DNA of 64,000 nucleotides from the sequence record OQ790161.1, one strand, 5' to 3'. Shown piece by piece: positions 1 through 64,000 of the stretch. The position numbers and the translations under genes were made by a program. Under the pieces are notes generated by a model. That model searched no databases. It worked only from the letters and a program-made list of their open reading frames with translations, and had not been told where the DNA came from. The first letter of the stretch is position 1; every line of letters begins with the position of its first letter.

Positions 1-1134
1 GTAGTAGTCACGCTGCTGCGCTGCATTGAGCGGGTTGCCCATGCCGTCGAGCATGATGAAGTATCCCAGATGCTTTTCCGGGTTGGACGGCTGGTGAACC
101 GGGATCACCGATTCAGACGGCAGCTTGAGCACCAGCGGGTGACCGATCGTGGGACGATTCAGTTCACGCGAGGGCTGGAGCATCATGATCGGCTGATGCT
201 GGTACTGGGTACCACGCGGGGCACCGTAGCCCATCTGCATACCCGAGGTGTAGCTTTCCTGTGACACGTTCAACGAGGCCGAACGCAGTCCGGTCATGCC
301 ACGACGTTGTAGCAGGTGGAAGGTACGGTCTTGGGTGATACGACGCTGGAGGCTGGCCACCTTGAGGATGTTCGGGTTGTCCACGATTTCCAACTGCGGA
401 TCCAGACCGTAGCACTTCTGGGTCACCGCCGCATTGTACTCGGTAGCGCCGCCGTAGTTCTCCAGACCGAAGTTGATTCGGGTACCGGAGGTCTGTCCTT
501 CAACGTTGTTACCCAGGAAGCCAAAGCAGCGCAGCTTGCCGCTGGGATCGAAGTCTTCCCCGAGGGCTTCCATCGAAACGCGACCGGGGTTGTTGATGGC
601 GCGGTCGATGGTCGACTCGGCCAAGATCAGCAGCGGGTAGGAGCCGGTCAGGAAGAGTGCGTCTTCCAGCGAAGGCTTCAGCAAGTCGCTAATCTTGTAG
701 ATCTTCTCGAAGTGGTCGGTGACCACGTTCAACATCTGTCCGGCCAATTCGCTGTTGAAGCGGTTGGTTTCGAGACTGAAGTTGATGCCGGTGGTTACCA
801 GATCCTTGGGAGCCAGAATTGAACTGACGAGGATCTGCATTGCCAGCTCTGTCTCGGGCAGCAGCTGGAAGATGGTCTGTGCGTCACTGACGTCATTTGC
901 CGTCAAATCCGTGATGCGTTGCAGCAGGCCCATGTCCGGCGCCTGAAGACCACGGTCACGTCGGCCCGTGTTGGTCGTGATCATTCCAGCGCCAAAGCGC
1001 TGGTTGCTCATTTCCGGCACGTACTTCGACGTCAGTGCTGCGATTTCGTTCATGCGACCTGTCGGATTCAGACGCGGGTACGCACTGCGGGCCTCCATGG
1101 GCACCGCATAAGACGGCGAAAGCGAATTGGACAT
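1..1134 (-). CDS. Probable portal protein (phiKZ gp129-like), partial; runs off the left edge
   Basis: Not in the ORF track because its stop lies outside the window. Manual translation from ATG 1134 is MSNSLSPSYAVPMEARSAYPRL...DAQTIFQLLPETELAMQILVSSILAPKDL...SMEA... and the end at base 1 also reads open in the same frame. The QLxPxxELAxQILxSSILxPxD motif is recalled from phiKZ-like gp129 portal candidates; divergent from a gp128-like gene. Confidence 0.6.
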   Translation of the reverse strand, partial: MSNSLSPSYAVPMEARSAYPRLNPTGRMNEIAALTSKYVPEMSNQRFGAGMITTNTGRRDRGLQAPDMGLLQRITDLTANDVSDAQTIFQLLPETELAMQILVSSILAPKDLVTTGINFSLETNRFNSELAGQMLNVVTDHFEKIYKISDLLKPSLEDALFLTGSYPLLILAESTIDRAINNPGRVSMEALGEDFDPSGKLRCFGFLGNNVEGQTSGTRINFGLENYGGATEYNAAVTQKCYGLDPQLEIVDNPNILKVASLQRRITQDRTFHLLQRRGMTGLRSASLNVSQESYTSGMQMGYGAPRGTQYQHQPIMMLQPSRELNRPTIGHPLVLKLPSESVIPVHQPSNPEKHLGYFIMLDGMGNPLNAAQQRDYY

Positions 1135-1182
1135 AAATGCTAACCTCTGAAGCTAACTTTTTCGTGTTTTGGGAGACGCCCC

Positions 1183-3861
1183 GTGTCAAAGGCGCAATAC
1201 GACATTTACCGACGCAAAGTCCTTGACCTTGCAAGGACACTGGTCGTAAAGAGCTCTGCGTCTGCAGACGCTATCAATCGTGAGTTGCGGGCCTTGGGCT
1301 TGGCGATTAACGAGAACGACCCCGAGAGTTGGAAATACTACCTGCACTTGGCTGGTGAATATCACAGCACCTCGGTGCTGATGACAGTCAAGTCGTTGGA
1401 TACCCTTACCGACATTCCCTTTACCAAGGATAGTCTGGTCAATCATCTGGCCACGATGCGTGAGTACCGACAATTCGGTTCTTATTATCGTGCGCTGGTC
1501 TCTCGTTACCCTGATCAAGAAGACCTCATCCGAGGCATCCTCAATCCGGTTGACATTGACACAGCAATCGCCGCAGAAGATGGGCAAATCCTCTACTTCG
1601 ATCCGGAGTTGGTAGAGTCCAACGAAGAAAACCTGATCCCCAAGCTGGAGAACTGGTGTAAGGTGTTCAGCCGTCGATGGCTGGTCCGTGCATATGCCCA
1701 GGTCGATGACCTGTACGTGCCGGCGCACCTCACCCTGATGTACATGCTCATCCCCTCAGTGGTGATGAACATCCGCTTGGCAAACTGTCATACCAATTAC
1801 GCACATTCCTACCATATCCGCGAGTACTTGGCCAGCCATCAAAAGCTGGACTGGGCTGTGGATTACATGACCAAGAAACAGATGCTCTGGCTGTATCGTG
1901 AGATCCGTTTCATTGAGCGTAATGCCGGTAAACAGTCGACGTTCAAGTCGTTGATCCAGCATATCCTGACCGAGCGCAGCTTGCCGCTGGCCGAATGGAA
2001 CATGCGTCACTCGCTGACGGAGATGCCCGAGGAACTCACCCCTCGTGTTGAATTTGTCCGTGAGACGCTGAATCTGGATCTGTCCGCTGCCGGTGTGGAA
2101 ACCCGCAACGTAGTGGAAATGCTCAACGCTGAAGAAATCGTGGCCAAGGGCAACAGCCGGGTCATGGAAGATGCAGCGCCGCAGATTCGTGAGCAGATGG
2201 AATTCAGTGGCAACGATGAACTCAAGACGAAGGTCTTGGAATCGGCCGTGCTGGATACCACCGATGCCACCGTCTACACGTTGGCGGACACCCTGCTCAA
2301 CCATTGGCTGTATCTGTCGCACACCGGCCGCTACACGGCGGTGCTAACGGTGGACAACCCGCGTACCGGCCAACCGCTGGTGCTGTCGGTCAAGGAAGCT
2401 TTCGTGGTCTTCCTGTACAGCTGTGGTCAGGCCATGGGATTGGAGATGCATAACCTCCCGATCCTGCCTGCCAACAACGTTCGTCGCTTGATCACCCCGC
2501 CCCGGAGTAAACTGGAAGGGTTGGTCGATAAGAAGCTGCGCAATCCGGCAGTGTTCGATGCGATCTACGCCAACATCGTTCCCATTGGCAACTACATCTC
2601 CACCGAAGCGTTCTACCGTGACATCTCCTCGGTCCATAAGGGACTGATGGCCCATCGTTGGATCTGGGCTACGCGAGAGCATAAGGAAGAGCGTGGCATG
2701 GTGGAAGGTGCGGCCATGCATCTGTACCATTCGATCAGCTGTGACTTGGGTTCGTCCCAGACCTTTGATCGTTGGTTTGCAGATCGTGGATTGGACATGC
2801 CGCAGTTCACGCGCTTGGAGCATGAGCTTCTGGCCAACCTGCTGGTGTCCCATGCCACTGGTGCCAACCTCAACATCACCACGAGTCTGCGTGAGATCCA
2901 AGCAGCAATGCTGAAGATCATGGCCACGCTGTCCTCCTACTCGGTCCAGTACCTGCAATCGATCAACAGCCAACCGCTGTTGGTGACCGATTGGCCGATG
3001 CCTCGCATTGGTAAGGTGGCTGGTCGAGGTGGGGATCACATCGAGGGCGTGTCGGTCAATATCGGCGTCACTGGAATGAAGGACCGCGGTCGCGTTCGTG
3101 ACCGTCTGATTTCCGTGGATGAAGAGATGACCGTCAAGGTCAAGGGACATGCACGAGATCGCGTCGAGTTCAACCTCGGTGTTACTCCGCATGGCTCGGT
3201 GCGCTGGCACTACAAGGTGGAAATGGCCAACCCGACCATCTTGCGCGACCACTTCCCGGAATCGCAGCTGGCCGATGTCACCGATCGCGACACCGACTCC
3301 TACGTACCCTTCGGCGGCGTACTGTTGCGTGATGCCTTCACCTCGTTGGATTCGCGTCACTATGCTCTGGACACGGCTGACCGCAATAAGGTCACCACGG
3401 ACTGGAACACGCGTTCGCCGGATCCGAAGACGGACTACTACCTGCCGGGTCTGCGTTACCCGCCGGTCTTGCCGGCAGTGACTTCGGTGGATCTGTTTGA
3501 CATGCCCGAAGCTCCGATTGAATCTGATCTGGAGTTGGATGGCTTTGTCTATCCGGACTATGAGTTGGTGGTGCGGTTGGATGTGCTGTTCTACCCGACC
3601 TTGAATGGTTCGGTGATTGCAGACACGCTGACCTATCCTGAGCTCCATGATTCGGTGATCTCCGATCGTTTGGTCTACCCGACCTTGAACGAGCCGGTGT
3701 ACGCCGAGGCATTGACCTACCCGGATCTGGAACTGGATCTGACCTTGGACAAGCTGGACTATCCGGACGTGGAACGCATCGTGCGTGTCCAAGCCCTGAG
3801 CTATCCGGTCTTTGACGGGCAGACCATGGCCGAGCAGTTGACGTATCCGTTGGTAACCTAA
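1183..3861 (+). CDS. Virion structural (baseplate-type) protein, phiKZ gp128-like, with C-terminal 14-aa repeats
   Basis: 892 aa ORF with GTG start and GGAG RBS upstream. Motifs WKYYLHLAGEYH and HSYHIREYLASH are recalled from phiKZ-like structural proteins. Confidence 0.7.
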   Translation: MSKAQYDIYRRKVLDLARTLVVKSSASADAINRELRALGLAINENDPESWKYYLHLAGEYHSTSVLMTVKSLDTLTDIPFTKDSLVNHLATMREYRQFGSYYRALVSRYPDQEDLIRGILNPVDIDTAIAAEDGQILYFDPELVESNEENLIPKLENWCKVFSRRWLVRAYAQVDDLYVPAHLTLMYMLIPSVVMNIRLANCHTNYAHSYHIREYLASHQKLDWAVDYMTKKQMLWLYREIRFIERNAGKQSTFKSLIQHILTERSLPLAEWNMRHSLTEMPEELTPRVEFVRETLNLDLSAAGVETRNVVEMLNAEEIVAKGNSRVMEDAAPQIREQMEFSGNDELKTKVLESAVLDTTDATVYTLADTLLNHWLYLSHTGRYTAVLTVDNPRTGQPLVLSVKEAFVVFLYSCGQAMGLEMHNLPILPANNVRRLITPPRSKLEGLVDKKLRNPAVFDAIYANIVPIGNYISTEAFYRDISSVHKGLMAHRWIWATREHKEERGMVEGAAMHLYHSISCDLGSSQTFDRWFADRGLDMPQFTRLEHELLANLLVSHATGANLNITTSLREIQAAMLKIMATLSSYSVQYLQSINSQPLLVTDWPMPRIGKVAGRGGDHIEGVSVNIGVTGMKDRGRVRDRLISVDEEMTVKVKGHARDRVEFNLGVTPHGSVRWHYKVEMANPTILRDHFPESQLADVTDRDTDSYVPFGGVLLRDAFTSLDSRHYALDTADRNKVTTDWNTRSPDPKTDYYLPGLRYPPVLPAVTSVDLFDMPEAPIESDLELDGFVYPDYELVVRLDVLFYPTLNGSVIADTLTYPELHDSVISDRLVYPTLNEPVYAEALTYPDLELDLTLDKLDYPDVERIVRVQALSYPVFDGQTMAEQLTYPLVT
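3535..3858 (+). repeat. Eight tandem 14-aa (42-bp) repeats with core xxLxYPxL
   Basis: LDGFVYPDYELVVR / LDVLFYPTLNGSVI / ADTLTYPELHDSVI / SDRLVYPTLNEPVY / AEALTYPDLELDLT / LDKLDYPDVERIVR / VQALSYPVFDGQTM / AEQLTYPLVT. Confidence 0.9.
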
Positions 3862-3868
3862 GCACACA

Positions 3869-3895
3869 GGCGGGGTCTTCGGACCCCGCCTTTTT
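3869..3895 (+). terminator. Intrinsic terminator
   Basis: GGCGGGGTC-TTCG-GACCCCGCC followed by TTTTT, just after the stop at 3861. Confidence 0.9.
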
Positions 3896-3917
3896 CACAG
3901 CTCATCGAGAAAACCTC

Positions 3918-4373
3918 ATGACCATTTCATTGGCTCTGCTGAGTCGTCCTCATCAAGAGGCGGCCCACACGATCGTTGAGGAACTGCTCAAGCCGGGCGT
4001 GGACATCAACAACCTGGTCATTGGCCAGTCGGCGATCCACGATGACGGTGACGGCGTGTTGACGGTCAACGTTGACAGTGAAGCCTACAACGATCCCACC
4101 TGGACCTACCGTGGCAGTGTCGACCTGCGCTACAAGCGCGTGGACCTCAATGTTGCGTTTGGCTCCCTCAAGCTGCGCTGCTACGTCGGCGCTGAATACA
4201 CTACCCAGAAGGTGGTGGATCGACTGAAGCAAGTCTTCGGTCTGCACTTTGAACCCAACGAGTTCGTGAACGAAACCATCCCGATGACCACCTTGGGTCG
4301 TCGCGTGCTCTTGCGCGCTGCAGCGGACTCGCTGCGCTGGAAAGGTCAAGTGAGCGTGTTCGTTTACCGCTAA
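3918..4373 (+). CDS. phiKZ-like tail/baseplate structural protein (gp130-135-type domain)
   Basis: 151 aa; YKRVDL...GLHFEPNEF...AAADSLRWKG matches the recurring YxRxDL...SLxWxG virion domain. Confidence 0.65.
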   Translation: MTISLALLSRPHQEAAHTIVEELLKPGVDINNLVIGQSAIHDDGDGVLTVNVDSEAYNDPTWTYRGSVDLRYKRVDLNVAFGSLKLRCYVGAEYTTQKVVDRLKQVFGLHFEPNEFVNETIPMTTLGRRVLLRAAADSLRWKGQVSVFVYR

Positions 4374-4382
4374 GGACCTGTC

Positions 4383-6136
4383 ATGGCAACAACTGAACGG
4401 TTGCTCGAGTTGTCCACCCGTGGCGCTATCGTCCGGATGATCAACGATGAGAACAAGACCTTCTTCAATGGCGATGAAGCTGGCCCGTTGGTCATCTCCC
4501 CGCCGTTGGTCAAGGGGGCATCCGCACGGAGGTCGAAGTCTCCATCCGGCGTAAGCTCAGTGGAATGGATGAGTTACCCTTTGCAGGGCAGCTGGCCTTC
4601 CGCTACAACCGCTTGGATGTGGAGAACACCTTCTATGGTCGCTTGAATGGTTTCCGTCCTTCGATGCCGACCTCCACCCAAGTCCTGCTGGACGAACTGA
4701 CGGCCCGCATGGGAATCAAGTTCGAGAAAGACGACTTCATCTTGGAAGACATCATCCGCAACAACGCCGCTCCGTATGTGCTCAAGGCCAAACCGGAATC
4801 GCTGCGTTGGGTAGGTTCGATGGCGATCCAACTGATTGACCTGACCGACCTGTCCACCTATATCCCCGGCGGCTTGCCTACCCCAGTTCAAACGCTGGAG
4901 CTGGCCAAACCGCTGGTGCGCTCGCGCGATGTCTTCCCGTATTTGAATGTCACCCCGTTTGTGGATGAACTCAATGCGATCGGACTGAACGAGCCGGTGG
5001 AATCGGCCAGTCATCCGCTGTCGGTGTTCTTGCGCAAGGCCATGCCGGCCTATGGTGCATACCGTCGTGGGGCTACTGACTCGTGGAGCTACGCCGCAGG
5101 CGATAGCGTGGGCAATACCCGTGGTGCACAGCTGATCAGTCTAGGCGAAGTGGTGGCTGGCAACAATGCGTTGCTGGACAGTAATGTGGTGGCCCGTGTC
5201 CGCTTGGGTGCCGGTAACACCGGCTTGGGTGATAAGGACTTGCTCCTGCCCTACGCGCTGCCCAACTTCAACAACAGTCAGTTCAATGGCACCCCGCGTC
5301 TGAAGGCAACGGCGGTGGTCAATGCCAGCAATGGCACGACCTGGAACAAGTGGCTCAATGCATTGGTGGCGCCCTCAATCATCACCTCGTTGCCTGCCGG
5401 GTTGAACCTGCGCTTCAGTGGTCCGGATCTGTGGGTGGCCGATGCTGACAATCCCAGCCCGACCAATCTGTACAACGCAGTGGTGCAGTACAACGGCAGT
5501 CGCCGTGCATATGACATCGACGGCTATTACGCTGAATGTAATCGCGTCATCGTGGTGACCATCAGCGACAAGAACACCGCCTACCAAGGCAACCTGACCT
5601 TCCACTACCGTGCGCCGATCATTATCAATGAGAAGTTGCCCGATGGCGAGTTGGGAACGACCTACGACTTCGCACTGAACCCGCGTGAGGGCGTGGCCCC
5701 GTACACCTTCACCCGTGTGTCAGGTGTGTTTGCCCCGGAGCATGCGCTGACGGCAGACCATCGCATTGCCGGTGACTCTACCCAGACCGGTACGTTCCAA
5801 AGCGTCTATGACGTCAAGGATGCGGCCGGTACGGTGGTGCGCTACACGCTGTTCTATCGCGTGGTGGTGGGTCTGATGCGGGTGGCAGGGACTCCGCCGG
5901 TGGCGGTGCGTGGAACGCCGTATGAGTTCACCTTCGAGGTGGCTGGTGGCGTGCCGGCGTATACCTACCGACTGATCAACAACAGTGGGTCTTCGGAATT
6001 GTCACTGCCGAGTCCCTTCAACCCCCGTGTGGCGGGAACGTTCTCCGGTAATGCCGGAACGCGTTCGTACGCGCTGGAGGTAACTGACCAACAAGGCTCA
6101 GTGGCAACGTACAGTTTCACGATCACCGTGAACTAA
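4383..6136 (+). CDS. Tail structural protein (RLD...SLRWxG domain plus C-terminal Ig-like domains), split by a frameshift at G5 tract 4514-4518
   Basis: ORF 4383-4646 supplies the N-terminus (MATTERLLELS...RMINDEN...PPLVKG). The -1 frame, open from 4478, continues GIRTEVEVSIRRKLSGMDELPFAGQLAFRYNRLDV into ORF 4565-6136. One extra G gives a single 584 aa protein. The C-terminus has GVAPYTF and GGVPAYTY...EVTDQQG Ig-like motifs. Confidence 0.75.
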
Positions 6137-6145
6137 GGTCTAGTT

Positions 6146-6709
6146 ATGAGTAACCTCTCGCGAATCTCCAGCCTCAGCCGCACGGCCTTGGAAGCGGTGC
6201 AAAACCTCTTCCTCGCAGTGTTCACCCGCTCCATCGATACCCGCTTTGTGGACTTCAGTTTGGATCGTCAAAACTCCGAACTGATCATCACGTCCAAGGA
6301 AGAGTCCGAGTCCGGCGAAGTGGGTATCTACCGTGGGGCCTATCGCTGGCCCTACAACAAAGCATCGCTCAATACCTCGGTTCCGTTCCCACTGGCCGTG
6401 CAAGTAGAGTACCCGCTGACCTTCCGTGCTCTGCGTGCCCAGTTGCTGGCGCGTTATGAGATCTTGCTGGAAGAGAACGAGTTCGCCATGACGCTGGGTG
6501 GAACACCGCTGGTGGACGACTCGCTTCTGGATCAACCCTTGCTGATGGAGTTCGGACAGTTCAAGCTGTACGCCACCTCCAGCTCGGGACGGTTCGTTGC
6601 CGGGACGTATCTGACGTTGGTGTTTGTCCAACCCAACAAGCGCATCTCCTTGCGTTCGTTGTTTGACACCACCAAGACCGACCTGCTCGGTTCGCTGGCG
6701 CCGGCATAA
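6146..6709 (+). CDS. phiKZ-like tail structural protein
   Basis: 187 aa; YNKASL...YPLTF..L...L..RY.ILLE.NEF resembles the same domain family as its neighbours. Confidence 0.6.
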   Translation: MSNLSRISSLSRTALEAVQNLFLAVFTRSIDTRFVDFSLDRQNSELIITSKEESESGEVGIYRGAYRWPYNKASLNTSVPFPLAVQVEYPLTFRALRAQLLARYEILLEENEFAMTLGGTPLVDDSLLDQPLLMEFGQFKLYATSSSGRFVAGTYLTLVFVQPNKRISLRSLFDTTKTDLLGSLAPA

Positions 6710-6715
6710 TCCACA

Positions 6716-6740
6716 GGAGCCTTCGGGCTCCCGTGTCTTT
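6716..6740 (+). terminator. Hairpin / probable terminator
   Basis: GGAGCC-TTCG-GGCTCC followed by T-rich sequence. Confidence 0.6.
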
Positions 6741-6765
6741 CCGATCTTTTTCTTTTGGAGCTGGC

Positions 6766-7269
6766 ATGGCCGGTACGAAAAACATCTTCAATGCAGATCC
6801 GGTGGAGGTGGTGATCGAAGCCCTGCGCATGTCCCATGGGACGGTGCTGGATTTGACCTATGCAACGGTTGTCGTAGCAGCGACTGCCTCAGCTGAACTC
6901 ACCCGTGTCACGGTGACGCCCAAAGAAGTCAATGGCTACAGCTTGTATGTGGAGCCGTTGATCTTCGACATGAACAAACTCAATCTGTCAGCACGTCTGC
7001 CCAAAGACATGTGCTACAGTGGTAACTGGCCGGCGACCTTTGCTGCATTTGCCAGCTTCATGAATGCCGCCTACGGTCTGGTGGTGCGCGCTGATGAGTG
7101 GGAGATCGTCCATAACGGTACGACCTATCCACTGACGGTCAACACGACGTTGAACTTCAACATCACCTTGGTGCGTAACTTCGTGTTGCGTCCCAGTGTG
7201 CGCAATCTGCTGTTCTCTCAACAGATGCAGTTCCCGATGTTCATTACCACCACCCAGGCAGTTGCCTAG
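6766..7269 (+). CDS. Tail-region structural protein, hypothetical
   Basis: Likely start is ATG 6766 after GGAG (the track ORF starts at 6733); 167 aa MAGTKNIFNADPVEVV... Confidence 0.6.
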   Translation: MAGTKNIFNADPVEVVIEALRMSHGTVLDLTYATVVVAATASAELTRVTVTPKEVNGYSLYVEPLIFDMNKLNLSARLPKDMCYSGNWPATFAAFASFMNAAYGLVVRADEWEIVHNGTTYPLTVNTTLNFNITLVRNFVLRPSVRNLLFSQQMQFPMFITTTQAVA

Positions 7270-7283
7270 GATACCAAGTGCGA

Positions 7284-7314
7284 GCCCCTGCCTTCGGGCA
7301 GGGGCCTTATGCCG
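7284..7314 (+). terminator. GC hairpin with TTATGCCG tail
   Basis: GCCCCTGCC-TTCG-GGCAGGGGC-CTTATGCCG. Confidence 0.75.
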
Positions 7315-7387
7315 TAAAATCTTCGACCTATCATGTGTACTAAGCCGATACGGCTTTGATTTTTTCGCATTGAATAGGACTGCCCAC

Positions 7388-8680
7388 ATGAGTACCCCGA
7401 TGTCCTTGTTCCAGCGCCTGCTGAACTTGGTCGAAACTTCCGCAGAGGCAGCTGGTCTGTACTTTGTAGTTGCCACCGACGAAGGCCTGCGTGCACTGAA
7501 GCTGGAGGAAATCCTCAAGTCAGTTCCTGCTCCCACCTCCACTGTGATCACCCATGAGGTGGTCCGTGAACCGGAGCCGGAAAACCCCTTGCTCCAGCAA
7601 TTGGTCCAGCAGTTGAGCGAGCACAAAGAACAACTGGACCTGCTCTCCGATGAAATCAGCGATGTCCAATCGGATCTGCTCAAGCGGTTGAAGAAAGCGT
7701 CCAAGGAACCCTTCGTTCCCGATGAGTCGGTGAGCCTGGGTCTGGATGCTCTGCGCGATGGCGCAGTGGATGCAGAGAACGTGGCCGTGGGTCTGTGCGC
7801 GGGTGCAGAGTTGGATGGTCAAGGCAATACCCTGATCGGTCCGCATGCTGGCACCGAATGCAAGGGCGTGTTGCGTGATGTCACGGCCGTGGGTTATTCG
7901 GCACTGGCTGAAGCCCAAGACGATCTGACCAACGTCACCGCACTGGGCGCCTACAGCGATGCCACTGGCGACAACCAAGTCATCTTGGGTAACGCCCACA
8001 CCACCACCTACTCCCATTCTGCCCCGCACCGTCGGGCGGACGTGCGCGATATGCATGAGCCGGAAGTGAATTCGCTGGGTCTGGACTTCGTGTTGGGTAT
8101 CCGACCGCTCCAGTACCGCAACGACTTCCGTGAGCTGTACATCGACTGGGAGAACAAGCCGGTCGAACCTGAAGTGCTGCGTCCGGAACCGCAAGCTCCC
8201 ACGTTGGAGTCTGACGATCCGGCCTACCAGCCGTTGCTCATTGCCTACCGCTCCGACAAGGCGCAGTGGGACCGTGAGCATCGTGACTACGTCCTGGCTG
8301 TCCAACAGTTCCATGTCGATCTGACGCAGTGGCTGGAAGACAACAAACTTTCGCGTATCAAGCCCACCGGCGAACACGTCGGTACTCGTACGCACGTCGG
8401 CTTCAACGGAGCCGAACTGCTGGAGCTGTGCGAACGCTTCGGCGTGAACATGGCCTTCGTTCAAGACCACAAGGTCAACGGCGGCAAGGACGTACTGTCC
8501 CTGTCTGATGGTGAAATGGTCGGCGTCCTGTGGACGGCTATCCATGACCTGTACCGGAAGATGACCTCTTCGGAGTTCATCGACGAAATCGCCAGCGCGC
8601 TCTATCAGCGGCACAAAACGATCACTGAGGCCACGCAGGCACAGACGCCTGTGGGGTCTGATTTGCCGGCCCAAGACTGA
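7388..8680 (+). CDS. Tail-fibre/tailspike-related protein with short beta-helix repeats and a degenerate S74 chaperone domain
   Basis: Likely start ATG 7388 (AGGA upstream), 430 aa. GNTLIGPHAG / VTAVGYSA / VTALGAYS repeats are followed by DNQVILGN..TTTY...RADVRDM...LGLDF...IRPLQY...QDHKVNGGKDVLSL, the layout of an S74 domain. Confidence 0.7.
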   Translation: MSTPMSLFQRLLNLVETSAEAAGLYFVVATDEGLRALKLEEILKSVPAPTSTVITHEVVREPEPENPLLQQLVQQLSEHKEQLDLLSDEISDVQSDLLKRLKKASKEPFVPDESVSLGLDALRDGAVDAENVAVGLCAGAELDGQGNTLIGPHAGTECKGVLRDVTAVGYSALAEAQDDLTNVTALGAYSDATGDNQVILGNAHTTTYSHSAPHRRADVRDMHEPEVNSLGLDFVLGIRPLQYRNDFRELYIDWENKPVEPEVLRPEPQAPTLESDDPAYQPLLIAYRSDKAQWDREHRDYVLAVQQFHVDLTQWLEDNKLSRIKPTGEHVGTRTHVGFNGAELLELCERFGVNMAFVQDHKVNGGKDVLSLSDGEMVGVLWTAIHDLYRKMTSSEFIDEIASALYQRHKTITEATQAQTPVGSDLPAQD

Positions 8681-8717
8681 GTATTTTCTTACACCACTTT
8701 GACGAGGCGGATCAGAC

Positions 8718-11700
8718 ATGTCCCTTGTGTTCAAAAGTTTGAGTGGCCTTGAAACCATCAACGCAGGTCAGTTGGCGACCAATCAGCGTATTACGTTGAT
8801 CACCGCTGCCGGGTTGGTGAATGCCACGTGGGGAACTCTCTCCACGGCCATCACCGATCCACTGAACCTGCGTTTGACGGAAGTGGAAGAAGCATTGGCA
8901 GGTGGCGTGTCGGGTCCTTCGATCTGGCCGGCTGCCCGCACGATCTCACTGGCAGGATTGGTCACCGGTTCGGTGGCTCTTGATGGCAGTCAGAATGTTT
9001 CCCTGACCACTTCCATCGCCGATGGTGCACTGGCGCAAGCCAAGGTCACTGGCCTGGTTGCCAAGCTCGATGAGCTGGGCACGGCCACCAACAATCGATG
9101 GGGTACCGGCTACACGCAAGGTTCCTATCCCACTTCCTACACCGGCAATCTCAACTTGCTGGCAGGTGCCACCTATCTCTACACCGCCACCGGTGTGAGC
9201 AACATGCCCGACCCGGTCAGCAACGGTCATTTCATGATCTTGCAGAACGGTCCGCAGAACTACGGTCAACAGCTTGCCCTGCGTAAAGGTGAGGCGTGGG
9301 TGCGTGGTCAGGACTTGGGCGCATGGAGTAGCTGGAACAAACTGTGGACCAGTGCCAATCTGGATCCCACCACGCTGCTGCTCAAGACCGACACTGCGAC
9401 GGCTGCCACCAAGTTGGCAACGCCGCGTGCGTTCTCCCTCACCGGCGTGGTTACCGCATCGGGTGTGGCCTTTGACGGTACTGGCGCAGTTGCCCTGAGC
9501 ACCGCCATTGCCGATAACGCACTGACGATTGCCAAGACTTCTGGTCTGTCGGCAGCACTGGCACTCAAGTTCGATGTCAAGGGTGCGGTTCCGACCAACA
9601 CCCCGTTGAACTCGGTCGGCGCTACGGGTGTCTACGGTCAGAGCACCCCGGCGCAAGTCACCGCAGCCAACAACTATCCGGTTGTGGGTGTATCGGGTGT
9701 GCTGAAGGTCATCCAGCAGACCGGCTTCATCATGCAAGAGTACGTGACCATCACCAACCAGCACTGGCGTCGTATCTACGACGGTAACGGTTGGTCGACG
9801 TGGACGCGTATCTACGGCTCGGTGGACTTTGACCCCAACAACAAGTTCGACAAGAGCGGCGGTGAGATCACCGGTAGCGTGGACGTCAGTGGCGACCTCA
9901 CCGTCCTGCAGACCTTGAACGCGAAGAGCTACTTTGCCAGCACCTTGACCAGTGCGGCGCGGCTGTTCGGTTACCGCGTCCAGCGCGGTGCGGGCAAGAC
10001 CTCGGGTCTGAGTTACGGTCCGGATTACCTGTCGCTTACCACGATCGTTGACAGCACCAGCCAAACCCATGAGTTGAAGATCACCGATTCCGGCAACCTG
10101 CTGTTCAAGGACCTGCCTGTCTATAGTGGTAACAACTTCGATCCTGCCAATCCGGTTCCCACCGGTGGGCTGCTGAACATTGGTGATCCGGGCAGTACCA
10201 ACCTGCGCTTGCGCAAGGACGGTGCTTACTCCATCGATGGCGGTAGCACCTGGGCACAGTTCGGGGGCGTACAAGACGGCACCGATCCGCGCTTCAATAC
10301 GATTCGCATTGGTGCTGACACCGACATCTATCTCTACGAAGACACGCCGGGACAACTGGGGCTTCGTACCGGCAGTAGCGCAGACTATCGCTTCTTCACC
10401 TTCGGTGCTGATGGAAACTTCGGTGTTCCCAACGGTCGAGTCATGATCGCTGGCAATGAGGCTTGGCATGCGGGTAACTTCAACCCAGCAAACAAACTCA
10501 ATGCCACGGCGACTGCGGTGGCAGCGACGAAGCTGGCGACGGCACGGACGATCAACGGCGTAGCCTTTGACGGTACGGCCAACATCACGATCACCGCGCA
10601 GGCCACGTTGCCCGACAGTCCGGTGTTCACTGGCCCGGCACGTTTTGACGTCAACGGTACCAGTACGGCACAGGCTTGGATTCGTGCTGCTGGTACGACA
10701 GGTATCACCATCGATGCGGTCAATGAAGCCAACTCCGCCTATGCGCCGCTGAACTTCCAAGGTACGGTTGTCACCATCAACAACCAAACTGCGTGGCATG
10801 CCGGTAACTTCGACCCGACGTTAAAGGCCAATCTGGCTGGACCGACGTTCACCAGCATCGTTTACTTCGATGTGGACAACGGCAGCACGGCGAAGGCGCG
10901 CTTCTTGCCCTACGGTACCGACGGTATCAACATGGATTCGGTCAGTCATGACGCCTCTGCGTTCGCTCCGTTGAACCTGCGCGGTACGACGGTGACGATC
11001 AATGGTTTCACGCCATGGACCAATTCCAACTTCAACCCGGCAGGTAAGCTGGATGCGCGCGCCGAACTGGCGGCCTCTTGCGCAACGCCTTCGGGCAATG
11101 ACTGGAATAACGCTAACTCCAACGGCTGGTGGATGATGTCGGGCGGTACCAATACGCCTGGCGGGATCAACGACTGGTTCTTGGGTATGGTCACTGTGCA
11201 CAACGGGGATTGGATCCAACAAGAACTCCAGCGTTTCACCGTCGGTAATGAAGTTGCCGGTGCCAAGTGGCGGCGTTGGAAGAAAGCAGGTTCGTGGACG
11301 GCGTGGACGCAAGACCTGATTGTCGGCGGTGCGCTGTCGGCGAACCGCATGGCTGCGGGTTGGGATTCCGGTACCGCCGGTTCGATCTCCTGCTCCAACT
11401 GGTTCCGTACCACCGGTCAGACGGGTATCTACTTCTCCGATTACGGCGGCGGTTGGTACATGACCGACTCCACCTACGTGCGCTCCTACCAGAACAAGGC
11501 AGTGGCGGGCGCGTGGTTCGAAGTCAATGGTCCTGTCCACAGTCCCAACAGTGCAGCCACCAACGCAGCTTTCCGCGCGTTTGGTAACTACGGTGGCGGC
11601 TATGGCATGGTCGACGGCAGTAACCACATCACCATGTACTCTGAGTCGGGGCACTTGTGCTTTGGTTTCGGCGTCAATGGTGTTGCTAAGAAGGCGCAGG

Positions 11701-12065
11701 TCAACAGCGACGGTATCTTCTACGGTACCGACTATGCCATCTACTCGGATCTGTCGCTGAAGACGGAGGTAACTCCGTTCAAGTTCAACGGTCCGCTGGT
11801 GCCGGTGCGTTTCCAATGGATTGACGGCGGCAAGTGGGACTTCGGTTTCATCGCTCAAGACGTCCAAGCGAAATATGCCGAAGCGGTCGAAGTTGATCCG
11901 ACTACTGGTCTGCTGCGCCTGAAGCAAAGTAAGCTCACTGCGGTGTTGGCTGCGCAAGCTAACGCACAAGGCGAGGACATCGAACTGCTCAAGTCTCAAC
12001 TGGGACAAGCACAACGTGACATCGCTGAATTGAAAGAACTGGTTGCCGAACTGCGCAATCGGTAA
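8718..12065 (+). CDS. Tail fibre protein with C-terminal peptidase S74 intramolecular chaperone
   Basis: 1115 aa, Gly/Thr/Asn-rich, with ATKLATxR...FDG repeats, WHAGNFxP repeats and knob-like W-rich segments; ends YSDLSLK...GFIAQDV followed by a coiled coil. Confidence 0.9.
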   Translation: MSLVFKSLSGLETINAGQLATNQRITLITAAGLVNATWGTLSTAITDPLNLRLTEVEEALAGGVSGPSIWPAARTISLAGLVTGSVALDGSQNVSLTTSIADGALAQAKVTGLVAKLDELGTATNNRWGTGYTQGSYPTSYTGNLNLLAGATYLYTATGVSNMPDPVSNGHFMILQNGPQNYGQQLALRKGEAWVRGQDLGAWSSWNKLWTSANLDPTTLLLKTDTATAATKLATPRAFSLTGVVTASGVAFDGTGAVALSTAIADNALTIAKTSGLSAALALKFDVKGAVPTNTPLNSVGATGVYGQSTPAQVTAANNYPVVGVSGVLKVIQQTGFIMQEYVTITNQHWRRIYDGNGWSTWTRIYGSVDFDPNNKFDKSGGEITGSVDVSGDLTVLQTLNAKSYFASTLTSAARLFGYRVQRGAGKTSGLSYGPDYLSLTTIVDSTSQTHELKITDSGNLLFKDLPVYSGNNFDPANPVPTGGLLNIGDPGSTNLRLRKDGAYSIDGGSTWAQFGGVQDGTDPRFNTIRIGADTDIYLYEDTPGQLGLRTGSSADYRFFTFGADGNFGVPNGRVMIAGNEAWHAGNFNPANKLNATATAVAATKLATARTINGVAFDGTANITITAQATLPDSPVFTGPARFDVNGTSTAQAWIRAAGTTGITIDAVNEANSAYAPLNFQGTVVTINNQTAWHAGNFDPTLKANLAGPTFTSIVYFDVDNGSTAKARFLPYGTDGINMDSVSHDASAFAPLNLRGTTVTINGFTPWTNSNFNPAGKLDARAELAASCATPSGNDWNNANSNGWWMMSGGTNTPGGINDWFLGMVTVHNGDWIQQELQRFTVGNEVAGAKWRRWKKAGSWTAWTQDLIVGGALSANRMAAGWDSGTAGSISCSNWFRTTGQTGIYFSDYGGGWYMTDSTYVRSYQNKAVAGAWFEVNGPVHSPNSAATNAAFRAFGNYGGGYGMVDGSNHITMYSESGHLCFGFGVNGVAKKAQVNSDGIFYGTDYAIYSDLSLKTEVTPFKFNGPLVPVRFQWIDGGKWDFGFIAQDVQAKYAEAVEVDPTTGLLRLKQSKLTAVLAAQANAQGEDIELLKSQLGQAQRDIAELKELVAELRNR

Positions 12066-12102
12066 CATAAGCGCCCCCTAGGGAAACCTAGGGGGCACTC
12101 TT
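12066..12102 (+). terminator. Hairpin preceded by CATAAG
   Basis: CATAAGC-GCCCCCTAGG-GAAA-CCTAGGGGGC-ACTCTTT. Confidence 0.7.
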
Positions 12103-12121
12103 TGCGTACAAGGACACAACC

Positions 12122-15100
12122 ATGTTCAAATATCTCAAGCTGGGAGGTCTGGATTTTCTCGAGAATCCGGAAGTAGGCCAGCATGTGACCGTGCGCACTG
12201 GTCCGGGGGACACTGACTTTGTCAATGTCTTCCTCGGTGACTTCCGCACGTTCATGACCGAACAGGTCACTGAGCGCATCGTCGATCTGGAAGAGGCCGT
12301 TGCTGGCGGCACCGGTCCGTCGGTGTGGCCGGTGGCTCGCAGTCTCTCCTTGACCGGGCTGGTAACCGGCACGGTGGCAATGGACGGTTCGCAAAACGTC
12401 TCCTTGGTCACCTCGATGGCCGACGGTGCTTTGAGCATCGCCAAAGTGGACGGACTGCAAGCGGCGCTGGACGGTAAGTTGGCCAGTACCGGTAACGCAG
12501 CAACGGCGACGCGCCTGCAAACGTCTCGCAATATCGCCCTGTCCGGTGTTGTCACCGGTACGGCTTCGTTCAACGGTTCGGCCAATGCCACCATCGCAAC
12601 TTCGATTGCCGATGGGGCGCTCTCCATTGCCAAGACCTCCGGGTTGCAGGCAGCGCTCGATACCAAGGCCAATCTGAGCGGTGCTGACTTCACCGGTCTG
12701 CTCACTGCGCGTGGTCCGGGGCTGGAAGTGTGGGCTGCTGATGGTAACGCCGATGCGGCGCTGAATGTTCGCAATCAGGCTGGGGTGCTCCAAGGCGCGC
12801 TGGCATGGGACCGGGCAACGGACTCGATGCGTTTGCGTCGTGCCTCGACTGACGGTGCTGCTACGGAAGGTGAGTTCGCGCTCTACGGTGATCGCGCAAC
12901 GATCAATGGTAACGTGCTCTACCACGCAGGTAACTTGAATGCGCAAGCGTTGAGTTATCTGTCCTCGGCTGTGACCGAGTATGTCAGTGGAGCGGGTGCT
13001 AACGCCAATGACTTCGCCGCCGGTACCAAAAACCTGGTGCACAACACCAATGCCAATACGCCCGGTGCAAGCTCGGCCTATTGGTACATCGAAACGCTGC
13101 TGACGGGTACCTCCACCAATGTGCTGATCCAACGCGCTTACTCGCCTACCCTCGATGAGCACTACGTGCGTCGTGGCAATGCGGGTGTGTGGTCGGCTTG
13201 GCGTCGTCAGTGGAACAGCTCCAACTTCGATCCGACCAGTAAGCTCGATAGCAATGCCGTGGCTGCATCGGCAACCAAGCTGCAGACGGCCCGTACGATC
13301 GCCCTGACGGGCATCGCCACCGGTACCGTAAGCTTCGATGGTACTGCCAACGTGTCCATCGCCACGAGCGTGGCAGACGGCGCTCTGTCCATTGCCAAGA
13401 CCTCCGGTCTGCAAACGGCACTGGATGGTAAGCTCAACGTGGGTCAGTACGGTCTGGGCACGGCCTCGGCCAACTACAACTGGGCAGTGGAAGTTCGTCA
13501 GTCGCAGTTTGCAGTGGGTACGACTGGTGCGCCGGAGTCGGGCAAGAACTACATGGGCATGCACGTTGTGCTCAGCCATGCCGACTACTATGCCATGGAC
13601 TTGGCAGCGCGCAACAACAAGCTGTGGTTCCAGACCACGGAGCTGGGCGTGTTGGGTACGTGGAATGAGGTTTACCACACCGGTAACTTCACTCCTGCCA
13701 ATTACGTTCCCGTCACCCGTTCAGTGCTGGCAGGCAACGGTATCCTCGATGGCGGTGCGCTCAGTGGTGATGTCACCTTGACGTTGGGTACGCCGACCAC
13801 CTTGAGTGGTTCGACGACCAATGCGGTGACCGCTGGTTCGCACACCCACGCCCTGAGTGCCAACCTGAAGGCCTGGGACGCCATTACCGTGGCTTCCAAG
13901 TTGGACGCAAGCGCTACTGCTGTTGCAGCTGCAAAGCTCGCTACGGCGCGTACGGTGGCTCTGACGGGACCTGTGACGGCCAGTGCGTCCTTTGATGGCT
14001 CGGCAAACCTGACGTTGGCCACTGCGGTGGCGGATGGTGCGTTGGCCATTGCCAAGATCAATGGTCTGCAAGCGGCACTGGACCTGTTGGCTCCCAAGGC
14101 CAACCCGACCTTCACCGGTACGGCACGTCTGCTGGGCGATCTGTTACCTGACGTGGACAATGTCCGTTCGCTGGGTGCACCGAACCTGATGTGGAAGGAC
14201 GTGTACATCGGCCCTGGGTCACTGTACATCAACGGTCAGAAGGTGCTGGAGGATAACTCCGGTACGATTCGCATGTTGGCTGATCCCAATCAGAACATCG
14301 CGATCCAGACCAGTGGTTCGGGCGACATCGAACTGGCTCCCACCGGCACCGGTGTGATTCAGATGAAGGGGACGGTCTCGTTCCTGGGTGGCTCCAAGAT
14401 CCGCTCCTCCAATGGCTCGGCACTGTTGTTCGATGAGGACATCCAGTTCAGCACTGGCACGGGCCTGATCGGTACGCCCACCATCAACGGCAACGTGATT
14501 TACCATGCGGGCAACCTGGACCTGTCCAGTACCTTCCGCATCGGTGCAGCCAATGCTGCTGACCTGCGCTTCTCCTCGGGCGATGGTCGCGGTATTCGCT
14601 TCTGGGATAACGTCAACTACTCGATTTACATGAGTGCCACCACCAATGCAAGTTTGGGTGGGCGCATCGCCGGTGAGACCACGTCTGACCACAACATGTA
14701 TTTCCGCATGGCTGCCGGGACCAACCGCGGCTTTGTGTTTGAGAACGGTTACGCCAACAAGCTGTTTGCCATCAACACCAACGGTGTGCGCTCGACCCCG
14801 TCCATCACGGCACCTTCGTTCATCGGTGCGTTGGAAGGTAATGCCGCCTCGGCCACCAAGCTGGGAACGGCACGCCAGATCTATCTGCAAAACGATCTGA
14901 CGGGTAACGCAGCCTTCGATGGCTCGACGGACATCAGTATCGCCGCCTACGCTCGTGCGTATGTCTCCGGTGGTACGGGTTCGAGTCAGGCTGGTCAGTA
15001 TGTTCGTGTGGCGCGCGCTACCATTGGTGCGCAGTACGAAGATGCGGCCATTGCATTGCAGATGCTCGGCTACAGTGACGCGGCGTCCTACGCTCGCAGT

Positions 15101-18100
15101 TGCCGTGTGCGCTTCCGCGTCAAGCAGCAAGCAACGCTGCCGGGTTTGCCGGTCGTCAATGTGGACGTGGAATCGACCAACTACATCCAGCCTGAAGAAT
15201 TCGTGGCTGTGATCGGTGATACCGCCGCCTATCCGGTGACGGTGGATCTGTATGTCAAGATGGCTGGTACCTACTCGGGCTTGAAGACGTCGGTCTTGGG
15301 TCGTGGTGGTAGCCGCACCATTCAGTTGGTGGAAAACGACGGGTACGTCACGGCATTGCCTTCCGGTACGCAAGTTCCGGGTGTGGGCGATAACGCCAGC
15401 CGTGCTTACGCCAACGCGCTCACGGCCTCCACTGTCACTGCCACGGACATCATCGGTAACCTGCAAGGTACTTTCGCTGGCACGTTGGCACGGGTGTACA
15501 ATCCGAACAACTCCGGCGCCACGATGGGAATGGAGTGGAGCAGCAATGCACCGCGCCTGCGCATCGGCGGTACGGGTTCGTATGTGGATGCCACCTTCCG
15601 CATTCAAGGCGCAAGTGACTTTGTGCGCATGTCGCTGGATGCTCAGGGTAACATGACCATTCCGGGTACGCTGACGGCTTCGGCCATCAACGGCAACCTG
15701 AACTGGAGCGGTACGCAGTACTTCGAAGCGAGTAACACCCACTTCGGCAGTAAGGCTACCAGCAATGTGCTTCTGGAAATCGGTGGGCGTGCTGGCACGG
15801 CGACCTCGACGGGCTTGGACTTCCACTCCAGTGGCGGTAACAACGACTTTGACACGCGCATCATGGCCACTGGTGGCGATGGTACGACCAACGGTGCAGG
15901 TACGCTCACGGTGTCGGCTGCGGCCTTCACGTTGACCGGTCACCTGAATCTGCCGACCAGTCGTGCAATCACCTTCGGCAGCAACAGCTCGGTTGTCCGC
16001 GACGCAGGTACGGCGGGCTTGGTCATCAGTACGGCAACGGGTGGTTACATCTATCTGCGGCCCAACGGTGATGCTTCGGCCACCAATCAGTTCGTCGTTA
16101 ACAACACTGGCGTGTCCTACGGCGGCAACGACATCTGGCATGCGGGTAACTTCAATCCGGATGGTAGGGTCGAACGTGGCACCACCGCGCTCAACCAAGA
16201 CGGTACGGTCCCGGCTGGCTTCTTTACCGATGTCGCCAATCAGCTCGCGCTGAAGATGTCCAACAACACCACTGGCTCGACGGGCTACCCGAGTGAGTTT
16301 GGTGCAACGTTGTCGGTCATCATGGGTCGTCAACCGACGCGCTCGTTCGATCTGCACGTCACTACCGGTTCGCCGAACTTCCTGTACTATCGCGGCTATC
16401 CCTCCACGGGCACTGCGGGTGGTGAATGGAAGACCATCGCGGCTTTGCAGAACGCCAACAGCTGGACCGGACTGCAGACCTTCACCAACGGTGTGACGTT
16501 TGCCAATGACAAGGTAGTCAGTCTGGGCACCGGCGGTGGCACACTGCGTGCAACCAACACCGGCAGTGTGGTGATCTCCTCGGGCACGGGTGGTAGTGGT
16601 TTTGTCTACCTGCGTCCCAATGGCGATACCGTCACCACCGGTCAGGTCGTGGTCTACGCCACCGGCGTGCTGGACGCAAGCAGCCTCAAGGCCAATGCTT
16701 CTGGCTCGGGTGCGGTGTTCTTGGAAATGGCAGGTGAGCGTGCATGGCAGTTCCGTCAGATCGGCACGGGGGCAACCTCGGGTCTGGAGCTGTTTGACAC
16801 CACTGGCGGTAAGGCCTTCCATGTCACCAGCACGTCCAACAGCAACCGCATCTCCATGGACGGCTCGCTCTCGCGCGTGACGGCCAATGAGTTCGTGGGC
16901 GCACTGACGGGCAATGCCGCAACGGCTTCCAATGCTTCGGCAGTGGGTGGTCTGGCAGCGACCTCGTTCCTGCGTAATGACGCGGCCAATTCTTCGGATG
17001 TGCGCGTTGCCTCTGGTGACGGACGTGGTTTGCGGTTCTGGGATAACGATCAGTACAAGATCTGGATGAGTGCATCGGGCACCGCTTCGACGGGTGGCCG
17101 GATCGATGGTGAAACCACCTCCGATTACAACATGTACTTCCGTATGGCCAGCGGTACCAATCGAGGCTTCGTCTTCGAGTCGACCAATGCGGCCAAGCTG
17201 TTTGCGATCAATCCCAGTGGAGTGCGTTCCACGCCGTCGATCACTGCGCCGAGCTTCATTGGTGCAGTTCGCGGTAACGCGGACACGGCCACTAAACTGC
17301 TCACCGCGCGCACCATCAACGGTGTTGCCTTCGATGGTAGTTCCAACATCACCATCGCAGTGGCCATGCCTACTTCGATCGACGTGACAGGTTCCATCAA
17401 CGCCGGCGCGAGTTTGCGCTCGGGTGGTTGGGGTGGGATCGCCACTAACGGTGTGGTGTACTTTGGTACGGCCGACAGCTACATCTTCAAGTCGGGCAAC
17501 AACTTCGCGTTCAAGAACGAGGAGGGTTCGTACACGGCCACCTTGACGTCGGGCGGCAACATCTGGACGACCAGCAACCTGACGCCGTTGGATCGCAACA
17601 CTGGTGGTTCTGTTCTCGCTACCCTGGATGTCTTCTCGGGTGCTTTCGGCACCCAGACGGGCTTGTACGGTATGGGGTACAACAACGGCGTTCGTCGTTG
17701 GTTGCACGTGATGGAATCGGACGCCTCCTACGCGCTCTACAGCTACAACACCAGCGGTGGTGGCGCCGGTCGCGTCCTCAAGATCAACAACCTCGCCAGC
17801 GGTCAATCGGCGTTTGAAGCACTTGTCGTTTGGGGCGGTATCAAATCGCTCGGCACGTCGGCCGGCTTCAGCTTGGGTGACCGTAACGGTACGGGTCCGG
17901 AATGGAGCATCTACGCCAGTGAAAGTGCCCTGCGGTTGTGGGTATCTGGTGGTGGTGATCGTTTCAGCATCAACAGTGCTGGCAATGCCAACATTGCAAA
18001 CGGACTGGTGGTGTCTGGCCGAATGGACGTGGGCAACCAGCTCTACGTGAACGCCGGTTGGGTTCGATCGCAACAGTCGGGTACGGGTTGGTACCACGAA

Positions 18101-18733
18101 GCGCATGGCGGTGGTATCTTCATGCAAGATTCCCAGTGGGTGCGAACCTACAACAACAAGGGTTTCTTGATCGCCGGTGCAGCTGGTAATGACGGCGGTC
18201 TGCGTATGGAAGGTACTTCGCCGACGGTCACCTTCTACGACACCGACTCGGGTCGTACGAACTGGCTGCACTGCAACGACGACAACATTGGCTTCTTGGC
18301 CAGTAACTCGTTCTCGTGGTGCTCCTACCGTGACGGTAGCAACAACTGGATCACGGTGGGCAACATCGTGGGCTACGCTTCGGATGAACGTCTGAAGACC
18401 GGCATTGATTTCGTTGATCGTCAGATCCCGACGGACTTCTTCGACCGCTTCCGCGTTCGTGAGTTCGACTGGAACTACGAGGCGATTGCCAAGTTGAATC
18501 CGGACTTCAAGCCGATTGCCGATCACGAAGTTGGTGGTATTGCGCAGGAGGTGGAGGAGATCTACCCGTTCATGGTGACCACTCACCAGAACACGGGCAT
18601 CAAGACCATCATGTGGGACAAGGCGGTCCCGCTGTTGATCTCCGAAGTGCAGGAGCTGCGTAAGCTCAAGCCGGTGGTGGATGAGTTGCTGGGACGTCTG
18701 GCAGCTCTGGAAGCCAAGGTGGGAGGTGCGTAA
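12122..18733 (+). CDS. Long tail fibre (2203 aa) with C-terminal peptidase S74 chaperone
   Basis: Repeated ATKLxTARxIxLxG...FDG..DGALSIAK..GLQxALD modules and internal duplications; C-terminal ASDERLK...VGGIAQEVEE...YPFMV. Confidence 0.92.
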   Translation: MFKYLKLGGLDFLENPEVGQHVTVRTGPGDTDFVNVFLGDFRTFMTEQVTERIVDLEEAVAGGTGPSVWPVARSLSLTGLVTGTVAMDGSQNVSLVTSMADGALSIAKVDGLQAALDGKLASTGNAATATRLQTSRNIALSGVVTGTASFNGSANATIATSIADGALSIAKTSGLQAALDTKANLSGADFTGLLTARGPGLEVWAADGNADAALNVRNQAGVLQGALAWDRATDSMRLRRASTDGAATEGEFALYGDRATINGNVLYHAGNLNAQALSYLSSAVTEYVSGAGANANDFAAGTKNLVHNTNANTPGASSAYWYIETLLTGTSTNVLIQRAYSPTLDEHYVRRGNAGVWSAWRRQWNSSNFDPTSKLDSNAVAASATKLQTARTIALTGIATGTVSFDGTANVSIATSVADGALSIAKTSGLQTALDGKLNVGQYGLGTASANYNWAVEVRQSQFAVGTTGAPESGKNYMGMHVVLSHADYYAMDLAARNNKLWFQTTELGVLGTWNEVYHTGNFTPANYVPVTRSVLAGNGILDGGALSGDVTLTLGTPTTLSGSTTNAVTAGSHTHALSANLKAWDAITVASKLDASATAVAAAKLATARTVALTGPVTASASFDGSANLTLATAVADGALAIAKINGLQAALDLLAPKANPTFTGTARLLGDLLPDVDNVRSLGAPNLMWKDVYIGPGSLYINGQKVLEDNSGTIRMLADPNQNIAIQTSGSGDIELAPTGTGVIQMKGTVSFLGGSKIRSSNGSALLFDEDIQFSTGTGLIGTPTINGNVIYHAGNLDLSSTFRIGAANAADLRFSSGDGRGIRFWDNVNYSIYMSATTNASLGGRIAGETTSDHNMYFRMAAGTNRGFVFENGYANKLFAINTNGVRSTPSITAPSFIGALEGNAASATKLGTARQIYLQNDLTGNAAFDGSTDISIAAYARAYVSGGTGSSQAGQYVRVARATIGAQYEDAAIALQMLGYSDAASYARSCRVRFRVKQQATLPGLPVVNVDVESTNYIQPEEFVAVIGDTAAYPVTVDLYVKMAGTYSGLKTSVLGRGGSRTIQLVENDGYVTALPSGTQVPGVGDNASRAYANALTASTVTATDIIGNLQGTFAGTLARVYNPNNSGATMGMEWSSNAPRLRIGGTGSYVDATFRIQGASDFVRMSLDAQGNMTIPGTLTASAINGNLNWSGTQYFEASNTHFGSKATSNVLLEIGGRAGTATSTGLDFHSSGGNNDFDTRIMATGGDGTTNGAGTLTVSAAAFTLTGHLNLPTSRAITFGSNSSVVRDAGTAGLVISTATGGYIYLRPNGDASATNQFVVNNTGVSYGGNDIWHAGNFNPDGRVERGTTALNQDGTVPAGFFTDVANQLALKMSNNTTGSTGYPSEFGATLSVIMGRQPTRSFDLHVTTGSPNFLYYRGYPSTGTAGGEWKTIAALQNANSWTGLQTFTNGVTFANDKVVSLGTGGGTLRATNTGSVVISSGTGGSGFVYLRPNGDTVTTGQVVVYATGVLDASSLKANASGSGAVFLEMAGERAWQFRQIGTGATSGLELFDTTGGKAFHVTSTSNSNRISMDGSLSRVTANEFVGALTGNAATASNASAVGGLAATSFLRNDAANSSDVRVASGDGRGLRFWDNDQYKIWMSASGTASTGGRIDGETTSDYNMYFRMASGTNRGFVFESTNAAKLFAINPSGVRSTPSITAPSFIGAVRGNADTATKLLTARTINGVAFDGSSNITIAVAMPTSIDVTGSINAGASLRSGGWGGIATNGVVYFGTADSYIFKSGNNFAFKNEEGSYTATLTSGGNIWTTSNLTPLDRNTGGSVLATLDVFSGAFGTQTGLYGMGYNNGVRRWLHVMESDASYALYSYNTSGGGAGRVLKINNLASGQSAFEALVVWGGIKSLGTSAGFSLGDRNGTGPEWSIYASESALRLWVSGGGDRFSINSAGNANIANGLVVSGRMDVGNQLYVNAGWVRSQQSGTGWYHEAHGGGIFMQDSQWVRTYNNKGFLIAGAAGNDGGLRMEGTSPTVTFYDTDSGRTNWLHCNDDNIGFLASNSFSWCSYRDGSNNWITVGNIVGYASDERLKTGIDFVDRQIPTDFFDRFRVREFDWNYEAIAKLNPDFKPIADHEVGGIAQEVEEIYPFMVTTHQNTGIKTIMWDKAVPLLISEVQELRKLKPVVDELLGRLAALEAKVGGA

Positions 18734-19203
18734 TGCCCCTCCCCACTTCTGGAACGCTCAGTTGGGAAATGATTCGCAATGAATTTGGTGGAGGCAACCC
18801 TGTCTACATCAGTCAGTACTATCGCGGTGCCGGTCGTGTACCGAACATCCCCGAGAATGCTGGCGTTCCCACCAGTGGTCCCATCTACCTGCATCAGTTC
18901 TACGGTGCGCGTGCCCAAGGGCAGAGTCCGCTCAGTGTCACTGCCCCTGACGTGTTCAACCAAGTCAACAACGGTACAGCCTCAGGTACGTCGGTGGCCA
19001 GTGGCGCTGGTGGCACAGGGGGTTACACCTACACGTGGGCCAACAACACCGGTGGTGCATCGATGGGCGTTAATGGCGCAGGTGCGACGTTCTCCTCTGG
19101 TCGTTCAGTAACTGGTACCGCCACGGTCACGGTACGTGACTCGTCCGGTGCCACAGCCACCAAGACAATCTACGTCGAACTGACCGTGGGTCGTCCTGTT
19201 TAA
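18733..19203 (+). CDS. Putative fibre-tip adhesin (docking module plus Ig-like domain)
   Basis: 156 aa, coupled to the long fibre by TAATG. N-terminal SGTLSW..IRNEFG..P..ISQYYRG...VPTSGPI....FYG module; C-terminal GGYTYTW...TVTVRDSSG beta-sandwich. Confidence 0.65.
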   Translation: MPLPTSGTLSWEMIRNEFGGGNPVYISQYYRGAGRVPNIPENAGVPTSGPIYLHQFYGARAQGQSPLSVTAPDVFNQVNNGTASGTSVASGAGGTGGYTYTWANNTGGASMGVNGAGATFSSGRSVTGTATVTVRDSSGATATKTIYVELTVGRPV

Positions 19204-19275
19204 GCAAACCTCCTCGGCGACAGGGACGTCACTGAGGACACCTTTTCACATGGCACAGTTCTACGGGGGTAGACG

Positions 19276-19707
19276 ATGTCCAATCAACAAGAGAATGCAC
19301 GTTTCGTGGATATGGGTGGCGGTAACATTGCCGAAATGATCGCACATCAGATCCAGGTCTTCTGGGATCCGACAAACCAGGCAGCGCGGGCCATCTTCAA
19401 CGGCGCACCTTACATGCTGATGGGACGGAAGTACCAACGTATCGGCATGGATCAAGACATGCTCGAGCAGGAACTGACGCACTTGATGCATCTGCGTTTG
19501 ATCCCGCCGGGGACGCTTGATCCGGTGACTGGCTTTGACCTGTCCAACGTCTCGATGTACGGGATCGTGCTCATCCACAAGGGTGCCTACGATTTCTTCT
19601 ACAACGTGCGTGCAGGTACGCCGGGGTATCCGTTGCCCGGTACGATCGCTGGCGCAGCACCGACCTACCAAGGCGAAAGTCGTCCTTCGGTTCCGGTCGA
19701 AATCTGA
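19276..19707 (+). CDS. Hypothetical tail-associated protein
   Basis: 143 aa with FWDPT and DPVTGFDLSNVS...KGAYD motifs; lies between two adhesin-like genes. Confidence 0.6.
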   Translation: MSNQQENARFVDMGGGNIAEMIAHQIQVFWDPTNQAARAIFNGAPYMLMGRKYQRIGMDQDMLEQELTHLMHLRLIPPGTLDPVTGFDLSNVSMYGIVLIHKGAYDFFYNVRAGTPGYPLPGTIAGAAPTYQGESRPSVPVEI

Positions 19708-19713
19708 AAACCA

Positions 19714-19757
19714 GCATAGCGTAGAGAGGAGCTTCGGCTCCTCTCTATTTTATGTCC
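19714..19757 (+). terminator. Hairpin with GCATAG / TTTTATGTC flanks
   Basis: GCATAGCG-TAGAGAGGAGC-TTCG-GCTCCTCTCTA-TTTTATGTC. Confidence 0.85.
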
Positions 19758-19775
19758 TTCATGGTAGCGACCTTT

Positions 19776-20234
19776 ATGGCTCTTGGCACTAACCCCAGTT
19801 TCTCGCAGATCCGTGCGTTCTTTGGCGGATCCAACAATTTCAAGGACTACTATCGCGGCGGTCCTTACGTTCCCAACATTCCAGCCAACAACGCCATCCC
19901 GACATCGCCGGCCGGCATGTCCATGCGGCAGTTCTCTGGTGCTGACAAGAACGTGAGTGGCCCGTTGAGCGTCACTGCACCTGACGTGTTCAACCAAGTC
20001 AATAACGGTACAGCCTCAGGTTCGTCTGTAGCGAGTGCGTCGGGTGGTGCAGGCGGCTATACCTATACCTGGGCCAACAACAGTGGGGCCACGATGAGTA
20101 CCAATGGTGCAGGCGCCACGTTCTCTGCGACGTCCTCTCGGTCCGGTAGCGCTACGGTCACGGCACGTGACTCCTCGGGAGCTACCGCAACGAGGACGAT
20201 CGTCGTTGAGTTGACGGTGGGGCGCCCTGTTTAA
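19776..20234 (+). CDS. Second putative fibre-tip adhesin, paralog of 18733-19203
   Basis: Likely start ATG 19776 (the track starts at 19752). N-terminus SFSQIRAFFGG..FKDYYRGGPYVPNIP; the last ~91 aa are about 80% identical to those of 18733-19203. Confidence 0.65.
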   Translation: MALGTNPSFSQIRAFFGGSNNFKDYYRGGPYVPNIPANNAIPTSPAGMSMRQFSGADKNVSGPLSVTAPDVFNQVNNGTASGSSVASASGGAGGYTYTWANNSGATMSTNGAGATFSATSSRSGSATVTARDSSGATATRTIVVELTVGRPV

Positions 20235-20307
20235 GTATACAAAGTGGGCAATACTTTGAGACCGTTTCTTCACGCCATGGTCAAAGATTACATAGCCGAC
20301 TAGGTCT

Positions 20308-20886
20308 ATGACTTTACGGACCTCTTGGCCGCCTACTGACTCTTATCAAGGCCACGTACCTATGGGCAATCCACCACCCACCGATCGACGCTTCGATAAG
20401 CCTGCAAGCGAATCGCTCGTTGATCTGATCAACTACAGCAACAAGACGTATATCCAGTACGGCGAGATCGAAGGCGACCAAGTCGCTCCGTTCGCCGGAG
20501 GTGCGATGTATAACACCTCGGTGCGCATTTGCCTTGCGGGCATGAGCAACAGTGGTCCGCATTCCAAGATGACCTACGGGCGCTTGGACATTGGCCAGTA
20601 CCTGCCGGAACCGGACCTGTTCACCTACGACACCGTGGCCGATGCCAGCGGACTGTTCCAACAGCTGCGCGATCGCCATCATATCTGGTTGGACGGGGAC
20701 GACTGCAAGATCATCATCGGGGAACTCGATTCCGCCGGACTTCGTTCCATCGTCTTCATTCCCAAAGCCGACCACTACGTGTGGACCGGACAGTTGGTGG
20801 TGAGGGCTGCCTTGAAGAACCATCTCCAGCGCTTCATCACCGAGCGCACCCTGCTGGGTTTCTCCAGACCACAGCTGGAATTGTAA
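20308..20886 (+). CDS. phiKZ-like virion structural protein
   Basis: 192 aa with LVDLINYSN...YGRLDI...VWTGQL and a terminal TLLGF motif. Confidence 0.65.
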   Translation: MTLRTSWPPTDSYQGHVPMGNPPPTDRRFDKPASESLVDLINYSNKTYIQYGEIEGDQVAPFAGGAMYNTSVRICLAGMSNSGPHSKMTYGRLDIGQYLPEPDLFTYDTVADASGLFQQLRDRHHIWLDGDDCKIIIGELDSAGLRSIVFIPKADHYVWTGQLVVRAALKNHLQRFITERTLLGFSRPQLEL

Positions 20887-20890
20887 CAAT

Positions 20891-20920
20891 GGGGCTCCTT
20901 CGGGAGCCCCAGTTATGTCG
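20891..20920 (+). terminator. Hairpin with TTATGTCG tail
   Basis: GGGGCTCC-TTCG-GGAGCCCC-AGTTATGTCG. Confidence 0.75.
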
Positions 20921-21027
20921 CTTATACTGTGACTACCTTGACCTGTACACTGACCTAGCGTTCAGCTGTCCGCCGTTCGCAGGTCGAGTCGGTACTGTCT
21001 AACCAACTCACAGTGGAGCACTAACCA

Positions 21028-21900
21028 ATGGCAACCACGCCACGCATCATCACGCGCACCATCAACGGTTCGCGCATCCTGGCCGGCCTGCAGCAGGGCA
21101 AGGAATACACCCACGTTCCCTTCACCACCCTCAACGAAGCCCTCGGCAGCAATGCTGCGGTGATGCCGTTGGACGGTGATACCCCGCGCGTGCGTTACTA
21201 CGCGATCGGCATCAACGGTCACGTCAACCGCGTGGGTACCGATGGCGGCCATTACACCCAGGCACGTCAGAAGGGTCCGGAAGAGTTCGGCCTGTACAAC
21301 CAGATCCCGTTCGTGCTGCGTTCGCCGACCGAAGATCTGACCCAAGCCGAGCGTGCACCGTACGCCCTGCGCAAGATCATCGAGATCAACGGCGAGAAGT
21401 TCATTGCCTATTACCTCAAGCGCATCCCGATCAGCAACGAAGCGGTCAAGATGCTGCACAACACCGTCGTGGACGGTGTGACCACCACGGTCCCGTACGT
21501 GCCGACCAACGCCAACCTGCATCCGGTTCCCAAGGATCCGTCGTCGGTGAATGTGATCTCCACCAACGGCACCTACCTGTCCACCTCGGCCATGATGACC
21601 TTGGAGTTCTCGGCCAAGGACGTGGAAGAGTTGCTGGAAGTGGCCAAGATCATGTTCGGCTCCGAAGAGCGTGCACTGATCTCCGAAATCGCGCTGGTCG
21701 CAGGTAGCGACCGCACCTTGCAAGTGACCGACCCCGGTCAGGCGCCGTTCGCAATGAACGAAGTGGTGCAAGCGCAGATCTCCACCAACATCACGGGCCT
21801 GTGGCCGGTGGCCTTCACTTCCGAAGGTTTCACCTACGACCTGGATCTGGGTGGAACCGAACCGATGGTGGGCATGGATCCCTCCGCGGTCATCCCGTAA
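21028..21900 (+). CDS. Conserved phiKZ-like virion structural protein (gp87-like)
   Basis: 290 aa; TLNE...YYAIG..GH...IPFVLR...DL...ER..Y.LR...AYYLKR motif string recalled from phiKZ-like phages. Confidence 0.7.
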   Translation: MATTPRIITRTINGSRILAGLQQGKEYTHVPFTTLNEALGSNAAVMPLDGDTPRVRYYAIGINGHVNRVGTDGGHYTQARQKGPEEFGLYNQIPFVLRSPTEDLTQAERAPYALRKIIEINGEKFIAYYLKRIPISNEAVKMLHNTVVDGVTTTVPYVPTNANLHPVPKDPSSVNVISTNGTYLSTSAMMTLEFSAKDVEELLEVAKIMFGSEERALISEIALVAGSDRTLQVTDPGQAPFAMNEVVQAQISTNITGLWPVAFTSEGFTYDLDLGGTEPMVGMDPSAVIP

Positions 21901-21919
21901 TACCCCTGAGGTAAACCCC

Positions 21920-22504
21920 ATGTTACTGCGTGAAGAGAAAGAAAGACCGCTTCGCGTGGTAGGCATTGACCCCGGTACGGAAAACCTCGGTTTCTCCGTA
22001 CTGGATCTGTTCTTGCGTACCGGTGCTGTGGAAGTGGCTCATTCGGAAACGCTTCTGGGCAACAAGCTCATGAGCGAGTTCCGTGTTGAAGAACGAGTCC
22101 ACGGCGCTCGTACGGCAAGACTGATGGCGTTGGAAAATCGCTTGTTCGATATGTTCGAGGAATTCCAACCGCATGCCATCTGCACAGAGTCGCCTTTTTT
22201 GGGACGCTTCCCGCAAGCCTTCGCTGCACTGACTGAGTGCGTGAGCTTTGTGCGGCGGGCTGTGTGTCGGTACGACCGATACATGCCCTTGGAGATGGTT
22301 GATCCACCCACTGCCAAGAAAGCGGTGGGCATGACAGTCAAGCGCGGCATCACGAAAGACGACGTTACGGTGGCAGTTGCCAAGTTGCCCCTTCAGTATG
22401 CCAGCGGTATTGTGTTGGCCGATCTGGATGAGCACGAGGTTGACTCGATCGCCGTTGCCTACTACCAAGCCAAGATTTTCCTCAATCAGATTCCCAACCT
22501 TTAA
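21920..22504 (+). CDS. ruvC: RuvC-like Holliday junction resolvase
   Basis: VVGIDPGT, AICTESPF, AKKAVG and DEHEVDSIAVA acidic catalytic motifs; start ATG 21920 after GAGGT. Confidence 0.9.
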   Translation: MLLREEKERPLRVVGIDPGTENLGFSVLDLFLRTGAVEVAHSETLLGNKLMSEFRVEERVHGARTARLMALENRLFDMFEEFQPHAICTESPFLGRFPQAFAALTECVSFVRRAVCRYDRYMPLEMVDPPTAKKAVGMTVKRGITKDDVTVAVAKLPLQYASGIVLADLDEHEVDSIAVAYYQAKIFLNQIPNL

Positions 22505-22516
22505 GTGGAATGAGCC

Positions 22517-23008
22517 ATGAAGCTGGATGATGTTTTCCAAACAGCAGGCGATCACCAGCTTTCTGGTTTTGCATGGGGCGCAAGCGCTGTCGTGTTGTAT
22601 AACACGCTGGTTGCTCCGCCCCACGCCATCGACGTAAGTCACACCGGCACCCAAGCCCGTGACAAGTTGCGTGCATTGCCCACCTCCACGTTGTTGGCAG
22701 TGCTTTCCCGTCGGGTGTTGCTGGAAGGAGATGCGGTGGAATTCATCGGTACTGCTCGCGAGCAGGCTGATGGTGTTCCACCCACGGTTCCCACCAACAC
22801 GCGTCGGGTCAATCCGATGGCGATGGTTCTGATGGCTTTCCTGCTGATGATCTGCGGCGTGCTCACCTTCGGCGCATATCAAGGTAAGACGGATCCGGAA
22901 ACACTCAAGGTCATTATCACGGCCCTGGTGGATCTGTCCAAGGACGCCTACAAGGACCCCAACCAACCGGCAGCTCCCAAGCCTGCCGAGGAAACGGTAA
23001 CGCCTTAA
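22517..23008 (+). CDS. Hypothetical membrane protein
   Basis: 163 aa with one hydrophobic segment, MAMVLMAFLLMICGVLTFGAY. Confidence 0.6.
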   Translation: MKLDDVFQTAGDHQLSGFAWGASAVVLYNTLVAPPHAIDVSHTGTQARDKLRALPTSTLLAVLSRRVLLEGDAVEFIGTAREQADGVPPTVPTNTRRVNPMAMVLMAFLLMICGVLTFGAYQGKTDPETLKVIITALVDLSKDAYKDPNQPAAPKPAEETVTP

Positions 23009-23009
23009 G

Positions 23010-23050
23010 CGACATAGACCCCCGCCCCAAAAGGGCGGGGGCTTATGCTG
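23010..23050. terminator. Bidirectional hairpin between convergent genes
   Basis: CGACATAGA-CCCCCGCCC-CAAAA-GGGCGGGGG-CTTATGCTG. Confidence 0.8.
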
Positions 23051-23051
23051 T

Positions 23052-23660
23052 TTAGATGGCTTGCAACTGGACGTGCGGTGTCTTCTTCATGGCCTTGGCC
23101 ACCTGCGAGAGGATGGCAGTGGGCTCACGGTAAGTACCGTACTCCTTCATGTACTCCGACTCGATACGACGCTTGGCTTCCATGCGCTTCTTGCTCGGCC
23201 GCCAGCCGAAGATGCCCCAGGCACGCACAGCGGTGAACATGACGCCACGTTCGAACCAATGAACGCCAGCCACCTTCATCGCATCGCGGAAGATATGGTC
23301 AGCTTGCTTGCGGGAGATCTCATACGGGATCTCATCGCGGAACATGGTCTTGGTTTCGCACAGGATGTCATGCAGCACGGCGGCTTGACCGTAGCGGCCC
23401 CACGGTGGCAGGATCCACCACAGCGGCTTGGGCACACTGGCACCGTCAGTCAGGAAGCCAGCCGGCACGTAGCCCCACACGTTGCGTTCTGCTTCGCTGA
23501 GGTAGTACCGGAAGGATTTGGTGACCTTGAAGTAGGTCTTCCCCAACACTTTGGAGGCCACCTCATCTTTCTCCACCGACAAGTCGGTATCGAAGTTGGT
23601 GAACGCCTCAGCTTCCTTGAGCAAGGTCGCCGTGGGGACATACGGGGTGTTGATGATCAT
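23052..23660 (-). CDS. DUF1353-family protein
   Basis: Likely start ATG 23660, 202 aa; VPAGFLTDGASVPKPLWWILPPWGRYGQAAVLHDILC...ADHIF..AM signature. Confidence 0.85.
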   Translation of the reverse strand: MIINTPYVPTATLLKEAEAFTNFDTDLSVEKDEVASKVLGKTYFKVTKSFRYYLSEAERNVWGYVPAGFLTDGASVPKPLWWILPPWGRYGQAAVLHDILCETKTMFRDEIPYEISRKQADHIFRDAMKVAGVHWFERGVMFTAVRAWGIFGWRPSKKRMEAKRRIESEYMKEYGTYREPTAILSQVAKAMKKTPHVQLQAI

Positions 23661-23685
23661 TGAATGCTCCACGGAATAAAAGAAC

Positions 23686-23707
23686 CGGGGGAGGTTGCCC
23701 TCCCCCG
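23686..23707 (-). terminator. Hairpin downstream of the Hint-domain gene
   Basis: CGGGGGAGG-TTGC-CCTCCCCCG, with T-rich sequence following on the minus strand. Confidence 0.7.
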
Positions 23708-23718
23708 ATACGGTGCAG

Positions 23719-25053
23719 TTATGCCAGCTGCTTCTGGTTGGACATGTTGTGCGTTGCGATACGACGATCGCCGCGCTCACCAGCGAAGTAACTCTGGTCA
23801 TCCACGTTGAATAGGACCACGTCACGCACACCGACGAACTCGATGAAGCGTACCGGCTCCCAACGCAACTCGCCTTGGTCGTTGACGAAGACGTCTTCGT
23901 TGAGCATCTCCGGTCCGAACATCTTGCACGAGCCATCGCGCATGGTCATCGGGGTGGACTCCGACGCCACGATCGAAATACCCGACTCGGTGGTCAGACG
24001 GTAGCACGGTTGCGGCATCACTGCATTGGCACGAACCTGACGCGGAACCATCGTGTCGGGGTTGTAAGCCGACCCGTCGATCCAATCGTCAATGGCAATG
24101 TCCGATGCCAACCGCTCATCGTCCATGTACATCGTCGTGGCCACGCAGCCGCCACCACCACCACCGCCTCCGCCCCCTCCGCCACCACCGCCTCCGCCAC
24201 CACCCGATTCGGGCGTGATGATGTCCAGATCACAGAACTCGCAGTTCATGTTGAACAGGTAACGGAAGTTGGCGACCACGTTGCCATTGCGCTTGATCAA
24301 CACGCGGAACCAGCCGCGGTTGTAAATACGCAACACTGCATTGGGATCGCGGTAGGCCGAGTTGTTAGCCAAGGTGGTCATGTCAAGCGTCAGGTCCAAC
24401 GCACGGTCGGTGTTGACCGGCATGTCGTTACCTGCGCCAGCCACAGAGGTGTTGGAGTTGTTGAACTGACCGGGCACGCCCGGCTGCCACGACCACGTCG
24501 CCGGATTGGCCGGCTTGGGGATCCACCAACGTCCGTTCTCCTGGGTTTCCAGTTGATAGGAGATGGTGTATGCGTCGCCGAAGTCGCCGCGCGGAGACTG
24601 GGCCCAGTTACCCGAAGCGACCGTGCGGCCTTCCGGATACAGGTAACCCAGCTGACCGCCGCCGGAGCGCACCACACGTGCGGTGAAGTTACGGGTGGAC
24701 TGCCAGATGTCCCAGGTGCCGTTACGACGGAACGTCAAGACCACACGCTGGATGCAGTGGGCCACGTGCCACTGGGTAGAAGGACAGGTCGACCACGGAC
24801 CGTCGTAGGTACCGATGTCACCCATCGGCTGGGTGTAAGAGACCGTGCCCTTACCTGCCCAGTAGTTGGCCAAGTCCGTACCGTTGCTGTCGTAGTGCCC
24901 CACATCGCCAATGCGCGACCCCGCCGAAAGCGGGGCGTAGCGCAACTGCTGTCCATCGGGGCGGAAGAATCCGCCCGCTTGGGGACCGCCTTCATCTTGC
25001 TCGAAGATGTCGTCGAAGTCCTGCCCGGCGCCGTTGTAGAAATAGGTGGTCAT
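23719..25053 (-). CDS. Putative fibre-tip protein with G19 linker and C-terminal Hint (intein-like) domain
   Basis: 444 aa. N-terminal DFDDIF...RYAPLSAGSRIGDVG...DLANYWAGKGT module, a W-rich middle domain, 19 Gly (24148-24204), then a 134 aa domain from CVATT to ATHN with QPCYRLTTESG and GVRDVVLFNV, followed by MSNQKQLA. Confidence 0.8.
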   Translation of the reverse strand: MTTYFYNGAGQDFDDIFEQDEGGPQAGGFFRPDGQQLRYAPLSAGSRIGDVGHYDSNGTDLANYWAGKGTVSYTQPMGDIGTYDGPWSTCPSTQWHVAHCIQRVVLTFRRNGTWDIWQSTRNFTARVVRSGGGQLGYLYPEGRTVASGNWAQSPRGDFGDAYTISYQLETQENGRWWIPKPANPATWSWQPGVPGQFNNSNTSVAGAGNDMPVNTDRALDLTLDMTTLANNSAYRDPNAVLRIYNRGWFRVLIKRNGNVVANFRYLFNMNCEFCDLDIITPESGGGGGGGGGGGGGGGGGGGCVATTMYMDDERLASDIAIDDWIDGSAYNPDTMVPRQVRANAVMPQPCYRLTTESGISIVASESTPMTMRDGSCKMFGPEMLNEDVFVNDQGELRWEPVRFIEFVGVRDVVLFNVDDQSYFAGERGDRRIATHNMSNQKQLA

Positions 25054-25063
25054 GGTAACCTCC

Positions 25064-27142
25064 TTATTTGCTTTCCAGCGCGGCCAGACGAACCAGCAGC
25101 GATTGGATCAGGTCATCTTGCTGAGCGACCTTTTCGTGCAGCGCATCCACTTCCTGACCGGCCTTGTAGGCCATCTCGAAAGCAGCACCGGTGTTGTTCA
25201 CCGCCAGACGCTTGCACTTACGGCGACCGATACCATGGTCGTACTCGATGACCAGATCCGGAGCCACACGTTGCATGTCCTGTGCCACCGGACCGTGCTG
25301 CTTCTCACCAGTGTCCTTCATCTCCCACTGCTTGTAGTCGAAACTACGCCAGAGGGGACGAGCGTCCAGCTTACGGATACCGGTCTTCAGGCGCTTGTCC
25401 GAGGGCTGGAAACCAGCGCCGGCAATTGCACGGCCGTTGTGGACCACGTAGTTACCGCTGGCCTGGAACTGGAAGTAACGCGAACCAGCCACACGCAGCG
25501 AGATCGAACCATCACCGTCCTGATACAGGTAGCCGCTGTTGCCGATGACCAGTGTGTTCAGCTGGGCGTTGGAACCAACCACCACACGCTGATCGATCTG
25601 AGCCTGCAACGGATTGACCGCACGCGCCTGCACCAACTGCGCGGTGCGCAGCGGGGTCATGTACACGGTGTTGGCCCCGCCACCTTCAGCGTCGCCTTGC
25701 GAGGCGATGCCGTAGTTCTGCACGTTACCCAGATTCACCTGTGCGGCAGTGGTGCCGTGCGGGTTGTTGGTATTGTTGATGTGGCCGTTGATCGAGTTGG
25801 TCAGTGGCGTCACAGCCTGGGCGGTGATCGCTTCCTTGGTCCGCAGCGGCGTCATGTACGTCGCATTGTCCGCACCGGCCTGTGCCTGCGCCGTCGAGGC
25901 AATACCGTAGTTCTCCACGTTGCCCAGGTTGACCTGTGCTTTGGTGGTACCGTGAGGATTGTTGGTATTGTTGATGTGCGCGGTGAACTGCGAACCCACA
26001 GCACTGTCGATCAGCGACTTGGTGGTCGCCGGCGTCATGAACAGGTTCGTGGCCGTGCCAGCTTGCGCTTGGGCCGTGGTGGCCGTCAGGAAGTTGTCCA
26101 CGTTGCCGAGCTGGACTTGGGCCTTGGTCGTGTTATGCGGATTGTCCTGACGAGCAATGTGCGCATTCAACGGAGCCAGTGCCAGCGCCGTGATTGCAGC
26201 ACCGGTGAGGGTAGCAGTCATGTACGCTTCACCCACGCCGGCCTGTGCCTGAGCGGTGGTGGCCAGACCATAGTTGACCACGCTGCCCAACTGAACCTGG
26301 GCTTTGGTCACGCCATGGGGATTGTCGACACGCGCGATGTGCGCGTTCAGCGGAGTGACCGCCTGGAAGGTGATCGCTTCTTTGGTACGCAACGCGGTCA
26401 TGTAGACGTTGTTGGCCGTACCAGCCGTGGCTTGCGCCGTGGTTGCGATCCCGTAGTTTTCCACCGACCCCAGCAGCACTTGGGCCTTGGTGACCTGGTG
26501 CGGGTTGCTGACGTTGTTGATGTGGTCGTTGATCTGCGAGTCCAGCGAGGTGATCAGTGCGCGCAGCTCATTGTCCTTGAGGTCAATGTACTGACGCAAT
26601 TCATCGAACGCTGCCTGGTCGCCCAGCAAGATCGCACGACGGATCTGTTCCAACACGGCCACGAGATACTCGAAGCCGTAGAGGTCACCGATGTCATGCA
26701 AGTGAGCGGTGGGCGGGAAGTACTCGGGAGCACCGATCAGATCGCCCCAGTACACGGTGCGGTTGTCCAGATCCAGACCTTCGATCATGTCCTCGATCGA
26801 GGACACCGAAGCGGAGTAGGTACCACCGATGGCCTGGTAGTCGATCTCGATGTCCGTGGCCCGGCATTCGGGCAGGATGATCACGACCGAACAGATTTCC
26901 TGACCAGCACGCAGCGAGGCTTCGAGGAACATGTGGACCGGACGGTAATCCACGTCCGGTACCAGCACTGCGCTGGTGACCTTGTTGCGGACGACCATCC
27001 CACGGGTGTAGAACGGACCACGAGTGGTCACGAAAGCTCGGGTTCCGGTAGCTGCAACAACGTGCAGCTCAGCGGTCACCTTATTGGTGACCGCAGTACC
27101 GGAGAGATCGAGCGGGAGTTGAATTACGGGAGGGGTACTCAT
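25064..27142 (-). CDS. phiKZ-type tail fibre (gp145/146-like N-terminus) with five ~61-aa NPH repeats and C-terminal S74
   Basis: LPLDLSG...N.V..E.H...GPFY...DYQAIGG N-terminus; NPHxxTKAQVxLG repeats; PSDKRLK...GPVAQD. Confidence 0.85.
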   Translation of the reverse strand: MSTPPVIQLPLDLSGTAVTNKVTAELHVVAATGTRAFVTTRGPFYTRGMVVRNKVTSAVLVPDVDYRPVHMFLEASLRAGQEICSVVIILPECRATDIEIDYQAIGGTYSASVSSIEDMIEGLDLDNRTVYWGDLIGAPEYFPPTAHLHDIGDLYGFEYLVAVLEQIRRAILLGDQAAFDELRQYIDLKDNELRALITSLDSQINDHINNVSNPHQVTKAQVLLGSVENYGIATTAQATAGTANNVYMTALRTKEAITFQAVTPLNAHIARVDNPHGVTKAQVQLGSVVNYGLATTAQAQAGVGEAYMTATLTGAAITALALAPLNAHIARQDNPHNTTKAQVQLGNVDNFLTATTAQAQAGTATNLFMTPATTKSLIDSAVGSQFTAHINNTNNPHGTTKAQVNLGNVENYGIASTAQAQAGADNATYMTPLRTKEAITAQAVTPLTNSINGHINNTNNPHGTTAAQVNLGNVQNYGIASQGDAEGGGANTVYMTPLRTAQLVQARAVNPLQAQIDQRVVVGSNAQLNTLVIGNSGYLYQDGDGSISLRVAGSRYFQFQASGNYVVHNGRAIAGAGFQPSDKRLKTGIRKLDARPLWRSFDYKQWEMKDTGEKQHGPVAQDMQRVAPDLVIEYDHGIGRRKCKRLAVNNTGAAFEMAYKAGQEVDALHEKVAQQDDLIQSLLVRLAALESK
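25590..26524 (-). repeat. Five ~61-aa HxxxxxNPHxxTxAQVxLGxVxN repeats
   Basis: Read directly from the translation of 25064-27142. Confidence 0.9.
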
Positions 27143-27173
27143 AACCCGCTTGCTCCTAGTTGCTTGATTGGGA

Positions 27174-30100
27174 TTAGGTCGTCACGACCGTCGGGTTCTC
27201 ACGGCTGTACGCCTCGACCAAGATCGGGCGGAGACGGCCGTTGCGCTGGGACTGATACATCACACCGTTCCAGTCGCTGAAGTACAGACGGTTGGGGCGA
27301 ACCAGCGGGTTGTTGAGACCCAGGTAGGTCATTTCCCACGCCGAGCCGTTGTAACGGTAGAAGCGCTGCTTGTCGTTGTCGGCGGCGATGCCCGTACGGA
27401 CATAGTCACGGTAACGACGCGGACGGGTCAGCACCTTGAAGGTGACCTTGGGCTGACGCACGGAGATCACACCCCACGTGGTGGGACGATCCACCAGCGG
27501 TGCCAGGGCCGGAACAGCAGTCAGGTCGATCACCACGCGAGCGGTGGTCGGGTAGGTGGTTGCACCGAACTCGGACACGTCCACCGTGATGATGCTGCCT
27601 GCACGCACAGCCTTGATGCGGACCTTGCCGGCGGTGTTCCAACCGTTGCCCGCGTCCACGAAGGTTGCCGGGTCACGTGCATCGTTGGGCACATCCGTGT
27701 CGGACCACATCAGCGAGCCGTTCTTGGAACCCAGGTCCACGCCATCGGCTTGACCGATGTGGAGTGCGACCGTGTGCAGCTTGTAGGCGAAGCTGGAGGG
27801 TACGCCTTGGACCTTGGTCAGGCCGCCGGGGGTACGCACCACAGCGATCGATACCGGACGGTTGGCGATCGTTGCCGAAGCCACGATGACACCTGCGCCG
27901 TTAGCCTTCAGATCCGTCGAGCTCAGCTCCACCTCGATGGTGTAGTTCAGCGATGCTTCGTTGGCCAGCAGCATTGCGTTGCCATCCACCGTGTCGGTGT
28001 CCAGCAAGATGCCGGCGTTGGTTGCATCCCAGCCCCACTTGTCCAGGATCGGCAAGTCGTTGTAGAGCCAGTTGGAACCTTGTGCCGAATACGGAATGAA
28101 GCTACCGTAATCCTCACGCAGGTTCTGCTCGATCGCCTGGACCTCGGTCTCTTCCGCAGCCGAACTGGCCACCGACACCCACTCCACCAGCGAACCGTTG
28201 AGCTGCTCAGCGTTCTGCGTGTTGGGCAGTTCACCGTAGGGCAGATCACCGAAGTACGCACGCTGACGCGCGTAGGGCGGCAGGTTGATGGTGAGGTAGT
28301 TGATACCGGTCGGTTCAGCGTCCAGCACCGTATTGGTGTTGGTGAAGAACTTATCGCCTTGCGAGACAGCGGCCACCGAGATGGGCTGACGACCCGACGG
28401 GCCACGTGCGAAGACCTTCAGTTCCGTACCGCCGGAGACCGGAGCGGTGGTGTAGCCGAAGCTGACCACGCGGCTGTAGTTCTCCACTTGTGCAACGACG
28501 GTGGAGAAGGACAGGTTTCGCAGAGCGATACGCAGCTGGAAGGACGGGGAGGCGCCATCGAAGGCCGACTCACCACCGGTCACATTGGCGACCAGATCCG
28601 GCAGAGGGTTGGTGGCGATGTTGGCGGGGATGACCATCGTACCCAACAGGGTCCACGTGTCGGTCGCACCGGCCACCGGGGACGGATACACTTCCACGCT
28701 CTTGGCATTGCCGATCACTTCAGCGTAGGTCTTGCCATCGAGCTTGCTCGAGTCAGCAGCCTTGGCCGTGCTGCCCAGCTTGCCTGCCAGTGCGGTGTCC
28801 ACCTGTGCGGTGGTGTAAGCGCCGACCTGTGCAGCCGTGGTGTTGTGCGGATTGCTCGTGCTGGCGGCGTGCTGCGCGTAGGCATCACCCACCAGAGCCA
28901 TCACCGCTGCCTTCGTACCGGCCGGGGTCACGTACAGGTTACTGGCCGTACCGGTCACGGTCTGGGCATTGGTTGCCGTGCCGTAGTTGTTGACCGAACC
29001 CAGCTGCACCTGATCCTTGGTCACTTCGTGCGGGTTGGCCAGATCGGCCTTGTGCGCATTCAGTGCCGCCGTGGCATCACCGCCGCCACCACCGCCGAGG
29101 GCATCGAACAACGCCTTGGTGGTTGCCGGGGTCATGAACAGGTTGGTCGCCGTACCGGCAGTTGCCTGCTGAACGGTCGCCGTGGAGAAGTTATCCACGT
29201 TACCCAACTGCACTTGCGCCTTGGTGGTGCCGTGCGGGTTGGAGCTGTTGTTCAAGTGCGACTGCAACGAGTTCCCCACCAGCGCGGTGATCGCTTGCGC
29301 GGTGCGCAGGGGCGTCATGTAGCGGTTGGCGGCGGTACCGGCTTCCGCTTCAGCTTGGGAGGCGATGCTGTAGTTCTGCACACTGCCCAGCTGGATCTGC
29401 GCGGCCGTCACGTTGTGCGGGTTGGCCATGTTGTCGATGTGCTCGGTCACGCCTTGCAGCGCGATGGCAGTGATCGCTTCACGGGTCATGGCCGGAGTCA
29501 TGTACAGCTCGTTGCTGGTACCTGCACGAGCCGCCACGACATCGGCGATACCGTAGTTGAGTACGCTACCCAGTTGGACCTGTGCCTTGGTCACGGCGTG
29601 CGGGTTGTCCACACGCGCGATGTGCGCGTCCAGACGAACGCCCACCAGTGCCTGGATGGCATTGGCCGTACGGACCGGAGTCATGTAACGGTTGTTGGCC
29701 GTACCCGCTTCCGCTTCGGCCTGCGTGGCCGGGGCGTAGTTCTCCACCGAGCCCAACTGAACCTGAGCCTTGGTGGTGTTGTGCGGGTTGTTGCTGTTGT
29801 TGACGTGCGAGTCCAGCGCATTGCCGATCAGGGCTTGGACCAGCTGTGCACCACGCAGCACCGTGAGGTACTTGGTTGCACTGGTACCAGCCTGGGCTTC
29901 GGCCACGGTGGCCACGCCGTAGTTCTCGACGTTGCCGAGATTGACCTGCGCCTTGGTGACTTGGTGCGGGTTGCCCTTGTCTGCGATGTGCTGCAGCAGG
30001 CCACCTTCACCGGAGGCAATCAGGGCGTCACGGATGCCTTCCAGCACTTCCACGACTTCCTTCATGCCCACCATGTCATCCAGGTGCCAGTCGTGATCGA

Positions 30101-30539
30101 TCGGCGGGAAGGCATAGGGAAGATCCGCGACCTGTTCCCAGGTGACGCGGCGGGGGTTGACCAGCTTGTTGGACAAGATCTCGACGATCTTCTGCGAGTT
30201 CAGGGTCCAGTCGCCGCCCAGCGTCTGGTACTCCATGCGCACAGCGCCGGTGAGGCGGTTGTCGAAGAAGGTGATCGAACCGTAAATCGGCTTGGCACAG
30301 GCCAGAGAAGCATCGTGGAACAGATGCGTCGGCATGTAGTCAACGCCCTCAACGAGCGAACGCTGACTCGGCAGATGCACGATCTTCATCGACTCGGCGA
30401 AGAAGGGCGTCGCCTGAGGGATGATGTAAAGGAACTCGGACAACTCCGGTGGGGAGATGGTCTGATGCTCCGCCGTGATTTTGTTCGAAGCCAGCGTGCC
30501 GCTGGGATCGAACGGATACGCAATGGTTGCGTTGCTCAT
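27174..30539 (-). CDS. phiKZ-type tail fibre (gp145/146-like) with six full NPH repeats plus one partial
   Basis: YPFDPSG...NKI..E...PFF...EGVDY...YQTLGG...V.WEQV..LP..FPP..H N-terminus; no S74 at the C-terminus. Confidence 0.85.
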   Translation of the reverse strand: MSNATIAYPFDPSGTLASNKITAEHQTISPPELSEFLYIIPQATPFFAESMKIVHLPSQRSLVEGVDYMPTHLFHDASLACAKPIYGSITFFDNRLTGAVRMEYQTLGGDWTLNSQKIVEILSNKLVNPRRVTWEQVADLPYAFPPIDHDWHLDDMVGMKEVVEVLEGIRDALIASGEGGLLQHIADKGNPHQVTKAQVNLGNVENYGVATVAEAQAGTSATKYLTVLRGAQLVQALIGNALDSHVNNSNNPHNTTKAQVQLGSVENYAPATQAEAEAGTANNRYMTPVRTANAIQALVGVRLDAHIARVDNPHAVTKAQVQLGSVLNYGIADVVAARAGTSNELYMTPAMTREAITAIALQGVTEHIDNMANPHNVTAAQIQLGSVQNYSIASQAEAEAGTAANRYMTPLRTAQAITALVGNSLQSHLNNSSNPHGTTKAQVQLGNVDNFSTATVQQATAGTATNLFMTPATTKALFDALGGGGGGDATAALNAHKADLANPHEVTKDQVQLGSVNNYGTATNAQTVTGTASNLYVTPAGTKAAVMALVGDAYAQHAASTSNPHNTTAAQVGAYTTAQVDTALAGKLGSTAKAADSSKLDGKTYAEVIGNAKSVEVYPSPVAGATDTWTLLGTMVIPANIATNPLPDLVANVTGGESAFDGASPSFQLRIALRNLSFSTVVAQVENYSRVVSFGYTTAPVSGGTELKVFARGPSGRQPISVAAVSQGDKFFTNTNTVLDAEPTGINYLTINLPPYARQRAYFGDLPYGELPNTQNAEQLNGSLVEWVSVASSAAEETEVQAIEQNLREDYGSFIPYSAQGSNWLYNDLPILDKWGWDATNAGILLDTDTVDGNAMLLANEASLNYTIEVELSSTDLKANGAGVIVASATIANRPVSIAVVRTPGGLTKVQGVPSSFAYKLHTVALHIGQADGVDLGSKNGSLMWSDTDVPNDARDPATFVDAGNGWNTAGKVRIKAVRAGSIITVDVSEFGATTYPTTARVVIDLTAVPALAPLVDRPTTWGVISVRQPKVTFKVLTRPRRYRDYVRTGIAADNDKQRFYRYNGSAWEMTYLGLNNPLVRPNRLYFSDWNGVMYQSQRNGRLRPILVEAYSRENPTVVTT
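28820..29990 (-). repeat. Six full plus one partial ~61-aa NPH repeats
   Basis: Read directly from the translation of 27174-30539. Confidence 0.9.
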
Positions 30540-30675
30540 GAAGAATTTCTCCAGCAGAGGACGACATCGTATGGCACGATGTAAAAGAATACGTGTACCA
30601 TATCATAGGGTTTAGCCCTCTGACGGTGGGCCGTTCTACCTTAGTTATACGAACCTTTTCCGAGGAGTAATTTTC

Positions 30676-31920
30676 ATGTCTTATCAGCTCGTTGCGGCCA
30701 AGGCGCGCTCCAAGGGATTGGATGCAATCTGGAGTGACGTTGACATCTCGGCGATGAAGATCAGCGCGCTGTTTGCCAACTACACCAGCGTGTGGATGAC
30801 GCTCTCCCATCCGGCCCTGACCAAGAACGTCTACCTCAAGTTGGACGACGTGCGTGAGCAGGTGTCCTCCAAGTATCACAACCTCACCATCCCGCAGTGG
30901 CTGACGGCCATCGGCGATCTGGCGCTGCCCACCAACGTGGCGCTGCCGGATTTGACCCTGCGCAAAGTGCGGTGCACCGATGTGTGGCGTGCAGGCTACG
31001 ATGTCAAACCCTTCGACCGTACCCGCCATCCCGATGCGCAGATCCCCTACGGTGAAAAGGACGACTTGCTGTTGTCCAAGGAAGGGGTGGACTTCCGCAT
31101 TTATCACCGCTTCTCGCTGGTGAGCGTCAATGGCTTCTTCCACCGCACTGGTGCCTCTGAGCACGGCTTGCAGGTGGTTGATGGTGGACGTACCGGGCGA
31201 CTGGGCAACGACAACCAGGTGAGCCTGCATTCGTTCTACGGCGTGGGTGCGTTGGACTTCATTCCAATCACCGCCGACATGATCTACAAGACCACCGCTG
31301 ATGGCAAGCTGGCCGATCGCGCCTATGTCGAACTTCCCTACAACGTGGAAGACAAGACGGTGCTGCTGGTCATCGGTGGTTACCTGCATGTGCTGGACGA
31401 AGTCTACACGCGCATTGGTCCGCGCTCGCTGCGCATCAACATGAACCAGCTGGCTCTGGCCGAGCGTTACTTCGAAAGCTGGAAGCTGCTGGACCTGACT
31501 TCGCTGCCACTGACCCTGAACAAGGACAACCCCGGCCATATCTCTCCCGAGGAGTTGTATTCGGATGAAGTGATCAAGGCGTACCTGAGTGTCAGTCAGT
31601 CGTTTGTGATCGTGGTCAACACCAAGGACTTCTACGTGCGTCGCCACCCGGTGGTGAACTCGCAGATTCCGGGCCGTTACGAAGTGCCGGCCGGCACCGA
31701 GCGGCTGCCGCTGTTTGGTCCGTGGGGTAAGGTGTGCGATTACGCGATCTTCCCGGACTGGGGCGTGAACGTTCTGGCGTGCAGTGAGAACATGCGCAAG
31801 CGCTACATGTTCCGTACCACCGACTGGCGTGGCCGCCGGACCATCGATGATTCCCAGTACGCCTATCGTCCGTGGGACTGGGCCAATGGTCATCTGTTGG
31901 AAATGGGCCGAGTTGCCTAA
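30676..31920 (+). CDS. Conserved phiKZ-like virion structural protein
   Basis: 414 aa with GAGGAG RBS; LVSVNGFFH and LLVIGGYLH motifs recalled from this phage group. Confidence 0.65.
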   Translation: MSYQLVAAKARSKGLDAIWSDVDISAMKISALFANYTSVWMTLSHPALTKNVYLKLDDVREQVSSKYHNLTIPQWLTAIGDLALPTNVALPDLTLRKVRCTDVWRAGYDVKPFDRTRHPDAQIPYGEKDDLLLSKEGVDFRIYHRFSLVSVNGFFHRTGASEHGLQVVDGGRTGRLGNDNQVSLHSFYGVGALDFIPITADMIYKTTADGKLADRAYVELPYNVEDKTVLLVIGGYLHVLDEVYTRIGPRSLRINMNQLALAERYFESWKLLDLTSLPLTLNKDNPGHISPEELYSDEVIKAYLSVSQSFVIVVNTKDFYVRRHPVVNSQIPGRYEVPAGTERLPLFGPWGKVCDYAIFPDWGVNVLACSENMRKRYMFRTTDWRGRRTIDDSQYAYRPWDWANGHLLEMGRVA

Positions 31921-31924
31921 ACGA

Positions 31925-31970
31925 CAGCATAAGAGCCCCTCCCAAACGGGAGGGGCTCTGTTTTATGCCG
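31925..31970. terminator. Bidirectional hairpin with CAGCATAA / TTTTATGCCG flanks
   Basis: CAGCATA-AGAGCCCCTCCC-AAAC-GGGAGGGGCTCT-GTTTTATGCCG. Confidence 0.85.
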
Positions 31971-32358
31971 GTCGCACCATGAAGTCGCGCTGCGGTGCAT
32001 TGCTGTAGGAGGCAATGAATCCCAACGCGGCGTACAGTGCCTTGGCACCGTGGTTGTGGGGCATGACATACAACGTACGGATGTTGCGTTCGTTGATGTA
32101 CTGCCGACCCAACCCCAGTCCACGGAACTCCGGGACGATGTACAGGTTGGACAGATGGAAGTTGCGCTTGTCCCACCGACCGAAACCGGCAAGCTGTCCG
32201 TCCACGTAAATGCCTTCCACGGTCTGCTCACAGAACATGGAGTAGGTCATGTAGCGAACGTCTTGATCGACATCCCGATTGATCTTGCACTGTTCCAGAT
32301 GCAAGAACCGGGCCAGGTCATCCCACGTGATGGGACGGAATTCGATTACTCGTTGCAC
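31963..32358 (-). CDS. GNAT-family acetyltransferase
   Basis: Probable GTG start at 32358, 131 aa; motif A LYIVPEFRGLGLG and motif B NHGAKALYAALGF. Confidence 0.85.
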   Translation of the reverse strand: MQRVIEFRPITWDDLARFLHLEQCKINRDVDQDVRYMTYSMFCEQTVEGIYVDGQLAGFGRWDKRNFHLSNLYIVPEFRGLGLGRQYINERNIRTLYVMPHNHGAKALYAALGFIASYSNAPQRDFMVRPA

Positions 32359-32794
32359 TGAGATGACTCGCTTTGATGTTGGGCCGGGTGAGTTCGGCCA
32401 CGTGGGTGGTGTACTGGCGGGTCGTGTAGACGTAGCCCTTCTTGCGGCACAGGCTGAGCAGCTGGATGCAACGCACCGGTACGTTGATTTCGGTGATCGG
32501 CATTTCATCGAGCACCCAAGAGGCGATGCCGTGACGACGGAACTCGGGCATCACGTAGATACGCAGCAGGCGCTTGCGCAGGCCCTCGCACTTGGCGGTG
32601 GCAAAGCCGACCATGCGATCGGCGAACATCAGGCGGAAGCACACTTCACCGCGCAAGTCGAACATCGACAGCTCAGCGTAGTCACCCAAGTCGCGGCTAT
32701 TGCCACGGGCCACTTCTGCCTCGACAAAGCGCAGAATCGGAAGTGCTTCGGTACGCACGTATTGCTTGTATCCCCGTTTGAAGTCACGGCTCAT
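32318..32794 (-). CDS. GNAT-family acetyltransferase (divergent)
   Basis: Start ATG 32794, 158 aa; MVGFA...LLRIYVMPEFRRHGIAS...SLCRKKGY. Confidence 0.75.
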   Translation of the reverse strand: MSRDFKRGYKQYVRTEALPILRFVEAEVARGNSRDLGDYAELSMFDLRGEVCFRLMFADRMVGFATAKCEGLRKRLLRIYVMPEFRRHGIASWVLDEMPITEINVPVRCIQLLSLCRKKGYVYTTRQYTTHVAELTRPNIKASHLSATSNRIPSHHVG

Positions 32795-32816
32795 AAAAAT
32801 CCCCTGGAGCTTTTGC

Positions 32817-33845
32817 TTAGATCCGACCGTTGGGTCCGGACAGCGTTGCAGTTGTGGTGCCGCCTGCCAATTGGACAGGAGACTGGAAGGTTGCTTGTTG
32901 CGTAAAGGTCGCCGCACCGTTGAAGGTCACCGATCCGCCGCTGCCAGCGGCCGTCAGGCTCTGACCGACCGCGACGTTACCGCCGAAGGTGGTGTTGGGC
33001 GTCTTGAAGAAGTTGGTGTCCGACTCGACCTCAAAGGTCGGGGTCTTGATCCCAAAGCGGGTGGAGGCATTGACCTGACCTGTCTGGGTCTCCAGCAAGA
33101 AGTCCTTGGTTTCCAACAGGATCTTCTCTTCGGCCTTCAAGTAGATCGTGTCCTTGGCGTACATGTAGGCGATCTCCTTGTTGAGCTGCATCAAGGTGCC
33201 ATCGCCGTTTTGCAAGGAGATGATCTTGTCGATGCAGTTCCAGTCAAGAAAGTTGCCGTGGTTGTCCGTCAAGGCGATATGGCCGTCCTTGGTGTTGAGC
33301 TGCAAGACGAAGGTGGCCTTTTCCTTGTTGGCCTCCGAGGTCTCCAGATGGATCATCCCTTCGTGGGTGGAAACCATCAGGTGGTAGTAGTTGGTGCCGG
33401 CGGTCATGTCCGCCCCCGGTTCAGGGGTAGCCGACCAACGGTAGTGGACCGTCTCCAGACGACGCAGGTGCTCATCCCAACCGGTCTCGGTCCAGTAGAA
33501 CTGGTCGGTGTCCTTATAGCGCCAGATGATCACACGCTCGCCACGACGGACATCCGGCGGGGTTACCCGGTTGCTACCCATGGGCAGCCAGGTGGCCGTC
33601 AGCGCCGTGTTCAGGGTCACCTTGGAGGTGTAGGACGAACCGTCGGCTCGTTCACCACTGACTTCGGATTGGAAGGGCAGAGAAACCAGCTCACCATCCA
33701 ACTGACCCAGCTGTTCGACGGGGGTCACTTCCAGCGTACGGTCCGGCCGGCCGTTTCCGTCAGTCAGGCGCTTGTTATTTGCGGCCTGGCCAATGGAGTA
33801 AAATCGCATCCCAGAAAGTTCGGGATCTTGATGATCATCGGACAT
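32817..33845 (-). CDS. Baseplate central spike / cell-puncturing protein (phiKZ gp164-like)
   Basis: SNRVTPPDVRRGERVII...DTDQFYW motif, followed by a beta-strand-rich C-terminal region typical of spike beta-helices. Confidence 0.7.
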   Translation of the reverse strand: MSDDHQDPELSGMRFYSIGQAANNKRLTDGNGRPDRTLEVTPVEQLGQLDGELVSLPFQSEVSGERADGSSYTSKVTLNTALTATWLPMGSNRVTPPDVRRGERVIIWRYKDTDQFYWTETGWDEHLRRLETVHYRWSATPEPGADMTAGTNYYHLMVSTHEGMIHLETSEANKEKATFVLQLNTKDGHIALTDNHGNFLDWNCIDKIISLQNGDGTLMQLNKEIAYMYAKDTIYLKAEEKILLETKDFLLETQTGQVNASTRFGIKTPTFEVESDTNFFKTPNTTFGGNVAVGQSLTAAGSGGSVTFNGAATFTQQATFQSPVQLAGGTTTATLSGPNGRI

Positions 33846-33943
33846 GCCGATACTCCGTATTAGAATTCATATCATGACCGGGTAAAGTTTTACGGTCTCG
33901 AACAAGGCTATGTACGCTACAGCAAACTAGGTCTCACACGCAC

Positions 33944-36403
33944 ATGAAGATCGAACGTTTGGAGCTGTACGGCTATAAGCGCCTGATGCTCAACAACATC
34001 AAACGCTTCACCTACACTCCGACTGCGTCCCACCAGTTGATTCTGGGGACCAACGGTTCGGGCAAGAGTTCAGTTCTCAGCGAGCTGTCTCCGTTGCCGG
34101 GCCATCATTCCAATTATTCCAAAGACGGGTTCAAGAAAGCCACCGTCGCCCATCTGGGTCGCACCTATCAGCTCAACTCCAGCTTCAGTCCCAACAAGCA
34201 CAGCTTCGTTGTGGACGGCAATGAGCTCAACCCCGGTGGTACCTATCAAGCCCAGCTGACGCTGGTGCTTCAGCACTTCGGCATTGACAAGGACATCCAT
34301 GAACTGCTGACGGGTGAAGTACGCCTGTCGCAACTGCCTGCCACCGAGCGGCGTAAGTGGATCACGCGTATCTCCCGTGCTGACTACGGGTACGCCATGG
34401 GCGAGTTCCGTAAGTTCGCCAGTCGTGCCCGAGATCAACAAGGTGCGCTCAAGCATCTGCGTTCTCGCCTGTCGGCAGAGACCCACGCCTTGCAGTCGAT
34501 GCAAGATGTGGAGGGATTGGGCGAACGTGCCCAGAAGCTGCGTGAGGAGCTCAACCACCTCATGCTCGAGCGTATCCCCAACCTACCCTCGCTGGAGACG
34601 CAGAAGGCCCGCTTGCGGGCTTTGTATGCTGCTCTGGTGGAACAGGCCGATGAGTACTTCCGTAACATCGTCTACCTGCCCAAGGGTCGTACTTACCGCA
34701 GCAACGAAGATGTGGTGTTTGATCTGCAACGCTTGGACGTAGGTGTGCAGAACAACCAGTCGATCTTGCAGCGCATGGGTAATGAGTTCTCCGATATGGA
34801 GTCGGTGCTCAATTCGGTCAAGGTCGATGCCGGTGAACTACTGGACAACCTGCCCGAGTTGATTGCTCAGACCCACGAGGAAATCCGCGCAGCCCTCAAT
34901 GCGCCGGTGACCTTCCGTGAGCTGACCAGTCCCTCGGAGATCCGGCGCGATTGGCAAGCCATCAGCACCGAAGTCCAGATGACCTTCCGGGGCCTGCCTG
35001 ACAACATGGACCGCCGGTTCAGTCGTGAGGCTGTGCAGAACACGCAAATGGAGATCGCCAAGCATCAGCGAACCATTGAGATGTCTGAGGCTAAGATCCG
35101 TCAGATGCAAAACCGCATCGAGGCGATGGAAGAAGCCAAGGAAAGTCAGTGCCCCAGCTGTAAGTATGTCTGGCGTCCGGGTTTCTCGGATGAAGAGATG
35201 ACGCAGCTGAAGACGTGGCAGGGTGAACACGGTGCGTTGATCGATAACGCCAAGGTGCAGATCAAGGAACTGGAAGCGTTTGTGGAAGAGTGCGGCGGGT
35301 ATACCGAACTGTACCAGCGCTTCCGTGGTTTCGTGCAGGGCTATCCTCGCCTGCAACCGCTGTGGGATCACATCCTGACCAACCAACTGTTGCTGGACAA
35401 TCCACGGGGCAACCTCGCCTTGTTCTCGCAGTGGGCAGGGGATCTGGAGGCCAACGTCCGTCACGAGGAAGCCGTCAAGCGTCTGAACCGGTACTTGGAG
35501 ATCCAAGAGCGTCAGAACAACATGGGCGATACCGCTCACTTTACCCGGCGCATGCACTCCTTGCAGAGTGAGATCGAACAGGCCACCGTCCAGCTGCTTC
35601 AGCAGCGCGAAGAACGGGGCATGGTGGAGAAGTTCTACCGGAAGTTGCAGCGGGTGCAAGAGATTGCCCTGCGCATGGAGAACGACTACAACGAGATCGA
35701 ACGTATTCGAGGTGTGCTGATCGATTCGCTGCGTAACGAGGTCATCGATGAAACCGTCACCGCTCACCAGTTGGAATTGGGTGGGATCGTACGGCGGTTG
35801 TCGGAGAAGGAAGGACAAGAAGGTATTGTCCGTGACATCGAAACCAGCATGGGTGAAGTGGAGATCGACGCAAAGGCATGGCAGGTGCTCACCAACCTGC
35901 TCTCGCCCAATGAAGGTTTGATTGCCGAACAGTTAGCCAGTGACATTGGCTGCATGGTGGCGCAGTTGAACTCGATCGTCAGTTCGATCTGGACGTATGA
36001 GATGACCGTACTGTCGTGCGGTCTGGACTCGGGGGAGTTGGACTACAAGTTCCCGGTGCAGTTTGCCGCATCGGACAACCTCAGCCCGGACGTGGCCAAA
36101 ACCTCCAAGGGTCAAAAGCAGGTCATTGACTTTGCCTTCCAGTTGACGGTGATGCTGTACTTGAACCTGACTGACTATCCGCTGTTCTTGGATGAGCCGG
36201 GTGAAGGATTTGACGAAGCGCACCGTGTACGACTGATGGACTTTGTCAAGCAGTTGATGGATAGCAACCGTCACAGCCAGCTGTTCATGATCTCCCACTA
36301 CGCCTCCAGCCATGGCTCTTTCACCAATGCAGAAGTGTTGGTGCTGGATACCTCCAACATCGCCGTCCCCGGCGTTTACAACCAACACGTGGTCCTCGGG
36401 TAA
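33944..36403 (+). CDS. sbcC: SbcC/Rad50-like ATPase
   Basis: Walker A GTNGSGKSS, long coiled coil with CPSC zinc hook, signature SKGQ, Walker B FLDE and H-loop MISH. Confidence 0.93.
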   Translation: MKIERLELYGYKRLMLNNIKRFTYTPTASHQLILGTNGSGKSSVLSELSPLPGHHSNYSKDGFKKATVAHLGRTYQLNSSFSPNKHSFVVDGNELNPGGTYQAQLTLVLQHFGIDKDIHELLTGEVRLSQLPATERRKWITRISRADYGYAMGEFRKFASRARDQQGALKHLRSRLSAETHALQSMQDVEGLGERAQKLREELNHLMLERIPNLPSLETQKARLRALYAALVEQADEYFRNIVYLPKGRTYRSNEDVVFDLQRLDVGVQNNQSILQRMGNEFSDMESVLNSVKVDAGELLDNLPELIAQTHEEIRAALNAPVTFRELTSPSEIRRDWQAISTEVQMTFRGLPDNMDRRFSREAVQNTQMEIAKHQRTIEMSEAKIRQMQNRIEAMEEAKESQCPSCKYVWRPGFSDEEMTQLKTWQGEHGALIDNAKVQIKELEAFVEECGGYTELYQRFRGFVQGYPRLQPLWDHILTNQLLLDNPRGNLALFSQWAGDLEANVRHEEAVKRLNRYLEIQERQNNMGDTAHFTRRMHSLQSEIEQATVQLLQQREERGMVEKFYRKLQRVQEIALRMENDYNEIERIRGVLIDSLRNEVIDETVTAHQLELGGIVRRLSEKEGQEGIVRDIETSMGEVEIDAKAWQVLTNLLSPNEGLIAEQLASDIGCMVAQLNSIVSSIWTYEMTVLSCGLDSGELDYKFPVQFAASDNLSPDVAKTSKGQKQVIDFAFQLTVMLYLNLTDYPLFLDEPGEGFDEAHRVRLMDFVKQLMDSNRHSQLFMISHYASSHGSFTNAEVLVLDTSNIAVPGVYNQHVVLG

Positions 36404-36430
36404 CTGAGGACCTTCCATTGTGAGAGAGCA

Positions 36431-37804
36431 ATGAATCCTCTGAACAACCCCAAACATCACTATCGCCCCACGGCTCATGAGATCGTGTTGGAGCAGCGTC
36501 TGCTGAATCTCAACAACTTCGTTCAACAACTGGCGCAAGGGTTGAGGACCGCTTTCCCCCACACTCCGCTTCCGGGTCCGGAGACGGTTTACGGCGGTCA
36601 GGGTCCGGTACTGACGTTCTACGATCAGATAGCCGACACGGCGTTGCTGGCTGGTCACGGTCCTCGCTTTGTGGCGAAGTATCACTTGGCCGAGAATGAC
36701 CTACAGCGCAAGTTGCTGCTCGACACCCTGACTCCGGCCACCGATGGGTTCAACCAGTCCCGTACCTACGACAGCGACATCGCCGATCTCACTGCGGCGT
36801 ATTACTTCCGCAAGATGGACGATAACTCCCCAACCGAGGAAGCGCCGGAGTTTCTGGCGTGGCTGACCGCTACACGGGAGGCTGGGGGCTTCGAACTCAT
36901 CGAGGGTCATGATCTACGACTGGTTGCGCAGAAGTGCAGCGACTGGGTTCAGTATTCCGGACCTGACAACACGTGGCGACTGGAGCTGGAGAAGGACATC
37001 CGTACCTTCAGTTACGTGCCGGCCCCGCAGTCGCAACGTGACACGTATGGGCGGGGGTTGCCTGACAAAACCTTCGAAGCCCAAGAGTTCGTCTCGATCC
37101 CGCTGCCCAAGTACAAGGGGTTTGTGCTGATCGAACTGACCGAAGTGAACTACAACCGCGGTAAGCGTTGGACCCCGCGCTATTTCCGTTGGCTGGTGTG
37201 GTCGGAGATCGAGCGCACTTGGTGCATGACCTCTGGTCCGCATTTCCCGGTGGATGAGCTGGACGATGTTGCTCGTCGGTTCCTCGACTTCGTCGGTATG
37301 CCGAAGTTGGATGTGCCTTCCACCAGTGAAGTACTTGAAAGCTGCGCTGGTCTGTGTGCGATCATCAAGGCCAAGCTGGAGGAATGGAAAGCTGACTTGG
37401 CAGTGTATGGCGCAATGACCGAATACAAGATCATCCTGCCGGGTGTGATGGCCTTGACCTTTGAAGGTCGTCGTTCGTGGCATTCGTCCTATGACGCTGA
37501 TCGAGTCGAGTTCCAGTTGCTTGATGGGCAGCTGAAACGCCACGACTATATCCCGCCCATGCGGGCGGTCTGGACGGCATCCGGTGAAATCGTACCTTTG
37601 GTCTATATGGGCACGGAGTACAACGACCGGCCGGTCCTCAAGGGAAACCTGAACGTTCCCACGCGCCATCGTCGCACGGTGGTGAATGCCTTCAATGCGT
37701 TCATCCAAGCCGATCCTTCCGAGTTCGAAATCCAGAGCACCCCCAACCCGGACTATCGTCCGCCCAAGCCGCCGGAAGAGCCTGCCACTGAGGCGAGCGC
37801 TTAA
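36431..37804 (+). CDS. Hypothetical protein, paralog of 37869-38906
   Basis: 457 aa; shares IVLxQRL...F...L...TxFP and WSEIERxW with the next gene. Confidence 0.8.
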   Translation: MNPLNNPKHHYRPTAHEIVLEQRLLNLNNFVQQLAQGLRTAFPHTPLPGPETVYGGQGPVLTFYDQIADTALLAGHGPRFVAKYHLAENDLQRKLLLDTLTPATDGFNQSRTYDSDIADLTAAYYFRKMDDNSPTEEAPEFLAWLTATREAGGFELIEGHDLRLVAQKCSDWVQYSGPDNTWRLELEKDIRTFSYVPAPQSQRDTYGRGLPDKTFEAQEFVSIPLPKYKGFVLIELTEVNYNRGKRWTPRYFRWLVWSEIERTWCMTSGPHFPVDELDDVARRFLDFVGMPKLDVPSTSEVLESCAGLCAIIKAKLEEWKADLAVYGAMTEYKIILPGVMALTFEGRRSWHSSYDADRVEFQLLDGQLKRHDYIPPMRAVWTASGEIVPLVYMGTEYNDRPVLKGNLNVPTRHRRTVVNAFNAFIQADPSEFEIQSTPNPDYRPPKPPEEPATEASA

Positions 37805-37868
37805 CTTTTACACCGCACCGGATCCTTATGGGTCCGCCCACGCAATCATTCCACTACAAGTGACCAAG

Positions 37869-38906
37869 ATGTCCAACAACAAACCCGTTCCGCATTTCAT
37901 CCGCCAGCCGGCGTCGCTGATCGTGCTCCAGCAGCGTCTGGATGTCCAGACCCAGTTCAGCAATGCCCTGCTGGAACTGATCGCCACCGAGTTCCCGGCC
38001 ATCAAGGACAAGGCAGGCAAGCTGTTCGAAGGTCTCAACCAAGCCCAGCAGGGCCTGGGCTCCCTGAACGGCGAACTGATCCTCAAGGGTCATGGTCCGC
38101 GCGGTGCGCTGGTCTCGCAGACCCTCACCACCAAGAAGGAAAACGAAGCCTTCCTGGCCAAGACCGTACAGCCGGCCGAAAACCCGATCGACCCGCAGGT
38201 GCTGATCAGCACGCTGGAATCTTACCTGGCCGTGGACGGCGGGGAGAAGGGTCGCCAGTTCGCCATGCCCGATGAAGTCATGTACGGCCAGCAGCTGCGC
38301 GACGGTGCCAAGATCGCTGATGCTGATCTGATGGAGCAGCCCGACGGCATCTACCTGGTCGCCAACGACAAGGGCAGCAGCTACACTCTGAAGGTCACCG
38401 TCGATGGCGGTGCGCTGGTGTTCTCCCCGCTGACCGGCCCCACGCTGGTGACCTGGAGCGAGATCGAGCGCGGTTGGGTGCAGCACACTGCCTGGGCCTA
38501 CGGCGATGGCGAGAAGACCCTCCAGGCGCTGGCTGCGTTCTTCGAGAAGACCAACGTGCGCGATGCCACGGTCGGCGAACTCAAGACCCTGGAAAGCACC
38601 CTGCGCAAGATGCCCAAGGCGAAGCTGGACGCACTGGCACAGACCACCGGCGAGCAGCAGATCGACATCAACCTGCCGATCAACGAGCTGTTCAAGATCC
38701 GCTTCACCGTCGAGAACGACCCGGTGATCATCTCCGCTCGCGATGACGTCCAGTGGGAAAACCTGACCATCTACACCCGTCGCCGCCTGTTCCGTGACAC
38801 CGTGGCCCGTGTCAAGGAAGCCAACGCCGCCTCGGCACCCAAGGCCGAAGCCAAGACCGAAACCAAGCCGGTCAAGAAGGCCGCCGCCAAGAAGGCTGCG
38901 CGCTAA
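37869..38906 (+). CDS. Hypothetical protein with Lys/Ala-rich C-terminal tail
   Basis: Start ATG 37869, 345 aa, strongly C-ending codons; ends KPVKKAAAKKAAR. Confidence 0.8.
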   Translation: MSNNKPVPHFIRQPASLIVLQQRLDVQTQFSNALLELIATEFPAIKDKAGKLFEGLNQAQQGLGSLNGELILKGHGPRGALVSQTLTTKKENEAFLAKTVQPAENPIDPQVLISTLESYLAVDGGEKGRQFAMPDEVMYGQQLRDGAKIADADLMEQPDGIYLVANDKGSSYTLKVTVDGGALVFSPLTGPTLVTWSEIERGWVQHTAWAYGDGEKTLQALAAFFEKTNVRDATVGELKTLESTLRKMPKAKLDALAQTTGEQQIDINLPINELFKIRFTVENDPVIISARDDVQWENLTIYTRRRLFRDTVARVKEANAASAPKAEAKTETKPVKKAAAKKAAR

Positions 38907-39391
38907 TGAGCTTCCTCCGGGTAGCTCTCACCCCTGCGGAGTTGCGGGCTTACAAGCCCGCGCTCCCGCAAGCTCTGTCCAGCAGCATTCCGAAGCCGCT
39001 GATCGAAAAGATCAAAGGTACCGGACACGTCACGCCTGATTTTGCGTTTGCAGTGGCGGTGGATCTGCTCGGCCTGGAGTACGTCACCAAGTCGGTGACG
39101 GCAACGCCCACGTTGCTGGCCACGTGGGTGGGGTTGATCGAAAGCCAAGGCTGGGGTGACAACCTGCGTCCGATGGACTTGCAGATCTCCCTGCTGGCCA
39201 ATGCGATCAAGGCCAACGCCAAGCTGTCCAATCCACCGGATGACCTGCGTTTGGAAGGGATCATCTACAACCTGATCGTGGAAGCCGCCAAGGGCGACCA
39301 GAGCGTCAATGATCAGTTGGTGGAAAACCTGATCTCGGGCAAAGGCATGACCATGCCGTGGGCACTGGTCATCCGAGCTGTGAAAGCATAA
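38906..39391 (+). CDS. Hypothetical protein
   Basis: 161 aa, coupled to the previous gene by TAATG. Confidence 0.75.
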   Translation: MSFLRVALTPAELRAYKPALPQALSSSIPKPLIEKIKGTGHVTPDFAFAVAVDLLGLEYVTKSVTATPTLLATWVGLIESQGWGDNLRPMDLQISLLANAIKANAKLSNPPDDLRLEGIIYNLIVEAAKGDQSVNDQLVENLISGKGMTMPWALVIRAVKA

Positions 39392-39393
39392 GG

Positions 39394-39434
39394 CAGCATA
39401 TCACCCCCTCCCGAAAGGGAGGGGGCTTATGCCG
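39394..39434. terminator. Bidirectional hairpin with CAGCATA / CTTATGCCG flanks
   Basis: CCCCCTCCC-GAAA-GGGAGGGGG. Confidence 0.85.
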
Positions 39435-39438
39435 TTGA

Positions 39439-40047
39439 TTAGCTTTGCAGCTGTTGGATCAACTGTTGCAGTTGGCGAATCTTCTCCGCTTGGGCGTCGA
39501 TCGTTTCCTGCTGGGACAATACCGTTGCCCGATCGGTGGTGCGGTTGGTGATAGCCGCTTGACGTGCTGCTTCCTGCGTCGCGTGCTGGTCAGCACTCAC
39601 CACCCCAGCACTCGGAGCAATGAATTCAGCCACCACCGCTTCCACACCAGTGATGTCTGACGACACCGAAGCCAGAGAAGCCTTCAGATGAGTCAGATCC
39701 ACGCCATCGGGCAACGCACCCAACTCAACAGTGCATACGACGCGCTTATATGCAACATTGGTCAGGTCAGGGAACTTCTCGATGTACGTGTCGGGAACAT
39801 GGATCACAGCCGAGACCGGAGACTGCAAGGTCACGATATGTGCCCCTGCCGCCTTGTCTGCTTCGTACATTTCCCGCGTCAAGCCTTTGCTGGCGTAGAA
39901 GCGGGTAAAGGCATCTTCACCACGTTCGATGAAGTCCTCAAAGCTACGAACGGCGATGGCTTCGTAAAGCGCATCGCTCACAGTGGTCCAGGGAGTCTTG
40001 AGCGTGTAAACACCCTTGGCGTGCAAGGGAGGCGTGTTACGTGCCAT
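39439..40047 (-). CDS. Conserved phiKZ-like protein, probably virion-associated
   Basis: 202 aa; PP....GVY.LK.PW...VPDTYI..FPD...ELGALP motif string. Confidence 0.65.
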   Translation of the reverse strand: MARNTPPLHAKGVYTLKTPWTTVSDALYEAIAVRSFEDFIERGEDAFTRFYASKGLTREMYEADKAAGAHIVTLQSPVSAVIHVPDTYIEKFPDLTNVAYKRVVCTVELGALPDGVDLTHLKASLASVSSDITGVEAVVAEFIAPSAGVVSADQHATQEAARQAAITNRTTDRATVLSQQETIDAQAEKIRQLQQLIQQLQS

Positions 40048-40058
40048 AGCTCAGCTCC

Positions 40059-41807
40059 TTAGGTTTGCGGAGCGGTGTAGATGTGCAGCGTGAATTCCTT
40101 GCTGGACACCGTGCCGCTATCGTCGGTGATCTTGACGGTCACCTTGATGTCACCTGCCGCCGTCGGATTGGCGGTGAAGTCACCGGTATCCGGATCGAGC
40201 AGTGCGTTCTGCAACTTGTTGGTATCGGACACGCTCACCAGCTCATAGCGGTACGGCTGGACGCCGCCGATGCCCACGAACTTGGTTGCGTATGCGCCAG
40301 CTGCGATGTTCGCATTGGGCATGGCCGTGACACCTTCAGCGCCGTTGGAGGTCACACGCAGTGCATCCACGCCACGGGGCGGGAAGTACGTCTGCACCGA
40401 CTGACGGGACACCACCAGGTACTGGATGTTGTTGAAGTTGGCCACCACGTACATGTAGGTCTCGCCGGCAGCGTTGGTACGACGCAGGCGGGTCATCGGG
40501 TACGGGGCTTGCGGCAGGTCGGAGAAATCGGTCATGGTCTCGGCGACCTTGAGCATCGCGTGCAGCATCAGTACCCAGTTCTGGGTCATCGGTTGCATAC
40601 GGTTGAAATCGGCCGAACTGGTGGCTGCGGAGATATAGTCCGGCCAGACCTCTTCGAAACGATCCTTGCCATTGCGGTTTTCCGGACCACCCACGGCCAA
40701 CAGGCCGATGGACTTGTACAGACAGCCGACCGTGGTCAGTACGCTGTCGATGTGCGCGTCGGTATAGGCCGTACCGGTGCAGGTGCGACGGGCCATGCTC
40801 TGTGCACCGAACATGTTGATCACCGGCGAATACACTGCATCACCGAGGGTCATGTTGGGGATGGCCACCAGGTTCCACGTCGGGGTCAGGATCATCTCGG
40901 TGCTGGTGAAGATGTCCGGGAAAATGACCGCCCACTCTTCGCGAGTGTGGGTGGAGTTTTCCAGAATCCACTTGGCCAGGCCGTCCTTGATCGAGTCGAT
41001 GTTGTCACCGGCAATGCCGTAGATGACAAACGACCAGTTGGTCGGCAGGGTCCAGTCCTTGTCGTTCGGATCGTGGTACTCGAAGATGATGGTGCGGATC
41101 TTGGTTTCCGGCTTACCATCTTTGAGCTGATGGATCAGGATGTGGGTCTCCTCCATCGTACGGGCTTTGACCTTCAGTTCCACTTGGTCAGCCAGCAGGA
41201 AGAAATCATCCAGTCGATCATTGGCGATCGGGGCGAGGAATTCGATCTCGAACTCATCGTACTCGGTGGAGAAGGCCGAGTCGGCAAACCACAGCTTGAC
41301 GCGCGAACGGTCCAGCTCGGCGCGGATGGCCGGATCCCACGTGGTGCTGACCGCATCGGGGTTGATGTAGAAGGTCAGGCTGGCCGGCAGCCACACACCG
41401 TCCTGCTCGATCATCGGACCCACGATCGCATCGCGGATCTGGGTGTCGAATTCGGCCATGATGGCCTGGCGGCAGTTTTCCGGGTTGTTGCCGAACACAC
41501 CACCGATGGCCTGCGCGTGGCACCAGCGCATCATTGCCGTCAGCAGGGTGGCGTACGGGGCCGGAACCGCGTAGTGGTCGTCATCCGGGGTACGACTGGA
41601 GAAGACGGACAGCTCCAACGTGGTGGGGCTGGCACCAGAGGACGCAGCGGCGAAGATCGCCCGGTCCTTGGCATAGGTGGCACTTTGCAGAGACAGCTCG
41701 CCCAAGGGAGCTACCTCATAGCGGACGTTGTCCACAAAAGCACCGACGGACACAAAGCCCTTCAGGCTATAGGTGTCCGCCAGATTGGGGTTGTTGGTAT
41801 CACTCAC
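40059..41807 (-). CDS. phiKZ-like virion structural protein with an appended C-terminal Ig-like domain
   Basis: 582 aa; YSLKGF...DN...GELS N-terminus; C-terminal GGVQPYRY...VTVKITDDSG...KEFTLHI. Confidence 0.7.
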   Translation of the reverse strand: MSDTNNPNLADTYSLKGFVSVGAFVDNVRYEVAPLGELSLQSATYAKDRAIFAAASSGASPTTLELSVFSSRTPDDDHYAVPAPYATLLTAMMRWCHAQAIGGVFGNNPENCRQAIMAEFDTQIRDAIVGPMIEQDGVWLPASLTFYINPDAVSTTWDPAIRAELDRSRVKLWFADSAFSTEYDEFEIEFLAPIANDRLDDFFLLADQVELKVKARTMEETHILIHQLKDGKPETKIRTIIFEYHDPNDKDWTLPTNWSFVIYGIAGDNIDSIKDGLAKWILENSTHTREEWAVIFPDIFTSTEMILTPTWNLVAIPNMTLGDAVYSPVINMFGAQSMARRTCTGTAYTDAHIDSVLTTVGCLYKSIGLLAVGGPENRNGKDRFEEVWPDYISAATSSADFNRMQPMTQNWVLMLHAMLKVAETMTDFSDLPQAPYPMTRLRRTNAAGETYMYVVANFNNIQYLVVSRQSVQTYFPPRGVDALRVTSNGAEGVTAMPNANIAAGAYATKFVGIGGVQPYRYELVSVSDTNKLQNALLDPDTGDFTANPTAAGDIKVTVKITDDSGTVSSKEFTLHIYTAPQT

Positions 41808-41834
41808 TGGTTTGCTCCATTGACTGGGATCGAG

Positions 41835-41846
41835 TAACTCTATGAC
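41835..41846 (+). promoter_or_regulatory. Candidate late promoter TAACTCTATGAC
   Basis: Contains the TATG core reported for phiKZ late promoters; an identical 12-mer lies on the minus strand at 45687-45698. Confidence 0.5.
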
Positions 41847-41879
41847 GGAACTCTATACCATAAACCCTTGAAGGTCTCT

Positions 41880-42452
41880 ATGTCCATTCTCTCGCTCCTA
41901 GTGATGCTCGGCCGAGAAGTCTTCCCGTTTTTGAAGGAAGCCTTGTTGGAAGGGCAGACGTTTCGAGCGTGGTTTAAAACGAATTGGCCCACCTTCACTT
42001 GGCTTGTCAGCGCATTGCTGATGACCTTGATGTTGGCGTACCTTTCTGACCTGTTGGTTGTCACTCAGCGCAACGAGCATACCTTTGCTCAACAGCTGCA
42101 GCCCGTACATCAGTCCATGGAACGGTTGGTAAAGGAATACAAAGAACTGAAGGTGGAAAACAGTCGCCTTCTGATCGAGAACGAACAACTGAGTACGCTG
42201 AAGACCGCACATGAAGCCAAGCTTGATCAATACGAACAGTGGATGGGAACCTGTGGCGTAAACATCGAGAGCGGTCAATGCCGCGTCGTCCGTCAACCAG
42301 CAAGGCCTGCCGCACGGGCCAAGCCACGCACGCAACTCCCGCAACCGCAACCTAACATCGACCTGCCGCAACCTGAACCGGAGAAGCCTGGCTTCCTCCA
42401 GCGCATCAAGCGCATGCTCAGTCGCGACAAGAAGAACGAGGACGAACCATGA
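41880..42452 (+). CDS. Putative inner-membrane spanin (i-spanin)
   Basis: TM segment FTWLVSALLMTLMLAYL, then a coiled coil, two Cys and a Pro-rich tail; overlaps a lipoprotein gene by ATGA. Confidence 0.55.
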   Translation: MSILSLLVMLGREVFPFLKEALLEGQTFRAWFKTNWPTFTWLVSALLMTLMLAYLSDLLVVTQRNEHTFAQQLQPVHQSMERLVKEYKELKVENSRLLIENEQLSTLKTAHEAKLDQYEQWMGTCGVNIESGQCRVVRQPARPAARAKPRTQLPQPQPNIDLPQPEPEKPGFLQRIKRMLSRDKKNEDEP

Positions 42453-42766
42453 AGCACCTCTTTTCATTGGTGTTGATCCTCACGCTCGCAGGCTGTGTCA
42501 CCATCAGCATGCCGCCTGCACAACAGCCTCCGTCGTCCCAGCCAACTGCTCGGGCGACGGGGGATTGTCGTCCCTACCTTCCGCCGCAACGGCGGATTGT
42601 TCCCAACCAGCCTCATATCCCCGAACAGGATGGAGACTACGTGGCCTTCCTTGAGAAGCTCACCGAACGCATGGTTGGATATATCGGGGAGCTGCGCGAC
42701 TACATCGACACCGAACACGACGCCGAAGATCAAGCGCTGCGCAAACACCAGCTGGACTGCCAGTAA
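42449..42766 (+). CDS. Lipoprotein, putative outer-membrane spanin (o-spanin)
   Basis: Signal MKHLFSLVLILTLAG-C (lipobox LAGC), Pro-rich body and two additional Cys. Confidence 0.65.
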   Translation: MKHLFSLVLILTLAGCVTISMPPAQQPPSSQPTARATGDCRPYLPPQRRIVPNQPHIPEQDGDYVAFLEKLTERMVGYIGELRDYIDTEHDAEDQALRKHQLDCQ

Positions 42767-42820
42767 CGGTATTTCGTTACGGGTCCTATCAATACTACGA
42801 TAGGTGGAACCCACGGATTA

Positions 42821-44287
42821 ATGATGAGCAACGAAACCAACAAGCCCACCCACGCCGTCCTGTATACGGACGGTGGATGTGACAATGCCCAAGTTGCTGG
42901 CTGGGGTATTCACGGCTACTTCTTCTACCCTGAAGCTGCCAAGCAGGGTACCGGCAATCCCAAGGCGCTGCCCACGTCGCTGGGATACAAGATGGGTGCC
43001 TCCGGTAAGCCGGACATCACCTTGACCCATTACATCGACGCCTTCGGTTCGATCACCCAAGGTGCAACCAACAACGTCGCTGAAGTGATGGCTACCCTCA
43101 ATGCCCTGAAGGTGGTCAAGGACGCAGGTATCACCAATGTCCACTTCATGAAGGACAGTCAGTACGCCCTCCAAGGTTTCGACAAGTGGATGGTGGACTG
43201 GCGCAAGAACAACTGGATCAAGAAAGACGGCTCGGCCGTCAGCAATGCTCCGCTGTGGGAATCGATCTACAATCTCAAGACCGAACTGGTCGAGACTGGC
43301 GTGAAGTTCACCACCGGCTGGGTCAAGGGTCACTCCGGCGATCTCGGCAACGAGCGCGCTGACGATCTGGCCACTGCTGGCAAGATGGCCGCACGCAACG
43401 GCAATCCTCGTGAGTCCTTCCGGACCGTGGATGCCAAGGGCTACTGGAACAGCAAGAACGAACGCAACCGCATGTTCTCGCTACCCAACTGGTACTTTGC
43501 CGCCTATGACGGTGGTGAGGCCACCGCACCGGGTGAGCGTCACGCTTACTACATCGGTACCATTCGCGATGACATCGAACTGATCGGCAAGCAGATTGCC
43601 GATGCCAGCTTTGCCGTGCTCTTCTTGAAGGAGCGCGATCCAGTGCTGGATGTGGTTGCCCAAGGCACGCAGGACATGCGTGTGGGTCGACCGCAGGGTG
43701 TGATGGTCGGTTATCTCGATCAGATCTTCAAACCGGCCGTGTATGAAGAGTTCGGCCAGTTCGGCCGTGACCTGCTGATCAAGGACCGTCGTCAGCGTCG
43801 CCTGATGACCAAGGACAAGAAGCTGGTGTTGCATGAGGCCGATCCGCCGGGGCTTTCGTTCCGTCTGATGGACCACTTGGGCCTGCTCGAGGACCGGTTG
43901 AACAACTACCTCAACCCGCCCAAGGGTAGCCAGCTGAGAACTACTGATCTGACTGACCTAATCTATGAGAAAACGGAAGCCAAAGGCAAGGTATCCGTCA
44001 AACTCAAGAATACGATCACCAGCGGTACGCGCTCGATGAAAGTCCTCGGCAATTACTACAGCGAGAAAGGCATTGACAAGCAATTGTCTTTTGTCTTGAC
44101 GTTGGCCCAAGACCTTCCCGATCGCAACACCCTCGCAGCTTTGTCCGCAGAGGATGTGAAGGTCACGTTAGTATCGTGGCCGGAATCCCTGCGAGCGGTG
44201 CGATTTGCTATCGTGATCGAATCCAACGGCGACGTCGGTATCTGGTCAGGTCCGTACTCCAACCTGCAGATGCTTCCTCTCAAGTAG
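42821..44287 (+). CDS. rnhA: Ribonuclease HI with C-terminal extension
   Basis: LYTDGG, TNNVAE, KDSQY, NAPLW and WVKGHSG..GNERADDLA motifs. Confidence 0.95.
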   Translation: MMSNETNKPTHAVLYTDGGCDNAQVAGWGIHGYFFYPEAAKQGTGNPKALPTSLGYKMGASGKPDITLTHYIDAFGSITQGATNNVAEVMATLNALKVVKDAGITNVHFMKDSQYALQGFDKWMVDWRKNNWIKKDGSAVSNAPLWESIYNLKTELVETGVKFTTGWVKGHSGDLGNERADDLATAGKMAARNGNPRESFRTVDAKGYWNSKNERNRMFSLPNWYFAAYDGGEATAPGERHAYYIGTIRDDIELIGKQIADASFAVLFLKERDPVLDVVAQGTQDMRVGRPQGVMVGYLDQIFKPAVYEEFGQFGRDLLIKDRRQRRLMTKDKKLVLHEADPPGLSFRLMDHLGLLEDRLNNYLNPPKGSQLRTTDLTDLIYEKTEAKGKVSVKLKNTITSGTRSMKVLGNYYSEKGIDKQLSFVLTLAQDLPDRNTLAALSAEDVKVTLVSWPESLRAVRFAIVIESNGDVGIWSGPYSNLQMLPLK

Positions 44288-44307
44288 TACTACCCTGAGG
44301 TCTTTCC

Positions 44308-44757
44308 ATGTACAGCACGACGAGTCAAGACCAGCGTGCAACAAGTCTGGTAAGGACGGTAATGGAGTTCATTCTGTCCAAGTTCGTCAATCAGCACACC
44401 CGGCGCATCATCTTCGTGACCAGTCTGTTCACCCGGACTTCTCGCTTGGATCGACTCCAGCAGTCTGCCGTGGCAAAGCTGAATCAAGTGATGGTACTGG
44501 CTTCGAATGACAGTTCGTTGCCACTGGCCTCGCGGCTCCACAACCTCGTTTGGCGAGGTACTGACCTGAACAGCGTGTTGTCGGCCGAAGTCATGCATGG
44601 CGTACCCGTCATGACTGAAGCGCAGTTGCGCGATCTCTCGACGCGAGTCGTTGATACGGCTCCGAAGTACCTCCGCTACGGCGCAAAGCCTGACATGATT
44701 CGAGACGTCTTTCGTCTTCTGACTCAGTCCGGCAAAATGGTGCCCGCGACCGCCTGA
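44308..44757 (+). CDS. Hypothetical protein
   Basis: 149 aa, GAGGT RBS, followed by a terminator. Confidence 0.7.
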   Translation: MYSTTSQDQRATSLVRTVMEFILSKFVNQHTRRIIFVTSLFTRTSRLDRLQQSAVAKLNQVMVLASNDSSLPLASRLHNLVWRGTDLNSVLSAEVMHGVPVMTEAQLRDLSTRVVDTAPKYLRYGAKPDMIRDVFRLLTQSGKMVPATA

Positions 44758-44773
44758 TCGCAGAACAATGCGA

Positions 44774-44816
44774 GCATAGAGCCCCCGCCCAAAAGGCGGG
44801 GGCTCGCTTTATGCCG
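44774..44816. terminator. Bidirectional hairpin with GCATA / TTTATGCCG flanks
   Basis: GAGCCCCCGCC-CAAAA-GGCGGGGGCTC. Confidence 0.85.
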
Positions 44817-44823
44817 GCAAGGC

Positions 44824-45648
44824 TCAGATGTGCGGCTTGACCAGTTCCACGTTCTGGTCCACGGTGCGGATGAACTCATCCACGCGGTGACGCAGCACGC
44901 CGTAGAACTCGACGTGTTCGGCCACGTCGTAGATCACCTTGGAGAGCTTGTCGATGGTCACCGAGGAGAACTGGTAGACTTCGGCGGACTTGTCTTCGGC
45001 CATGCGGGCCGAGAGCAGACGCAGCAGTTCGCTCAGTTCGGGGACCTTCTTCTGGACGCGTTCGAAGTTGCCGTTGGCGTACAGGGTGTTGAGCTTCTTG
45101 ACCTGGTTGTTCAATTCCACCCAGTCGCCCTGACGCTTGAACAGCTCACCGTAGACGGCCGGCTTGTCTTCTGCCTTGTCGGGGAAATAGCGGTCCAGTT
45201 GTTTCTGGATGCCTTCGATCTTGGGTTCACTCAGGCCGGGGATGCGCAGGGTGTTGGTCAGGCTCTTGAGCGACTCGGGATCGGCCACGCGCTGACCCAG
45301 CCAAGCGTTGAACGGTTCCAGCACGTCCTTGTAGAGGTTGTCCATTTCCTCGGCACCCTTGATCAGGGTGTTGCCGTACTCGGCCAGGGTACCCTTGAAG
45401 CCGGGCGGGGCCACCGCTTGCAGACCACGCAGTTCGCTGTAGTTGGCACGGGAGGCATTCAGAGCCAGCCAGCCCAGGTTCTTGACCGAGAAGAAATCGC
45501 CCAGCGATTGCAGCACGGTCTTGGTCAGGAATTCGCTGGCTTTGTCGAAGAAGGAAGGCAGACGCGAAACCGCGGCGGCAGCTGCGTTACCACCTGCGAC
45601 CGCCTCCATGGAGATGATGTCGCGAGCGTGGCGAAGTTGGTTCAACAT
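44824..45648 (-). CDS. Probable head/virion protein with SME processing motif
   Basis: Start ATG 45648 after GGAG, 274 aa; ISME-A near the N-terminus fits the S/A/G-x-E cleavage motif of phiKZ-type prohead proteases. Confidence 0.6.
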   Translation of the reverse strand: MLNQLRHARDIISMEAVAGGNAAAAAVSRLPSFFDKASEFLTKTVLQSLGDFFSVKNLGWLALNASRANYSELRGLQAVAPPGFKGTLAEYGNTLIKGAEEMDNLYKDVLEPFNAWLGQRVADPESLKSLTNTLRIPGLSEPKIEGIQKQLDRYFPDKAEDKPAVYGELFKRQGDWVELNNQVKKLNTLYANGNFERVQKKVPELSELLRLLSARMAEDKSAEVYQFSSVTIDKLSKVIYDVAEHVEFYGVLRHRVDEFIRTVDQNVELVKPHI

Positions 45649-45686
45649 AGATGACTCCACGGAGTTGAAGGGGTAAATGACACGGT

Positions 45687-45698
45687 GTCATAGAGTTA
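45687..45698 (-). promoter_or_regulatory. Candidate late promoter TAACTCTATGAC
   Basis: Reverse complement of GTCATAGAGTTA, about 40 nt upstream of the start at 45648. Confidence 0.5.
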
Positions 45699-45821
45699 GG
45701 TTAACTTCTCTATGGGTTTTTTTACATCAAAGGAAGATGATTTGAGAAACTCGGTCCCGCAACTGCCAAACGGCAGTGCCGATCCTCTTCCCATTCAAAA
45801 CGAGCAAAGGAAAGTCAACCC

Positions 45822-46649
45822 ATGTTCCATCCCGAAACCTATCAGGCCAAGCGCAGCTCCCTCAACGAGATCATGCTGCAGCAGCTGGTGACCTTCATGC
45901 GTTCGGTCATGCCGGCCGAAGGCAAGCGCGTCATCGACAACATGTTCGACCAGTACGCTCGTGGTCAGGATGCGCTGAAGTCGGCTGAAGCCGAACGCGT
46001 GCTCGGCCCGGTCGTGAAGGAAGAGGGCGTGGACTACGCTGATCGTGGCCTGATCTTCGAATACATGAAGGCCAACCTGGGCCGCACGTATTTCGACATG
46101 GACGAGAAGACCGCAGCACCGGACGGCTCCATCGGCACCGCCGGCTTCGGCACCAAGTTCAAGGACTGGCTGGCCAGCCTGCCGGACTTCGATGAATCCA
46201 TCAGCCCGGACATGCAGACCGGCTTCTACCGTGACGACAACACCCTGGGCGGCGCCCAGCACGGCAACAAGTCCCTGCCGGTTCTGGTGCTGCGTCATGG
46301 CAGCCAGCTGATCGCCTCGGTCTACAACAACTACCTGTCCCCGGTCGTGCTGCACTTGGACCACATCCCGACCGACTTCCCGTGGCACCTGAAGTCCAAG
46401 AGCGCGCTGCGTTCGGAAATGTACGCCTACCGTGGCGACCTGAAGGTTTCCGAGCTCGAAGAACTGCTGGGCGCTGCACTGGCCACCGCCGGCGTGACCA
46501 ATGCTGTGCAGGCGCCGGTCCTGCCGGAAGTCACCAACGGCCTGTCGCAGGTCAAGAGCGTCGAAGAGCTGGAGCAGGCCGAAACCGTTCAGCTGACCAA
46601 CGATGCCGACGCCATCCTCGCCGGCGCAGACGCACCGGCCGACAACTGA
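45822..46649 (+). CDS. Hypothetical protein, probably highly expressed
   Basis: 275 aa, AAAGGAAAG RBS, strong codon bias, own terminator. Confidence 0.8.
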   Translation: MFHPETYQAKRSSLNEIMLQQLVTFMRSVMPAEGKRVIDNMFDQYARGQDALKSAEAERVLGPVVKEEGVDYADRGLIFEYMKANLGRTYFDMDEKTAAPDGSIGTAGFGTKFKDWLASLPDFDESISPDMQTGFYRDDNTLGGAQHGNKSLPVLVLRHGSQLIASVYNNYLSPVVLHLDHIPTDFPWHLKSKSALRSEMYAYRGDLKVSELEELLGAALATAGVTNAVQAPVLPEVTNGLSQVKSVEELEQAETVQLTNDADAILAGADAPADN

Positions 46650-46657
46650 TCCATCCG

Positions 46658-46690
46658 GTCCCCGCCTTCGGGCGGGGATCTCCCTTAATT
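46658..46690 (+). terminator. Hairpin
   Basis: GTCCCCGCC-TTCG-GGCGGGGAT. Confidence 0.7.
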
Positions 46691-46706
46691 TATCGCCGAG
46701 CAAACC

Positions 46707-48296
46707 ATGAGTTTGAAGAACCATTTCAAGAAGGCACCGAAGATGCGACCACAGCTCAATGTCGGTTCGGTCTTCGATATTCCCAACGGCCGATACTACT
46801 TTGGCAAGCACGGTGAGTCCATCCTCAACGGCGGCGTGGCGTACTTCACCGGCGTGGCCGGTAAGGGCAACACGTTCAAATCCACCCTGATGCACTACAT
46901 GACGCTGGCGATCCTCGATCGTTACGCGAGCTCGGAGTGCAACATCTACGACACCGAGATGTCCCTGACGGCCGAGCGCATGTACCAGCTTGCGCAGCAC
47001 ATGGACTTCATCGCCGGTGTGGATCTTGAAGCAGAAGATCGCATGCTGATCACCGACTCCACCGCCATGATGGGCGAGGAGTGGTTCGATGCTCTGAAGG
47101 ACATGGGCGCAGAGCGCATCTCCAAGGAAAACATCAAGAAGAATACCCTCACCACGCCGTTCATCAACCACGAGCTGGGTGGATTCTTCACCGCCGTGCG
47201 TCCCACGGTTGTGGAGATCGATTCGCTGTCCATGCTGACGACCTCCACGGTCCAGCAGGTCTTCGACAAGAACGAGATCGGCGACAGCGCCACGAATATG
47301 TCGGCCATGAGCGATGCGCGTATCAAGACGCAGATGCTCAACCAGTTCCCGTCCTTCACCGCCGCACACGGCGTGTACATCCTGACCTCGGCCCACGTGG
47401 GCAAGCAGCATGTGCTGGACAAGTACGCTCCGCCGGCCAAGCAGTTGCAGTTCCTCAAGAGCGCCGAGTCGTTCAAGAACGTGCCCGAGAAGTTCTCCTT
47501 CCTGACCAACAACCTGTACTTCGTGCACTCGGCAGAAATCCTGCTGAACGCCGACAAGACCGGTTGCGAGTTCCCGAAGGACAGCGACGACAAGCGCAAG
47601 AACGATACCGACCTCCAGCTGCTGACGGTGCAGAACCTGCGTGCCAAGTCCGGCCCGACTGGTATGCCCATCGAAGTGATCGTGTCCCAGAACGAAGGCG
47701 TCCACATGGGCCTGACCGAGTTCAACATGATCAAGTCGCTGGCCCGCTTCGGTCTGGAAGGCAACCTCCAGAACTACCAGCTCGTACTGTGCCCCGGTGT
47801 GGCACTGTCGCGTACCACGGTGCGTGGCAAGCTGGACTCCAACCCCAAGCTGCGTCGGGCCATGGAGATCACGGCCGAGTTGGGCTACATGTACAACTTC
47901 GGCTACCGGACCGAGAACACCGCCACGCGTGCACCCAACATCAACGAAGAAGAACACTTCGATCGGGATCTGGTCTGCACGGCCAAGGAACTTTACGACG
48001 ATCTGGTTGCGAAAGGATATGACTGGGACGTGCTGCTGAACACTCGCGGCTACTGGGTCTTCGAAGAAGACGCCAAGGATCGTCCTCCGTTCCTGAGCAC
48101 CATGGATCTGATGCGCATGCGCGCCGGCCTCTACCACCCGTACTGGATGGAAAAGCCGTCGCCGACCATCACGGTTGTAAGCGAGCACACCAAGGACTCC
48201 GGGCCTGTCAAGACGAAGGCGACTGACGCCGACGTCAAGAAGAAGGTGAAGGAAATCACCGACTCCCTCAAGACCGCAGGTGCGGTCGAAGCGTAA
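46707..48296 (+). CDS. uvsX: UvsX/RecA-like recombinase (phiKZ gp152-like)
   Basis: RPQLNVG..FDIPNG, P-loop variant GVAGKGNTFKST, YDTE and Walker B VEIDSLS. Confidence 0.85.
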   Translation: MSLKNHFKKAPKMRPQLNVGSVFDIPNGRYYFGKHGESILNGGVAYFTGVAGKGNTFKSTLMHYMTLAILDRYASSECNIYDTEMSLTAERMYQLAQHMDFIAGVDLEAEDRMLITDSTAMMGEEWFDALKDMGAERISKENIKKNTLTTPFINHELGGFFTAVRPTVVEIDSLSMLTTSTVQQVFDKNEIGDSATNMSAMSDARIKTQMLNQFPSFTAAHGVYILTSAHVGKQHVLDKYAPPAKQLQFLKSAESFKNVPEKFSFLTNNLYFVHSAEILLNADKTGCEFPKDSDDKRKNDTDLQLLTVQNLRAKSGPTGMPIEVIVSQNEGVHMGLTEFNMIKSLARFGLEGNLQNYQLVLCPGVALSRTTVRGKLDSNPKLRRAMEITAELGYMYNFGYRTENTATRAPNINEEEHFDRDLVCTAKELYDDLVAKGYDWDVLLNTRGYWVFEEDAKDRPPFLSTMDLMRMRAGLYHPYWMEKPSPTITVVSEHTKDSGPVKTKATDADVKKKVKEITDSLKTAGAVEA

Positions 48297-48323
48297 GCCA
48301 TCCTCTGCGATGGCATGTTAAAA

Positions 48324-48347
48324 GAGCCCCGGTCATCTCCGGGGCTC
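48324..48347 (+). terminator. Hairpin after uvsX
   Basis: GAGCCCCGG-TCATCT-CCGGGGCTC; no U-tract. Confidence 0.55.
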
Positions 48348-48365
48348 CACCTCTGAGATGTCATC

Positions 48366-48722
48366 ATGAAACCCCAACTGTTTCCCTCGACCAACCCTGT
48401 CACGGTGGGGGTCTACGCTGTGCTGGCTGGCATGGATGTCAGCTGTGCTTGGCGTTTCGTGCAGTCCTACTGTGAACCTGATAGCTACAACATCAATGAC
48501 CACATTCGTGAGGTCAACAAGTACTGGCGTGAACAACTGGCCAACGTCCGCATGGTCGATACCATGGACGCGCGCTCCAACCTGATCGACCAGGTGGAGT
48601 TGCAGGACTGGATGAGGTTGTTCAGCCGCTTTGTTGCCCCGATCGTGGTTTCCTTGGATCTGCCGCAGGAATTGCCGCAGTCCACGGGCTTCATTCCGGT
48701 CTTCGGTCTGGCCCCAGCATAA
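48366..48722 (+). CDS. Hypothetical protein
   Basis: 118 aa ORF between two hairpins. Confidence 0.7.
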   Translation: MKPQLFPSTNPVTVGVYAVLAGMDVSCAWRFVQSYCEPDSYNINDHIREVNKYWREQLANVRMVDTMDARSNLIDQVELQDWMRLFSRFVAPIVVSLDLPQELPQSTGFIPVFGLAPA

Positions 48723-48774
48723 GACACACAAGCCTCCCTCTGACTTTGCACGGGTCAGAGGGAGGATCTTGTGT
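48716..48774 (+). terminator. Long hairpin upstream of the RNAP subunit gene
   Basis: CCTCCCTCTGAC-9 nt-GTCAGAGGGAGG, extended by ACACAAG/CTTGTGT. Confidence 0.65.
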
Positions 48775-48795
48775 ACGTCATTTGGAATTATGCAC

Positions 48796-49461
48796 ATGAG
48801 CGCTCGTAAAGCGGCTACGGCCGAATGCCTGAAGTGGATCGAAAAGATGGTCCCCGGTGGGCAGGCAGTGAAAGACATGGAAGCCGTTTTGAACGCGCTC
48901 AGTGATGAGCAGTTCGACGCTTACATTGATGCCTTGGATAAGGATGAGGAGATTCTCTCCATCGCCATCCCCAACCTGGGCACGGACAAGCTGGAAATGG
49001 AGCGCCTGTTGGCGCTGGGTCCGGAGTTGGACCATGAGTTCTTCGAACAGCTCTGGCTGACCGACTCCAAGACCGGTGTGACTTATCTCACCCCGGAGAA
49101 GTACCTGATCTTGCTGCTGCCGCTGCGTCGTCAGCAACAGATGCTCTCCAAGAAGATCTCCATTCCCGACAACAACAACCACGTCGATGAACTCACCGGT
49201 CAGGTGACCGGCGCCTCCAAGGGCGCAAGCCTGTCGGGTCCGGAAATCCAGATCCTGCGCTCGCAGGGCTTGGACCGTCCGATCCTGGAGGCCATCAAGG
49301 TCCGCGGTGGCGATGAGAAGGCGTACCGCCAGATCACCCGCGAGATCATCGAAACCGGTGGTGCCAACATCGACAGTGCACTGGCCGCAGGTACGCGTGT
49401 CAAGGGGACCCAGACCTTGAGCGATCTGTTGCTGGGCATGCACCTGAAGAACAACCTGTAA
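48796..49461 (+). CDS. Virion RNA polymerase beta subunit, C-terminal fragment (phiKZ gp149-like)
   Basis: DELTGQVTGASKGASLSGPE..IL...G....LE.IKVRGGD..AY..I..TG aligns by eye with the bacterial RpoB C-terminal region (TQQPxGGKAQ..GEME..L.A.GA...LQE..TVKSDD). Confidence 0.8.
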   Translation: MSARKAATAECLKWIEKMVPGGQAVKDMEAVLNALSDEQFDAYIDALDKDEEILSIAIPNLGTDKLEMERLLALGPELDHEFFEQLWLTDSKTGVTYLTPEKYLILLLPLRRQQQMLSKKISIPDNNNHVDELTGQVTGASKGASLSGPEIQILRSQGLDRPILEAIKVRGGDEKAYRQITREIIETGGANIDSALAAGTRVKGTQTLSDLLLGMHLKNNL

Positions 49462-49470
49462 GGGGACTCC

Positions 49471-50025
49471 ATGTCCAATGCAATGATTGATGCCAGCGGT
49501 GGAATTGCTGCCCTGCTGGATGGAATGAACAACGAGCTGAACGATCGAATGGCCATGCTGGCAATGGACCCGGCCATTGCCCAAGCCGTGGAGAACTACT
49601 TGGTCAGTGGGTTGCAGACGATTCGCTTCCCCATGATCAACGATGAGATCGTGCTGGGTGACATCTGGTCGGTCATCCGTGGTCAGGAAGCGTTGGTGGA
49701 TCTGGTTGTGGATCTGACCAACAGCCTGCACTTCCAAGCCAGCCTCACCTTCCCCGGTGGCTGGGCCAAGCTGCAAGAGTTGGTCGTGGCCGGTCTGACG
49801 TGTTTCAACAACGCACCGCAAGGCGACCTGACCAGTGTCTGGCACAACAGTGAGGAGATGGGCTATTTCGCCACCGCTGATCAGTTGACGCCGCTGGTGA
49901 GGACCAATCCCTGGTTGATCACGCTGTATCTGCTGCGCCGGACTGTCTTTGTACGGGAACTGCTGCGTGCAAGCGTTGTCAGGGCCGCACAGGCGCGTCA
50001 GAACGCGCGTACGGGAGGTACGTAA
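49471..50025 (+). CDS. Hypothetical protein
   Basis: 184 aa, GGGG RBS, in operon with the RNAP subunit gene. Confidence 0.75.
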   Translation: MSNAMIDASGGIAALLDGMNNELNDRMAMLAMDPAIAQAVENYLVSGLQTIRFPMINDEIVLGDIWSVIRGQEALVDLVVDLTNSLHFQASLTFPGGWAKLQELVVAGLTCFNNAPQGDLTSVWHNSEEMGYFATADQLTPLVRTNPWLITLYLLRRTVFVRELLRASVVRAAQARQNARTGGT

Positions 50026-50028
50026 GCC

Positions 50029-50865
50029 ATGAGCAACGATCGTGGTTCACGCGTCAAGGATCACCGTCCAGAGTCGGTGGTGTACGTCGAGCTCGATGCG
50101 TACCTGGACACCCGTCTGGCGGCGCTGGGAGCAATCTCACCCAAGGCAGCCACCGACTGCTCTCAGGACCCGGCCTATTTTGATCGGGTGATCGATGACT
50201 TCGAATCGATCTGTGGCGTCACGCGCGAGGCGTTCCGCAATGCGTACTCGCTACGCGACGAAGAGTTCCTGCGCGCATCGGTCATCACCGAGATTCCGTT
50301 CATCTTGGATGATCTGGTGCGCAAGCTGGAAGCGGAGACCGTCGATACCCCGTTCCTGTCACGGGTGATCGTGGAAGTCAACACGTATCCGTACAAGCTG
50401 GACAAGGAAACCCTCAATGCCCTGAGCCTGGCTGTGATGTCCCGTGCGGGCATCGAGACGGAGGTGCGGTGTGTGTCCATCCCGCTGGAGCGATTGACGC
50501 CTACGTTCTGTAAGGAGCGTTACGGCGGCCTGATCCTGTACAACTTCCATGACTGGATGAAGCATCACCTGACGGCCTTTGAAAAGGTCAAGATGCCCAC
50601 GGTCACGGTGATGGCACCGGCACTGTACCGCGACACCGTTCCTTCTGAAGATGCCTTCTCGGGTGAGGGCATCTCCAAGCACATCACCGGCTTCCAGTTG
50701 TCTGAAGTGGGGTGCGTGGAACTGTTCTCGCTGTCGCTGCTGCCGGCGGCCAATTTTTCCATGGTGCGCGTGCCGGGCCATTACAAGCCCAAGCCGGCTC
50801 CGGTGGTTCCCAAGGAAGAAATGCCCGTTCCCACACCGGGTCACCAAGAGTTCAAGATCCTGTAA
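50029..50865 (+). CDS. Conserved phiKZ-like hypothetical protein (possible degenerate HAD fold)
   Basis: 278 aa; VYVELDAYLDTRL N-terminal motif. Confidence 0.65.
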   Translation: MSNDRGSRVKDHRPESVVYVELDAYLDTRLAALGAISPKAATDCSQDPAYFDRVIDDFESICGVTREAFRNAYSLRDEEFLRASVITEIPFILDDLVRKLEAETVDTPFLSRVIVEVNTYPYKLDKETLNALSLAVMSRAGIETEVRCVSIPLERLTPTFCKERYGGLILYNFHDWMKHHLTAFEKVKMPTVTVMAPALYRDTVPSEDAFSGEGISKHITGFQLSEVGCVELFSLSLLPAANFSMVRVPGHYKPKPAPVVPKEEMPVPTPGHQEFKIL

Positions 50866-50868
50866 GAA

Positions 50869-50905
50869 CGGCATAGACCCCCGCCCGTTGGGGCGGGGGC
50901 TTATG
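50869..50905. terminator. Bidirectional hairpin with CGGCATAG / CTTATG flanks
   Basis: CCCCCGCCC-GTTG-GGGCGGGGG. Confidence 0.8.
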
Positions 50906-50909
50906 GACA

Positions 50910-51419
50910 TTACTCGCCTTGACCGTTGCGTTCCATCAGCTCGTCGAAGGTGGTGGAATCCACACCGACCTGCATTTCGTCGGGTACGGTATCCACCGGC
51001 GGCAGATCGGCAGCATCGGAGATCGAGGGACGCTCGCGGGTTGCCTGGCCTGCAATCGGATCCACGCGCATGGCGCTGGTACCCAGCTGCTGGATGACGC
51101 GCTGAACCGTTTCGGCAGCCAGCTTGTCCACCGCAGAGATCTTCTCTTTGACGCCGGTGAGCTTGTTCTTGGCAGCGGCTGCTTCCAATTCCTTCAGGTT
51201 GGATTGAAAGACCTTACGATCTTCCGGATCCACCGGCATCTCACCGCCGTTGTTGTTCAGATCGATCGCAATCTGGCGCAACCGGATGCGACGGGCCAGA
51301 TCCAAGGTCTGGTCATCGGTCAACAGCGGCACCTGATCCAGACGCGGCGACGTCGGTTGCAGGATCTGATCAAAACCGTTGGGGCCGTCAGTCGCCAACG
51401 GCAGTTTTTCGTCGCTCAT
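50910..51419 (-). CDS. Hypothetical protein
   Basis: 169 aa, AGGAG RBS. Confidence 0.75.
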   Translation of the reverse strand: MSDEKLPLATDGPNGFDQILQPTSPRLDQVPLLTDDQTLDLARRIRLRQIAIDLNNNGGEMPVDPEDRKVFQSNLKELEAAAAKNKLTGVKEKISAVDKLAAETVQRVIQQLGTSAMRVDPIAGQATRERPSISDAADLPPVDTVPDEMQVGVDSTTFDELMERNGQGE

Positions 51420-51433
51420 GGCAACTCCTATCT

Positions 51434-51503
51434 AAAAATTATGTAGGCCTATATTATTCAGGGGAGCAGCCTTTAGTAAACGCAAGCGCCTATTAAAAAT
51501 TAC
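51434..51503 (+). promoter_or_regulatory. AT-rich divergent promoter region with phiKZ early/middle-like motifs
   Basis: AAAAATTAC (51495-51503) fits the reported middle motif AAanntTAC; TATATTAT (51450-51457) is one mismatch from the early motif TATATTAC; AAAAATTAT at 51434. Confidence 0.5.
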
Positions 51504-51532
51504 TGATCGCCCTTAACATAGAAGAGCCCTCA

Positions 51533-52078
51533 ATGTCTGTACTTACTTACCTTCGTGGGGTCTATGCACGCTACTTCGCCCAAAAGAAGGTGAAGACGTG
51601 GGAAACTGACCTCCAGGAATTCCTCACCCACCACCCAGACACCTTCAACATCGAAGGTATCGAACTGATCTGTTCCTACACCGATCAGCTGAACCTGCGT
51701 GCCTTCTCGCTGGCTGAGCGACGCACGTTGAAGGTCTATGGGTTCACCTCCACCTTCGAAGAGTTGCAAACGCTTTTGCGCACCGCAAGATCGGTCGTTC
51801 AAGCGCAAGATAATGTGCCCAAAAATTTCAACCTGAGCGAAGATCGTCTGGCGCATCGGCGCTTTGAGGATTACTTCCAGACAGGTCAAGGGCACGCCGT
51901 TTCGATTGAGCTGGCCTACGGTTCCTACCGGACCTTGGTGACTCGATTGATTTCCGTTCTGCGTGAGTTGGAAGCAGTCAACGGTAACCGCCGTGCGTAT
52001 TACGATCGCAAGTTCCGTCCGCTCTACCGCGAAACGTTCTACGTACTGCAAGCGCTGTATCTGTCCAGCAAACGCTGA
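51533..52078 (+). CDS. Hypothetical protein
   Basis: 181 aa ORF downstream of the AT-rich region. Confidence 0.7.
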   Translation: MSVLTYLRGVYARYFAQKKVKTWETDLQEFLTHHPDTFNIEGIELICSYTDQLNLRAFSLAERRTLKVYGFTSTFEELQTLLRTARSVVQAQDNVPKNFNLSEDRLAHRRFEDYFQTGQGHAVSIELAYGSYRTLVTRLISVLRELEAVNGNRRAYYDRKFRPLYRETFYVLQALYLSSKR

Positions 52079-52123
52079 CATCCAATTGCCCGGTCCGCCA
52101 CCGGGTTACAAAGAGAGGCTACA

Positions 52124-52666
52124 ATGTCCTACTACGACGACCAGGACCTGCTGAACACAGATGACAAACGCGTCGGTGAAGCGCGTGGTGTTCTGTCGGT
52201 ACTGTTTCGACAACTCCTTGTGGTATTGAACATCGACGGCTGGATGTGGGATAAGTTGATGAGGCGCTATCTCCTCGACCCCCGCAATGGCATCCAGAAC
52301 AACTCCCGTGACCGGTCTTCGGCTCGCGGTAACCTCAACAAGGAACTCAAGCGCGACGACATGACGTGGCGTGTGTTCTTGAAGTCGCTGAACTTTCTTG
52401 ACTTTGTCCGGGTGGAGTTCTCCATCAAGGCAACGGTCAAGAGCGGGAAGTCCTACACGGTCACTGCGAAGCTGAAAGATCGCGGTCCCATCGTGCAGCA
52501 GGAACTCTTCGAGCAGGAAGACGAAGACGACCGTGACAACGGCACCGGCAATGATCCCATTGACGAGGTCGATGATCTGATGACCTCAACTCACCAGCCG
52601 ATTCGTCAACAGCAGCCCTTCTCTGCTGACGACGTCCTCAAGGCTATCAACAGCAGGCACTCGTAA
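52124..52666 (+). CDS. Conserved phiKZ-like hypothetical protein
   Basis: 180 aa, GAGAGG RBS; GVL..LFR...RSSARGNLNKEL...MTW.VF motif; acidic tail. Confidence 0.7.
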   Translation: MSYYDDQDLLNTDDKRVGEARGVLSVLFRQLLVVLNIDGWMWDKLMRRYLLDPRNGIQNNSRDRSSARGNLNKELKRDDMTWRVFLKSLNFLDFVRVEFSIKATVKSGKSYTVTAKLKDRGPIVQQELFEQEDEDDRDNGTGNDPIDEVDDLMTSTHQPIRQQQPFSADDVLKAINSRHS

Positions 52667-53391
52667 TGTCCAAAAAGAAAAACGCCCGCCTCGACTACGA
52701 CCGTGACTCCGACGGCGTGGACTACATTGCCATCTCCAGCAAAGCCCGCACCCGTCTGGGTCGGGCCTTGGCGACCGGTGGCCATCTGCCGTTCGAGCAC
52801 CGTGACTACGGTCACTTCAACTCGGTGGCAGGGCTGATCCGCTTCCTCGGAGGCGACCATCGCGAAATCAATCGCGAGATCAGTGGCGTGGAGTACGACG
52901 ATGCGATTACCGATCGTCTGGGCGACCAGTACGAAGAGGTCCTGCAAGATCACCTCCGGCAGGCACTCCATTCGCTGGCTTTCCTGAAGGCTGACATTCA
53001 GATGGCCGCGCATAACCAGCTGGACTTCATTGTCTTCCACAATGTGGATGATGATTGGGTTCAGCTGGAAAAGCCGCTGTGGTTAGCGGAGCTGATCCAG
53101 GATCTGCTCAAGTCGGTTCCCGTCCAAGGCTCCGGCCCGAAGACGTTGGATTGGGACCCGGCCGAGATCCAGGCCCCTGTTGTCCAAACGCCGCAGCGGA
53201 CCCTGCTGGAACTGCAGGCGGCGTGGTTGGAAGCCAAAGCTGGCACCAATGAAATGATTGACTTCCTGGTGTCTCAGGAAGAGTACGACAGCATCCCCGA
53301 ACATGTCCGCACCATGATGGGCGAAACGCTGAAATTGCAACGGGCTATCGACGGTACCGCCGTACCTGCGCCGCCGAAGAAGATAATGTGA
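52666..53391 (+). CDS. Degenerate paralog of the downstream NADAR-like protein
   Basis: DGVDYIAISSKARTRLGRAL...HLPFEHRDYGHFNSVAG aligns with DGIDHINIYSHARTALGQLA...HLPLRHPRYGFFASMEA. Confidence 0.65.
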   Translation: MSKKKNARLDYDRDSDGVDYIAISSKARTRLGRALATGGHLPFEHRDYGHFNSVAGLIRFLGGDHREINREISGVEYDDAITDRLGDQYEEVLQDHLRQALHSLAFLKADIQMAAHNQLDFIVFHNVDDDWVQLEKPLWLAELIQDLLKSVPVQGSGPKTLDWDPAEIQAPVVQTPQRTLLELQAAWLEAKAGTNEMIDFLVSQEEYDSIPEHVRTMMGETLKLQRAIDGTAVPAPPKKIM

Positions 53392-53477
53392 GGACAACAA
53401 CAGTTGTCTTGACGTTCCTCTTCTAGGCGACATTGAGCGCCAGATCCAACTGGCGCTTTCCCGCCAAAGTGAATCCC

Positions 53478-54104
53478 ATGTCCACCACCATCGAACCCCT
53501 GTCGCCTGATGCCCGGCCCGTTCCGGAAAACGACGGCATTGACCACATCAACATCTACTCCCACGCCCGTACGGCGTTGGGTCAACTGGCCACCAACTTC
53601 GCACATCTACCCTTGCGTCATCCGCGTTACGGCTTCTTCGCATCCATGGAGGCCTACTGGTACTGGATCAAGACCGGCAAGCAGCACGACTCCCTGCGTC
53701 GCCTGTACGGGGCCACGGCCAAGACTGCTGGCATTCGTCTCAATCCGGTGATGATGCCCGAAGAGCAGTTCGTCAACGAAATCTGCGACGGCCTGAAACT
53801 CAAGGTCGTGCAGAACCAGAAGTTGATGGAGGCGTTGAAGAAGTCGACCCTGCCCATTCGACACTACTACGTCTACGGCACCAACCCTCCGGTTGTCAAG
53901 GAGCCGCGCAACAACCTGTGGCTCTGGACCTGCCTGGAGAGCATCCGCAAGTCGCTCAAGGAGAACCGTCCGCTCTTCTTGACCGACGGTACGCCGGTCA
54001 TTGCTGATCCGATCAAGGAACCGCCGGAGAATCCGATCCCGGAAGACATCCAGCGCTACATTCCTCGTGAAGGCAGCGACGACGTCAACAACGCCGACTA
54101 CTGA
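53478..54104 (+). CDS. NADAR-like (T4 gp30.3-like) protein
   Basis: Start ATG 53478, 208 aa. LATNFAHLP...FASMEAYW..IK...LYGATAK.AG...QNQKLMEALKKS..PIRHYY resembles the NADAR pattern LSNF...F.S.E....K....G..A...G...QN.....L..; family assignment from memory. Confidence 0.55.
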   Translation: MSTTIEPLSPDARPVPENDGIDHINIYSHARTALGQLATNFAHLPLRHPRYGFFASMEAYWYWIKTGKQHDSLRRLYGATAKTAGIRLNPVMMPEEQFVNEICDGLKLKVVQNQKLMEALKKSTLPIRHYYVYGTNPPVVKEPRNNLWLWTCLESIRKSLKENRPLFLTDGTPVIADPIKEPPENPIPEDIQRYIPREGSDDVNNADY

Positions 54105-54152
54105 CCATAAGACCCCCTGCCTTCGGGCAGGGGGCTTGTGCCGTTTCTTTTT
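54105..54152 (+). terminator. Intrinsic terminator with CCATAAG / CTTGTGCCG flanks
   Basis: CCCCCTGCC-TTCG-GGCAGGGGG-CTTGTGCCG-TTTCTTTTT. Confidence 0.85.
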
Positions 54153-54201
54153 GTCTCTTCAGCCCAGCGCAAAGGTATGATGACTCTTAAGGTGGAACGC
54201 C

Positions 54202-55725
54202 ATGGGCAATAATCCCAATTACGTACCGGTTACCGCTGCCAACGCACCGAAGATCAACGTCGGTAGTTCGGCGACCGGGTATAAGACTGAAAGTCTGTTG
54301 ACGAACATCATCAAGACCGAAGGCGCCAAGTACGCCAAGAAGGAAGCAGGTAAGTTCGTCAGTAACAAAGCCAGCAAGTTGATCAACGACAAGCTGGGCA
54401 AGATCGGCCTGCCCGGTGGACTGGGCGGTTCTGCACAGAACGCTGCACTGGCCGGCGCACGCTCGGCCTCTGATCAGCTCAGCGGAGTGATCGGCGGTAA
54501 ACTCTCTTCGGTACTCGGTTCGGGCATCGGTGGAAGCGTGGCCTCGTTGGCCACCAAACAGATCTCTAACCTCGCCACAGGGGCGATCACCAAAGCCACC
54601 TCGATGGTACAGGATAAACTCGGAGCGGCCGTGTCGGGCGCCCTGGGCGGTCTGGGTGGGGGTCTGCTGGCTAACACCCTGTCCAAGCTCTCTGACACCG
54701 GTACCAAGAACCTGCTGGCTGCCAAGATCGCTCCGGGCTTCTTGGAAACCGGTCCCAAGGATGAGTCGCTGACCCAAGACGTCTACGGAGTGAGTGACAA
54801 CAACATCCTCAATGGACTGGGTGAGAAAGTCTCTGGGTTGGCCAAGGATGCCTTCAATGACATCCGCAAGTCGCCGGGGCTGATTACCGACCTGACCTCG
54901 ATGATCAAGTCCGGCGGCTCCAACTTCAAGATCAGTAAGGAAGGCTTGGCCGATCGCGTGTTGGGTTCGCTCGGTGGACGCACGGGTGTATTGAACAACC
55001 TGGCCGATACCTTCAAGGATACGGTCGTTGGTGGGTTGGGTTTGCCGCCCGACATCTACTCCACGGCCATTGCGGTGATCGGTAGCAAGACCCAGCGCTT
55101 TGATGCCGGTCAGATGGACAACGCACGTCAAGTGTTCTCGTTGGTCAACCAAGTCACCAACTCCAGCCAGCTCAAGGCCTTCTTCGATGTCGGCAGTGAA
55201 TCGGCGTTGCTTTCCGGGGTGATGCGCGAGGCAATCGCGCTGGGCGTACCCGATGCCATCGACGTGCTGGTAGAAAATGCCAAGGACAGCGAGATCGCTT
55301 ACAACGCCCTGTATGCCAACATGCGGGTGGCCTGTGAGAACTCGGATCTGGACACGGTCAATCTGATGATTGAGAAGGTCGGGGTCACTCAGTTCCTGGC
55401 ACAGGTGCCGGATGCAGCGCCCGTGTTGCTCTCCAGCTACGAGTTGCCGTTGGGCACCAACAGCACCAACTACGACAACGAGTGGGCTGCTCTGAAGCTG
55501 GCGCTGGACAAGCTCAGCCCGCAGTGGGACAAGGTCGAACGCAACGGCACGATGGTCACTGACCTGACGGCCTTCACCGGCGTGAGCGATGATGCCCGCA
55601 AGCTGATGATGCGTCAGCCGGAGTATCTGGTGGCGACCTTGATCGGTGCCAACTACGCAGAATCGGTGGACCTGATCGCCGACCTGCAACAGAAGTATCC
55701 GTTGGCCCCCATCCAGTCGGCATAA
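54202..55725 (+). CDS. phiKZ-like virion structural protein
   Basis: 507 aa, Gly/Ala/Ser/Leu-rich N-terminal half, F.ETGPKD....DVY motif; GGTATG upstream. Confidence 0.65.
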   Translation: MGNNPNYVPVTAANAPKINVGSSATGYKTESLLTNIIKTEGAKYAKKEAGKFVSNKASKLINDKLGKIGLPGGLGGSAQNAALAGARSASDQLSGVIGGKLSSVLGSGIGGSVASLATKQISNLATGAITKATSMVQDKLGAAVSGALGGLGGGLLANTLSKLSDTGTKNLLAAKIAPGFLETGPKDESLTQDVYGVSDNNILNGLGEKVSGLAKDAFNDIRKSPGLITDLTSMIKSGGSNFKISKEGLADRVLGSLGGRTGVLNNLADTFKDTVVGGLGLPPDIYSTAIAVIGSKTQRFDAGQMDNARQVFSLVNQVTNSSQLKAFFDVGSESALLSGVMREAIALGVPDAIDVLVENAKDSEIAYNALYANMRVACENSDLDTVNLMIEKVGVTQFLAQVPDAAPVLLSSYELPLGTNSTNYDNEWAALKLALDKLSPQWDKVERNGTMVTDLTAFTGVSDDARKLMMRQPEYLVATLIGANYAESVDLIADLQQKYPLAPIQSA

Positions 55726-55760
55726 AAAGCCCCTCCCAAACGGGAGGGGCTTTTATGTCG
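55718..55760. terminator. Bidirectional hairpin, near-perfect 19-bp palindrome including flanks
   Basis: CGGCATAAAAAGCCCCTCCC-AAAC-GGGAGGGGCTTTTATGTCG. Confidence 0.9.
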
Positions 55761-55850
55761 TGTGTAGGAAGTCGTGTCCCTGTGTTCGACCTTTCCCGGA
55801 CCCGATGGGTCGAAGGCTTGGTGCTAGGGCGGGACACTTCTCCTACAGGA
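55757..55850. ncRNA. Candidate structured small RNA or structured 3' UTR
   Basis: Nested stems TGTAGGA/TCCTACA, GTGTCCC/GGGACAC and TTCGACC/GGTCGAA in a non-coding gap between convergent genes. Confidence 0.35.
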
Positions 55851-55871
55851 TCAGCACCGCTACGTAAAAAA

Positions 55872-58142
55872 TTAATCCGTACGATCCGTTTCGGTGGAGA
55901 TCGCATTGATGATGCGGCCCAAGGTGGTGTTACCCGCCCACATGGCCACACGTCCCGGCGACTTCCAGCTGGTCCAGTTCTGCATCTGGCGATAACGTGC
56001 CAGCTTCCAGCGACGGTTGGAGTACACCATGTCCTGCCAACTCAAACTGCCCAGTACCGCCATGTAGTCGGTAAAGGTGTTGTCATCGTCGTAGGTGCCC
56101 TTCTGTGCGTAGGAGGCAAACTCCTGACCGCGCAGTCCGCCAATCAGATCACCCACGGCCTGAGCGAACATGTCGGTGTAACCGAAGTTCGTTTGGATCG
56201 GCAGGTGCATGATCGAGGACAGATCGGTGATGGAGAAGGTGACATCGATGCCCAGTGCATCACCGTCCTGCGTCCAGCCCAGGTTACCCGTACCACGGGT
56301 GATGGACATATCGGTGATCATGCCCAGACGGATCGCATGGCGACCACGGCAGAACGCTTCACAGATGAACGGGGAGGTGTAGGAGTGCTTACCCGTGGAC
56401 AGCGGCAGTGCCGCAGCCAAGAGCATGCTCAGCGGGATGTACAGGTTCATCAGGCGCGACATGCGCGTACCGTAAGGGCTACGCAGCTTGATCGTGTACT
56501 CCGCCTTAGGCAGGTTCGCCGTGGAGCCCGACCAGGTCTTGGGGATGTCCACGAACGCGTTACCGGCCAATGCCATCAGGCCCGACATCTGCAACCCTTC
56601 CAGCGTACCGGAGACGAAGTCCTTGACGGCCCCCATCACTTGGTCCAGACCCGGCACACCCAAGTTACCGTTGGCCCAATCGAATCGAGCCGAGCGCGAA
56701 CTGGAGGAGGTCGAGTTGAATTTCTGCTGGATCTGGGATTCTTCCACCGAGGAGGAGAACGATTCGTTGGACGAACCGGAGTAGCCGACGCGGAAGGTCA
56801 CGTACTGCGCACCGTCACGACGTTCGGCTTCGAACATCGACTTCAGACTGCCCAGCCAACTTTGACCACCCTCGCCTTGACCGTCACCCATGTTGTACCA
56901 ATCACGGTTGCCGTCCGGACCCACCGACTCCACGTCGATCTGCTTGGCCGGCTCTTCACCGGTGGTCGGTGTGCCGCCCACGTTCTCGGTGCTGCCGTCA
57001 CCGGCTGCCGGTGCAGGAGCTGCCTCGCCCGTACCGCCTGCATCTGCGGTATCGGTTGCAGCGGCGGTGCCGTCCAGCTTGATGTAATTGGACTGACCAT
57101 CGGAGCGGTTGCGATCCGAGTTCAGGTACAGGTTGCGGTACTCATCGATACCTTGGGATTCGATACGCTTCAGACCACCGCCCTTGTACAACTTGTCCTT
57201 GAGCTCGTTGACAGCTTGGAACAACCCGGAGGCATCGGTGAGCGAATCCACCTTGTTCTGCAATTCGGCATTGAAGGTGTTGGCGATACGCTGTGCGCGG
57301 TTGGCAATGGCGTACACGTCCAGACCCGCAGCCTGTTGGCCCGAGCGCAAGAAGATGTCCGGCAGTACCTTGGCGTACTCTTGCAGCATTTCGTTCTGGT
57401 CACCCAGATAGCTGGAGTCCTGACCGGTGACCTTGGTCTGTGCTTCGGTCAGGGCCATCGGAATGACACCGATGTTCACCGCGATGGCATTGGCGATCGT
57501 GTTGACCGCTTGCCAGTACGGGTACATGGTCGGTTTCATGTAGTAGTACTTGGAGGCAGGCCATGCACCCAAGAACTTGATGATCTGGCCACCGAGGATA
57601 ACCGGTTGCAGTGGCAAGGCCAGCAAGAAGCCCAATGCTTTGCCTGCGGTAGCGAACACATTGCTGGTTCGGCCGGTACGCGAGAGCAACGCTGCATCGG
57701 TACTGTAGAAGTTACCGAAGAACTGGATCAGCGAGTTGTACTCGGGCACACCAAAGCGCATGACCAGATCTTGCCCCCAGTCATCGATGGCTTCGCTGTA
57801 GTAGCGACCCATACCCGCACTGGGAGTGGTGAATTCGGAATTGGGATTATCGCCCTCGGTCATGAAGCGACCGGTGGACATCATCCACTTGATACCACCT
57901 GGGGTCGTGGACCCATTGGTGGCGCCGCGGGAATAGCGCTGACTACCACCGACGCGGATGTCGGCGTAGCGGGTGAACTGGGGTGGAGCATTGATCGCGA
58001 AGTTTCCGCCCAACGTGGTGTCGGTGAACTTGTAAGCCGCCGACGTGAGGACGCGGCGTCGCTGATCGACATCGTTCAGTGCCGATTCCGGCAACAGAAA
58101 CGATTGCTGGACCCAGACGGTGTCTTTGATACGAAACGACAT
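55872..58142 (-). CDS. Baseplate (hub-type) structural protein, phiKZ gp182-like
   Basis: TTLGGNFAINAPPQFTRYADI, GMGRYYSEAIDD and RFGVPEYNSL motifs; adjacent to the tape-measure gene. Confidence 0.8.
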   Translation of the reverse strand: MSFRIKDTVWVQQSFLLPESALNDVDQRRRVLTSAAYKFTDTTLGGNFAINAPPQFTRYADIRVGGSQRYSRGATNGSTTPGGIKWMMSTGRFMTEGDNPNSEFTTPSAGMGRYYSEAIDDWGQDLVMRFGVPEYNSLIQFFGNFYSTDAALLSRTGRTSNVFATAGKALGFLLALPLQPVILGGQIIKFLGAWPASKYYYMKPTMYPYWQAVNTIANAIAVNIGVIPMALTEAQTKVTGQDSSYLGDQNEMLQEYAKVLPDIFLRSGQQAAGLDVYAIANRAQRIANTFNAELQNKVDSLTDASGLFQAVNELKDKLYKGGGLKRIESQGIDEYRNLYLNSDRNRSDGQSNYIKLDGTAAATDTADAGGTGEAAPAPAAGDGSTENVGGTPTTGEEPAKQIDVESVGPDGNRDWYNMGDGQGEGGQSWLGSLKSMFEAERRDGAQYVTFRVGYSGSSNESFSSSVEESQIQQKFNSTSSSSRSARFDWANGNLGVPGLDQVMGAVKDFVSGTLEGLQMSGLMALAGNAFVDIPKTWSGSTANLPKAEYTIKLRSPYGTRMSRLMNLYIPLSMLLAAALPLSTGKHSYTSPFICEAFCRGRHAIRLGMITDMSITRGTGNLGWTQDGDALGIDVTFSITDLSSIMHLPIQTNFGYTDMFAQAVGDLIGGLRGQEFASYAQKGTYDDDNTFTDYMAVLGSLSWQDMVYSNRRWKLARYRQMQNWTSWKSPGRVAMWAGNTTLGRIINAISTETDRTD

Positions 58143-58168
58143 TGCGAGGACCTCGTGGGTTTAGAAAG

Positions 58169-58208
58169 GCCGGGGAGGGGTTACCTCCCCGGCTCTCGTT
58201 TTATGCCG
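58169..58208 (-). terminator. Hairpin with TTTTATGCCG flank after the tape-measure gene
   Basis: GCCGGGGAGG-GGTTA-CCTCCCCGGC-TCTCGTTTTATGCCG. Confidence 0.7.
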
Positions 58209-58209
58209 C

Positions 58210-61200
58210 TTAGTTACCCGAACTGAACCGTACGTCGATCGGCAAGCGATTGCCGTTACGTTGTTCGGTCGGGCGCTGAGCGCGGCTGGGTGCAGGTGCC
58301 GCAGTTTCGACCTTCTCCGGAGTTGCCTCCGCAGTGGACGAACCAAGACCCCCGAGCTTGAGTGCTTGACGCAGAACGTCAACGGTGTTGGCAGTGTTGC
58401 GTTCAATCTTCAGCTGCGTATCGAGCTGCTGCTGCAAGATCTCTGCCACACGCGACATTTGCGCCGACTCGTTTTGGCTTTGGCGCTGACTCTGCGCCTC
58501 CACTGCTCGAGCCTGCTGTTCCGCAGCTTGGCGCTGCTTCTCTTGGGCATTGGCACGGGTTGCTTCATCAGAGGCAGTGGCCGAAGCGGCTGCATTCAAC
58601 GAAGCGGTCGACTCCAGACTCGGAGCTGCAGCCACCGGTGCGTATCCGCCACCGACACTTGCCCCTGCCATCTGTGCCGCAGACCCGCCACCACTGGTGA
58701 GCGAATTGGTTCCGCTCGTGGTAGCCGACATGGCCGGACTTGCGCCCGAGGCCGATGCAGTCACGCCACCGGCCGAAGCCGAAGCGCCCAGACCGCCACC
58801 GACGTTGGCCGTGGTGGTGGTACCTGCCTTTGCTCCGGTGGTGTCCACCGAAGAGGTCACGCCAGAGAAGTCAGCTTTGGCAACCGGGGCAGTGCCGCCG
58901 GTGCTGGGGACGCCCATTCCGCCTTGGGTGCGACCACCATACACAGCTTGGGCCTTGTTGACCTTCTGCTGCATCAGCTGGTACACGCCGCCGACTGTCT
59001 TGGGACTGGACATGTTGGGCACGTTCTTGTTGCCCTGCTTCATCATGTCGTAGAAGATCCACTTGTTGGCCGCAGCTTCCTTGGGGAAGGTTGCCGGAGC
59101 GTTCAAGTTGGGATCCTTGGACAGGAAGTTGGCAGCGCCACCGGCACCCATGAAGTGCGCCATGTACATATCGGTCTCGTTGATGCCACGACCGATACGA
59201 CCCTTCAGGATGTTGTAGTTGTCCTTCAGGAACATTGCGCCCATCAAGGCATTGGCTCGCGGATCGAACGGGGAGGCCGTCGGACTGAGTCCGTAGGTCG
59301 AACCGTACTTCTTGAGCATGCCATTCCACGTACCGCGGATGAACTGGAACAGACCCGAGGCGCTGGAGGTCGGCGCCTTAGCACCGGGGTTGAAGGTGGA
59401 CTCAATCGAGCAGATGGCGTAGAGCATGTTCGGATCCACACCGGTCATCTTGGCCACAGAGTCGAACAGCGGCTTCAGAACTGCAAAGCGCTGTGCGGGC
59501 TTCATGGCCGCAATTTCTTCGTTGGACGGAACGTTGGGCAGGGAGTTGATGTCGCCACCAGTACCCTTACCCGGATGATCCAGCCCCGGACCGAAGCCCA
59601 GTGCACCTGCCACCGCTTGACCAGGGATCATTGCAGCACGACCCGCCGTTTCCAGCGCGCCACTGTAGTCACCACTGGTAGCCTGACCGTAAGCGTCCTT
59701 GGCCATGTTCAAACCGCGCGTAGCGGCTTGGTTCACGCCATCAACGGTACGACCCAACCAATTGCGGTTGTTCTTGTCACCCATCAACCAGTCCGATGCC
59801 TTCTGTACGCCTTCGCGCATCGAATCCATCATTCCACCCAGCAGACCCTTTTCCTTCTTGACAGCCGCATCGCGACCAGCAATCAGTTCTTCGGTCATGG
59901 CCTTGCCGTCGGCGTTCTTCTTGAGCACCAGCAGCGAACCGGCCAGTGCGTTGGAATCACTGTTCAGGCGTTCCTGCGGGCTCCACGGGGAAGTGGACCA
60001 GCTCCAGATCGAACCACCATCAGGCGTCTTGGCATTCATCATCGCCTGAGCCACATCCGTCAGCTGCGCCGGCTTGAGTTGCTTTTCCGGAGCTTCGAAG
60101 TCTGCGTTGGGCGAAAGCGCCTTGACCGTCTTCATGTAGGCGTAGGCCACCGGCAGGAAGCGACGTCCGAACCAGGAGCACCAGCGCGTGCGGTCATTGG
60201 GCGAGTTGGCCGTCAAGCCGAACAGACCCGCTGCCGCGGTAAAGGCTTGGTCCGCTTCCATGGGGAAGAACGGATTGCCTGCGCTGGAGATCGAGGTCTT
60301 CTTGAACACCAACGTTTCCAATGCCGCCAGGGCACGGACACGATCGGTATCCAGATCCGTCAGGCCGTAGGCCCGGTAACGAATCGCCTGCAAGGCAGTG
60401 ACCTTGTTCAGACGTGCCAGCGAGGAGGACAGCAGTCCATCCACATCCTTGGTGTTTTTCACACTGCCGGAGGTGGAGAGCATGTTGCTCCCTTGCGCGC
60501 CTTCGATCTTCTTGGCCGTTTCAGCCGCACCGTCCTTCTTGGCTTGGGATTCGTCCATCTGGTTCTGAACGTAGTTCGTCACCAACCCCATGCCCGGCAC
60601 CGTCCATGCCATCACGCTCAGAGCGCGGTTCTTCCACTTGTCACGACTCTTCTCGCTGTCGCTCTTGCCCGATTCCTTCAGGGCCAGATTGTAAGCGTCT
60701 TCGATGTCGGCAAAGTTGGTCACCGCCGGCTCATCCTCGAAGGGACCGGCCGAGATCGCGTACAGGTTGCGCGAGATGGTCCATGCCTTGTTCACCAACT
60801 TCGCTTGGGCTTCGCCACTGAGCTTTTCGTCGGCTTCCAAGATGTCCATCTTCGGATCGATCTCACGCAGGTTCTTCACCCACGTCAGGAAGATCGGCTT
60901 GAATCGCTGAGCGTACCAGATGTTGAACGATGCACGCGCTTGGCTCTTGTTGGAGAACCAGCCATCGTCCATGCCCATGATCTCATACACGTCCTTCATG
61001 GTGATGTCCTTACCACCAGAACTGGACTTGCTCAGGATCTCCAACCCGCCACCCTTATCGCCCACGTGATCCAGCAGCAGCTCTTCCAACTGGAAGATCT
61101 TCTTGTTGTTACCGGCATCACCGGGAGCAACACCGTACTGGAGATAGCGGAAGCGACGCACCGGGGTGAGCTTACCGTACTTGTGCTGCTTGTAACCGTA

Positions 61201-64000
61201 GTAGACCGCAGCGCCTGCGGCAGCAACCACAGCGGCACCGACAGCGATCGGGACCCAGATAGGTGCACCGACCACAGCGGCAGCAGTGCCCGCCGTACCG
61301 GCAGCAACCGTACCTGCCGTAGCAGCAGCACCGGCACCAGCGGCCGCCGTAGCGCCCGCAGCGGCCGTACCAGCCGCGGCAGTACCTGCGGCTGCTGCAG
61401 TACCCGCAGCGGCTGCGCCACCTGCGGCAGTAGCTGCACCGCCCGCTGCAGCAGCGGTACCACCGGCTGCGGCTGCACCGCCTCCACCGACACCGAACAG
61501 GCTGCCCAACCACGGCACCGCACGAGCCAGCTGTGCGTACATCATGACATCAGAGGCCGTGTTGGCAACATCGCCCGCACCGTTGATGACCTTACCGGTC
61601 GTGCTGTTTTCGTCAGCACCCAGGGCGTCAGAAGCTGCCCCCGTTGCGCCGGAGATCAACATACCTGCCAGCAATGCCTTGGGATTCATCAGGCCCTTCG
61701 CGCCACGTCGGAACATTCCACCCTTGCCACGACCCTTACGGGCGTTACGCAGTTTGGCTGCCTGACGGTTGCGACGCATTCCGCCCTTCTTCCCACGACC
61801 ACGCTTGGCCTTGGCGGCATCACGCTTCTTCTTGTCGCCGTCCTTGTCATCCCCACCGCCACCGCCGATGATCGTGGTATTACCGCCACCACCGTCATCG
61901 TCGTCGTCATCCTCGTCTTCGTCGTCACCGCCGAAGCCGAACAGACCCTTGGCCTTGTTCTTGAAGAACGACAGCAGTCCGCCAGCGCCCCACTTCTTGT
62001 CCTTCTCGTCTTGCTCTTCCTTGGACTTCTTTTCCTTGTCCTCAGCTTCGTTGATTTCCTTCTGCTCCTGCCACGAACCCTTGCGGTTCTTCTTGCCAGG
62101 CAGACGCTGATCGAGCAAGCCGTAAATCTTTTCGAGCAGCTCCACTTGCTTGGTGCCCGTCTTTTCAAACGGATTGAGCAACGCACCCAGCATCTTGAAC
62201 GGAGCCCCCAGTGCCGCACCGCCGAAGCCCATCAGGCCACCGAACAGTTTGCCGTAGCCCTTCATGGCGCCACCGAACAATGCACCAGCGCCCTTGACCA
62301 CCGAGATCGCAGCACCGCCGAGTGCACCCACCAGAGCCGCCAACGGCGTCTTCAGCGGCAAGCCCCAACGGTTACTGATACCCGGATCGTGGATCTCGTT
62401 TTCGTGCAGCACCGTCTTGTCATCGGCAGAGGCCTTATCGCTACCTTGCGGCAGCTCCTTGATCTCGCCGTAGATGTCAGCGTAGGTGGTGACTACCTTA
62501 CCTGTCTTCTTCGGACCGGCATTGTAGTAACGCCCGGTCTTCATCTTGCTGGCCAACAGACGCGGGGACGATTCGCCCTTGACGTACACGTCCACTTGCT
62601 TGTTGGTGGCCCACTTGAAGGTAGCGCCAACCGCCTTGACACCCAGTGCGGCCGCCTTGAACGGCAGCGCAGCTGCATTGCCATAGAAGGACACCACAGC
62701 ACTGCCGAAGGTCTTGAGCGACTTGGTCGCCAGACGCACCATGCCTGCTGGGCCCTTGACGTAGATACCCTGGTCGAAGCCTTCCTGATCCAAGATGGTC
62801 TCGCCCGTGGTGACATCAATCACCGGACCGGTGACATCGCCCCAACGGGTGATCTTCTTCTTGGTGTTGACATCGCGGTAGTGACCCATCTTGATCCGCT
62901 CGGCGGTCATGATCGGCTTGCGCTCGCCTTGGACGTAGATGTCCTTGACGCCACGGACCATATTGCCAATCCGGTGAGCACCGCCCGAAGCGACTGCCCC
63001 CACACCACGACCAGCCAGACCCGCCGCACCACCGATACCACCGAAGACCTTCTTGGTCCACCACCAGGTTGCCTTACCGGTTCCCTTGGCAGCACCCCAC
63101 ACGCCCTTAGCACCGCCGATAGCCAGCGAGTCCAAGAAGCCGCGACGCGGACCGCCACCACCATCACCGCCGGAGCCTTGGCTCGCCAGTACTTCAGCGA
63201 TGACCTTGAGCACTTCCAGCTGTTCAGAGTTCAGGCGCACCAATTCACTGGTGTCACCCAGCGAACCTGCTTCCTGTGGCGCAAAGGCATTGGTGGATTG
63301 CGAAGACGTACCCGCACCCAAACCGCTCTCGACATTGCGAGCTGCACGTTCGGAGTTGGAGCGCATCTTCTCCACAGCGCCGTTGAGTTCTTCACCGGTG
63401 CCAGCCACCTTCAGCACTTCTGCCACATCGGCAGCGGTAACGACGGTGTTACCGTTTTCGTCGATCACCGGACCTTGGATGTCTTGCGGACGACGCAGGA
63501 CCTTACCGGTCAGGGCGTCACGGTACTTACCCAGACGCAGGCGCAGGCCGGAGATCAGGGTCTCACCACGACGGTTCACCACGTCACGTACTTCAGTGAC
63601 GGTGGAGTTGTTGTTGACCGCATCACGCGCGGAGTTGAACGCGTTGGAAACGCTGTTGGCTGCTGCCGTGGTGGCAGAGCGCAGGTTGAAGTTGAATTCC
63701 TTACCCGAGGAGTCTTGCAGACCACCGGCCAAGGTTTCGGTATCGATCGTGGAGCCGTTGGACATGTCCTCGACCGGACCCTTGATCTCTTCCCACTTAC
63801 GCAGGATTTGACCGGTGGCCTTATCGCGGTACATGCCGCCCTTGAGCTTGAACTCCATCAGTACCGCTTTGCTGCCGCCCTTGGCGTACAGGTCCTTGGC
63901 CTTGCCGAGCTTCTCGTTAACCTTGGCCTTGGCCTCGTCGCGGAACATCTCAGCGGCCGACTTCTTCTTGACGTTGATGTCGCGGTAGTCTGCACCGGAG
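58210..64000 (-). CDS. Tape-measure / tail lytic transglycosylase (phiKZ gp181-like), partial; starts beyond the right edge
   Basis: Frame stays open from 63948 to 64000. GxYRDxxTGK...DIxGPVxD repeats, an Ala-rich hydrophobic segment, and an SLT domain at ~59120-59475 (GVDP..L.AI..IESTFNP.A.A.TSSASGLFQF...TW...MYMAHFMG). Confidence 0.9.
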   Translation of the reverse strand, partial: SGADYRDINVKKKSAAEMFRDEAKAKVNEKLGKAKDLYAKGGSKAVLMEFKLKGGMYRDKATGQILRKWEEIKGPVEDMSNGSTIDTETLAGGLQDSSGKEFNFNLRSATTAAANSVSNAFNSARDAVNNNSTVTEVRDVVNRRGETLISGLRLRLGKYRDALTGKVLRRPQDIQGPVIDENGNTVVTAADVAEVLKVAGTGEELNGAVEKMRSNSERAARNVESGLGAGTSSQSTNAFAPQEAGSLGDTSELVRLNSEQLEVLKVIAEVLASQGSGGDGGGGPRRGFLDSLAIGGAKGVWGAAKGTGKATWWWTKKVFGGIGGAAGLAGRGVGAVASGGAHRIGNMVRGVKDIYVQGERKPIMTAERIKMGHYRDVNTKKKITRWGDVTGPVIDVTTGETILDQEGFDQGIYVKGPAGMVRLATKSLKTFGSAVVSFYGNAAALPFKAAALGVKAVGATFKWATNKQVDVYVKGESSPRLLASKMKTGRYYNAGPKKTGKVVTTYADIYGEIKELPQGSDKASADDKTVLHENEIHDPGISNRWGLPLKTPLAALVGALGGAAISVVKGAGALFGGAMKGYGKLFGGLMGFGGAALGAPFKMLGALLNPFEKTGTKQVELLEKIYGLLDQRLPGKKNRKGSWQEQKEINEAEDKEKKSKEEQDEKDKKWGAGGLLSFFKNKAKGLFGFGGDDEDEDDDDDDGGGGNTTIIGGGGGDDKDGDKKKRDAAKAKRGRGKKGGMRRNRQAAKLRNARKGRGKGGMFRRGAKGLMNPKALLAGMLISGATGAASDALGADENSTTGKVINGAGDVANTASDVMMYAQLARAVPWLGSLFGVGGGGAAAAGGTAAAAGGAATAAGGAAAAGTAAAAGTAAAGTAAAGATAAAGAGAAATAGTVAAGTAGTAAAVVGAPIWVPIAVGAAVVAAAGAAVYYGYKQHKYGKLTPVRRFRYLQYGVAPGDAGNNKKIFQLEELLLDHVGDKGGGLEILSKSSSGGKDITMKDVYEIMGMDDGWFSNKSQARASFNIWYAQRFKPIFLTWVKNLREIDPKMDILEADEKLSGEAQAKLVNKAWTISRNLYAISAGPFEDEPAVTNFADIEDAYNLALKESGKSDSEKSRDKWKNRALSVMAWTVPGMGLVTNYVQNQMDESQAKKDGAAETAKKIEGAQGSNMLSTSGSVKNTKDVDGLLSSSLARLNKVTALQAIRYRAYGLTDLDTDRVRALAALETLVFKKTSISSAGNPFFPMEADQAFTAAAGLFGLTANSPNDRTRWCSWFGRRFLPVAYAYMKTVKALSPNADFEAPEKQLKPAQLTDVAQAMMNAKTPDGGSIWSWSTSPWSPQERLNSDSNALAGSLLVLKKNADGKAMTEELIAGRDAAVKKEKGLLGGMMDSMREGVQKASDWLMGDKNNRNWLGRTVDGVNQAATRGLNMAKDAYGQATSGDYSGALETAGRAAMIPGQAVAGALGFGPGLDHPGKGTGGDINSLPNVPSNEEIAAMKPAQRFAVLKPLFDSVAKMTGVDPNMLYAICSIESTFNPGAKAPTSSASGLFQFIRGTWNGMLKKYGSTYGLSPTASPFDPRANALMGAMFLKDNYNILKGRIGRGINETDMYMAHFMGAGGAANFLSKDPNLNAPATFPKEAAANKWIFYDMMKQGNKNVPNMSSPKTVGGVYQLMQQKVNKAQAVYGGRTQGGMGVPSTGGTAPVAKADFSGVTSSVDTTGAKAGTTTTANVGGGLGASASAGGVTASASGASPAMSATTSGTNSLTSGGGSAAQMAGASVGGGYAPVAAAPSLESTASLNAAASATASDEATRANAQEKQRQAAEQQARAVEAQSQRQSQNESAQMSRVAEILQQQLDTQLKIERNTANTVDVLRQALKLGGLGSSTAEATPEKVETAAPAPSRAQRPTEQRNGNRLPIDVRFSSGN

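Follow-up and report, generated by a model that had tools for sequence, protein, structure and literature searches.

A divergent, probably active phage NADAR and its predicted non-catalytic tandem paralogue in Xanthomonas jumbo phage RTH11

Results

Two adjacent genes of hypothetical function in RTH11

The window, a 64,000-nucleotide stretch of sequence record OQ790161.1, derives from Xanthomonas phage RTH11, a jumbo phage of 312 kb whose genome carries a gene for a phage-nucleus shell protein homologous to chimallin. Two adjacent open reading frames on the plus strand, referred to here as gene A and gene B, are both annotated as hypothetical proteins in the GenBank entry (OQ790161.1). An earlier note on this DNA had described the two genes by the motifs FNSVAGLI and FASMEAYW; both genes and both motifs were found as described, the former motif corresponding to residues 51-58 of A and the latter to residues 54-61 of B. 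The positions of the genes and of their features are given in Table 1.

Table 1. Features of the A-B locus in the window
Feature	Position	Strand	Basis
Gene A, 241 aa, WJJ55167.1, predicted pseudo-NADAR paralogue	52666..53391	+	ORF and annotation
NADAR-like domain of A, residues 10-152	52693..53121	+	hhalign, VIA, BFVD/Atlas
Ala55 codon GCA, at the catalytic Glu position	52828..52830	+	alignment columns
Val123 codon, at the phage-NADAR His position	53032..53034	+	hhalign mapping
C-terminal region of A, residues 155-241, absent from B	53128..53388	+	conservation among orthologues
Gene B, 208 aa, WJJ55168.1, divergent phage-type NADAR (predicted)	53478..54104	+	phrog_652, fold, hhalign
NADAR catalytic domain of B, residues 13-165	53514..53972	+	hhalign and VIA aligned ranges
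Glu58 codon GAG, equivalent to AdfN Glu36, PnNADAR Glu43, YbiA Glu48	53649..53651	+	alignments
Lys65 codon, equivalent to AdfN Lys43, PnNADAR Lys50 (phosphate contact)	53670..53672	+	alignments
His129 codon, equivalent to AdfN His123, last-strand residue defining phage NADARs	53862..53864	+	hhalign
Acidic Pro-rich C-terminal tail of B, residues 166-208	53973..54101	+	alignment, pLDDT, charge
GC-rich hairpin after gene B, 9-bp stem, TTCG loop, T-run ~10 nt downstream	54113..54134	+	read from sequence

The ATG of gene A overlaps the stop codon of the gene upstream (TAATG), and this overlap is kept in relatives. The hairpin that follows gene B is a possible terminator closing an A-B unit, as judged by its sequence; a consensus terminator scan made no call at this hairpin. 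Scans of A, B and the gene upstream against Pfam, NCBIfam and PADLOC produced no match, and the neighbours of the two genes in the window matched no informative family, with the exception of a 756-aa gene assigned to a virion-structural PHROG. The sequencing runs found to contain the A-B region were metagenomes only. No paper on RTH11 was found in the literature, and the paper describing phage LucasX makes no mention of the A or B genes.

Fold, profile and residues point to a divergent, probably active phage NADAR in gene B

Comparison with the PHROGs assigned gene B to phrog_652 (E = 1.7e-33). This family type is present in 535 phage records, and homologues of B in other jumbo phages carry NADAR or N-glycosidase annotation. 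The AF2 model of B (pLDDT 87) displayed the alpha+beta fold of NADARs. When the model was searched against the PDB with Foldseek, YbiA, PnNADAR and GlNADAR were the top three matches, followed by a cliff, and the top seven matches in the Swiss-Prot AFDB were all NADARs. VIA gave the same picture, with NADAR structures at Z scores of 11.7, 11.3 and 10.6 and the next match at 2.3.

Neither PF08719 (NADAR) nor PF08010 (Phage_30_3) returned anything for gene B at E <= 10, a PF08719 search of the whole RTH11 genome found no match, and PF08010 touched only one of 29 gene B relatives (E = 0.019). Searching PDB sequences with gene B or its family alone yielded chance matches only. By hhalign, the gene B family was joined to the family of T4 gp30.3/AdfN (PF08010) with 97.4% probability (E = 1e-11) over 143 columns. 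The earlier note had called B a NADAR from motif recall and had named a Foldseek comparison with NADAR and YbiA structures as one check; that assignment is now upheld by the fold, by homology to the AdfN family profile and by the Glu, Lys and phage-type His described below, and the structures matched were NADARs rather than any other fold.

In three independent alignments, Glu58 of B coincided with the Glu of the active-site helix (PnNADAR E43, EcC7 E88 and AdfN E36), and this residue was invariant among the members of the gene B family (29/29). The hhalign alignment with the AdfN family placed Asn40, Glu58, Lys65 and His129 of B on Asn19, Glu36, Lys43 and His123 of AdfN, the activity of which requires Glu36 and Lys43 (PMC11257639). 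His129 was also invariant in all 29 members; a His at this position of the last strand, instead of the Glu of YbiA or the Asp of DarG1, marks phage NADARs (PMC11543638, PMC11125620). RTH11 has, as Lys65, the phosphate-binding Lys that follows the Glu by seven residues (K50, K95 and K43), and a Lys is found there in only 12 of the 29 family members. Since this canonical Lys is variable, family members may engage their substrate in another way. Collectively, the residue pattern and the modelled fold suggest that gene B encodes a divergent and probably active NADAR of the phage, His-containing type.

The catalytic domain of B is basic (pI 9.5, net charge +7), which fits nucleic-acid binding. The tail that follows it has the opposite charge (pI 4.05, net -7), is predicted to be disordered (pLDDT 40-60) and shows conservation in the RTH11-like clade alone.

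An active B might nevertheless use a substrate other than DarT1-modified DNA, either ADP-ribosylated RNA or soluble derivatives of ADP-ribose that are immune signals or toxic metabolites. It might also act in RNA repair. Phage NADARs have been argued to serve mainly against low-molecular-weight ADP-ribose derivatives or by-products of RNA repair (Iyer, Burroughs and Aravind, PMC9503650), and NADARs also strip G-ADPr from RNA and, in some cases, C-ADPr. The variability of the canonical Lys points in the same direction, as does a bacterial relative of B that sits between Thg1-like and DUF488 genes, an RNA-repair-like neighbourhood. However, all phage NADARs assayed so far, including three that counter DarTG1, take guanine-ADPr off DNA. 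The strongly basic catalytic domain of B also weighs against these other substrates, as does the presence, elsewhere in the RTH11 genome, of a homologue of the DNA-directed PhiKZ protein AdfM, an anti-DarT2 macrodomain. We regard a substrate of this other kind as a serious rival to DNA, but an unlikely one.

Gene A is a conserved paralogue lacking the NADAR catalytic residues

For the pair A and B, BLASTP found 59 aligned aa at 37% identity (E = 6e-10). The N-terminal block of about 50 aa that the two genes had been reported to share is therefore real, but their homology is longer: hhalign of the A and B orthologue families scored 98.7% (E = 2.5e-16) over 142 columns, spanning residues 10-152 of A and 13-161 of B. 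VIA matched A to PnNADAR (8bau) with a Z score of 6.6 across residues 9-154 (130 residues), the next match falling to 2.2, and the matches of the gene A model in BFVD and Atlas were phage NADAR-like proteins. Foldseek matches of the same model in the PDB and Swiss-Prot were weak (E 0.097 to 1.4), and by these values the evidence for the predicted fold of A is moderate. Homology and fold together place A within the NADAR superfamily.

The earlier observation that A lacks the catalytic Glu understated the loss, which extends to the Asn, the Glu, two Lys and the His; none of the alternative last-strand residues (His, Glu or Asp) is present. The catalytic Glu position is occupied by Ala in all 11 gene A orthologues and by Gly in the L019/L020 variant, and the position of His129 holds Leu, Val or Ile (11/11). 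Asn40 of B is replaced by Thr or Ala, Lys65 by a one-residue deletion and Lys82 by Asp (11 of 11), and both Trp residues of the WYW helix are absent. The domain is acidic, with a pI of ~5.4 and a net charge of -6 to -10 in most orthologues. As judged from its sequence, gene A descends from NADARs and is not to be filed as a NADAR enzyme; together with the modelled fold, these features identify it as a conserved pseudo-NADAR, that is, a predicted non-catalytic protein of NADAR fold.

These same replacements bear on the proposal that A is an ADP-ribose reader, a dead NADAR that binds ADP-ribosylated DNA or free ADP-ribose and so shields or sequesters it. Inactive versions of other ADP-ribose-processing folds serve as sensors, and A retains the fold, part of the N-terminal motif set (DG...T.LG...F.S) and invariant Arg59 and Arg66 beside the former active-site helix. 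In contrast, the Lys that contacts phosphate is deleted, an invariant Asp stands in place of Lys82, the two WYW Trp are gone, and an acidic domain is unfavourable for binding DNA or a diphosphate. A reader function is, in our judgement, quite unlikely. Of the decoy, reader or regulator roles that the earlier note had offered for A, the reader is thus weakened by the lost basic residues and the acidic charge, and the decoy and the regulator are speculation.

Beyond its NADAR-like domain, A carries a C-terminal region with a conserved LDWD motif and helices (model pLDDT 53-86), for which family scans, PHROGs, Foldseek and VIA found no family or fold match. In L019/L020 this region is replaced by a different, longer C-terminus.

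A has an intact reading frame, and its 11 orthologues, at 34 to 80% identity, share 37 invariant columns. Comparison with three orthologues gave dN/dS values of 0.17-0.22, indicating that gene A is under purifying selection. Such selection, and the many invariant polar residues (Asp12, Asp16, Ser24, Arg33, Arg59, Asp64, Arg66, Asp78, Tyr89 and Glu142), would also be consistent with A still being an enzyme with a rebuilt active site, either a neo-functionalised hydrolase or a transferase. However, every residue known to matter in NADARs has gone at once, no alternative catalytic constellation was identified, and the closest structures are NADARs only, weakly matched. We consider a rebuilt enzyme very unlikely.

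The A-B tandem is conserved in a clade of large phages

Gene A preceded gene B in all nine related loci examined, and the tandem occurs only in RTH11, LucasX and their metagenomic relatives of ~300 kb. In the phylogenetic tree, A was monophyletic (100/100), on a stem of 3.74 substitutions/site, inside the phage NADAR-like clade. B fell outside the AdfN clade, in a separate clade of phrog_652 type. The root was set between the phrog_652-type clade and the AdfN outgroup, with a stem of ~2 substitutions/site on each side, and the position of A relative to the B clade was an open fork on a long branch. An origin of A by tandem duplication of B is suggested by their adjacency only.

The very long stem and the lost catalytic residues are what a decaying, functionless duplicate might show. 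The low dN/dS, the intact frame, the invariant columns, the position kept in 9/9 loci and the retained overlap with the upstream stop all speak against decay, making it highly improbable that A is a pseudogene of this kind.

A prediction of an A-B heterodimer returned a score of 0.00, which counts neither for nor against binding. Many other phage proteins also have NADAR-like domains without the Glu (52 of 158 relatives). Pfam detected no ART or DarT in ten Glu-less relatives with several domains, or in genes that neighbour the B-like genes of bacteria; the matches in these proteins and neighbourhoods were to Thg1, DUF488 and DUF6694 only.

Discussion

The account that we favour, with somewhat better than even confidence in the whole, is that B is an active N-glycohydrolase with a counter-defence role and that A is a non-catalytic, protein-binding relative. 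B would strip ADP-ribose off a nucleic-acid base. Its likeliest substrate, at a guess, is the guanine-ADPr that a DarT1-like toxin of the host attaches to phage DNA, and with that substrate B would be a counter-defence enzyme like T4 AdfN. A would be the product of a duplication inside the phage NADAR-like family to which B belongs, and would then have diverged fast, losing its catalytic and phosphate-binding set, becoming acidic and gaining its C-terminal region, and purifying selection would have kept it directly upstream of B. Its partner may be a host ADP-ribosyltransferase, another basic protein or B itself; protein binding by A is more likely than either hydrolysis or reading of ADP-ribose. 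What the analysis shows is the homology, fold, residue states, selection and synteny of the two genes; enzymatic activity, its substrate, a part in counter-defence and any role of A are inferred.

In one study T4 AdfN failed to rescue DarT1 toxicity, so activity in vitro is no guarantee of a counter-defence role. No evidence for DarT1 in Xanthomonas hosts was found in the literature, which yielded only a DarTG of unspecified subtype in Stenotrophomonas.

A more elaborate possibility is that A and B form a two-part counter-defence module of nucleus-forming Xanthomonas jumbo phages, in which the acidic A binds a host DNA ADP-ribosyltransferase stoichiometrically, as a trap or a substrate mimic, or else regulates B, and the basic B erases the marks that escape. 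We hold this arrangement to be doubtful; if true, it would be the first case of a phage using a pseudo-enzyme that descends from an antitoxin-like hydrolase, and, as Glu-less domains recur in other phage proteins, it could extend to a wider, undescribed class of non-catalytic anti-defence proteins of NADAR fold.

That phages use NADARs to reverse DarT1 defence has been established recently, and the cases described so far are all single, active enzymes. Jumbo phages are already known to carry NADARs, and no description of a dead tandem NADAR paralogue was found in the literature. The locus adds a large clade of phage NADARs, represented by the 535 phage records, that curated models miss, and a conserved, selected and apparently catalytically dead tandem paralogue in a clade that encodes a phage-nucleus shell protein. 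If A binds a host toxin or controls B, phages would have converted an antitoxin-like enzyme, once duplicated, into an inhibitor or adaptor, which would also bear on the organisation of de-ADP-ribosylation across cytoplasm and phage nucleus. If A does neither, gene B is an ordinary improvement in annotation.

Comparison with known systems

Like B, T4 gp30.3/AdfN (PF08010) is phage-encoded and has a NADAR fold with a single-domain core of ~150 aa, and the two proteins have Asn, Glu, Lys and a last-strand His at equivalent positions. Unlike AdfN, B is missed by PF08010 and PF08719, falls in a separate clade and carries an acidic C-terminal tail, and its family has the WYW helix and a variable Lys. 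The sole structural matches of B are YbiA, the P. nicotianae NADAR and the NADAR of G. lovleyi DarG1 (2b3w, 8bau and 8bat; Z 10.6-11.7), and 8bau is the best structural match of A (Z 6.6). The Glu and the Lys of the active-site helix align between B and these proteins, and sequence identity is 13-19%. The last-strand residue is Glu in YbiA, Asp in DarG1 and His in B, whereas A has none of these residues.

Among jumbo phages, the 'N-glycosidase' of Serratia phage Moabite and the 'NADAR domain-containing protein' of Escherichia phage Turkey3 belong to the B family (phrog_652), with ~40-45% identity. Unlike RTH11, phages of the Moabite/Turkey3 type carry just one such gene and lack an A-type partner. 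PhiKZ gp104 (AdfM), an anti-DarT2 factor of chimalliviruses, embodies the same concept as B, in which a jumbo phage that forms a nucleus encodes an orphan, antitoxin-like de-ADP-ribosylase, but its fold is unrelated, being a macrodomain, and its target is thymine-ADPr.

Gene layout and phage identity

The sequence at 52000-55800 was 100% identical to Xanthomonas phage RTH11 (OQ790161.1, 312,199 bp), in which GenBank labels both gene A (WJJ55167.1) and gene B (WJJ55168.1) as hypothetical protein. The earlier note had described two adjacent genes with a common N-terminal block. This observation was confirmed, with exact motifs (FASMEAYW around Glu58 of B, FNSVAGLI around Ala55 of A) and codons, and BLASTP of A against B aligned 59 residues at 37% identity with an E value of 6e-10, indicating that the shared block is not due to chance. 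The ATG start of gene B was backed by alignment with the N-termini of its orthologues.

The gene preceding A, assigned to phrog_4910 (no function assigned), ends in a TAA stop that overlaps the ATG of A as TAATG. The start of A overlaps the stop of this gene in RTH11 and in three metagenomic contigs, by one base in L015 and as ATGA in L014 and L017. The retention of this overlap in related phages suggests that the upstream gene and A are translationally coupled. Just 3' of gene B, a hairpin with a 9-bp GC-rich stem and a TTCG loop, with a T-run ~10 nt further, looks like a terminator and was uncalled in the consensus scan.

Coordinates of genes, codons and related features
Feature	Position	Strand	Description
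Upstream gene	52124-52666		180 aa
Gene A	52666-53391	+	ORF, 241 aa
A Ala55 codon	52828-52830
Gene B	53478-54104	+	ORF, 208 aa; ATG at 53478
B Glu58 codon	53649-53651
B Lys65 codon	53670-53672
B C-terminal tail	53973-54101
Hairpin	54113-54134
Macrodomain	L007:1441-1899 (OQ790161.1 27349-27807), outside window	+	Stand-alone, 152 aa; Pfam Macro E = 1.3e-8
Chimallin homologue	L023 (OQ790161.1 300694-302457), outside window		Near full-length match to PhiKZ protein
LUCX_333	L004:2968-3714		LucasX orthologue of A
Robinsoniella peoriensis locus	L033:2009-3834		B-like gene and neighbours
Glu-less relatives			P0181, P0212, P0233, P0244, P0245, P0247, P0277, P0297 and others

Gene B is predicted to encode a divergent phage-type NADAR

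Gene B had no matches in Pfam, NCBIfam or PADLOC, and a PF08719 search of the whole RTH11 phage found no match; the protein was assigned to PHROG 652 (function not known; E = 1.7e-33). An AlphaFold2 model of B built on 29 relatives (pLDDT 87) was compared with known structures. Foldseek against the PDB recovered E. coli YbiA (probability 1.00), a Phytophthora NADAR with ADP-ribose (1.00) and the Geobacter DarG1 NADAR (0.93), followed by a cliff with no other real match. VIA-align gave Z scores of 11.7, 11.3 and 10.6 for these three NADARs and 2.3 for the next chain, and the best seven Swiss-Prot models were all YbiA-type N-glycosidases. The fold comparison with NADAR and YbiA structures suggested by the earlier note thus returned only NADARs for B. 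The B-family profile also aligned with that of the T4 gp30.3/AdfN family (40-member profile; proteins of this family carry PF08010, some also PF08719) over 143 columns at 97.4% probability (E = 1e-11).

By the AdfN-family profile alignment and alignments to AdfN, YbiA and PnNADAR, Asn40, Glu58, Lys65 and His129 of B correspond to Asn19, Glu36, Lys43 and His123 of AdfN. AdfN function requires Glu36 and Lys43 (PMC11257639), and the E. coli C7 NADAR likewise depends on the corresponding Glu and Lys. In the last strand, YbiA has a Glu and DarG1 an Asp at the position where phage NADARs have His (PMC11543638, PMC11125620). Asn40, Glu58 and His129 were invariant in 29/29 relatives. Lys65 is kept in RTH11 and is Lys in 12/29 members of the B family, Ser in 14 and Gly in 3, and Lys82 was conserved in 28/29; the B family may therefore contact the diphosphate in another way than canonical NADARs.

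With fold, profile and residues in place, B thus has the modelled structure and the active-site residues of a phage-type NADAR, supporting the assignment first made from motifs. B fell outside the AdfN clade in the tree and outside curated models, and is a new, previously unrecognised member of this known kind of protein. Its catalytic domain is basic (pI 9.5, net +7). The conserved C-terminal tail is acidic, Pro-rich and predicted to be disordered (pI 4.05, net -7). Relatives of ~150 aa in other phages lack this tail, which could serve in autoinhibition, targeting or partner binding.

The B family was common in phages, with 535 records by tblastn, mostly jumbo phages; NADARs have been published as frequent in jumbo phages (PMC9503650). 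Among these records, one is labelled 'NADAR domain-containing protein' and another, on the basis of its HHpred match to YbiA, 'N-glycosidase'. The family was rare in bacterial genomes: the species representatives contained 14 loci, which lay on megaplasmids and MAG contigs. A metagenomic protein, P0038 (249 aa), fuses a B-like NADAR domain to a C-terminal DUF4326 (PF14216, E = 1.5e-24). In Robinsoniella peoriensis, a B-like gene lies between genes for a Thg1-like tRNA-His guanylyltransferase and DUF488-N3, an RNA-repair-like setting which may indicate that some members of the B family act on substrates other than DNA.

Gene A is a conserved NADAR derivative predicted to be catalytically dead

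Orthologues of A were few (8 clusters at E <= 1e-30 among 1.84 billion representatives), and most of the longer contigs bearing A were ~300 kb. The A-family and B-family profiles aligned at 98.7% probability (E = 2.5e-16), with residues 10-152 of A on 13-161 of B; homology therefore spans the whole domain. The model of A (pLDDT 79) matched PnNADAR with a Z score of 6.6 over 130 residues, all others scoring <= 2.2. Searches of BFVD and the ESM Atlas likewise matched it to NADAR-like phage models, and plain Foldseek gave weak matches in the PDB and Swiss-Prot. The A sequences formed one clade (100/100) within the phage NADAR-like clade, with a stem 3.74 substitutions per site long, in a tree that leaves their position relative to B unplaced. 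B directly followed A on the same strand at 9/9 loci (RTH11, LucasX and seven metagenomic contigs), and the A/B duplication is older than the RTH11-LucasX split. The LucasX orthologue, LUCX_333, is labelled 'assimilatory nitrate reductase large subunit', which has no support and appears to be a mis-annotation.

A dN/dS of 0.17-0.22 against three orthologues, like that of its neighbours, and 37 invariant columns among orthologues down to 34% identity count strongly against A being a decaying gene.

The paralogue's proposed lack of the catalytic Glu was borne out, and further residues were lost. Ala55 occupies the Glu58 position and Asp78 the Lys82 position, each in 11/11 orthologues; Thr37 and Val123 stand at Asn40 and His129, the Lys65 position is deleted, and Ile58 and Phe60 replace the two Trp of the B family. 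In a more distant variant (L019, L020) the Glu position is taken by Gly, and the C-terminus differs and is longer. The A domain has a pI of ~5.4 and a net charge of -8. Loss of both basic phosphate contacts and this turn to acidity make catalysis less likely and also speak against a classical reader of ADP-ribose or DNA, weakening one role proposed earlier. The same changes favour protein binding, in which A would be a trap, a mimic or an adaptor; that of a decoy or regulator, also proposed earlier, is a plausible but speculative role.

The literature gave no earlier account of a phage NADAR paralogue that is both conserved and catalytically dead. In the A-profile search, Glu was missing in 52/158 best relatives, a fraction biased upwards because A's own profile was the query. 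Several of these were multi-domain proteins of 330-600 aa without Pfam matches, and a recurrent Glu-less type, DGNTIFSG...S/C-Y, occurred within 330-500 aa proteins with no Pfam domain. These sequences suggest that NADAR-like domains lacking the Glu occur repeatedly among other phage proteins, and non-catalytic forms may be widespread in phages.

Proposed function alongside an AdfM homologue

By analogy with known NADARs, B most likely hydrolyses the N-glycosidic bond that joins ADP-ribose to a base. Phage NADARs assayed to date all take guanine-ADPr off DNA, and three counter DarTG1 (PMC11257639 among sources); one study, however, saw no rescue of DarT1 toxicity by T4 AdfN. For Xanthomonas, no evidence of DarT1 came to light; the literature yielded only a DarTG in Stenotrophomonas, its subtype unspecified. 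Alternatively, soluble ADPr derivatives, RNA-ADPr or a role in RNA repair, drawn from the literature (including PMC9503650) and from the RNA-repair-like bacterial neighbourhood, are plausible for B instead.

Homology of one RTH11 protein to chimallin, the shell protein of the PhiKZ nucleus (27% identity, residues 31-619, E = 8e-33), and the annotated split RNA polymerase beta subunits identify the phage by sequence as a chimallivirus-type, nucleus-forming jumbo phage. Its macrodomain was 30% identical to PHIKZ104 (E = 1e-12), the anti-DarT2 factor AdfM, so that RTH11 may be equipped with both macro-type and NADAR-type de-ADP-ribosylases. In PhiKZ, gp104/AdfM works inside the phage nucleus. An anti-DarT1 role for B is plausible in RTH11, where the NADAR would complement the AdfM homologue by covering DarT1 beside DarT2.
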